A DNA stretch of 64,000 nucleotides, taken from positions 6,076,001-6,140,000 of the forward strand of contig NW_026889805.1 in the NCBI RefSeq assembly GCF_033153115.1, read 5' to 3'. The stretch's first letter is position 1, and each line of letters starts with the position of its first letter. Below, piece by piece: positions 1 to 64,000 of this stretch. A program made the position numbers and the translations under genes. The notes beneath the pieces are model-generated. The model saw only the letters and a program-made list of their open reading frames with translations, did no database searches and was not told the origin of the DNA. The stretch comes from Saccostrea echinata (taxonomy: Eukaryota).

Positions 1-573
1 ATGTTTGACACTATTTAATGCAATTAATAGATTTCCTAGATAAAAATATACATTAAAATACAATTGTGGTAATAACAATTTAAACAATTTTGATTTAATT
101 ACTTAAGACATAAAAATGCCAACCTTTACTTGACTTTATTTAGTATAGCTAATTAAAATACAAGCCAATACATGTACATGTACTAACATTACAACACTGT
201 CTTGTACACCCCTACCTATTTCATTATCTCTCATAAATATAAAAATGATTTGAGTTCAGCACAATGTTAGATCCATCCCACTGTATCTCGCCCTCCTGCT
301 TTTTTTTTTATTTGTTACAAACTTGTTTTTAGCAATCCATTAAGATTATGAAGACATCTCTCTCCTTCATTTCCAAGTTCTGAAACCTACACTGAAATTA
401 CACAGGACACTCTTTGATCTAATATTTAAAAGACCCATGGGAGATTCCCAACACAAGGAATCATGGAAAATTCCTGATAGGCTCATATTCAGCCAACCAG
501 ATACTTTTGAGTTGGAGGGAGACACTCTTGCTGTCAGAAGATCCACAACCAGACCAGTTACTAGCCACCACCA

Positions 574-2954
574 TCACTGAGATTTACGGCCAGTTACTTT
601 CCTTTGTCTATTCCTAAAACACACATATACATTACTAACTTACTTAATCCTCTTCATGCATTTCAGCAAATAAGGCAGCTTACCGTATAACATGTATTTT
701 CTGTGGGTGGACATTTTTGCAATTTGACCACTTGAAAGGTAGCAAATTAATTTCTGGGGTTGCAATAATCTCGGAAATTCATTTACAGGATTTGATTACT
801 GATATAAAGGATTTGGTTGAACACTCTGTTTTAGGTATTTTACTATATATAGATTACAAGGTATAAATCATGCAGCTCTACTCTCTTTCAGTTTGTGTTC
901 ATATAACATTTATTTCATACCCCAGTAAGCATTTTTTTTTTTTACAATTATACAGTAATTAGAAAAATAAGGTGAAATCAGACTAAAAACTACCTTGATA
1001 TCAGCCACACTTGTCAAGTTTGAGAAGAAAAGATGAAGCATTTAAATTATATCTGAATTATTTATCTAAAGAAAAATTTGTGATTGCAATTTTTGCAAAT
1101 TTGTGCCATCTGCAGAAATTGGACAACCTCAGAAAATACCCTTTATACAATATATATCTGGTACATGTAATAATTTTTTTTAAAAACATAAAATAGACAT
1201 AATTATTACATTTTCAACAGTGAAATACTGTGATTTATTTATTGAATAAAAGTGATATTCTCTCACAGTGTGAAAGGATACCCAAAATGATATTCTCTCA
1301 CAGTGTGAAAGGATATCAAAGTAAGTAAATTATAATTTCTGGCCTATCATAAGGTAGAGATAGTAACTAATCATCTTGACAGAGCTAAAACTGCACATTT
1401 CTCCCCAAATATGTTATGCTATGTAATGTTTTCAATCTCACAACTGCTAAGCTATGACGTCTCAACCGCTCAACTATGACATCAAGCCTATAACACCGTG
1501 TTAAGAAAAGACAGAGGCAAAGGGAAAATCAAAGAAAATGTAATAAACAGAAAATTCAATGTTTTGTAGATGAATATGGAATTATTTTTACTTGTGAGAC
1601 AGGATTTTTTGGATATTTTCACTCGTGCTTCGCACTCGTGAAATATCAAAAAATCCTGTCCCACTCGTGAAATAAATTCCATATTCATCTACAAAACATT
1701 GAATATCCTCTATATCCAACTGAATTAAACCTTTAGAACCACACTGAATTAAACCTTTAGAACCACACTACACATTATTAACATTCTACTGACTTATAGT
1801 ACATTGTTTTAACATTTACAGTAATAATTAAAAATGTCTCATCTCACATCTTGTAAACCATATCAAAATTCTAACAGATTTTTACAATTTTCCTTTAGAG
1901 AACTACTTAATTGGTCATACCTGGCTTCCGATCTGGATGATGTATATTCAAACCACATAACATGTGGAATTAACGTTGAATCTCTTAGCATTAAAAATTC
2001 TCCAACAGGACTGCAAAGACAGAAAAAGACTGATACTGAGGCCAACTTTAAAATAATGTTTGTTTGCCCTCTCCCAACTCAGGATGAAAAAATTGGTAGG
2101 TAAGTGAGAAATTTTTTCCCCAGAAAATTTCAACATCAGTGCTGAATTTTCAAAATCTATTTCCGAAATTCATTAAAAAAAAAAAAAAAAAAGCTGCTTC
2201 CTGGAGGTAAAAAAATTTTGAGTTGGGCCATTTTTAGTAGGTCAGTCAGAAGAGGGCAACTAATTTTTTAAAGGTTGACCTGGACTTTTTTTAAGCAATA
2301 CTATACACTACTGAGCAACTTCTCTCAAAAAACATTCAATTAAACTTCAGAATCTTAAACATCCACAAGTCAAATATCTTTGATACATCTAAGTGAGACT
2401 GTCCTGACCAATATTTGAACTCCATTATACCTTGGAGCTTTTTTTGACAGTCCATTTTATTCAAGATTTTGAGGCTTAATTTTAAACAATACATTTATTT
2501 TATTATGAATTAAACATACTGTATACAGGGTTATTTTTGCCCAATGTTATTTTCGCCCTTTCATGCTTGAAAATAATTTTGCCCAGTTTTAAAATCACCC
2601 AAACACAGTAAAGCTAAGGAGATACTGCTAATTTCTTTGAGTTTGCCCCATTTTAAATTCGCCCTCTTGCAAAGAGGGCAAATGTGGCAAAAATAAAACG
2701 GGGGCAAAAATTTCCCTGTATACAGTATTAGAGAGAATTAGACAGCAGATACTGCCTTTTGAGGCTTGACCGTATGTCAGAGACTGTGTTCTCGGGCAAA
2801 ATGCATTTTGTCTACCCCTCGAACCAAACTGATTGCCTGAGGCCTAACGACCTCAAGCAAACAGTTTAGTTCTTGCATGATGGGTCCAACAAAACACAGG
2901 TTGCCCTCGAACACAGTCAATATATCTATCTATCTTTCTATCTATCTATCTATG

Positions 2955-2989
<35 letters not shown>

Positions 2990-5900
2990 GTATGCTTGTT
3001 AACATTTTGAACTCACTGAGAGGCTAAATGTGGAAAACAGGGTGTTAATATTAATTGTACTACAGCAAACCACAAAGCTCCCAGGAAAATTCCTAGCAGC
3101 GCCCCACAGGAAACCTGTCCAAATGTGTGATAGCCTAGGTACACTCTGAAAATAGATACAAATGTACCAACATTACCTAGTAAAATCTATACATACAGGT
3201 TTAACTGAGGTAGAATTTTGTGCAATAGTTGTCTTACAAAAGTTTATATAAATTATTCAATTGGTCAAGTGATAATAAAAATTATTACATATACATATAT
3301 TTTCAGCATCATGAGATGTAGATAAGGTGAAATATAAGCTATGGCTATACATAATGTACAAAATAAGACTTTGCCAGTCTTGTAATAGTATTCATAATCC
3401 CATTAAAAAAAGAATAATCAATCTAACTCTTGCTTAGGTAGCCATAAATTACCTCATACCACTTTTCTCTTAAAAACCAGCTAAAGACTTACCTACTATA
3501 TAGAACTGCTGAGGATAATGTGAAGCATACAATACTGACTAGATATTTCCATAAATCATCCATCAAGCTGTGATTTCTATAAACTCTGTAATCATGATAA
3601 AACAATAAAGTATCAGCGTATTATGTGTACAAGTGTAAGTAAATATTTTTTTAATATCATTATTTAATAATAGGCTTTATTATATGATAAATTCCTAGCT
3701 CTCTGATTGGCTGAGATCCAACACCATAGAAAAAAATACTACTTTATATTCACATCATATGACCTTTCATATTTTTTTTCTTTATTGGACTAAATATAGA
3801 TTAAGAACCCTTAGTAATAAAAAGTTATTTTGAGTTAGATGTCAATTTCTTTTCCTACCCCCCCCCCCCCCCCCTTTACTATGATGCTACATGCCTGATT
3901 TATTTTTTTTCTTTAAAACAAATTCAGGAATTTCAAATTAATACAACTGTTTATGTTTATTTTCACCATCATATTGATCTCAAAAACAGCAGTAATTGTA
4001 TAATAAGTGCAAATAAATCATGATATAAATACCGTATAAATAAGAAGAACACCATGTAAGTTGAGAAAAACCATGCAAACTGGGCATGACTGGATGGCAT
4101 CCCATACTCTGTGAAGAGTACAGCTCGATCTGACAAAAAAAAAAGAAGTATACATTAAAAAGGAGAGATAACAGAGTCTCTTGTGCTTGTTTGCATCGTA
4201 TTCTTAAATGACTTGGAGAAATGGCTGTCCTGCTTTTCCACTATTTTGTTTAAGTCCTGTCTGCTTTTCCACAATAATTACTTCACATTGCTTTTCATTG
4301 GAATAGCAGTATGACTTGTTGTGGAAAAGCAGGGGGTTTTTTTCTTGGTAAAGCAATGACTAATTGCAAAAAAGTGGAACAATAGGCTAAACCCCAGAAG
4401 GACTGAGTGAACTAGCACTTCTATAACAAAACTAATACCCCATTTCTCTCACAGCACACTCAAAACAAATATATTTGAAAGTTTGTGTTGTGGTCCACAA
4501 AGGTATTTTTCTAGGGATGGGTATCGCCAAAAATTTCGTATTGCGATATATCACAATTTTTTCCCACAATATCACGGTAATATCATAATATTTTTACAAG
4601 CAATTTTTACAATGATTTTAAATTAATATTCATAACTTCCCCGAAAAGTATGCTGGAAAAACATAGCTTCATTTTTTTTCATTTTTTTATTTACATAATA
4701 TCAAGCAATTTTGGATGCTATGATGCCTTTCTTTTACCGTTTTCAACATTGATTACACTTCCTGTAATTGTAATTTGAAAGATAGAACAAATAAATGAAT
4801 AATTTCTGGAATTTATAACTATGTACCTAAATACCGGTATTTTAGTCTCCGTATCACGATACGTATCACGCAATTTAAAATCACAATATACCGGTATACC
4901 GATAAAATCGCACATCCCTATATTTTTCACTTACAAACTGTTTAACCTTGATCCAAATGATGTTAGTTCCATATGTAAACACAACACTGGTCATAAGCTG
5001 CCTTTGAGGTTTAAATGGGCTTTCATTATTACTGCATTACAAAAACCAGAAATCTCTGACAAGACGTAGCTCTACTAGTTTGTACTTATTACAAAGGAAG
5101 AGAAAAGTAGCACTTAGACTTGAAACTTTGCAACAGCAATAAATAAAATAATGATCCTTGGTTAAGTCTCTCTTTGTGGCAAGATTTATTGCAATCAAAC
5201 TAAAACTGTAGGAAGAGTAACCATTTAAAAGAATTTTACAAATTTCAATTTTAGTAACCATTGCAACATCAGTCATCAAAATCAAAAAAACAATTAACTT
5301 AAAGACAAAATATTGAAATCAGACCAAAACTGTAGGAGGAATAGCTTTTTGAAAGTATTTCACATGAATTTCTATTTTTAGTAACAATGGCAACACTATT
5401 CAACAAAATCAAAAACTGATGTAAAGAATTATGTATCTTTATGTAGTCTACTTGTGTGCCAAGTTATATTGAAATCAGACCAAAACTGTAGGAAGAATAG
5501 TGTTTTAAAGGAATTTCACAGAAATTTATATTTTTAGTAACCATGGCGACATCCTTCATCAAAATAAACAAGAGGCCCAGGGGCCACATTGCTCACCTGA
5601 GCACTCTGGCTAGGAAAAAAAAAACAGTACAGTATTGGGAGAAGGGGGGGGGGGGGGGTATGAGTAGGGCTGGATACCGGTACTCGGTACCAATACCGTA
5701 CCGAATAGTTACTTCAAAAATACCGGTAAAATACCGTTTCATTTAATACCGGTACTAATAACGGTACTATTTCTTAATCTTAGAAACATTTTAATACATT
5801 CAAAATGACTTAAAACTCGCTAAAATAGAATTCTCCGCACATTGAAAGGGTAGGCTAATTAACGAAATGGATGCTTAGTACGACACTTGCTTCCAACTTT

Positions 5901-8900
5901 CAGTACGTATATCTCTTTTATTAAAAAAATTTAAATACATTAAAATTAATCGTGTTTTAACTTAATTAATAAAAACTGATAATAAATGTAAATTAAAAAG
6001 GCAAAATGTCGAAAAAATCTGATGTGCATTTCTATCCATGTTCTAATGTTTCGTTGTTTATTGCGACCAAACAAAATGGGTCCTAGCAACCACGAAAGTT
6101 GTGTATACTTGTGATTATGTATCTATTCAAATTAATTTGTTTGAGATTCAATTTATTTGTTTTGTTGGTCATTTATTAAAAGGTTGAAATATAAACATAG
6201 TTTATAAGCTCATTTTAGGTTATAACATTGAAAGGTTGATGATTGGTGAAAGCATATTTGTTATGAAATCAACCCTTATTCTCATTCATCAAGGTATAGT
6301 ACCGTATCGTTAAAAATACCGTATCGTTTCAAAAATACCGGTATGGTATCGTACCGTTTCATCCTTAACGGTATCCAACCCTATGTATGAGTTGAACAAA
6401 CTTGAATCTACACTTCCTGAGGATGCTTTTGAATAAATGACACATCACGGCTTTGCTGTTCTTAAGAGCATTTTTTTTATTGATATATCCTTTATATTCC
6501 TTTGAATAACTATGATGCCCTGCAATAGCCCCTCTATACTCCTGGGGGGTGGGGTCAGGATTTGAAAAAAAATTAATCTTCAATACCTGAGGATGCTTTT
6601 AAATTATTATGACCAATCATAGGTTTGCTGTTCTTGAGAAGAATTTTAAAGATTTTTCCTATGTAAAACTTTGATCCCCCATTGTGGCCCCACCTTCTCC
6701 CAGAGGTCATGATTTGAACAAACTTGAATCTACACTACCTGAGGATGTTTCCACATAAGTTTCATCTTTCCTGGCCCTGTGGTTCTTGAGAAGAAGATTT
6801 TTAAAAGATGCCATTAATCTAATTCCTAATTATTTCCCCTTGAAAGAGGGTGTGGCCCTTCATTTCAAAAAACTTGAATCCCCTTCATCCAAGGACACTT
6901 TGTGACAAGTTTAGTTGAAATTAGACCAGTGGTTCTTGAGAAGAAGTCGAAAATGTGAAAAGTTTACAGATAGACAGATGGACAGACAGAGGAACAAACA
7001 GACGGACACTAGACACAATGTGATCAGAAAAGCTCACTTGAGACTTCAGCTCAGGTGAGCTAAAAAGCCAAATATTTGTTTAAATTCAATAATATATTTT
7101 GTCAATTTTGTTTTTTTTAATATTATATAAAAACATTTTTGCACATTTCAAGATATTCAAAATTTTGAATTTTGCAGTATTTGGGCAGGAATAAGCCTTT
7201 ACTGCATAGAGTTCTTTATAACAAGAACAGGAAATTTTCTGCTTTCAAACCTTTACATATAAAGCAACCTATGGTAAGTACAGTAAAACTCGGTTATAGC
7301 AAAGTCCTGAGGCCCTTTGAATTTACATCGCTATATCCTTAATTCATTATATCCGTATGAGGAATTTCTTAAATTATGTATAGCTAATTTGCAATAAACA
7401 TGACTGTTTTCCTTTATGTATGACTTCTGAATATGTTCAGGAAATATCTTGAAGAACTAAAAATTTTAGATGAATTTAATTTCATGCATACATTAATGAA
7501 AAATAGGGTCGTTTTTTGGCTGACATGTTTCATACCAATTGTTAGGCCTTTGTTTTTGTACTGAAACTTTTAGGGCCAATATCACTAAGTATAAAAAGTC
7601 CTTCTTTTAAAATAATTTCTTTTTCTTCAATATACCAGCTCTGACATGATAAACAGGTGCAAAATACTTTCACAATCTGATCTTTAAAAAGTACATGTTT
7701 ATTTCAAAAAACACATTATTCAATTTATGTGGAATATTTGTAAAATGTTAAGTGAAAATCATTGCATTTAATGAGTACAAAATTTTGGTACCCACATATT
7801 TTTTTTTTCAAATGGAGTGAAACAGTGCCGTGACCTGGGCAGTGCAGGTAATGACCTCTAAATAATTACCTCTAAGGGGCCTATGCTCTCTGATCATGTG
7901 CTTAAGAATCCAGTTACATGCTTCATTCAGCAGAAGACCGGTAAAATAAGAAATCTGAAATTTAAAAAAAATATAGCTTAAAATGAAATTTTAAAAAATG
8001 GATACAAAATGATTATTGGCTTATGTTTTTATAAACACTGTATTAAAATATCATACATATGACACTATATGATTGCAAGAATTCTTCATAAGAGACTCAC
8101 AACATTTTTGATCATACTTTTCCTTAATAATTAAAATTTTGCCTTTTCAACTCAAAATCTACAGTTGGTACTTGCCAAAGTCAAGGTCAAAGGCCAAGGT
8201 TAACTCAGATGGTATACATTTAAAAACATCTATTTGTGATTTAAGGAATCACTGTCTGGTTTGTTGGGTATGCCAGGGCACCAATGATAGTTGGAAACAT
8301 GGGATAATTTGCATAATGGGCAAAGCTCCTTATGCATAAATTATCCCATGTTTCCAACTGTCGTTGATGTCCCTGGCATAGCCAACAAACTAGACAGTGA
8401 TTCTTTATATTTACATTTATATATGAAATAAAATTGTAAATATAAATTTTTAAAAATTATGTCTAATAGATTTAAAATACATGAGGCACCACATGTTAAT
8501 TTCAATAGTCCCTGCCCACTGACGTCAGACACAAAGACAGCCGCACAAGATTGAAATGCATATTAGACTCCTGACCTTTCACTTCGTGAAATTTATATTC
8601 AGATGTAATTATTAAGAAATCAACTCACCAAACTGTCAAAGAGTTAGAATTTCAGAGAAAACAATTAGACATGTAAATATTTACCCATGACAGTGAGAAT
8701 AGATAATTCTGTGTCTGATTTACAAATACTGGTAACAAGGCTGAAGATAAAAGTCAAGGCCAGCTCTGCCAGAAACAAATCAAAATATGTAATTCTGATT
8801 TACCTATGAGGAAAGTTATGAAAATCAGCATAGGACTTCCTAAACAAATATAAATACTCTAATCAATTGTCAATCCTCGGTTGATTCCGCTATGCTCCAT

Positions 8901-11527
8901 AAAAACCTCGGATGTGATTGGTGAAGGAATATGCATCAAATCGATACATTTCTCTGCCGGAAACTGCCTTGTATCTCATTCCATATTTTGCTCTGCATAA
9001 AGTTCTTCAAAATTTTTTTTAACTTGTCTAATTCTTCCTTGTATATAGGTATTGATTACAACCTTACATTTAGTAGTCTTTGAAAGCAAAAACATAGTAT
9101 CGCCGTAAACTGCCTTGTATCTCATTTCATATTTCGCTCTGCATAAAGTTCTTCAAAATTTTTATTAACTTGTCTAATTCTTCCTTGTATATAAGTATTG
9201 ATTACAACCTTAAGTTAGTAGTCTTTGAAAGCAAAAACATAGTGTTGGGCAAGCCACATAGTAACTTAAATTTCAAAGGTATAACATTTGGAGGAATTTC
9301 AAATAAGATAATATGACTGTATCCGCAAAATGGTAGAACACTGTTTACGTCCGAGGTTAGTATGCGAGGCACGAGTCACCCAAGGAGCTCCGAGTGTGCT
9401 TTATTTGCAATATCAAAAAGTCAAGGTTTAGGTCATCTCTGTTGGCAGTAATTGATTAACATCCTAATGAAGCCCTGCATGAAACAATCTAATTGAAATT
9501 AGATCTTACAAGCTCTCATATTTTGTTATGTTGGCTTAAAACAATATAACAAAATACAGGAGCATGAGGGATCTAATTTAATTAGATTGCATGTGCATGA
9601 AATTGATGATATTCTGAACAACTTGCCAAAAATGAATCTAAACGTTCAGCTAAACAAAATTTTTGATGCAGACAAATATGGTCATATTTTGTCTATCCAC
9701 ATTGGTACATTACTTTATAAATGCTTCTTAAGGACTGTGTAAACACTTCACTTATAATTTTATTTTTCAAAGGGCTTTATGAAAATTTCTTCCATACTAA
9801 TACAGTTGATCTCAAAAATCAATATAATGTATTCATCAGTTTGTAAGTTTAAATAAATCTTCAATTATGACACTCTTGTACATCATAAAATATTTATTCA
9901 CAGCATGGTAATCACTATAGGAATCATGTGGCCATGCTGTGATTTTTTTTTTACAACTTTTATCCACAGCCTAGGCCTCTTTCTGTCCCCTCTTTCTATT
10001 CATATAGCAAGTACAAAATTGAAGATGTAAATGCTTCTCTTAAACCTACATATATAACCTTGTTGTCTTGATTTTTCAATGACCATTAAATGCTTTTTAT
10101 ATAAACAATTTAACAAAAATTACTGCAATTTGTAATAGAAGATTATTCATTTTTTCCACACAGGTATTGAGGAAATGTTAACTTACAGTATGTAAATCTC
10201 TTCTAAATAAAATCAATGTGATAAATCCAACAATGGTAAAAATGGGTAAAAGGCTGCACCAAGCTAGAATACATCCTACAAAGTCACCTGAAAATATAAA
10301 TACAATTCGTCAGTTTCAAAAGAATTTCTTACAGTTGCTCATTTATGTAAAAGTATGAAAGCGGTGTGTGATAATTGTAATTTTCAGCCTTTCAGGAAAT
10401 AATAAGAGTGAAATCTTCAAAAGTTGCAAAGCAAATTCTTATAGTAATAGAAAGGCAGAATTAGACAAACCAGACCATGATCAGAATTGGGCTTCTGAAT
10501 TCTAGAAGGTGCTCTACCAACTTAGCAATCTGCTCAACTGTTAAACCAACCTGTCTGGCCATTGCATTTCTCCCTCCCTACTAGGAGAGGTCTTTATCCT
10601 TCTAAATAAACCAGACTCATACTTGGCTGGTTTTTACAACTGTCACTTCCAAGGCAATGAAGGCATGGCACTTTAACGAGTGTAACAAGAAGTGAGAGAA
10701 TGTGAAAGACCAGCCCAATTTAAGCCCACACCCTCTGAACTCTACACAGCAATCTTGTCAATGGCAAACAAATCTGCCTGGCCATCAAATCCCTCCCTTT
10801 ATGTTTCTGCCCCAAAGATATCAAGTACATTTCTGAAAGGTCTTTCCGTGTCGCTTGCAAGGAACTGAATGTGAAAAGAATGTGGAATATGGGACGGACT
10901 AGACTTGGATTCAAATATGAACCTGTCTATAGATATGCACCTGTCTATATATCAGGGAGATCTATAGACAGGTGCTCCATAAAGGTGAGAAAGAAATGTC
11001 TAGAATTGAATACTCCCATTTCATTTCCTCTATAGAGTAGCAAAACAATTTATCAGACGGTAATTTTTATAATAAACTGCTATAAACACACACCAAAACC
11101 TTACCTGTAGAAGTAAAATTGGTAGTTTTATGATATATGTAACTTGATTTGCTCCATAATTCAGAGCTAATAAGGTTATGAAATATGTTTTCAAAATAGT
11201 AGAAAGTTTGAATACTTCTGCATTTTAGCCAATGACATGCACTCCATATAATTTAAACAAGGGCAACCAAAGTGCGAAGCTATCAACGAAGAGGCAATAT
11301 GATTAAATTTGCAGGTGTATCCTACGTGTAGGAATGGGAGATAACCGCAGTATTTTGATTAATATTTACAGATGTGCTAGTGACTCCAAATGTGTAGATA
11401 AGGCAAATGAGTCTGATGGAAACAAACCTTTTGGATATTCTACATGGGTTAAAGATACAGATTTCCAAACCACATCAGTAAAAGCATTATCTGTTTGTGT
11501 GGTCTGCATTTTGTCAGCATCATCCAT
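574..11527 (-). CDS. DOLPP1: Dolichyldiphosphatase 1 (PAP2-family lipid phosphatase), 8 coding exons, 244 aa
   Basis: Exons (minus): 11428-11527, 10187-10287, 7870-7954, 4033-4129, 3493-3585, 3017-3145, 1921-2010, 574-613. All introns are GT-AG, phases are consistent, total 735 nt. Translation includes [22 protein letters not shown], the PAP2 motifs KHMIREHRP / [10 protein letters not shown] / [24 protein letters not shown] and C-terminal [13 protein letters not shown], matching the known DOLPP1 pattern. Confidence 0.95.
2519..2725. mobile_element. Tc1/mariner-type MITE
   Basis: ta|ctgtatacaggg...ccctgtatacag|ta. Confidence 0.8.
2921..2980. repeat. (tatc)n/(ta)n microsatellite
   Basis: Directly visible in the sequence. 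Confidence 0.9.
4512..4920. mobile_element. hAT-type MITE
   Basis: TIR tagggatg...catcccta with a perfect 8-bp TSD tatttttc on both sides. Confidence 0.88.
5567..7066 (+). mobile_element. Helentron-associated non-autonomous element (HINE-like) with ~166-bp satellite-type core, interrupted by a MITE
   Basis: Starts aacaagaggccc...gctcacctgag and ends with a (gaca) microsatellite plus the hairpin agctcacttgag...ctcaggtgagct-aaaaa. The same ends occur at 21587-22684 and 14877. Confidence 0.8.
5665..6383. mobile_element. hAT-type MITE inserted in a HINE
   Basis: TIR tagggctggataccg...cggtatccaacccta; 8-bp TSD ggtatgag/tgtatgag (one mismatch); subterminal taccg repeats. Confidence 0.85.
8961..9243. 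repeat. Near-identical direct duplication of ~138 bp
   Basis: aaactgccttgtatctcatt...gaaagcaaaaacatagt occurs at 8961-9098 and 9107-9243. Confidence 0.9.
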
Positions 11528-11678
11528 TGCACCGGAAGTGATTGTTGCGCTTGCGACAATTCCGACGGTGTTTATCAAAGACAATGCCATTGGTTGGAAT
11601 CGAATAACTGTAAACAATGTACCCGTACGGTTTTAGAACCTGAAATCTGATTGGACGTAAAAGGGGATTTCCAAAAAT
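11528..11678. promoter_or_regulatory. Compact bidirectional promoter/5'UTR region between DOLPP1 and QTRT1
   Basis: The divergent start codons are at 11527 (-) and 11679 (+). The interval has an ETS/GABP-type ACCGGAAGTG (11531-11540), two ATTGG (reverse CCAAT) boxes (~11590, ~11650) and a YY1-like AATATGGC overlapping the QTRT1 ATG. Confidence 0.75.
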
Positions 11679-25600: not shown

Positions 25601-28600
25601 TATTGGTATTCACAGAGTGAAAGAGAGATGTACCAGGCTTTGCTATTGGTCATTTTATGTTGTATGTGTTTACAGAGTTGACAAAGAGAGATGTACCAGG
25701 CTTTGCTATTGGTCATTTTATGGTGTATGTGTTTACAGAGTTGACAAAGAGAGATGTACCAGGCTTTGCTATTGGTCATTTTATGTTGTATGTGTTTACA
25801 GAGTTGACAAAGAGAGATGTACCAGGCTTTGCTATTGGTCATTTTATGGTGTATGTGTTTACAGAGTTGACAAAGAGAGATGTACCAGGCTTTGCTATTG
25901 GTCATTTTATGGTGTATGTGTTTACAGAGTTGACAAAGAGAGATGTACCAGGCTTTGCTATTGGTCATTTTATGGTGTATGTGTTTACAGAGTTGACAAA
26001 GAGAGATGTACCAGGCTTTGCTATTGGTCATTTTATGGTGTATGTGTTTACAGAGTTGACAAAGAGAGATGTACCAGGCTTTGCTATTGGTCATTTTATG
26101 GTGTATGTGTTTACAGAGTTGACAAAGAGAGATGTACCAGGCTTTGCTATTGGTCATTTTATGGTGTATGTGTTTACAGAGTTGACAAAGAGAGATGTAC
26201 CAGGCTTTGCTATTGGTCATTTTATGGTGTATGTGTTTACAGAGTTGACAAAGAGAGATGTACCAGGCTTTGCTATTGGTTATTTTATGTTGTATGTGTT
26301 TACAGAGTTGACAAAGAGAGATGTACCAGGCTTTGCTATTGGTGGATTAAGTGGAGGGGAATCAAAGGATGAATTCTGGAAAATGGTGGACATTTCAACA
26401 GATCATTTACCTAGAGACAAACCTCGCTACTTGATGGGAGTAGGGTGAGATTTTTTTTTTAGTAATAATTTTAGAATGCTATGTTTGTTTCAATATATTC
26501 TTCCTTTACATACAGTGTATGTATGTACTCTCTTGAAATTTCTTCCAAAAAAAAAAAAACTAACATTTTTTAAGGTGATTGAGTGATAAATTATTACCAG
26601 TATTTATATAGACTGTGATACTGGTAAATTTGAATTCTGTCTTAAATGTTGTTTTGTTTTTTCCTCCAAGAGAAGTGAATTAACTTTGGTTAAAGTGAGA
26701 GTTAATCATCTTAACCATGCTGATAAAAAATTAGATATTGAATGTATACATAAGTGAATGTTTCTGATCAAAATTTTTTCATTCTCTCCTCCAGAACCAA
26801 TGAGCTAATGTTAATTAAACTTGGCACAATTATCCTTGGTTGAAAGGAATTCAGTTTTATTCAAATGAACGAGGGCATGCCAATTCCAAGAGAAGATAAT
26901 CACAAATTGGCAGAAGTAGGGTTTGGTCAGTTAAAAAGTTTATTTTTGAGAACCACTGGACCAGAAAAAATGTAATATGAAAGCTTCCTGACATATTGTT
27001 GATTCAAGTTTATTCAAAGCATGGCCCCTGGTCATAAGATGGGGCCATAGTAGGGGATCAAAGTTTGAAACAATGATATATAGATAAAAGTCTTTAAAAA
27101 TTTTCCCTCGAAGAATTCTTTTGGCCATGATAAGTCATACTTGATGCAAGAATTTTTAGGTAGTGCAAATTGTTTAAATATTAAAATGGCTGTTGAGGGT
27201 AGGGTGCAGCCATAAATAAAGATCAAAGATTGTGAATACATAAGAAAAAATCTTTAAAAATCTTCTCATTGACAAGAACAACAGGCAAAGATGAGATACA
27301 TCAATATACAAGCATTCTCAGGTATTGTAGATTCATATTTGTTCAAATCATGGCCTGGGAGTGGGGATGGGGGTTTTGGATGGCCACAATAAAGGATCAA
27401 AGTTTTACATGGGATTGTGTGGAATTTTTCTTTCAAGAACAACTGGGGCATGATTAGTCATATTGTTATGCAAGCGTTCTCAGGTATGGTATTGCTGATT
27501 CAAGATTAAAATCATTGGGGGAGGGGGGGGGCTATAGGGGATCAAAGTTTTACATGGGAATGTATAGGATAAAAAAATCTTTTAAAGTCTTCTCAAGAAC
27601 ATAAGGACAATTATTAGTCATATTAATATAAGAAATAGGAAAAAAAACTATCTGTAGATTGTGTAGAGTCACGTTAGTTTGAATTATGACTTGAGGGATG
27701 GGATGAGGTATTAATAGTAGCTCATAGTTTTACATAGGATTATTTAAGGATATTTTTTTAAATATGTTCTCAAGAACCACTGGGCCATGGTCATTCATAT
27801 TGATATGCAAGCATCCCAATGTAGTACAGATTCATATTTGTTCAAAACTTGGCTCCTGGGGTTAAGATGGGGCTTAAATAGGTATTCAAATTACATGAGA
27901 ATTTATAGGAAATAGGAAAGAAATTCAAGAATAGCAAAACCACACTAAATCATATTAAAACATCTTCAAGTGTGGAAATGAGCTTTTTCAAATTATGGAC
28001 CATGGGGTTATCATGGGGCTAAAATAAGCAATAAAATTTTACACAGTGCATGTGTATAGGAGAAGAAGGTCTTTAAAAATCTTTCTCAAACAGCAAGACT
28101 GTGGTAGTCATATTTGCATTGAAGCACCCCCATTGTTGTGATCTTGACTCCTGACCTCTTTGGACTTGGGGACCTTAATAAGGGTTAAATTTTTCATGGG
28201 AATAGATGAACTAGAATCTTTAAAAATCTTTTGAAGAACAGCAGGGCCAATGTGACACAGGTGAGCATTGTGGCCCATGGTTCTTTTGTTTATATTGACA
28301 GCTTTGCTGTTGACCTTGTGGTGTGTGTGGCTCTGGGCTGTGATATGTTTGATTGTGTTTTTCCTACCAGAACTGCTGTAAGTCAATCTTTTTTCATTTG
28401 CTATATGTACTTAGTAACAGATATCACATTTCTATTAGAATATAAAAATAGTATGCCTGTTAGTTTATGTGTTTGACACTGACATTGGATTTGGAAGAAA
28501 ACATTTCTTGACATAAAATGCATCAATTTTACAGAGGTTCGGCAATGCATTGACATCCACAGGGACCTTAGTTCTACACAGGTCAGAGTTCGCTGAAGAT

Positions 28601-29234
28601 TTTCATCCAATCGAGGAAGACTGTTTATGTTCGACTTGTAAGAATTACACGCGGGCCTATCTACACAGTATCGTAGAGAACGAGGCAGTGTCGTGTTCTC
28701 TTATCACTATACACAATGTAGCATACCAGGTACAGTAGTAATATTTTGTTACAAAAGAAAAAAAGAATTATTGTACAGTCAAACCTCATGATCTTGAACT
28801 CAACAGGACTGAGAAAGAAAGCTTAAGATATCTAAGGATCTGAGATATATTTAGTTGAAAATGCAAAAAGAAATACACTGTAGTGGTTGGAACGTTCCAC
28901 ATATCCGTGGTATTTGCGTTATCAATGTTCCAGATACCAAAGTTCATCTGTAGTAATATATGAGTATTTATGACAAACTTCATGGAAATTTTTCCTGGGA
29001 TAGCCCAACAGGAAATTCTTTTTGAATTTTTTTTTTCAATTTAAAAACATTGTTTGCTACTGAATTTTATCTTTTTAGCTACGACTGATGAGAACCATGC
29101 ACAATAAGATAGTGGAAGACAAGTTTCCCGAGTTTATTCAGGACTTTTTTAACAAACTGTATCAAGATGGTGATTACCCTCAGTGGGCCGTAGATGCACT
29201 AGCTTCTGTCAATGTCCAGCTTAAGAAATCCTGA
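11679..29234 (+). CDS. QTRT1: Queuine tRNA-ribosyltransferase catalytic subunit 1 (tRNA-guanine transglycosylase), 9 coding exons, 397 aa
   Basis: Exons: 11679-11903, 16319-16387, 16940-17078, 22816-22894, 23135-23250, 26306-26444, 28302-28377, 28535-28729, 29079-29234; total 1194 nt with consistent phases. Motifs: [70 protein letters not shown], and the zinc site CLCSTC...HN. The exon 2 donor and exon 6 acceptor are ambiguous because of junction repeats; the choices shown give a canonical-length protein. Confidence 0.96.
12195..12880. mobile_element. Foldback MITE (Kolobok-like, ttaa-agg start), right end truncated by a HINE
   Basis: Long inverted arms ~12290-12530 and ~12645-12878 (e.g. 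gacacatccttgcactttcacaa vs ttgtgaaagtgcaaggatgtgtt). Confidence 0.7.
12880..14877 (+). mobile_element. Truncated HINE-like element carrying ~10 tandem ~166-bp satellite monomers
   Basis: The motif gtggccccaccc recurs every ~158-167 bp from ~13029 to ~14505. The terminal microsatellite and hairpin match the other copies. Confidence 0.85.
15562..15625 (-). mobile_element. tRNA-derived SINE head / tRNA-like relic
   Basis: The minus strand reads gatagctcagttgttagagcacc (A box)...ggttcgaatcctgg (B box), without a clean cloverleaf. Related relics are at ~14901-14970, ~10470-10535 and ~51975-52045. Confidence 0.6.
16357..16572 (+). repeat. 45-bp tandem repeat spanning the QTRT1 exon 2 donor (5 donor copies)
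   Basis: Unit tttatgaaatgggacagggctcttttaact|gtaagttgtaccaag. Donors follow 16387, 16432, 16477, 16522 and 16567. In frame: ([15 protein letters not shown])n. Confidence 0.95.
17065..19030 (+). repeat. ~29-bp minisatellite derived from the QTRT1 exon 3 donor junction (interrupted by a MITE)
   Basis: Unit ataatgccatag|gtaactatcctcagac/agaag matches the exon 3 end aaatgccatag|gtaactaacttcagac. Period 29 seen at 18681/18710; roughly 35-40 copies. Confidence 0.92.
17236..18094. mobile_element. Non-autonomous DNA transposon with a 6-bp TSD, inserted in the 29-bp array
   Basis: TIR cagggttctccat...atggagaaccctg; TSD ctatct on both sides; subterminal aactgtggcg repeats. Confidence 0.88.
19055..19530 (+). 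repeat. 41-bp minisatellite related to the exon 3 junction
   Basis: Unit cagaatgtcaaagataactaaacactcaacactccatagta; period 41 (19141/19182). Confidence 0.9.
19700..21540 (+). repeat. 44-bp minisatellite related to the exon 3 junction (interrupted by a ~950-bp insert)
   Basis: Unit cagaccactccatacatatacagaatgtcatacataactaaaca; period 44 (21066/21110). It aligns to the exon end cagaacactcaatacatatacaaaatgccatag|gtaactaa. Confidence 0.9.
21587..22684 (+). mobile_element. HINE-like element with ~166-bp monomers
   Basis: Both termini match 5567-7066; it has 4-5 internal monomers. Confidence 0.85.
23496..24525. mobile_element. piggyBac-like non-autonomous element
   Basis: ttaa|cccta...taggg|ttaa termini with an imperfect TIR. 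Confidence 0.6.
24540..25460. repeat. Old degenerate tandem array
   Basis: Recurring aacttgcatggatg, cactacca, atctgacctacatttt and gatgattgaacag motifs. Confidence 0.65.
25540..26343 (+). repeat. 63-bp tandem repeat spanning the QTRT1 exon 6 acceptor (11 intact acceptor copies plus 2 degenerate)
   Basis: Unit cattttatggtgtatgtgtttacag|agttgacaaagagagatgtaccaggctttgctattggt. Acceptor AGs end at 25675 + 63n up to 26305; degenerate copies at ~25548 and ~25615. Confidence 0.96.
26750..28290 (-). mobile_element. Diverged HINE-like element of the same family, opposite orientation
   Basis: Contains reverse-complement monomers (ggccacaat, aaagttttacat, aatcttctcaagaac). It ends caggtgagcattgtggcccatgg...ttgtt, the reverse of the family's start. 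Confidence 0.7.
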
Positions 29235-29922
29235 TTGTGGCTTAAAAGACTACAAAACAGGTGAAATGAATTGACTGTGTCAGCAGCTATTCCTGAAATT
29301 TTCATAAATTAATTAGCAGGAACTGGATAAATAGGCAGCAAGTATCCTTGAAATAGATGTGTGCAATTTGACAACAAGGTGCTCAGTATGTGTGTCTGGA
29401 TTCACAGGCAACTTGTGTGATGTTTTCTTTTACATTTAGAATGGAAGCTGGCATCCACACAATATTGATTATTAATTTTACTAATTGCAAGTGCTTATAG
29501 AGGTAACAGGATTTCAAATACAGATACTAAGTTCCATTTGTCAGTTTAGATACTGAAGCAGACATCTGACTGTGCATTTCATCAGCTGTTTTTAAGTGTC
29601 AGTATTTGTAATTCCTTTTTAGGTTATAAAGATGAAAAAGATATGTGCTATTAAATTAAGGTCCCATTTCTTTTATACATTCAAGGGTCATACATTTGGA
29701 TCTGTAGGAATCAAATGACTCAGAATGTTAACTCAAAGACACAGCTGTCACCTTCAACTGTAATTGGAAACCTTTTTACTAGAAGTCAGAAAAAGTAAAA
29801 AGGGAAACACGTTTTGCACACCTGTATTATATTCAAGAAATATGACACTCTTTATTCAGACATTAAATTTTATCTATGTGTTGGAAATTTTTTATTCTCT
29901 CCATTATCGCAATCATATTTCT

Positions 29923-30063
29923 NNNNNNNNNNNNNNNNNNNNNNNNNNNNNNNNNNNNNNNNNNNNNNNNNNNNNNNNNNNNNNNNNNNNNNNNNNNNNN
30001 NNNNNNNNNNNNNNNNNNNNNNNNNNNNNNNNNNNNNNNNNNNNNNNNNNNNNNNNNNNNNNN
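29923..30063. other. Assembly gap (N run)
   Basis: 141 consecutive N. Confidence 1.
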
Positions 30064-30265
30064 TTAATTTTTTAATCACATCCTTTATTGTACAATAACT
30101 CCACTATACTATAAGCCATTTATAAATCCCAATCACATTTCGTTATCATGTTATACTCTTCAACACTGGTGGATTCGATGGGGATCCCCCCCCCCCCTTT
30201 GTGATCAAAAATATACGTAAGTCTAATAAATTCATTAAATTCATTTTTTGATGAGGGGTATTACA

Positions 30266-31906
30266 TTTATTATGCCCCGCCATGAATATGGCCGGGGCAT
30301 ATAGTGTTTGTCATGTCCGTCTTCCGTCCTTCCGTCCTTCTGTCCTTCCGTCTGTCCTTCCGTCACACTTTGCGTTTAGCTCTGTTCAAAGCTCAGTTTC
30401 AAAGAAACTATCCAAGATATTTTTATCAAACTTCATATGCTGATAGATATTGATGAGGGCTATGCAACTGCATCAACATTTTTTGACCTTGACCTTTCCT
30501 TTGACCTTGACCTCACTTTTCTTAAATTAGTGTTTAGCTCAGTTTTAAAGATACCATTCAAGATAGTGTAATCAAACTTCATATGTTGATACATACTGAT
30601 GTAAGCTATTCAATTGCATCAACATTTTTTTGACCTTGACCTTTATTTTGACCTTGACCTCACTTTTCTTAAATTAATGTTTAGCTCAGTTTTAATGAAA
30701 CCATTCAAGATATTTTTAACAAACTTCATATGCTGATACATACTGATGAGAGCTATTCAACTGCATCAATATTTTTTACCTTGACCTTTCCTTTGACCTT
30801 GACCTCACTTTTCTTAAATATGTTTTTAGATCAGTTTTAAAGATACCATTCAAGATAGTGTTATCAAACTTCATATGCTGATACATACTGATGAGAGCTA
30901 TTCAACTGCATCAACATTTTTTGACCTTGACCTTTCCTTTGACCTTGACCTCACTTTTCTTAAATAAGTGTCAAACTTCATATGCTGATACATACTGATG
31001 AGAGCTATTCAACTGCATCAATATTTTTTACCTTGACCTTTCCTTTGACCTTGACCTCACTTTTCTTAAATAAGTTTTTAGATCAGTTTTAAAGATACCA
31101 TTCAAGATAGTGTTATCAAACTTCATATGCTGATACATACTGATGAGAGCTATTCAACTGCATCAACATTTTTTGACCTTGACCTTTCCTTTGACCTTGA
31201 CCTCACTTTTCTTAAATAAGTGTCAAACTTCATATGCTGATACATACTGATGAGAGCTATTCAAATGCATCAATATTTTTTGACCTTGACCTTTCCTTTG
31301 ACCTTGACCTCACTTTTCTTAAATTAGTGTTTAGCTTAGTTTTAAAGAAACCATTCATAATATTTTCATCAAACTTCATATGCTAATACATACTGATGTA
31401 ACCTTTTCAACTGCATCAAAATTTTTTGACCTTGACCTTTCCTTTGACCTTGACCTCACTTTTCTTAAATTAGTGTCAAACTTCATATGCTGATACGTAC
31501 TGATGAGAGCTATTCAACTGCATCAATATTTTTTGACCTTGACTTTTCCTTTGACCTTGACCTCACTTTTCTTAAATTAGTGTTTAGCTCAGTTTTAAAG
31601 AAACCATTCATAATATTTTCATCAAACTTCATATGCTAATACATACTGATGTAACCTTTTCAACTACATCAACATTTTTTGATCTTGACCTTTCCTTTGA
31701 TCTTGACCTCACTTTTCTTAAATTAGTTTCTGAATCAAACGTCATATGCTGATACATACTGATGTAAGCTATTCAACTGCAGCAATATTTTTTGACCTTG
31801 ACCTTTCCTTTGACCTTGACCTCACTTTTCTCAATTTGTGTTAAAATGTTGCATTACTAATATACCCTTGGCGGGGCATTCATGTCCTATGGACATATTT
31901 CTAGTT
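30266..31906. mobile_element. Second HINE-like family with a tandem gaccttgacc-rich array (~120-150-bp units)
   Basis: Terminal hairpin atgccccgcc...ggccggggcat, (ccgt/cctt) microsatellite, tandem array, then the subterminal repeat ggcggggcat and ctagtt. Related copies or fragments lie at ~41930-42210, 51300-51660, 59385-61280 and 63778-64000. Confidence 0.8.
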
Positions 31907-34443
31907 ATACTTAAAATAAGTCATAAACAGTTACAAAAAATACTAAAACATGAAAGCTTGGGAGACTTTGCACCCTGGACTCCCACCCCAACCCCTAATT
32001 GGTTGCCCCCCCCCTTTTCAAGAATCCTGCATCCGCCACTGTTCAATTTCCCTTTTCCCCCTCTTTTTCACAGAAGGGGCGGGTGGGGAAGAAAAAAAAG
32101 AAGAAAAGAATATACTTGTAACAAAAACAGTCATTTTCTGAATTAAGCTTATAAAAAAATTATTAAAATGCTAAATTTTTTAAACAGCTAAAATAAATTG
32201 GAGTAGCATTTATGTTGTGCAAGATATTCAGGGTTGCAGAATCTTAATTTTTAAATTTGAGTGCTTCAAACTACACCCTACCAAGCATTTAATGGTGTAG
32301 ATTAACTCTGCCAAAGATAGGCTTAAAAGAATTATAGGACTATTCAGTCTTATTCAACTAATGGCTCTTGGAGCTATTTATTTTTCTGCACGACAAAGAA
32401 GGGTGTCATTGTTATATCGGCCTGTTCAGTATGTATTAGCTTTGGCCTATTTCTCGAAGTATTTGTTAATCTATTTACACCTGTATAAGACTTTGCAGAC
32501 AGATTATTGATAAATCCTTTTAATACGACAAATGCTCATTTAAACGCTGTATTTTAAAAGTTAAAACACATTGTGTGACTTTGTGTATAGTTATGTGTAA
32601 AAGTCTAGTACCCTCGACAAACACCACTGGAATTGGTAAGTTGCACATTCTTGCTTTAATCATGTTAATGTTTTAAAGTTCTCACACGCAATCTGAAAAA
32701 AAGTCTTGGTTTCATATTTTTTATGACATAACTGCCTATAATGCCGAGATCGTCACTTGATAAAGGGAACTAGAAAAAAGTTTAACATGAAATGAATTGC
32801 CGTGTTTACCTGGAGGTACTTCAAATTGAACAAGGAAAATAATCAAAGAAATCATTTATCAATCACACTGACTGAAAACCCTTTCACTCTAAATGGTGGC
32901 TCTTTGAATGTTTACAATTAATCACTCCCATGGAAATAAAATTACTTTAAATTCATGAATGTTTTTAAGGAGGTTATTTGAAACCCTAAAGAAATCAAAG
33001 CGTTTAATGTTTAACCTTTCCGACTCGGAAGCCACACTAATCAAAGTTTTCTTAAGACGTGAATTAATTACTTCAAGATAGGCCTGGGTACAATTAGAGT
33101 TGTGCGTAATAATCGATGTAAATGTCATCAATTGACTTAGGATAATTATACAGAATGTATACTCAAAGTTGACACGTGACACCCGATTGATGCCACAGAT
33201 CTGGTGTACTTATATCGCTCAGGATCTGGCAATTTTCATTCTTATAACGGTCTTACCAGAGAAAGGTACGTCTTTTTTTTTTTTTTTTTTTAAATAAAGG
33301 TACTTTTTTTTTAAGATATATCTAAAGGAATTTCTGAAATTTTTCTCAAAAATGGCGATAGAATTTGAGACATGTTGGGATATTTTTTCCGTTCGAATTT
33401 TTTGTCGAACACAAGGAAAAGATAAGTTACCTATATGGAATGTATACTTGAAACATTAGCATCGTCACGTGGAACATCGATTGATTCCAGTGTGTCCCTG
33501 CATCGCACAAACTCTGACAACAATGCGAATTTCAGGAAAAATACGTCTACATCTCTCTCTCCTTTTTAAACAAAGTAAAAGCTATGCTTTCTGAACTGGA
33601 ACAAGAAAATGTTACACATTGTTAAAAGCATGTTTAATGTGTATAAATAAAGCATTACACATTTTTTATTTCAAAGTTGCCAAGTTATGGGAGAAAATCA
33701 CCAAAATAATGAAAGAATTTACACAGCTGTTACAAATATTTTCAATAAACGTACACTGACAGGATATATATAAAAAACGGATTTTTAAAAAAGCACTACG
33801 TGTATTTATTTTGCATATAAAAAAAAAGAATATGTTTTTGGACATATATTGGGTGTTTCCTCCATGTGAACCAAAGAGATATTGCAATACAATGCGCGTT
33901 CTAAGCTTTGCGCGGGAAAATCAAGTCATGACTCACGAAATTCAATTCAGTTTCGAATATCGGGGTAATTAAAATGGATATTTTACAAAGTTCGCTATCG
34001 TTAATATCCTAAATACAAACACTCTTTCATACAGATCTGTTTGACATTACTATACCGTTATGTTTCAAAGATATAAGGAGTTTATACACCATCAATTTCC
34101 ACCCACTGATTTTTATGCCGAGGGTGAAGAATTAAAGCACTGTAATGTTCTTGAATTGCAATAGATAACACACAACCCACTTTTTGATCGATTGTTTATC
34201 GATATGTGGTTTTTTAAACTGCCACCCAATAAATTTTTCATTTCCTTACAAAAATAACTCTCCTATGAGGAAGCGCAATCAGCTTATCCCGTGACATTAC
34301 AACCACAATATTTAAACATGAAGGTGTAATCCTATTAAAGTCGTCGCATGCATCATCATGGTGGGAATGTGTTGTAGAATACCATTAAAAGGATCAGAGA
34401 TACCTAAAACTGGCCACTTTCTTTCTTTTCAGACAATTTTAAC

Positions 34444-35653
34444 ATGGACTTGGTCGATCCATCTGCATCAAAAGAGGAGGCAATGCAGGCTTTACACTAC
34501 TGCACAAGAATGGAGTACTTCGACATTGTAGACGCAATATTGAAGACTCATTTTGGAACAACGAAGCTTTCGGATCTTTCTAGTCAATGTATGGAACTTT
34601 TAACAAATGTCGTGAAGTCTGGTTCGCTTGAATCGCTAGAGATGATTCTAGACCATGTGGATGAGAATTTCCTAGCAACCCCGCTAACTCAACGAACCTT
34701 CGTGACAAAACTACTCACAACTGCCATCACGAATGGGAAGGATGTGGTCTGTGGTACTCTAATTAAGAGGGGCGGAGACCCCAATGGACAAATTAACGGT
34801 ACGACATTCCTACATGCTGCTGTAGCACAGGGTCAGGAGAATCTGATGAAAGCGCTTGTCGAGGGTGGTGCTGACATTTCCTTGAAAAACAAAAGAGGAG
34901 AAACCATCATTTTTCCAGTTATAATGTCTGATATCTTCAATAAGGTAAGATATTTATATCTGACTGTTATATGAGCTTTTGATGCTTTCTTGGTGTATGA
35001 AAGTAGACTTTGAAATAATAAAACTCTTGCTGTTTCAGGCTGACTTGGTAAGTTGGTTAGTTGCTCGAGGAGTGGATCCTAAAGACACGGGTATCAGTGG
35101 AAAACAGCCCATACATGTGGCAGCGGCCCACTCCTCTGACGTTATTTCACGTCTTGTTGATTTGGGGTGTGACGTCAACCAAACAGACGTTATCCACAAA
35201 GATACACCCTTACACATAGCTTGCTGTCGGTGCAACGGAGAAACAATTGAAACTTTAATCAAATGTGGGGCAAAATTTAATCTTGTGAACAACGAAGGAG
35301 AAACGCCACTCACAAAGTTACTGAAATTCGCTACAGACGCCGTTAATTTTCACTCAAAGTCAAGGATGAATTTAGCCAGACAGTTAATGAAATATGGATT
35401 TATTAGCAAGCAAAGCAAGCTTTGGAAAAATGTAAAACAGAAAGTTGGGAGAAACAAGGTTCAGGAGCTGTATAAAAGACTTCGATTGGAGAACAAGACA
35501 GTTTCCAGCCTCCAGCACCTGTCCAGACTAGTCATCAGTGATAATATCAAACCTGTCAGTGTTCGGAAGGCAGTCCATACCCTAGCTATACCTCCTCACC
35601 TTAAGGACTATCTCATGTTTTCTGATTTCACGTTTGGAACAAATTTTTCTTAA
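34444..35653 (+). CDS. Ankyrin repeat and SOCS box-containing protein (ASB-like), 2 coding exons, ~371 aa
   Basis: Exons 34444-34944 and 35039-35653, joined by a phase-0 GT-AG intron. Ankyrin motifs: GTTFLHAAV, GKQPIHVAA, DTPLHIAC, GETPL. C-terminal SOCS box: SLQHLSRLVI...LAIPPHLKDYL. An acceptor (ttttcag, ~34432) just before the ATG suggests a 5'UTR exon, with a candidate donor at ~33265. Confidence 0.88.
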
Positions 35654-36467
35654 TGCAGTTCATGCAATACAAATTTACATTTGGTGCTCAGACGTTTGTG
35701 TTAAAATCATTATGGCCTGTGATAAAAAGTGATCTCATTTTTGTTAACTTATTAAATTTTTAGTTGTTGAAATGAGTTGATTTGTTTCTCTTTAAAAAAA
35801 AAAACAACAGAAAAATTCTGTTTTATATGTCAATATCTGTATGTGTCTGCACTAGCAACTATTTTGGTAATCTCTGTACTATTTCAAAAGCAAGTTAACA
35901 TAGACAAATAAAGCGGAGATATGACACCACATAATATCCAAGCACTGCATGCATCTGTCTATAAAACATACATGTTGAATACATGTAGAAAGCAAAGACG
36001 TCCACGGTGTATAGATTAATATGATAAAAGTGTACAGCGACCATTTAATATGGTCCTTTGTTTCAGTCAGAAAATCGCAATGTCTGTTTATAAATTTAAT
36101 TTACAACGTGGATATAACCACATAAAGTATCTGATGAGGCAGATTAGAGGAGCCCCACTTGTTCATCCACGACCACTGCATGATTCTCTACCTATGCTTC
36201 CAAAAATATCTCGGTGCTTGGATATAAATATGACTAACCCCCCCCCCCCCGTTCTTGGATCTCTCGTTAGCTATGAAATACTCGGATCTTAATTCCCGTC
36301 TTGTTTTCATAAATTGCCAATCGGAGATCTCTGTCACGAATAAAATGCAGTACACTAGATCTATGGTGAGCATAGCATAAATTACACCAATCTGTGTGTC
36401 ATAACCGATTTCAAATGCAGAATAAGAGCATTATCATGAACCAAGCGATAATGCATTCGGTAAGATT

Positions 36468-36773
36468 CAGGCCTGTAGAACGCGAGGGGGCAAAGGGGGG
36501 GCGCCCCCTCCAAACTTTTTCTAAGTGTAGTTTGTCTATAGTAAATTTTCCTTTAGATGTTGGTTCCCCCCTTTTTGATGTTGTAAGGTCGAGCACAGGC
36601 AAATTCCAGGATTTGGACGGTAAATTAATTTTTTTCTTTTTGCTTGACAGATAATTTTGGAAAGTTGCCCCCCCCCCCCCACTTTTGGTCAGTGTAGTTT
36701 TTTTTATTTTGCTTGTCAGATTTTTTTGGGGAAGTTGCCCCCTCCGCCTTTTGAAACCGTTGCTACGGGCCTG
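36468..36773. mobile_element. MITE
   Basis: TIR caggcctgtag...ctacgggcctg; flanking direct repeat agatt. Confidence 0.7.
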
Positions 36774-37071
36774 AGATTTACTCTAGTTGTTCAGTACCCG
36801 AGGACTATTCGAACACGCTGAAGAAGCCAGTTATGATATTAATATTTCAGAGATCCTACTTTTAATTACTAAAATGTACAATCAAATGATCTTTTTTTAA
36901 ACATACCGAGTATCAGAGACTGGTATTTATTGACACAAGAAGTAAGAATATCCGCATGACTGACCACGAAGGTGAAGGACATTGCTTAGGTCAGCAATAG
37001 CACGAGATTTTTCTACCAAAGACCGGAGACGGGAGAGGGGCGGAGAACCATTAACCAAATTCCCTTCGTCG

Positions 37072-40000
37072 ATGATGCAGTTGTGGAGTACATTTTACTT
37101 TTTAATTTTGTCTCTGTTACATGTATTATTGATGGGAATTTCGGCTGGTAAGGATATTATGTCGAAATGCAATGTAGTTCACACTTTCTATTTTCAAATA
37201 TTACAATGTCGGTATTATAAAAAATATATATATAATCGATAATCAAAGATTAATAACGGTACTGACATCGTTTTTTTTGCTGACTGTATGAAATTATCTC
37301 AATCGTCTCCGTTTGACAATTATATTTGATTGGTTCATGTATCGCCACGATGGTAGGACGGATCATCAGATAGGGACTAATTGCACAAATGGGATAAAAA
37401 GATCATTTAACATATAATATCCAAATTTGGATATAAATTTACAATACAGAAAATGAAGAAAATATATTAAGAGATAAATACTATTTTTATAAAAATTGTA
37501 AATCCCCTACGTATACGTATACGTGTATATCAAAAGCAAACAGCTTTTGCTTGATAAGTTTTAGCTCACCTGAGCCAAAGGCTCAAGTGAGCTTTCCTGA
37601 CGGAAGAGCGTTCAGCGTCTGTCTGTTGTGTGTAAACTTTTCACATCCCTTTCAGCAGTGTTCAGGCCTTTGAACTCAAAGATACCACAGAGTCTGACAC
37701 ATCTGTTTCATATTTGGATATTTTACTTGAAAAAGACATTAATGGCAAAATCACAGCAAAACTTTATGATAAGTATGATGACTTCAACTTTCTATCATTA
37801 ACTTCCCTTATTTTTGTAGCAATATACCATTATCACCTGCTATGGAGTTTATGTCTCCCAGTTGATTCGATACACAACAGCATGTTCTATGTATGAACAA
37901 TTTCTAAAATGAGGCAAGCTGCTGACAAATAAGGTGATGAAACAACGATATCAAGTCTTGTTTAAAGTCAACATTTCTATGTTCAATACAATGATACAAT
38001 GACCTTGTTAGCAAATGCAATCTATCATTAAATCAAATGTTGATGTAAGTTTTTCATACAAATTGTTAGGCCATTAATGTTCAAGCTGAATTGTCTTCAG
38101 AATTTTCTGTTTGCTGCATCATGACAAGGAGTGCAGGTTGAGTGTGACAGGTCGACAGGAGATGCTTACTCCTCCATGGCACCTAATCCCACCTCTGATG
38201 CTTTTAGAGGTCTATGTTTGCTCTGCTCCCAATTTGTATTGTTGTATATAGCCTCTTTTGCTAAACAACTTTAGGCTGTCAGAACATGGGGTGCATTTGG
38301 TGTAACACAATAAAGAATGAGGGTACTTTTGATTTGGATTTGGCACATGATATTTTGGTATTCTATTGATGAATTGGGTTCTTGTGATATAGGAAAGGGA
38401 AATATTTTACTGATATCATGTTTCAGTTTTCTAAAATATGCCTTAAATATGGCTAGATGAGTCATTTGGTACAAAATGTTTACATTTTTACACAAAGCTT
38501 GCTATAATATTTTATGTTTACTTAAAAAAGCTGGTTTCATATTGTCTCGTCAGTGACTTCTGGGTTAATCTTTGCAATAAAATTAATACCTATGACAAAG
38601 CAAATGTCTTGTTGATTTACCAAGACCAAGAAATTATGGAGAGTAATTGTGTTATAAATCCAGACTTGTAAGTTTGTAAATCCGAACATGCAGTTGTATC
38701 AATTTCATAGTTAGACATGTAAGTAGGTAATTCCAACATATTAGCATGTAGTTTTGAATATAGTCATACAACTGTGTCTGTTTGAGTTTATACTATAAAT
38801 GTATGTATTTTTAGCTCTTCTGAGCCATAGGCTCAGAGAGCTAATGCTGTGGCCATTTGTGCGGTTTGCATAAACTTTTTAGAATATGGGCCATAACTCA
38901 AGAACCCCGTGGCCAATAATTGTCAAATTTGTCGCAGGGTATCCTTGGCCCAATGGCTCTCATTTTTACTAAAACTAGGGTTGTGACCCTTAAACAAGGG
39001 GAGATAATTAGGTACTGTGGAATCATCATTGTTCGTGGGGGATCAATGTTCGTGGATTTCACGGGTGACCCTTATCCACGAATTTACATCCCCACGAACA
39101 ATTTTTTGTCAACGTAATGATTAATTAAATCTACCAAATAAACGAGCTGCCCATGAAATTATATCCCCATGAATCAATAAAGTTTTGCTTGCCCATGAAC
39201 ATTGACCCCCGCAAATTTAAATGATTCCACAGTAAATAAAACCAAAAGTACTAGTTGCTAAAAAATCTTCTCAAGAACCACTGGGCAGATTATAACCAAA
39301 CTTACACAAAAGGATGAGGATATGTTGTAGATTAAAATTTGCACGGAGAATTGCCCTAGGGCAAAGGGCATGGTCTCAAGGTCACTTCAAAGTTGACCAA
39401 AAATTACATTTTATTAAAATGTTGATATTTTGCTTACTATAAGGACTAAGATCATCAAATCTTGTCAGTTGATGCATCTAAGGACCTCATTGTTGACTCA
39501 AAAGACAGTCACGGTGACCTACTTTTAAAATTTTGCAGCAATTCTTCAAAATGATTTAGAGGCATATTTTGGACAATCTAAGGCCTATGATCATCAAACT
39601 TAGTCAGTTGATGCATCTTGGGTATTCAAAGTATGTCAACTAAAAAGTAGGTCACCTTGACCTACTTTTTGAATTCTATGGCTAATCTTTTTTAAAACAT
39701 TTAAGGTCATTAATTTAAATACTGAGAGGTTTAGAATCATTAAATCTTGTAAGATGATGCATCTTGGGGCCATAAAACATATTTATTAAAAAGTAGGTTG
39801 CAGTGACCTACTTTTTGAACTTTGCAGGCATTTGATTTCAAAGTCTTTTAGAGGCATATTTTGGAAATTTTAATTCCTATGATAAAACATATTTATTAAA
39901 TTCCTATGATCATTAAACTTTGTAAGTTGATGCATCTTGTGTCCCTGAAAAACGTCAACTGAAAAGTAGGTCACTGTGACCTACTTTTGAAATTTTATGG

Positions 40001-43000
40001 CTATATTCAGCGATTTTTTTCTACCCATTGGGAAAGGGTCCGGTACCGGTTCAATTGGGAACAAATAGCATTGAAGTAGAACAAAGGAGAATTTTCTTTC
40101 ATATAAACAAATGAAACGTATTTTGTGTTTATTCCAATCTCATTACCTATTACTCCATGTTTAAAAGAATAAACAACAAGTATTTATTATTTTTCATATC
40201 AATGTCCCTTGTTTTCGCATTTTCATGCTTTCAATTTGTCAAAATGTAAGACACTACGCTGTCTACAGATCCCGCCATATTACGACATCTCTACTTTCGA
40301 TTTCAGCGGAAGTGAAACAATTATAGTCAACTTGTACAACGTTTCATATAAAAAGAAATATGATGTCATCGTAGTCTGTTGCTTGGCAGTTGAATTGGGA
40401 ATTTTTAGTCTCAAAATTGGGAAAAATTAACGTTTTTTGGCATTGGGAATGGTACCGTTTATCGGTACCAGTTATGTAAGGAAAAAAACCGCTGTATATT
40501 TGAATATTTTAGGTACTATTTGGCTTAGAAACATCAAACTTCGTCAGTTGGTGTATCTTGGGTCCTCAGAGTAGGTCAACTGAAAAGTAGGTCACTGTGA
40601 CCTACTTTTTCAATTTATATGACTATAATTAAATATTTTGGGTACTAATTGGCTCAGAATCATCAAACTTTGTCAGTTGATGCATCTTGGGTCTTCGGAG
40701 TATGTCGACTGAAAAGTATGTCACTGTGACCTACTTTTGAAAATTTATGGCTTTGATTAAATATTTCAGGTACTAATTGGCTTAGAATCATCAAACTTTG
40801 TCAGTTGATGGTCTTGTTAATGTTGTAAAATTTGCTTTTCCGTCATTTCCGGCATGGATACTTAAGAATTTACTCCAATTTTACCCTGATTGATCAGTAT
40901 TGATATCATATTTGTACATTTCATCTACTTGTAGTAAACAAGACATTAAACTTGAATGTGTTTTTATATAGTTAACCTGTCATCTCAATGTCTATATGTT
41001 TTCCGGTATTCTATACAGCCGCGCTGTGATTAAATCACAGACAATTTATAAGTCTACAAATGTAAAGTCTACACTTTTGTTGAATATTGATAATGAGAAA
41101 CTTTGGAGGGATATAAGTGCCACAATTCTTTTTTAATGTTTATATTTTCTATTTTAATTTTAGCTTCTTGTTTAAAATTTCCAAATTTTATTGTTATTTA
41201 TCCTTAAACACTACCAAATACTAGAATAGTGATGCTGTCATACAAATGTACATGTCCCCAAACTTTGGACAATCAGACAATTTAAAGTAGTTGATGCAAA
41301 GACAAATTTAAGGTGGGCAAAATCAGATTCTCTCCGCAGAATGATGACAAAGGGACATAGTTATTGTTAACAACTATTTTTCTACAGAGTAGCTCTACTT
41401 GATACTGATATGGCTGTAGTCATAGCACATCAGTAGAAAATCAATTTGTAAAATTAAAAACAAAGCAACAATCCCAGCCAAGACTGGTCCTTAAAGGTTA
41501 AGAGTGGTTACATGTACTACTTAACCATGAGCTTACAATTCTACATTCTGTTATTACAACGTCCATTGCAGCTGATTGTCCTGCTGGTGAGGTACCATGT
41601 CTTGATGGAGTGGGATGTGTCAGCAGAATTAAAATATGTGATGGCATATCACAGTGTCTGGACCAATCAGATGAACTCTTCTGTCTAAAGAGTAAAGGTA
41701 AAATAGTGATTTAAGCTAGTAAGCCTCATTTTCAATTATGTTTTGGCAAAAAATGAGACATGGTTGGAATTTTCCACTTTAAATGGTACATTCTTTGATG
41801 GATAACAGATTGAAGCCTCAAAGCAGGAGAATGCTCACTGGAAGCTCTGCATCCAAGAAAAAAAATGCAAGGATGATAAACACCTCAGTGTATGCTCTGG
41901 ATGCATGTGATGTCTTCCATTGAATGTGGCTGGCCAGGGACATCATTCATCCTTCTGTCTTTTTTTTTTTCTGTCTGTCACAAACTGTTCAAGATATTTA
42001 TTGAAAATTCATACCCTGATGTATGTACTTATTGATGAGAGTTATTCAACTGTGACATAATTATCTGACCTTAACCTTTACTGTGATCTTGACCTCACTA
42101 TTACCTATTTTGTGTTTAATCTCGGTTTCAAAATAACTATTTCAAGATATTTTATTGATACTCATATGCTGATATATATTGGTGGGAGGTGTTCAACTGT
42201 GTCATAATTACATTAATTTTTCATGTAGCTGATGATGATGTGTTCTTTTAGGGATTATACAGTTCTTAGTACAAACAATAAAAATGCTTTCTCTCACGTC
42301 AGTACGGGAATCACTGTTGCAACATTAATTCCCGTACTAGCAAAGAAAAGACATTTTATTGTTTATAATTGTATAAATATTAAATAACCATACAAAGTAA
42401 AATTAAGTATGTTTTATTATTGATATTTATGTCATTGTATGTTTCATTGATGGAAGGGTCGCTGCTCAGCAAATCTTTACAGGTGGCTTGCTTAGTGGCA
42501 TTTACTGATTGATAAACGACTGTGGTTTTTATAATAAATAAAGGACATACAATGTAACACACTGAAGGTAATATATTTCCTTTAGCTGATGATCCACTCT
42601 GCGATGAGAACCAGTTTGTGTGCTTCAATGGTGAAAACTGCATATCAAGGACACTGGTTTGTGACGATGCCCATGACTGCTCCGATAGGTCTGATGAGGA
42701 TATCTGTGGTAATTAACTTTTTTTAAAGATAAGAATATAAAATTTTTGATTTTTAAACTTGCTTTGTGAAAAAAATTTACAACAGTACACTGATAAATCT
42801 TTGTTAAAAAATGTACAACACTGGTCAATCTGTTATGAAGTAGATCTATATAAGCATATTGACAGGAGCATAGAGAAATGTACCGGTACTAATTATAGCC
42901 CCAGGAAACAAAGTTTGGGGGTATATAGGAATCGTGTTGTCTGTCCGTCCTTGCAATCTTGTCTGGGCTATAACTTTGTAATGGAGAATCAGCGGAAGCT

Positions 43001-46000
43001 CGTACTTGGTATAAAGAATTTGATTATGACCCGAGAGTTTGTTTTGACCTTCATTCATGTTCATTCTGGCAAGTTCAAGGTCACTGGCAGAAAAAGTGTA
43101 AAATTCTTTTCTAGGATATAACTTTGTGATGGAGAATCATTAGAAGCTCATTCCTGGTACATGTACTAAGATAATTTATGACCTTGATCCTAGGTCATTT
43201 TGGCTGTTACTTTTTAATGGTGATTCATGGGAAGGTCATTCAGTACAAAGGTTATTTAAGACCTGAGAGTGTAGCATAACCTTGAAACAAGATCATAGTA
43301 ACAAGCCCAAGGTCACTGGCAGAAAAATAATGAAATTTATGACAGGTCTATAATTTTTTAATGGAAAAACATTGGATGTCCATATTTCACTCAAAGATTT
43401 ATATATATATATAACCAGAGGATGCATCATTTTTTTAAACCAAGGTCATTTTGACAGGTCTATAATTTTTTAATGGAAAAACATTGGATGTCCATATTTC
43501 ACTCAAAGATTTATATATATATATATATAACCAGAGGATGCATCATTTTTTTAAACCAAGGTCATTTTGGCAAGTTCAAAATCACACTTACAAAATTGCA
43601 AATACTGTATAATTATCATTGTTTGTGGGGGACCAATGTTCATGGATTTTGTGGATCACCTTTACCCATGAATTTACATCCCCATGAACATTTATTTTGT
43701 AAACATATTGATTCATTGAATCTATCTTATAAACAAGTGGCCACGAAATTACGTCCCCACAAACAAGTAAAATTTTGCTTGGCCATGAACATTGACCCCC
43801 ACAAATTAAAATGATTCCACAGTAGACACATTAAAAAAATGCAGGGAGAGGTATTATTTTGTGAGCTCACTCACAGCACCTCTAGTTAGAATAGAATTAA
43901 ATGTACATTTTTTTAGTTCTTCAACTATTAACAGATCCCCATGAACAATGTAAAAAGGAAGGACTATATCTGTGTCGGAACAATCAGCAATGTCTGAACA
44001 CCAGTAGACTGTGTGACGGCAAACCGGACTGTCGAGACGCCACAGACGAGGGCGGTCAGTGTGGTAAGGTTTTCTATCTGGACCTTACTGTTCTGGAACC
44101 CATGAAGTAAAATTAACTTTAGTCCTTTTCACAATCAGATTTCTCAAAAGGTACAAATCAAGAAAAAAGATAATGAAGAGGTACTGGAAAACATATCTAT
44201 GTTTTAGTCAAATGTGATCAATGTTAGTAAGTACTTGCAAGATCCATGTACCTTTAGTAAGTATATGTGTATTAAGCAATTTAACCTCACTAAAAGATCT
44301 TGATGAAACCCAGTGATGTAAATCTAGGGGTTGGATTTTGCATTTCATGGTCAGGTTAATAAATGGGTGATCATGATAAATTTATGAATTCAAGCTACAA
44401 CATTTGGATGCTGTGATGATGTATACAAGTAAGGTTTTCTGAACAAAGTTTGCTCAACATCCCTCTGTCAATCCATATCTGTAATATTTAGGGATGTCAA
44501 AATATTTATTTTCCTTAGTCGATTATTCGTTTGCATTATTCGAACGATAGTCGAATGTTCAGAACATTTTCTGAAAATAAAATTTTATTTCAAACTTCAC
44601 TGATACATGACGTATTTATAACTCAAAAACCTTTTTACTTAAATCTATTTAAGAAGTAACATCAAAACTAATGCAACGTATCGCATGATTACAATATGTA
44701 TATGAAATAAATTAAGAAACCCAATACTCTAAAATGTATGATTTCCCTGTCAATCGAATTCATAATACCGTCTGTACATGTAGTCAGTGTTTATTTTAGT
44801 GAGTATTGCCGATATTTTTTTTACAATTTAAAGTTTATTAGATTGCTCTGGCTATGAAAATGTCCTTAACAGTTTAGAATGAACGTGAATTGTTTTAATA
44901 ATTATCGAAGAGTCAAAACACGACACAGTTATGGTTTGTTCATTTCTTTTGAGCAATCTTATAACAACAAAAGATAATTGGTAAATGGTATAAGGTCAAG
45001 TCCAATTAATAATTTTACAAACAAAGCTCAGTATATTGGTGGGTGATTTATTTAAATGACAAAGGCAGTTACTGACAATTAATTCTCGCAGTAGTGAAGC
45101 ACTTATAATTACTGTACTTTCTATACATACAATGTACATGGAAAATCAAATGTTTTTTTAGCTCTTTTTGGTGAGGAAAATTTTTTTATCGACTGTCTCT
45201 GAGGAAAGACGGTTTCACAATTTTGTGACGAGGATTTCATCACTCTTTTATTGCATTTATTAAATTTTAATAATATTCGAATGTCGTTTCATTATTCGAT
45301 CGTCGGTTCATTCGACTGATAGTCGAATAGTCAACTATTCGTTGACATCCCTAGTAATATTATACATTTATTGACTGGGTTCAAGGGCAACATGCGTTTT
45401 TGCGGACCCAAGAACCAAACTGTTTGCCTGAGGCCGTTTGCCTGAGAACACAGTCAATAAATGTTTTGTTATACCTTTTACTTATTTATTTTATTATTAT
45501 TTTTTTGACATGTATGTCGAACACCAACAAATGCAAATGAGATTTAGCTGACCCCGCCCATTATGTGACGTAAGTGGTCGACAGGTCCAATATCTCACTC
45601 TGCGGTCAAACATCGATTTTTTTATGCCCACTCAGTAAAACATTAGAAATGTTAGACTCTTTTGATATTGATTTATATAGGAACAAATTTTTAAAGGTAT
45701 AACAATGCCTTTTGTTGGCATTTTACATTTTTTCAACTTCTCAAAAATCATTAAACCAATATCAACTTAACTTGACATAAAGAATCCTTTGATGGAGATT
45801 CAAGTTTGTTGAAACAGTCATGCCCCCTCCCAAAGAGAAGTAAAAAAATAATAAATTATAGAATAATCTTAATATGTTAGCATTCTCATTTAGAGTAGAT
45901 TAATATTTGGTCTAATATCTTGCCTCAGGACTAGGGTGGGGCCACAGTGGAGGATAAAATTGAAATTATCACAGAAAAAATCTGTCTTCTGAAGAACTTT

Positions 46001-47926
46001 ATGAGTACAGAGGATAGAGTCAGGAAATAGATAAAAAGTAGAAGCATATGATATTTGTTTCTGAGTTGATAATTTTTTGATGATTGATGTTCATGATTTA
46101 TTGGAGAATAATGTCCTCAGCATTTCTTTGATCTCAACAATATAACTGTAGTAGAATAGAAGACAAAGCTTTAAGGCATATAGGGAAACATATATATCTA
46201 AAAATCTTCTCAAAAGCAACAGGTCCACAATTAGTCAAATTATATGGAAGTTCTAATGTCCCATGGATTCACGTTTGCTTACATCATGGTCCTTGGGACT
46301 TGGGTTGAACAACAACAGGAATAAAAATTAAATTTTACATTGGATTTTATGTAGAAATCTTAACAAATGTCCTTCTACAGAACAGCAAGGTATAAACAGT
46401 CAAACTTATATAATAGCAGGGTTTGACACTGGTAGCCCACTAACCCAATACAATGAAAATTGAAGTCGGTCTACTAAACTAGTATGTTTGCTCTACAGAA
46501 CTAATGACATTTGATATACATGTACATGTACCACACAGTCACTGAAAGCAGTTGTAAAGACTTATTCAAGAAATTAATAGCATATTCTGAATTTTTTGTG
46601 AGTTTAAAATACTGTTTGAATTGTTGCTGTCAAATGAGACTGTCAAACTTTGTTATGGCCTTACTTATTGTTTTCATCCAATCTATCAGTAAATCTTGCT
46701 TGCATCTTCATCATTTAAGTGTTTGAAACTAATTTCTTAGAACAAAGGATAAAAGAGGACACTGCAATTATCTGGGGTAAATGTCTCATGATTGGTTACA
46801 GAGGAGGCCAGGACAGAGTGCGATTCTGGGAAATGTCACCACATCTGTGTAACATCTCCTACTGGAGCCACCTGTAAATGCAATCCTGGATTCCATAAAC
46901 TGAAGAACCACACATGCATAGGTACTGTGTATGAAATTTGTAATTGTATTAAAGAAAACCACAGCTAAAGATTCAATCTGCTACTGTTTATTTTAATTGA
47001 AAGAAAAGTGTTTCAAATAATGTGCTCATTATGACAGCAAGTTTTGCCCTCTCCACTTTTTTAAAGAATATGAGACTTTATAATTCATCAAATGTTATAA
47101 TTAAAAAAAAAAAAATAAGAAATCACTTAGTATATAAATTCTGCTTGCAATATCATAAGATATGCAGTACAAAGTATAGTGTTACAGATACTGATGAATG
47201 TGAGGACAATGAACCACCATTGTGCAGTCATGTATGTCGGAACACTCCTGGTGGTTACGCATGCTCCTGTTACCATGGTTACAGGCTCACAGACGAAGGG
47301 AAGTGCAGGGTTGAAGGTAAAAATCTGATATGCTTATCTTAAAGGGTATTTATCATGTTTCTGATGTTTTTTTAAAATTGAATATATTTATATTCTTGTT
47401 ACATATTATTATCATTTTATCATTTAATAGCATGAAAAAGTCATAATTAGGAGAGGAAAAAAATGCCAAAAATTAAGAGTCCTTGCAGTAAAAATCTTCA
47501 CTAATTAGATAGCATGTCTAAATGACAGTAAAATGTCATTTGTCAATTCTTAAGACTAAATGCATCAAACAGATCTGGCATTAAACAATTTCCTATACAG
47601 TATGGATAGTGGAAACTGTAACATTGAGGATAATTCTTTGGCAATGGTCATGTGTCCATCAGTCTGTCTGTCTGTAAACAATTTTCAAAACACTACTCCT
47701 CCAACAGTTTAATTTCAATATAACTTGATACATAAGTAGATTACACTAAGATACATAATTCTGTGTATCAGTTTTTTGATTTCAATGAACAGTGTTGTCA
47801 TGGTTACTAAAAATAGAGATTTCTTGGAAATACTTTCAAAACCCTACTCCTCTTACAGTTTTAGTCTGATTTCAGTATAACTTGGCACACAAGTAGACTA
47901 CACAAGATACAATAATTCTCTATCAA

Positions 47927-47973
<47 letters not shown>

Positions 47974-50900
47974 CGTCGTCCGTCTGTAAACTTAGTGGAA
48001 TTTTTCTATGGAGAATTATTTTTCACCAACAACCAGAAATATTTTTTAACATAACAACTGGACCAAGCGATTTTAATTTTCTAGCAAAAAATTTTATTAA
48101 TAAAATTATGATTTAATTTAGCATCTTTACTTTTTATATCAAAATTTTTTGAAATATTGTGATAAAAATCATTTAAGTTTATAAAACTAATTTAATTACT
48201 GTAAACCAACTATTATTCATGATTTGTTAGCCATAATTGATCCTTGACTATTTATTTTCCCAATCAAGGAAACATTCTTTATAAATACAGAATTAAATAC
48301 TTAGTGATTGGTTTGCCATTGGAGATATTTATGAATAGAAGAAGGTTTCAATGCTTGCAGATATTTCTCAGATGTAAATAAAAGCTGCTTTACAGTTGTC
48401 AATAGTTTTAAATTTTAAAGAAAATTTATGTACAAGTACTTTTTGTTCATCAATGAACAGCTGTGTATTTCATCTTGTTTCATTAGTTATGTTAATGTCA
48501 GCTTTATTATATCCAGGATCTCCTCCTGTCTTTCTACTGGCTCATGATGGTGAAATCCGTGGGTATGAAGTGTTTCAGAATAGATCATTACCTGTCCTCA
48601 CAGAAGATGCTAAATTGTATGCAAAAGATCAAGATGACATCAAAAGTATGGGTGAGTCAGTATTTTTATGTGAAGTGTCAGAGTACATTTTGCCCGAAAT
48701 TCATAAAAAATTTATACATGTGAAAAAAAAGTTCAAAAACACCAAGTGAATTAATTCCTTTAATTTCAATAATGTTTTTTTTCATTTGTTAGCTTTAGGA
48801 CCAAATCAGGTGCTGTATTTCAGTGACACGGGTCATCAGAAGATTTATTCCTCTGACTTGAATGGGGACTGGAAGGCACACAAACATGAAGTTATTAACA
48901 TGGGTAGGACTATATTGCATCAGATTTTAGGACCTACTCAGCAGGTGCCCTATAGTGATCAGTCTGTCTATCCATTCCTCTGTCCATCCTATTTCATTTG
49001 TTCAGAGTATATCGATCATCTCTTCTTTGGCTCAGTCAAGCTCAAACTTCACCCATAGAATGCATGTGGGTAGAGGCTATGCAGTGATTTCTAGATCAAA
49101 TGTCAAGATCAAAAAACAGATATATCTCTTTGTAAATTCCTTGTCTGGAGCATTTTTCCCCTTGACCCAGTTGGGTTCATACATCACCCATAGAGTACCT
49201 GTGGTTAGAGGTTGTGTTGACCTTGAAACAGTTTTCAAGGTCCAAGGTCAAGATAAAAATCTCTTTTTGTAAATCCTTATCTAGAGCCTATTTTCTCTCC
49301 CTTTGGCCCTTTGCTCAAACTCCACTCATAGATTGCCTGTGGGTAGAGGATGTAACGGAGTGTCCTTGAGCCAAGTTTCTAGGTAAGTGTTCAAGAGCTG
49401 CACCTCCTTAATCTCTTAAGAATATAATAGCTATAATGTTTACCTACATACAGGGACCTGTCTTGATGATGAATTTACAACTCATCAATAACTCGACGAT
49501 CTTTAACCACAGAAAATAAAACTAGGCTTAAGATAGAAAGAAATAAGATACTGAACAAGAGGAATATAATTCAATGTGTTAATTTTCTCTATATGTGCAC
49601 TCTGACTCAATAGATCTGAAATCACGAAACTGTTAATAATAATATTTAAATTTATATATTTAAAGGTCAACACATACAAGTGAAAAAATTACATGTTTAT
49701 ATTTGCACAGATTCGGAAACCAAAAATTAAGTTCCATAGAGAAAATATGAAAAATTGTACAAATTTTCATTTAGTGGACCTAATAAGCTCTTTAAAAGAG
49801 CAAGAACAAAATAGTGTAATGGGATAAATGCTTCATTTTTGTGTATTGAAAAAAAACAAGTCATAACTACACTTAGTTATACAGAGGAAGTAGAGCCATC
49901 ACTGAAATCAAGAAATGAAGCAATGATTTTTTTTCCAGGCCTGAAGAACCCTGAGGGAATTGAAGTGGACTGGACTACTGGACATCTGTATGTAGCGGAC
50001 AGTGGTAGGGGGGAAATTTTGGCCTGTCTGGGGGACGGGGAGATGTGCACTAGTGTGGTATCTTACATTCATCATCCCAAAGCTCTAGTTATTGACCAGA
50101 AAAACAGGTAAAGGAATGTATTTATTTCATATCAAAGAATTGCTTCCTATGTTTGATTATTTTGGAATTTTTAATTTTACTTAAACTCATTACTTTACTA
50201 ATATTTTTTAAAACCCACAATACTCTTATTATTTCATATTGTCTATGGCACTTATTTTATTGACATCATAATTTGGACACAAAACTTAAGTAATTAAGAC
50301 CTGATTATAACCATTTACATATGATAGCAGGGCTTTGAAACTTTTTCTTTATCATGAAATATTGTTGAGAGCAGAAGAAAGTCATAAAAAGCAGAAGTAC
50401 TTTTATTTCAAAATTCAATGGTTTCAAACACATTTGTTTGTCGAATGTTATACTAGATGTTATACTGGACTGCTGTCTGTTTTCTGCTGCTTCCTGTGTC
50501 CCTATCTTAGTGGGGATTAGGGACTTTTCTTTCGTCTATTTCCTTCATAGCTTCTTCCATTTCATCCTCATTTTCTTGGTCATATTCCCCACTATCTTCA
50601 GGGCTATACTGGCACCACTTTGGACACTTCTTTCCCAGGCAGAGCAGTATGGATATTTTATTTACAAAATGGTGGCAGTTGTTTGTGTAGAAACCGTAAT
50701 TGCCAAACTTGTCTACATAGTGTTTGATGCAGCTTTTGATACAACCCCTACTTAGTCTTGTGTAACCTGCTGGACGTTTTTCTTTTGTCATGGTACACAC
50801 ATTGCCGAGGTTTGGGTAGTCGTATTTAACAAGAGCAGCATCACGTCCAACACGGTTTCCAAATTCTAGGTACATACCATCAATATAGATCCAACGATGG

Positions 50901-53900
50901 GAGAACTTAAAAGTAAATCTGCTTGGAGGTGTGCGACGATCTCGATTAATTCGTCTGACTCCAAAGTTCATGCAGGCTAAGTCAGTTTCTCCAAAATAAT
51001 ATGGCATTGTATCCTCTGTAAGCAAATTAGCATATTGAGAATTCACAGTTTGCCTAATTCATGTTACTGTATAAAAATATACTTTATTTTTAATCCAAAA
51101 AACAAAGGAGAATTTTCAAAGATTATAAATGTTTTTGTAATCATTGTAGCAATTATTTCTACTTTTTATAATTTGGCATACAAGAAAACTGTAAGGATTG
51201 TACACAGGTCACCTGTGTGACTCAGGTTAACTTTTGCTATCCCTTTTCATCCTTGGTCTTCTTTTCTCAATTTTGACTTATCCAAAAGATTGGGTCCTCA
51301 CTTTTTTTAAAATTTATGTTTAGCTAAGTTTCAAAGAAATTATTCAAGATATTTTTATCAAACTTCATATGCTGACCCATACTGATAAAGCTATTCAAAT
51401 GCATCAACATTTTATGACCTTTACTTTTCCTTTGACCTTGACCTCACTTTTCTTAAATTTGTATTTAGCTCAGTTTCAAAAAACTATTCAAGATCTTTTT
51501 TATGTAAGCTTAAGCACTGATGCATAATTTGGTGAGAATTTTTCAACTGTGTCCAATTTTTTTTTTTACCTTGACTTTCCCAATGACCTTTGACTTTACT
51601 ATTTATTGTGTATATAACTCAGTTTTAAACAAAGTATTCAAGATATTTTCATCAAACTTCTTACAACAATCAAAAAACTAATATATTGCAATATCATTTC
51701 ACTAAAGCAGAAGAGTATCAAGTTTATAATATGGCATTTTCCACAATATATCCTCTAGCTTTACTTACTTCTCTTGGGACATGCTCGGCTGTTTCCTCGT
51801 GTTGGATAAACCCCAAAGATAGCACTTTCAGTGATAGAAGTGGTTATATAAACAAGAACCACTGTTATAAAGACCTGCCAATAATAGAAAAATACTTACT
51901 TTCTACCAAATAAAAACAGACCTCTTTAATGGCAAAGAGTTTGATAACCTTGTATGACCGACGATTAGCTAGGGGGTGTCCACAATGTGGCTTGAACCTA
52001 CAACCCTCAGATTAAAATCCAACGCTCTACTGCCTGGGTTAAAGGGTTATCCCACTAGCTAGTGCTAGTAGGAGTGTGGCCTCACTATTTACAATACATA
52101 GCCACGTTTTTAATTCTGTTACATTTGTATCTCTTTTCCCTTAAGGTGTTTCCCCTTAGAAAAATACATCGTTTTTGAAAAAAGAGTAAAAGATGTAAAA
52201 GAGTAAAAAAAGAAAGGTCTGGGAATTTTTACTGAATTAGGTTAAAAATTAGGATTTTTAGGAAGTAGTAGTTATTTTGTTGTAATGTATTTATCCCTAA
52301 CTTTTCTGAAATAATACCTTTTTTTTTATCTTTACTTTGCATCAATAATAGGTAATGTTACTATTGAATTGGTTTTTCAAAGCAATCTTTAAAATGTGAA
52401 AAATTTTCACTTTTGTTTATTGAACATGTATAGGTTGAATTGAAAAAAAAAATAGTGAAAAACAGTAGAAAAAATAGAATCTTTAAGATTAACAATTTTC
52501 ATTGAAATTTAAAGACTGAATATGATGAATGTTTTACTTAATTTTTAAAGGAAAGACCACAGCTGTGTTTAATATAGTATTCTTGTTTTGTTTAGTTTTT
52601 TTTTTTTTTCAAACAAGAACAGAAGAGATTTTTTTCAGTTTAATATATTATAATTCTACCACTTACCCTCATAGTAGTCTCTGTCGTGTTTTATCCTGGT
52701 CCGTGTTTTATCCTTGTCTGTCAGAGACAGTCTAATGGAGGACTGCTTACTCATTAGATGAAATATTCGGAGTCTCTTAATTTGAATTCAGACAGATGAT
52801 TATCTGTTACATATGGCTTTTTATGGGGCCATCTGATGTAAACATTTGGTGGGAGTGAAGTGAAAATGGACACTGTGTCGGTGCATTGCATATCCTGGGG
52901 TACACTTTAGCTCGATAGGATATCAACATTTATGCTTCATTTAGGTACAATAATGTTGCAATTCCAGAAATATTTTTAAAGTGACAGTTATATTGCAGAA
53001 ATTGTGATACACTTCTAATATTTGAAGCACTGATTTTTATGCCCCCATATCGAAGAGTTGGGTGTATATAGTTTTTGCCCTGTCCGTCCGTCTGTCTGTT
53101 TGTCTGCAAAAAAATTAACATTGCCCATAACTTTTTGATTGGTAAGAGCTATGGCTTTCATATTTCACATGTGTATTCCTTGTGACAAGACCTTTCTTTT
53201 AGTACCATCATATTTGACCTTTTGACCGTGACCTTGGAGTTTGACCCAGTTTTGCAAAATTTTACCGAACTTTAACCTTGGCCATAACTTTTGAATAATT
53301 GGTGCTAGGGCTTTCATACTTCACATGTGTAATCCTTGTGGCAAAACCTTCCTTTGGATTCCAACAACTTTGACCCTTTGACCTTGACCTAGAACTTGGA
53401 CCTACTTTTGAAAAACTTTAACGCCATATATTTTGAACAGTTTGTGCTAGGGCTTTCAGATTTAGTATTTCTATTCCTTGTGACAAGACCTTCCTTTGGA
53501 TACCAACAATAGTAATCCATTGACCTTGACCCTGGAGTTTGACCTACTTCTGAAAAACTTTAACCTTGGCCATAACTTTTGAATGGTTGGTGCTACGGCT
53601 TTCGTATTTCACATGTGTATTTCTTGTGAGAATTCCTTTCCTTGAGCACTATTTATTTTGACCATTTGACATTGAACTTGATGTTTGAGTTCTTTTGTTA
53701 AACTTTAACCATTTCCATATCTATTCAATGGTTGCTGCTTTGGCTTCTATATTTCACAGGTATATTTCTTAAGACAAGACCTTACTTTGGGTACCAACAT
53801 ATATTGATTGCATTTGAGAAAGGTTAACCTTTGCTATAAGTTGCCATACGGTGGCATCAGTGTTTTACAAACACATCTTGTTTCCAATATATTCTGGTGT

Positions 53901-56900
53901 CTCACAGGCAATTAATTTTTTTTCCTTGAACACTCTAGTAAATAAGGTAGCATGGCCATTTATTTTAACATGTGCCACATTTTGTTGAAACAGTTTGTCA
54001 AAAATACCATATGTCTTAGGCAATATTTTCTCAAAATTTCAATAAAGTATAATTAAAAAAATCAAACTAATTTTGCAATATTTATTTCATTATTCATTCC
54101 ATATGAATATGAGACACAAGTTGTAGACAGTACTTGATACAGCTGACATATGCCTCACTCTCAGGAATCTCACATTGTTATAGAATTCTTCTCATACACC
54201 ATTGAGGACAAATTACTGCTTCACACATGACTTTGGAAATTTTGTTTACAAAATGGTGACAGTTGTTTGTGTACACATGGTAGTTGCCATATTTCTCGGT
54301 ATAGTTTTCCACACATCCTATGACACACTCAAGACTCAGTCTACTGAAGCCAGCAGGCTGTGGCTCAATCTTCAAGGGACAGACATCACCAAGATTTGGA
54401 TGGTCAAATTTAATTTTTGCTGCATCCTTCCCTATTCTGTTGCCAAACTCCAAGTATGTTCCTGCATAGTAGATCCATCGGTGAGTGGGGTTGAAAGTGA
54501 ATCGACTGGGTGCATTTCTCCGCATTATTGGAGTTTTTCTGTGTAAACCATACCTCATACACATGAGGTCAGTTGTACCAAAATAATAAGGAATGGAGCC
54601 AGCTGTGGAAATCAATAAAAGTTTCATATGAGAATTGCAGATAGAACTTTAAAAAAATTTATACATTTTTTGCCTTGCCATGCATGAGGCAGAGGCATTT
54701 ATGGCCACTTGAATCCATCGGATTTGACCCTGGATTCAGTGGACTGGAGTGGATACACTGGAAAATCATAGTCTCACTGATGAACATTTATAATCCCTTT
54801 ATTTTTTAAAAAGAATTTCTGGACCTTGCTCCCTCAAGATTTCATATATCAACAGACATCTCCATCCATTCCCCCTCCACTGAGGTGCCTCTGGATCCAC
54901 CTCTTATTTTTGATGCTATATTTATAAAGTATAACACATTAATTTTGGAAGAACAAGAAATGAGTGAATTTAGTAAGAAAATGACTTACGGACAGGAGGG
55001 CAGTGTGAAGCATCTCCTCTTGGTAGACCAAACAGTATTCCATAAGACTGAGTGACCCATGATAAAATGCCAAGGCTGACTACTGTCTAAAAAGGAAAAG
55101 TATTGGGTATAATGTCATCTCTGTGAATGTAATTTAAATTCAAGACATGTGGTCCCTCTTGATCTATCAAAGGTTAAAGGTTAGAATCAGTTATGACATA
55201 GATCCATTATAGGCAGTAAAAAGAATATTGCTGTAGTCTGTTTCTTTTAAAAAACAATAAATGAAACTTGTATATTGTAAAGTGGTGAAAACTGAAACAG
55301 AATATAACTTTTTTTATTTATCATATCTCCAAATGCTATTAAATATGTACAGCTTTAATTCCTAGCTGTATTTCCTTTAATGATTTAATCAATTGACAAT
55401 CACATGATAGTATCACTAGCATTACCTAAACTCCCTGGACATTATAATTTGCTGAACACCAAAAAATAAGAGTTCTAAACACTTTCATGGGGGTAAAAGT
55501 GATTTACAGAGAGTTAAGGAGAAAGAATTATTACAATACATTAGTGAATTTTTTTTCTTGGCATATCTTACTGAACATAAGAAAAAATTGCTGTAGTGAC
55601 CTTCCTGTTCAGCAGGAGCCAGTAACCCATGAAGAGAAAGTGGGGATCCTTTAACTAGATAAAAGAACCCCCTCCTAAACCTTGAAAAAGAATTACAAGA
55701 GAAACAAAAGCACAGAAAATATCTTTATACCTGAAGGTATAATGGTAAATATTTCCTTTTTAAACCACAAAACATGACAAAAGTAGATGAAAAATTGTTA
55801 ATTTCATAAATAATCGTGTAAAAAATGACTTACTATGATTTTCGGTTGCATTGCTGCATGGAGATAGTGATTCAGATAGAATAAGACAATCAGACATCTA
55901 AGGTTAATAAAAAGGAAGCATTCAATCAGTACCTGGTTTATTTGCAAGCTTCTTTAAATTGCTGGAGGTGAATTTGTACATATGTTTCTTTAAGTTCTTA
56001 TTTCATGAAGAAAGTGATAAGATCTATTTTAGTCTATAAACAGAGGGGTTGAAGACATTTATTTGTCACATGCAAGAAACATTTTGTTGAAACTAAAGTT
56101 GTGATGTGTCACTAATGATACCGTTAGTTCTGGCAGATGTGAACTAAATTTATATGACATACTTTAAAATGAACAGAAATATATGGTTTTTGAAATTTCA
56201 GATGGTTTAGAATATACTTTGTCACCCTGTAAAATCATTTCACAATCATACATCAATTACTTTAATACATTTTGCAAAAGCAGAAAATAGTTATAATTAG
56301 AACACTTAGTTTTAGTATTTATGGTCATTTTAAATTTTGACATAATTTGATGTAAAAGTGTTTTCTTAAAGTGTTGTCCAAGCCCATCTCTAGCTATTTG
56401 ATTAATTAATTTTTTTTTTTTGGGGGGGGGGGGGCATATATTTATCCAGAAAGAGTGAAATACTTTGGAGATTACTGTAGGTTATTTTCAAATCTTTATG
56501 ATAATAATAACCATGTTAAGTATATACAGTTGAACTTTGGTATCTTGAACACTGATATCTCGGAATACCATGGATGTGTCGAAGTGATTTGGAAGTCCCA
56601 ACCCCTTATTCTTTAAGTATTTTACCCCGGATGTCTCGAATCCTCAGATATCTTGAAGTTTTTTCTTGGTCCCATTGGGTTCGAGATAACAAGGTTTGAT
56701 TGTAGCTCCAGTTATTCTTTGAATAAGAGGTGCTATCTATGGTGAATTCACCATGCAGCTTTTTTTCCTTTGCTGCCAGAATATGGCTGAAATACTGCCA
56801 TCTCGGTATTAATTAAACAACAAATAATCATCCTATTCCTTTGTAAATCAGTAGCATCTTCATTTCTGTATTGAGGATAATTATGTAATTGGTGACTAAT

Positions 56901-59900
56901 CAGTTGTTAAACAAGTAAATTGATTAATATACTAACTGATGCAAAAACCTCATTGATAATCTACTATTATTATTCAGCTATGAACATTGATGTAAATAAT
57001 ATCTCTATCCTGTTTTGTAGACAACTCTACTGGTCTGATGTTGAAGACCCTCCCAAGATAAAGAGGGCCAATCTGGATGGCAGTGGGACAGTGACCTTTC
57101 TTTCTGACCATGTAGGATACGCTAGTGTAATGATCCTGGACTACATATCAGAGCGCCTGTTCTGGGTGGACAAGCTATCCCCCAAACTGGAGAGTGTCCA
57201 TTTAGATGGCTCAAACAGACAGGTCTGATGCTCTTAATTGGTATATTACAAAAAGAGTATTAATTGGGAAATATAATCTGTATAATAAATGTAGATTTTG
57301 TTTTTTCTCAGGCTAAGACTCCTTGGTGATACATGTAAGAACAGATTTGATCTGTCCCAGTGTTATGCTCTTGGCTTATATGTACAGATCTGTTTGAAGT
57401 GAAGCTCTCTTGCATCCTAAGGCCTCAGAATATTTCAACCAAAAAGTAGGTCACATTGACCTACTTTTTGAATTTCATGGCTATAATTAAATATATCAGA
57501 TACTTATTAATATAGAATCATCAAAGTTTGTCAGTTGATGCATTTTGAGCCCTCAAAGTGTGTCAATCAAAAAGCAAGTCACAGTGACCTACTTTTTAAA
57601 TTTCATGGCTATATTTATATATTTCAGATAGAAATTGGCTAAGAATCATCAAACTAAGTTAAAACTAAATATTTCAAATAATGAGAATCGGTGAATCATT
57701 AAGCTTTTTTTTGCCCCTGCCATGAAATGGCCAGGTACAGAGTGTTACCCTGTTTTGTCATTCTGTCATTCCGTCATCATTCACTTTCCGCTCATTGTAT
57801 ATGCAACAGTTGCACACATTTAACTCAAATTTGGATGGATATGTCATAGGAATAAGCAGGTCAAGTTCAATTTGGTCATGGTCCAATGATTTTGACAGAA
57901 TTATCCCTCTTGAACTTAGAAAAAAGAAGAAAATTTTCAGTTTCTGCTCACTAACTTTTGTAGGGATGTATGTATAAGGTTGAAATTACATATGCAGGTA
58001 TTTTATCAGAAAATACAGTTTAATTTTGAATTTAGTCATGGTCCGATGATTTTTGACAGAGTTATCCCTCTTGAACCTTGAAAAAAATGAGAAATTTTCA
58101 GTTTCCGCTCTCTAACTTTAATGTAGGGATGTATGTATAAGGTTGAAATTGCATATGAAGGTATTTTATCAGAAAATACGGGTCAAGTTTGAATACAAAT
58201 TTAAAACTAAATATTGTATTTGAAATTTTGCCTGCTTGCGGGGGTATTTGTGGCGTTATAATGACACATCTAGTTTAGTTAATGCATCTTGGGTCCTTGG
58301 AGTATTTCAACCAAAGAATGGGTCACAGTGACCTTCTTTTGGAATTTTAAGGCAGTATCTAAATATTTTGGATAAAAAGAGGCGTAGAATCACTAAACTT
58401 TGTCAGTTGATGCATCTTGGATCATTGGAGACTATATCATTCAGCCAAAATGTTGGTCACAATAACCTACTCTTTGAATTTTATGGCTATATTAAATTAT
58501 TTCAGATACTAGTTGGCTTACTATCATCAAAACTCTAGAGTCACAGAGTAAGGAGGTGATCCTTACATAATGGGTTTGAATCCACTGTGGGACATGGAGA
58601 CCAGTCCTTCAGATGAGATTGTATAAACCGAGGTCCTGTGTTCCAGTAGGTGTAAGCACGAAAAAGATCCCTCATTGCTCAATGGCCCTGAGTGCCAAGC
58701 ATAGGTTAAAATTGAGTAACCAGTTACTTTTCCAATTGAGTACCCAGTTTTCCTCATAGTTTCCATATCAATAATTTATCTCATCCTCTACTTATTGGTG
58801 GATATAAAACACAAATGTACTGTATATGAACTTTGCCAGTTGATGCATCTTAAGTTCTTAGTTTGTGTGTTAACCAAAAATTAGGACATGGTGACCTAAT
58901 TTTTGAATTTCAAGGCTTTATCTAAATGTATAGGATACAAAGAGGCTTAAAATAGAAGTGATAGATCAGCAATTCAAGGGATTTGGGCCTCTTGTATGTG
59001 TATGTGCCTTGTGACTTATTTGTACAGATTTTGTCTATTTGCAGTGTAGGCCTGTTGGCTTATATGTACAGATTTTGCCTACTCCCAGTGTAGATCTCCT
59101 AGCTTGTATGTACACATTTGACTATTAAATGAACTTAGTGTACAGGGTTGTATTTACAGATTTTGCCTGTTTACAATCTAAGGAACCCAGTCAGTATAGC
59201 TGTGTTTGAAGACAGAATTTACTGGACTGACCTTGGCTGGCGTGCACTCTTTTCTGCAAATAAGTTCACAGGCCATGACATTCAGCATGAAATCTCTGGT
59301 CTACAAGGACATGCTGTTATACTGGTTATGCATCCAGCTCTTCAGAATTCAAATCTTATTAGTAAGTGAGTTTACCTTATCAGTTTTCATGCCCAACCAT
59401 GAATATGGACAGGGAATATAATATTTGTCATATCCGTCCTTCTAATCTGTTCTTTCACCTGTCCATCTGTAACATTTTGTCCTTAGTTCACTTTCAAAGA
59501 AACTGTTCAAGATAGTTAAGCAAAAATTCATACACTGATTTACAGTAAAACTTGTCTATTCCAGATGTTGTGTATTGTGAAATTTTGCCGTTTATGATGT
59601 ATGTAAATTTAAAGACCCTTTCATTGAATTCAGTTGTTTAAAATGTTGTTTAATTTGGAATTTTTCTATTCTATGGAACCATCGATGTTGGGATTAGACA
59701 AGTTTCACTGTATATATATTGATAAGAGCTATTCAACTGTTGATATTATATTACCTTGACCTTCCTTATGACCTTGACCTCATTGTTTCTTATTTTGCAT
59801 TAAGTAGGGTTAAAAAGAAGCTATGCATAATATTTTATCAAAGCTCATACAATGATATATATAATGGTGTGGACTATTCAACTGTCATAATTTTCTGAAG

Positions 59901-62900
59901 TTGACTTTACCTATGACCTTTACAATTTGTCATTTTGCATTCAGCTTTGTTTAAGAAATGATTCCAAGATATATTCATTAAATTTAATACAAAGATACAA
60001 ATTGGTAAGATAATTCAACTGTGTCTTAATTTCTGTTCAAATTATTTTCATTAAACTTCATAAAAAGATACAAATTGATTAGAGCTATAATTCAACTTTG
60101 TCAAATATTTTTTACCTTGATCTTCTGTATTATAACCTTAACTTTCACCATAAATTGTCTTGTATTTAGCAGTTTAGACGAAACTGTTCTTGATATTTTG
60201 ATCAAACTACATGCACCAGTAAAAATTGATGAGAGCAATTCAACTGTGTCATTATTTTCTTACCTTGACCTCACTAATGACCTTGACCTCACTATTCCTT
60301 CCTTGCATTTGCCTAATTTTGCATTGTGTATTTTCATCCAAATTTGTATATTGATACAAATTGGTGAGTACAATTCAAGTGTGTCAAAAAATTTGACCTT
60401 GAATTTTACATTTTTTCTTCATATTGCTCATAGTTCATGTTTAATTCCAAAAAGGATTTCTTCAGAAAAATTCATTCATTGATAATCTGTGTAAGATCAT
60501 TTGTACTATACATACTTAAGAGATCATTTATAAAGAACAAGGTTCACTTAGGGTCTTTTTGGCCCAGTGAATTTCTGAAAAATCAGAAATGCTCAGTTTT
60601 AGTTGAAAATGCATTAAATTCACTTGAACCCTTGGTAACTGCATATCAATTAAAAATGACATAATTTTCTCTCTAGTCCATGTATTACAACATCATGAAT
60701 TGCATCATTTTCCTCAAATCTTGAAAATTTCTTTAGAAATGGATAAAAATGTAAGTTTCTTTAGAATATTTTACATAGCCCCTAACCTCTGATCTAAAAT
60801 GTTTAATTATATAATGAAAGAACTTTTTAAGAAAATTCTAATCCATGAAAAAATTTTTGGATTGCAGGGTGGGTTCATCTTTTAATTATTAGTTGAAGAT
60901 GCTCAAATTCACTCATCTTCTTCAAAATTCAAGAACATTGCAGGTTCACAAAGTCTGTTTTTCAATACTGGGACTCTCAGGGAAATTTTTTGTATTGGAA
61001 ATGAAAGCACTAAGTCTCTCCTTTATTTTGATGTTCTAAATGGGACATTGGGACTTGGTCAGTTAATTGGTTATATGGACAGGGCCATTTTATGGAGTTA
61101 GTGAACCTACCTCTGTTAAATATGACATAAACTTGAAACAATGAAACTTTATTTAGCTATGGGATAATATTTGGAATGAGTCAATCTCCAACCAGAGGAG
61201 GAGGGTACGTTTCTCTTTCACTGTTGCGACACAATGTTCCTTGGCCAGGGCATTCATATCCTATAGACATATTTCTCGTTATTTTATCTTTCAATCTTAT
61301 AATAGTTTGTCATCGATTTAGAAGATAAAGCCAAATTAAGAATATTAACCCATCTCTTTGATGACCCTTAATTCTATCTGTAAAATCTGGATTTTGTTAT
61401 ATTGGTAGAAATATCAGAAATGTGAAAAAGAAAAAGAACAATATTTGCAAACATTATTTGATAAACATTTTGAAATATGTATATGCCTGTTTATTTTTAG
61501 GAGATACCTGCTCTGGGATAAAATGTTCCCACATGTGTTTGCCAACAAGTGATGGACATCGGTGCATGTGTCCTCAGGACATGCATCTGGAAAGTAATAA
61601 TATCACCTGTCAAAGTTAGTTCAACTTCTACTTAATGTTTTGGTGTTATCATCAGAGGGTTTTATATTCATAATCAGATATGATTATAAAATTGTAGTCT
61701 TGTATACTTATAGTATTTAACAAAAGTTGTAGCATATTGCCTTAGTCATTATCCTCAATGCCATATACATGTAGATATTTTGAACCCCTTTTTCCACTAG
61801 TGTGTCTGTTCATCGGTGTATATGTCAAACTTTTCATTGTTTCTTTGTGTACTTGTATAATAAATGTTCTAAGAGATCGTAGATTTCAAGTGATGAAAAG
61901 ATATTGCATCATACAACATTTGGAATGTTGCTATGCCTCTGTTTATAGGCCTCGGTCAATACATATATATATATATATATATTCAAATATGCTTTTGAAT
62001 TTTATTTTGGATATATCATAACATGGATTGAAGGATCAATATTAATTTTCATGGTATCAAAATACTGCCAATCTTTATTTTTATCCCTGGATGATTTTCA
62101 GTAAGTTTAGATGTGCCCAGAATTTACCTTGGAGCAAAGAAAGAAATTCTTCAATTCCCCCTGTCTTCTGTTGGTTACCAAGACAGCCAAGTCAGGACTG
62201 TGATTGGTGGAGATATCAACACTGTTCCAGCAATGAGTATTTGTCCAAAGCATCAAGTACTGGTGTACAGTGACATCACACGTGATGTCATAGCTAGCAT
62301 CAACATCTCCGTGGATAGTGGATTTTCTCGGTCAGTCATTTACATTAGATATCCTAAAGAGATGCAACTTTATTTGTCTCCTTCTTGTCAACCATTCTTT
62401 AAATTGCATTTCTTTCTTCAATGTATAAATGGTTTAAAGTCACCTGACTGAAACACTACAGTTGAATAGTAATGTTCTGGAATTGATTCACTTTTTAGTT
62501 AGATATTATTATCCTTCAACCCTAAATTTTTAGTTTAATCTGTAAATTTTTCAGTGAAAGTATTATATATTCCAAACATCTTCAAGCAGTTGAGAAGTTA
62601 GAAGTGGACCCAGTAACAGGAAATATTTTTTGGATTGATGTTGGAGAAGTATGTCTCATTTGTTACTTTTTAATCATATCAAGGCCATCAGAACACGGGG
62701 GTATGGTGGGTGTAATCTCCCCCACCCCAAATGAACACTAAGATATCATTTTTAAGACAAATGCATTATTCATCCTTTTAAAGTATGCTGCTAGATTTTC
62801 TTTAATTTGTGAAAAAATAACTTCAAGGATTCACCAGAACCCACTAAAGTGGTATCTATTTATAAAAAAAATTCTGGTCCAGAAAGGGGGCGACCCCTCC

Positions 62901-63360
62901 TAGACCCTCTTCCACACCCTATTTCCAGAAATCTGGAGATGGCCTTGCAATTGCCATTGTAGTTGTTATTTCTCTCAGGTTTGAGTTAGCCTCCATAATT
63001 ATTTGTACCATTGTTCAATATTTATATATGTCTATGATCATAATGATAAACGAATTTAGAAATATATACATGAATAGCATTTTTTCATATTTTTGGCCTG
63101 TAATAAAATAGATCTTTACTTTTGCATATATTTTTTAAAGAAAACAATACAAATTGTGATTCATTATGATAAATGTTTGAAGAAATATATACTTTTTTTC
63201 ATGCTGCATATTTTTGATCTAGTATAAAAAACTTATGCATAATTGTTTTGCAGAAAACAGTAGAAGTTGCAAGTCTGAGTGGAAAATATCGCAAAGCACT
63301 GCTATCATCAGACCAGATAATTCAGAGGCCCACATCCATAGCTATTGATTCTTCACAAGG
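37072..63360 (+). CDS. LDL receptor-related protein / vitellogenin-receptor-like gene, 5' part (continues beyond the window)
   Basis: Signal-peptide exon 37072-37147 ([25 protein letters not shown]). LDLa exons 41572-41697, 42586-42708, 43935-44063. EGF 46802-46921; Ca-EGF 47188-47316. First YWTD propeller: 48517-48651, 48793-48903, 49939-50107, 57021-57222, 59160-59361 (YFSD, YVAD, YWSD, FWVD, YWTD). EGF 61501-61614. Second propeller: 62111-62330, 62555-62648, 63254-63360. Introns are GT-AG with compatible phases. Exact orthology (VgR vs LRP1/2-like) cannot be determined here. Confidence 0.9.
37660..38235 (+). mobile_element. Degenerate Penelope-like retroelement fragment
   Basis: Translates [40 protein letters not shown], which resembles the Penelope RT C-terminal region, and is followed by frameshifts and stops. 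Confidence 0.7.
39013..39234. mobile_element. Tc1/mariner-type MITE (second copy at ~43603-43824)
   Basis: tactgtggaatcat...atgattccacagta with internal inverted repeats; a related copy is at 43603-43824. Confidence 0.78.
40008..40494. mobile_element. Non-autonomous DNA transposon with a 6-bp TSD
   Basis: TIR cagcgattttttt...aaaaaaaccgctg; TSD tatatt on both sides. Confidence 0.8.
44489..45353. mobile_element. hAT-type MITE
   Basis: TIR tagggatgtcaa...ttgacatcccta with a perfect 8-bp TSD gtaatatt. Confidence 0.9.
50507..52672 (-). CDS. Nested gene A: predicted secreted Cys-rich protein with a permuted papain-like (PPPDE/LRAT-like) motif and acidic tail, 206 aa
   Basis: Exons (minus): 52667-52672 (MR), 51769-51874, 50507-51015; 621 nt, GT-AG, phases 0 and 1. 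The N-terminus [20 protein letters not shown] looks like a signal peptide. Motifs: [14 protein letters not shown] and [13 protein letters not shown]. It lies inside LRP intron 50108-57020. Confidence 0.8.
53036..53882. mobile_element. HINE-like element lying between nested genes A and B
   Basis: tttatgccccc...hairpin, (ctgt/ccgt) microsatellite, tandem gccataacttttg/gaccttgacc units, ending catcttgtt. Confidence 0.7.
54178..55851 (-). CDS. Nested gene B: paralog of gene A, predicted secreted Cys-rich permuted papain-like protein, 179 aa
   Basis: Exons (minus): 55834-55851 (MQPKII), 54990-55086, 54178-54602; 540 nt, same intron phases as gene A. Signal-like [22 protein letters not shown]. Motifs: [14 protein letters not shown] and [13 protein letters not shown]. 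Nine Cys align with gene A. Confidence 0.82.
56525..56704. mobile_element. Tc1/mariner-type MITE
   Basis: tacagttgaac...tatcttgaac / gttcgagataac...gtttgattgta imperfect TIRs flanked by TA. Confidence 0.65.
57708..58276. mobile_element. HINE-like element nested in the ~120-bp-unit array
   Basis: Starts gcccctgccatgaaatggcc, has a cattc microsatellite and two ~175-bp units, and ends catctagtt. Confidence 0.6.
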
Positions 63361-64000
63361 GTTTGTTGCTTATTTTTGTCCCCCGCTTTTGCAAAAGTGA
63401 GTGGACATTAAATCTCATTTGTTTCTCAGCGAATCCGTCTGTCAATCTGTCTGTCAGTCTCTCCATCTGTCTGTCTGTCACAAAAACTTTAACCTTGGTT
63501 GAATGAGAGAAGGTAGGGCTTTCATATTTAACAAGTTCATATCCTGTATTAAGAAGTTTCCAAAAGTGCTATGATATTTGACACCTTGACCTTCCATTTT
63601 GATGTTTTTTGATGTTTGATGTTCAAAAATTTTATCTGCTGCTAACTTTTGAAGAAGAGAAGAAAGAGTATTCATATTTGACATGTGCTTTACCTGTTTC
63701 AAGATCTCTCCAAATGTACTCTGTTTTTTGACCTTGTGACCCTGACCTTTAAGTTTAAACTACAGTCTTTTTCATTCTTTATGCCCCGCCATGAATATGG
63801 CCAGGGCATATAGTTTGTCATAGTTGTCTTCCGTCCATGTGTCCTTCTGTCCTTCCATATGTCCTTCCGTCGCGCTTTGTGTTTAGCTCAGTTTCAAAGA
63901 AAGTATTCAAGATATTTTTATCAACTTTATATGTTGATAGATATTGATAAGGGCCATTCAACTGCATCAACATTTTTTGAATTTGACCTTTTCTTTGACC

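What the first reader, a model, noticed from the sequence alone, without database searches (positions are those of the whole stretch)
50507..55851. Nested antisense pair of apparently secreted PPPDE/LRAT-like (permuted NlpC/P60) proteins inside the lipoprotein-receptor gene
Seen: two paralogs with the same 3-exon structure and intron phases, hydrophobic signal-like N-termini that appear only after splicing, and conserved HRWIY..G.YLEFG followed ~70 aa later by Y..YTNNCHHF. Established: a His-before-Cys order with NCxHF is the signature of permuted papain-like PPPDE/DeSI peptidases and LRAT/HRASLS acyltransferases, whose characterised members act intracellularly. Both mature proteins have nine aligned Cys, consistent with four disulfides plus one free catalytic Cys. 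Inference: an extracellular isopeptidase, acyltransferase or lipase family, with possible roles in shell matrix, defence or egg/lipoprotein processing. Any functional link to the host receptor is conjecture.
Basis: partly seen in the sequence, partly recalled or inferred. Interest (0 to 1): 0.78.

Follow-up and report, generated by a model that had tools for sequence, protein, structure and literature searches.

The report
Secreted PPPDE-like cysteine enzyme gene pair
Two neighbouring oyster genes, sitting backwards inside an intron of a lipoprotein-receptor-type gene, encode small signal-peptide-bearing, disulfide-rich relatives of the PPPDE/DeSI cysteine enzymes, part of an unstudied animal family whose substrate is unknown.

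Summary
Two minus-strand, three-exon paralogues (57% identical) lie in one 6.9-kb intron of a plus-strand EGF/YWTD (LDL-receptor class B) gene. They equal the NCBI models LOC133173302 and LOC133173467 of Saccostrea echinata, both "uncharacterized". Spliced contigs from public runs show both are expressed.

The PPPDE/LRAT reading is largely supported by sequence. The two proteins stay below Pfam's cut-offs. However, 49 of 64 relatives hit Peptidase_C97 at E<=0.01 and 4 of 34 scanned singly pass its cut-off. A family profile finds DeSI-1/PPPDE structures (E 0.002). The published His-Tyr-Cys triad maps to H77/Y144/C151, conserved in 62, 62 and 59 of 64.

- A furin-type RxKR site sits 12 residues before the catalytic His (47 of 64).
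- Cysteine co-variation indicates C151 is unpaired.
- The family spans cnidarian, annelid, brachiopod, bivalves and amphioxus, and is expanded in this genome.

CLN5 is a luminal precedent for this fold, so "all known members are intracellular" is overstated. Verdict: a new variant of a known kind, of moderate interest.

The parts
50507..51015 (-). Gene A (LOC133173302, P0009) exon 3. It holds codons 38(part)-206 plus the stop, the whole PPPDE-like domain and the acidic tail.
   Evidence: ORF. tblastn maps P0009 38-206 here. Contigs of 4 runs end at 51015 at the splice joint.
50400..50506 (-). Gene A 3' UTR, a minimum extent. The contigs run to the edge of the laid stretch.
   Evidence: table 8: X2 record 9 and X3 record 16 start at 50400.
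51769..51874 (-). Gene A exon 2. It encodes the signal-like hydrophobic segment and Cys34.
   Evidence: tblastn. Acceptor cag|GTC and donor AGAA|GTAAGT. Joint 51015->51769 in 4 of 4 runs. The contig alignment stops at 51872.
52667..52707 (-). Gene A exon 1, a minimum extent. It holds the 5' UTR plus ATG AGG (ATG at 52672-52670), with the donor GTAAGT after 52667.
   Evidence: Sequence context. 41 further letters of X2 record 9 and 40 of X4 record 24 fall in bin 52644-52830 by depth arithmetic. This is an inference; the joint row was not printed.
50897..50899 (-). Gene A codon His77, the proposed catalytic His.
   Evidence: Read. H in 62 of 64 relatives.
50675..50677 (-). Gene A codon Cys151 (NNCHHF), the proposed nucleophile.
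   Evidence: Read. C in 59 of 64. It aligns to Cys108 of chain 2wp7_A.
50933..50944 (-). Gene A codons 62-65 (R-D-R-R), a furin-type site 12 residues before His77.
   Evidence: [KR]x[KR]R in 47 of 64 and R65 in 60 of 64.
54178..54602 (-). Gene B (LOC133173467, P0001) exon 3. It holds the PPPDE-like domain plus the stop.
   Evidence: ORF. tblastn 100% over residues 36-175. X1 record 8 covers 54133-54602. Acceptor cacag|CT.
54133..54177 (-). Gene B 3' UTR, a minimum extent.
   Evidence: X1 record 8.
54990..55086 (-). Gene B exon 2. It encodes the signal-like segment and Cys31.
   Evidence: tblastn. Acceptor tttag|ACA and donor GTCC|GTAAGT. 52 further letters of X1 record 8 fall in bin 54888-55074 (an inference from depth).
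54481..54483 (-). Gene B codon His75.
   Evidence: Read. Alignment.
54259..54261 (-). Gene B codon Cys149 (NNCHHF).
   Evidence: Read. Alignment.
55834..55851 (-). It would add six residues before exon 2.
   Evidence: Sequence. It resembles the N-terminus of the C. virginica orthologue P0004. No RNA coverage.
56796..56801 (-). Alternative gene B exon 1 that fits the NCBI model's first two residues: ATGGCA|GTATTT, with a weak donor.
   Evidence: Pattern search, the only ATGGCNGT on the minus strand between 55090 and 60000. It lies outside the stretch laid.
49839..50108 (+). Host-gene exon, a blade of a YWTD propeller. It ends ...ALVIDQKN + AG|gtaaag. The exon's 5' end was not determined; 49839 is the ORF start.
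57021..57228 (+). The next host-gene exon. It starts ag|A CAA CTC TAC TGG (R-QLYWSD) and completes the same YWTD repeat. The 3' end was not determined.
   Evidence: Ldl_recept_b at E 9.1e-9. Context.

Best explanation
**What it is.** Two expressed tandem paralogues lie antisense in a 6.9-kb intron (50109-57020) of an LDL-receptor-family gene. Each encodes a small secretory-pathway protein.

**Order of parts in each protein:**
1. A short cleavable signal peptide.
2. A conserved strand motif, PYYFG-x-TDL-x-C.
3. A basic loop ending in a dibasic/furin-type site (RDRR in gene A, MRR in gene B).
4. Twelve residues later, a PPPDE (MEROPS C97)-like circularly permuted papain domain.

**Proposed active site (P0009 numbering).** It is His77 (HRWIY), Tyr144 and Cys151 (NNCHHF). 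Glu88 is a possible fourth residue. The other eight Cys form four disulfides.

**Proposed mechanism, inferred.** After signal-peptide removal and convertase cleavage the protein is a two-chain, disulfide-linked enzyme. Cys151, activated by His77, forms an acyl-thioester intermediate. The enzyme hydrolyses or transfers an acyl group (thioester, ester or amide/isopeptide bond) on a substrate outside the cytosol. This is the chemistry PPPDE1/2 and CLN5 show on palmitoyl-thioester probes.

**What is shown and what is inferred.**
- Shown: gene structure, expression, paralogy, family conservation, and sequence kinship to PPPDE.
- Inferred: fold, secretion, processing, catalysis and substrate.
- No link to the host gene is indicated.
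For: **Gene models and expression:**

**Kinship to PPPDE:**
- Pfam Peptidase_C97 is the best hit for both proteins, at E 3.7e-4 and 8e-3.
- 49 of 64 relatives hit it at E<=0.01, with a best E of 2.3e-8.
- 4 of 34 proteins scanned singly exceed the 29.2-bit cut-off: P0010 33.0, P0012 31.6, P0019 34.5, P0026 29.4.
- The 64-sequence profile finds only 2wp7_A and 3ebq_A in the PDB, at E 0.0024 and 0.0032.
- hhalign against this genome's own canonical PPPDE Cys-exons gives probabilities of 82% and 55%. CLN5 exons used as contrast give under 1%.

**Triad:**
- Chain residues Y101 and C108 of 2wp7_A align to Y144 and C151.
- The published triad is His38-Tyr101-Cys108 (PMC9012467).
- HMMER coordinates place the family His at PF05903 position 35 (P0021 residue 64, P0032 residue 65). 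That is where I place the canonical oyster DeSI-like His.
- Conservation is H77 62/64, Y144 62/64, C151 59/64 and E88 63/64.

**Secretory route:**
- 41 of 51 relatives with complete N-termini have a hydrophobic N-terminal segment.
- The h-region is only 13-16 uncharged residues, and there is no later hydrophobic stretch.
- UniProt labels one M. gigas relative "Secreted protein".
- [KR]x[KR]R occurs in 47 of 64.

**Free Cys151:**
- C129, C133, C163 and C172 appear and disappear together.
- The five relatives lacking C151 keep the other cysteines.
Against: - Both window proteins fall below Pfam's curated cut-offs: 20.4-20.8 and 15.7-16.5 bits against 29.2 for C97, and 15.9-16.3 against 24.3 for LRAT.
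- Single-sequence and 8-sequence searches of the PDB found nothing relevant.
- hhalign of the family against the canonical His-exon failed, at probability 0.5%. So the His assignment rests on sub-threshold HMMER coordinates, spacing and conservation.
- No structure could be predicted. The fold, the His-Cys distance and the disulfide map are therefore untested.
- No trained signal-peptide predictor was available.
- Gene B has only a dibasic MRR, not the full RxKR.
- The runs are only guessed to be RNA.
- Nothing bears on substrate or location.
Confidence: 0.7

Rival explanations
1. This is a luminal organelle enzyme, lysosomal or granule-resident like CLN5, and is not released outside the cell. 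The domain and chemistry would be the same, but the site of action would be inside the endomembrane system.
For: - CLN5 is a soluble lysosomal glycoprotein with the PPPDE fold, two disulfides and four N-glycans (PMC9012467).
- The protein-language-model search lists CLN5 clusters at 0.90 for both P0009 and P0008.
- A signal peptide only shows entry into the ER.
Against: - P0009 has no N-x-S/T sequon and P0001 has one. Mannose-6-phosphate sorting is therefore unlikely for gene A.
- Neither protein has a C-terminal ER-retention motif.
- The CLN5 Pfam model matches only the canonical CLN5 locus in this genome, 4 of 4 matches there.
- hhalign to the CLN5 exons gives under 1%.
- The Atlas score is in the range that chance reaches 4-10 times in 100.
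Confidence: 0.17
2. This is a non-catalytic protein on a PPPDE scaffold, such as a structural, shell-matrix or binding protein. Gene A's acidic tail could bind calcium or mineral.
For: - Gene A and its orthologues carry a 34-residue tail with 12-14 acidic residues.
- Five of 64 relatives have lost Cys151, replaced by G, V, Y, S and S. Non-catalytic members therefore exist.
Against: - His, Tyr and Cys are kept in 62, 62 and 59 of 64 relatives across phyla, and in both window genes.
- Gene B lacks the acidic tail.
- No paper in the library joins LRAT with shell matrix (0 papers).
- None of the six accession and locus names searched appears in any paper (0 papers).
Confidence: 0.08
3. This is a prohormone- or toxin-like precursor. 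The convertase site would release the roughly 30-residue N-terminal peptide (PYYFG..C..) as the active product, and the C-terminal domain would be a carrier.
For: The layout is signal peptide, then a short conserved peptide, then RxKR.
Against: - The N-terminal piece has one or two conserved Cys (C52 in 60 of 64) and needs partners in the C-terminal chain for the parity seen.
- The C-terminal domain is the best-conserved part and carries the triad.
Confidence: 0.04
4. The likeness to PPPDE is a chance motif match, and the fold is unrelated.
For: - The window proteins are below the cut-offs.
- The matches cover mostly the C-terminal half.
- The His-exon comparison failed.
Against: - 49 of 64 relatives hit the same family.
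- 4 of 34 pass the curated cut-off.
- The only PDB hits are the two PPPDE structures.
- The Tyr-x6-Cys spacing is identical.
- The weak secondary hits (LRAT 10 of 64, RTE1 7 of 64) are of the same permuted cluster. The RTE1 assignment to that cluster is recalled.
Confidence: 0.03

Closest known systems
PPPDE / DeSI-1 and DeSI-2 (Pfam PF05903 Peptidase_C97; PDB 2wp7, 3ebq)
   Same: - It is the best and only significant sequence kin.
- The order is His before Cys.
- The Tyr-x6-Cys spacing is identical.
- Gly lies 13 residues after the His in both.
- The motif around the Cys is N-C-x-x-F.
   Different: - PPPDE proteins are cytosolic or nuclear and have no signal peptide; this is recalled, apart from what PMC10318531 says of their function.
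- Features present only here are a signal-like N-terminus, 4 putative disulfides, a PYYFG strand motif, a convertase site before the His, and His directly after the Cys (H152 in 60 of 64).
- The window proteins do not reach the Pfam cut-off.
CLN5 (Pfam PF15014), a lysosomal Cys-based thioesterase. The Atlas cluster name calls it bis(monoacylglycero)phosphate synthase.
   Same: - It works in the secretory/endolysosomal lumen.
- It has the PPPDE-type His-Tyr-Cys centre and is disulfide-stabilised (PMC9012467).
- It is the nearest named family in the language-model search, at 0.90.
   Different: - There is no detectable sequence kinship.
- CLN5 is about twice as long, with an extra C-terminal domain, and is heavily N-glycosylated.
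- CLN5 is made soluble by SPP/SPPL cleavage of a membrane precursor, not by a furin-type site.
LRAT / PLAAT (HRASLS) acyltransferases-phospholipases (Pfam PF04970)
   Same: - The fold is permuted NlpC/P60, with an NCxHF-type Cys motif.
- There are weak hits in 10 of 64 relatives, and one (P0074, 24.5 bits) is just over the cut-off.
- UniProt tags three relatives "LRAT domain-containing protein".
   Different: - LRAT-family enzymes are membrane-anchored and face the cytosol; this is recalled.
- No hydrophobic anchor occurs after residue 30.
- Glu stands where LRAT has a second His; the position is recalled.
- Scores are lower than for C97.
Secreted classical NlpC/P60 hydrolases, such as bacterial cell-wall endopeptidases and the tick Tae2-like effector named in PMC10318531
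   Same: They are extracellular members of the same superfamily with Cys-His chemistry.
   Different: - Their topology is non-permuted (Cys before His).
- No Pfam hit to PF00877 appeared in any scan.

Membership tests
PPPDE / Peptidase_C97 (PF05903) | Score at or above Pfam's gathering cut-off (29.2 bits). | tested here: not met
   Gene A scores 20.4-20.8 bits and gene B 15.7-16.5 bits. Of 34 family proteins scanned singly, 4 pass: P0010, P0012, P0019 and P0026. P0010 is 70% identical to gene A.
PPPDE / Peptidase_C97 (PF05903) | His-Tyr-Cys catalytic centre in permuted order (His38, Tyr101, Cys108 in PMC9012467). | tested here: met
   Y144 and C151 align to Y101 and C108 of 2wp7_A. The His maps to profile position 35 by HMMER coordinates, the same position as the canonical oyster exon by my count. 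Conservation is 62, 62 and 59 of 64. The His mapping rests on sub-threshold matches.
PPPDE / Peptidase_C97 (PF05903) | Circularly permuted papain fold. | not testable with these tools
The Atlas holds no model of P0009 or P0008.
LRAT / PLAAT (PF04970) | Score at or above the gathering cut-off (24.3 bits). | tested here: not met
   Gene B scores 15.9-16.3 bits. Gene A has no hit at E<=1. One of 34 relatives, P0074, reaches 24.5 bits.
LRAT / PLAAT (PF04970) | C-terminal or N-terminal membrane anchor (a recalled feature). | tested here: not met
   The best 19-residue hydropathy after residue 30 is 0.64 (P0009) and 0.74 (P0001).
CLN5 (PF15014) | Match to the family model. | tested here: not met
   The model matches only the canonical locus at C56:17.24 Mb, 4 of 4 matches. 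There was no CLN5 hit among 64 members at E<=0.01. hhalign probabilities are 0.08% and 0.15%.
Secreted proteins (classical route) | Cleavable N-terminal signal peptide. | tested here: inconclusive
   Only heuristics were available. There is an uncharged run of 14-15 residues at the N-terminus, small residues before the likely cut (TES|A, SYG|I), and no later hydrophobic segment. 41 of 51 relatives share it. No SignalP-type tool was available.
Proprotein-convertase substrates | R-x-K/R-R motif in an exposed loop. | tested here: met
   Gene A has RDRR; gene B has only MRR. [KR]x[KR]R occurs in 47 of 64 and [KR]R in 57 of 64. The P1 Arg is present in 60 of 64. Cleavage itself is untested.

The most novel reading that the evidence does not exclude
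An ancient metazoan family of extracellular, zymogen-like PPPDE enzymes. It is present from a soft coral to amphioxus and expanded in bivalves. No vertebrate or arthropod appeared among the 20 clusters whose names I looked up, a sample too small to show absence. A proprotein convertase would cut 12 residues before the catalytic His, giving a two-chain, disulfide-linked cysteine acyl-hydrolase or transacylase. This enzyme would act on lipids, lipoproteins or acylated microbial surface molecules outside the cell. It would be an extracellular counterpart of CLN5 and the PLAAT enzymes, possibly used in defence or digestion.
Probability: 0.3. Interest if true: 0.72.

Novelty: new variant of a known kind. 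Interest (0 to 1): 0.5.

Why it matters
PPPDE/DeSI enzymes are poorly understood. PMC9012467 reports that their deSUMOylase activity is weak and that they and CLN5 are efficient thioesterases on probes.

A branch built for the secretory pathway, with a convertase site next to the active site, would widen where this chemistry is known to be used. It would also give a compact, disulfide-stabilised model enzyme.

For oyster biology, a tandemly expanded secreted enzyme family is a candidate for immunity, digestion or surface chemistry. This genome shows 46 exon-level matches.

I found no paper on it. The nesting in the receptor gene's intron is an ordinary arrangement.

Tried and rejected
**Searches that found nothing relevant**
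- Single-protein and 8-sequence profile searches of PDB sequences found nothing relevant. Only the 64-sequence profile reached PPPDE.
- hhalign of the family against the canonical His-containing PPPDE exon failed, at probability 0.5%. It paired EEFFFGGT with the family's PYYFGTT instead.
- CLN5 membership is rejected.
- Viral relatives suggested by the Atlas (two Nucleocytoviricota clusters at 0.91) were not confirmed. With A1, 98 pattern matches in IMG/VR gave no tblastn relative.
- No tRNA or tRNA-like gene lies in 50400-57100.

**Literature**
- PPPDE with signal peptide or secreted: nothing pertinent (listing only).
- Six accession and locus names: 0 papers.
- PPPDE plus oyster: 4 papers, none on this family by title or abstract.
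- Permuted papain plus signal peptide: 8 papers, none on an animal secreted family (listing only).
- LRAT plus shell matrix: 0 papers.
- Searches were too loosely framed to be informative.
- Supplementary tables of shell, haemolymph or egg proteomes were closed. A listing of these proteins there cannot be excluded.

- Earlier notes of the scan concern QTRT1 repeats elsewhere in the window and did not bear on this finding.
Exons were searched by reference. The full-length proteins used are the public models returned.

Full report
**1. What is in the sequence**

On the minus strand there are two long ORFs, at 50507-51046 and 54178-54627. They are 57% identical (78 of 138 residues, E 4e-62). Both contain HRWIY..YLEFGN and, 74 residues later, [13 protein letters not shown].

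A word-based protein search with the second ORF returned 9 proteins, all from oysters or unnamed assemblies. Two of them are NCBI models of Saccostrea echinata:
- LOC133173467 (P0001, 175 aa; 100% identity).
- LOC133173302 (P0009, 206 aa).

Both are named "uncharacterized protein". tblastn of these two models on the window maps them exon by exon.

Exons were handled by reference. The full-length sequences used later are these public models.

**2. Gene models**

Gene A, from the sequence itself:
- Exon 1 ends ...CTACT ATG AGG|GTAAGT. The ATG is at 52672-52670, the exon ends at 52667, and the intron phase is 0.
- Exon 2 is 51874-51769 (cag|GTC ... AGA A|GTAAGT, phase 1).
- Exon 3 is 51015-50507.

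Gene B:
- Exon 2 is 55086-54990 (tttag|ACA ... GTC C|GTAAGT, phase 1).
- Exon 3 is 54602-54178.
- Exon 1 is unresolved. The NCBI model's first two residues fit only ATGGCA|GTATTT at 56801-56796.

**3. Expression**

The run search returned six runs, guessed rather than recorded as RNA, from two studies. I laid four of them on 50400-56000.
- The joint 51015->51769 (CT..AC on plus, which is GT..AG on minus) is present in contigs of 4 of 4 runs.
- X2 record 9 (781 nt) and X4 record 24 (646 nt) cover exon 3 and exon 2 of gene A with 0-1 differing letters per piece.
- The same two contigs carry 41 and 40 further letters. The depth in bin 52644-52830 (3.83 and 1.24) is exactly what those letters would give there. 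That supports exon 1, but it is arithmetic, not a printed joint.
- X1 record 8 (522 nt) covers 54133-54602 of gene B plus 52 letters. The depth of bin 54888-55074 (7.97) places those letters in exon 2.
- Intron bins have no depth apart from repeats.

So both genes are transcribed and spliced. Gene B's first exon was not seen.

**4. The host gene**

Plus-strand ORFs around the pair hit several families:
- EGF_CA: 47022-47342, E 3.5e-7.
- Ldl_recept_b: 56920-57228, E 9.1e-9, and 59148-59369, E 7.5e-6.
- NHL, a weak hit: 49839-50111.

The exon ending ...[10 protein letters not shown]|gtaaag at 50108 and the exon starting ag|A-CAA-CTC-TAC-TGG (R-QLYWSD) at 57021 form the two halves of one YWTD repeat. 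The 6.9-kb gap between them is therefore one intron of one gene, and both small genes lie inside it, antisense. Nothing suggests a functional link.

**5. The family**

A profile of 8 oyster sequences (A1) was run against 1.84 billion cluster representatives. It found:
- 116 clusters at E<=1e-3.
- 71 clusters at E<=1e-10.
- 16 clusters at E<=1e-30.

I aligned 64 of them as A2. I left out fragments under about 120 aa, two very long multi-domain hits, and three sequences that look like translated bisulfite reads.

The consensus reads: signal-like N-terminus, PYYFGTTxLxC, RxKR, xxPxR, HRxIYYxGxxFEFG, C, ExxPAGYSxLSxxCxxxCxxxYxxxxGxYxLLxNNCHHFANRxSxxLCxxxxCPxWC.

Conservation in P0009 numbering:

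| Residue | Conserved in |
|---|---|
| H77 | 62/64 |
| E88 | 63/64 |
| C111 | 64/64 |
| Y144 | 62/64 |
| N150 | 61/64 |
| C151 | 59/64 |
| H152 | 60/64 |
| C52 | 60/64 |
| C168 | 60/64 |
| R65 | 60/64 |

I looked up names for 20 clusters. Twelve carry organism names:
- Bivalves: Tegillarca, Mizuhopecten, Ostrea, Crassostrea/Magallana, Mytilus, Dreissena.
- The annelid Owenia.
- The brachiopod Lingula.
- Amphioxus.
- The soft coral Xenia.

Eight come from unnamed assemblies. UniProt's automatic labels include "LRAT domain-containing protein" (three relatives) and "Secreted protein" (one).

In this genome the A1 profile gives 46 exon-level matches at E<=1e-3. They form clusters on contigs C47, C9, C25 and C29.

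A maximum-likelihood tree of 21 rows (43 of the 64 left out for speed) shows three things:
- Genes A and B with their oyster orthologues form one clade (97/95).
- The A type (Ostrea, Saccostrea, Magallana) has 100/99 support, so the A/B duplication predates the split of these oyster genera.
- The non-bivalve sequences fall in a separate, long-branched clade.

**6. Is it PPPDE/LRAT-like?**

The window proteins themselves stay below Pfam's curated cut-offs:
- Peptidase_C97: 20.4-20.8 bits for gene A and 15.7-16.5 bits for gene B, against 29.2.
- LRAT: 15.9-16.3 bits for gene B, against 24.3.

The family as a whole links firmly to C97:
- 49 of 64 members hit PF05903 at E<=0.01, with a best E of 2.3e-8.
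- 10 of 64 hit LRAT and 7 of 64 hit RTE1-like.
- Of 34 members scanned singly, 4 exceed the C97 cut-off: P0010 33.0, P0012 31.6, P0019 34.5 and P0026 29.4. P0010 is 70% identical to gene A.
- One member exceeds the LRAT cut-off (P0074, 24.5 bits).
- The A2 profile against all PDB sequences finds just two chains. They are 2wp7_A (E 0.0024) and 3ebq_A (E 0.0032), both PPPDE proteins.
- hhalign of A2 against the Cys-bearing exons of this genome's own canonical PPPDE genes (found, ORFs) gives probability 82% (E 1e-5, 51 columns) and 55% (E 1.2e-4).
- As a contrast, exons of the oyster's CLN5 gene give 0.08% and 0.15%.

The His-bearing canonical exon did not align (0.5%). The N-terminal half is therefore the weaker part of the case.

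**7. The active site**

PMC9012467 (abstract and passages read) gives the PPPDE catalytic centre as His38, Tyr101 and Cys108. It gives CLN5's as His166, Tyr258 and Cys280.

For Tyr and Cys:
- In the printed alignment, chain residues Y101 and C108 of 2wp7_A pair with the family's Y144 and C151. The Tyr-to-Cys spacing is the same, at 7.
- The canonical exon in L014 matches PF05903 positions 98-141 without gaps. That puts its Tyr at position 103 and its Cys at 110.
- P0001 residues 141-172 match positions 102-132, so Y142 and C149 fall on 103 and 110 to within one position.

For the His:
- HMMER's local matches start exactly at the family His and at profile position 35 in P0021 (residue 64) and P0032 (residue 65).
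- The matches of P0019 and P0018 extrapolate to the same position.
- By my count the canonical WHTGIVV His in L016 also falls on position 35. This assumes no gap in the first 11 residues.
- In both, a Gly lies 13 residues after the His.

I therefore take H77-Y144-C151 as the homologue of the PPPDE triad. The His assignment is the least secure.

**8. Secretory features**

No signal-peptide predictor was available, so this part rests on heuristics.
- P0009 starts with a basic residue, then a 15-residue uncharged stretch, then TES|A.
- P0001 has a 14-residue uncharged stretch, then SYG|I.
- Neither has another hydrophobic segment. The best 19-residue hydropathy after residue 30 is 0.64 and 0.74.
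- Among 51 aligned relatives with a complete N-terminus, 41 have such a segment.

The loop between C52 and H77 ends in a furin-type site:
- [KR]x[KR]R occurs in 47 of 64 and [KR]R in 57 of 64.
- Position 62 (P4) is R/K in 51 of 64, position 64 (P2) is K/R in 58 of 64, and position 65 (P1) is R in 60 of 64.
- Gene A has RDRR. Gene B has only MRR.

If the site is used, the mature protein is a two-chain molecule cut 12 residues before the catalytic His. That would be a plausible zymogen switch, but it is an inference.

**9. The cysteines**

Both window proteins have nine Cys, at aligned positions. Across the family:
- C129, C133, C163 and C172 come and go together. For C129 and C133, 42 sequences have both, 21 have neither and 1 is discordant. 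They look like two extra disulfides of the bivalve branch.
- The core set is an N-terminal Cys, C52, C111, C151 and C168. Many non-bivalve members have exactly five Cys after residue 20.
- The five sequences that lack C151 (G, V, Y, S, S) keep the others. One of them, P0034, has eight Cys in total.

It is indirect evidence with small numbers.

**10. Comparison with what is known**

- The nearest family by sequence is PPPDE/C97.
- LRAT/PLAAT shares the motif but scores lower, and its membrane anchor is absent here.
- CLN5 is not sequence kin. However, it is the precedent for a PPPDE-fold enzyme in the lumen of the secretory/endolysosomal system, with disulfides and N-glycans. The language-model search also ranks it as the nearest named family, at 0.90, which is a lead only.

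I found no paper on a secreted animal PPPDE-like family. The searches cover open-access full text only, and supplements were closed.

**11. Verdict**

The pair is a real, expressed, conserved gene pair. It encodes a divergent secretory-pathway branch of the PPPDE/permuted NlpC/P60 enzymes with an intact catalytic centre and a conserved convertase site.

It is a new variant of a known kind, already half-recognised by automatic annotation of relatives. Function and location are open.

Noticed in passing
window 53108-53807: A 142-bp tandem repeat, 4.7 copies at 72% match, lies between the two genes. The contigs of all four runs pile up here, with summed word depth up to about 41,000 in X1, and show many internal joints. 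It is a high-copy, apparently transcribed repeat family. A second high-depth patch lies at 51335-51521 in gene A's intron 2.
   Followed up: partly
window 52685-52718: A 17-bp unit is repeated twice at 94% match. It overlaps the inferred first exon / 5' UTR of gene A, just upstream of its ATG.
   Followed up: no
G000 contigs C47 (13.97-14.23 Mb), C9 (19.27-19.36 Mb), C25 (28.20-28.31 Mb), C29 (14.656-14.659 Mb); loci L003-L012: The family is tandemly expanded in this genome, with 46 exon-level matches at E<=1e-3. In many copies the domain is split over two exons (profile about 30-88 and 95-175), unlike the single-exon domain of the window pair. Several matches contain stop codons.
   Followed up: partly
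proteins P0007, P0071, P0096 (Logan assemblies): These predicted proteins carry Tyr, Phe, Ile or Leu where the family has His, Pro, Thr or Ala, for example NNCYYF in place of NNCHHF. That is the pattern expected from translating bisulfite-converted (C-to-T) reads, so they are likely artefacts in the public protein collection. I left them out of A2.
   Followed up: no
G000:C34:4181694-4185372 (-) and C34:6320444-6324124 (+); loci L014-L017: The canonical DeSI-like PPPDE exons occur twice on contig C34, in opposite orientation and with identical scores. This is either an inverted segmental duplication or an assembly duplicate.
   Followed up: no
protein P0012 (Tegillarca granosa, 317 aa): The public model contains three partial copies of the family's N-terminal motifs ([14 protein letters not shown]) in one protein. 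It is probably a fusion of tandem genes by the gene caller.
   Followed up: no
family alignment A2: Seven of 64 members give weak hits to Pfam RTE1-like (PF05608, best E 2.7e-4). From recall, this is the family of TMEM222, which PMC10318531 places in the same NlpC/P60-like cluster. The hits are coherent with the superfamily assignment but were not examined.
   Followed up: no
proteins P0009 and P0008: The language-model search lists two clusters of Nucleocytoviricota hypothetical proteins (172 and 178 aa) at 0.91. A pattern scan of IMG/VR with A1 found no relative. This is unexplained and may be chance.
   Followed up: partly
window 34444-35653 (+): Two adjacent long ORFs (176 and 224 aa) have repeat-like composition suggestive of ankyrin repeats. 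They were not scanned.
   Followed up: no
gene A C-terminus, window 50510-50611 (-): A 34-residue tail has 13 acidic and 3 basic residues. It is conserved in the A-type orthologues of Ostrea and Magallana and absent from gene B.
   Followed up: partly
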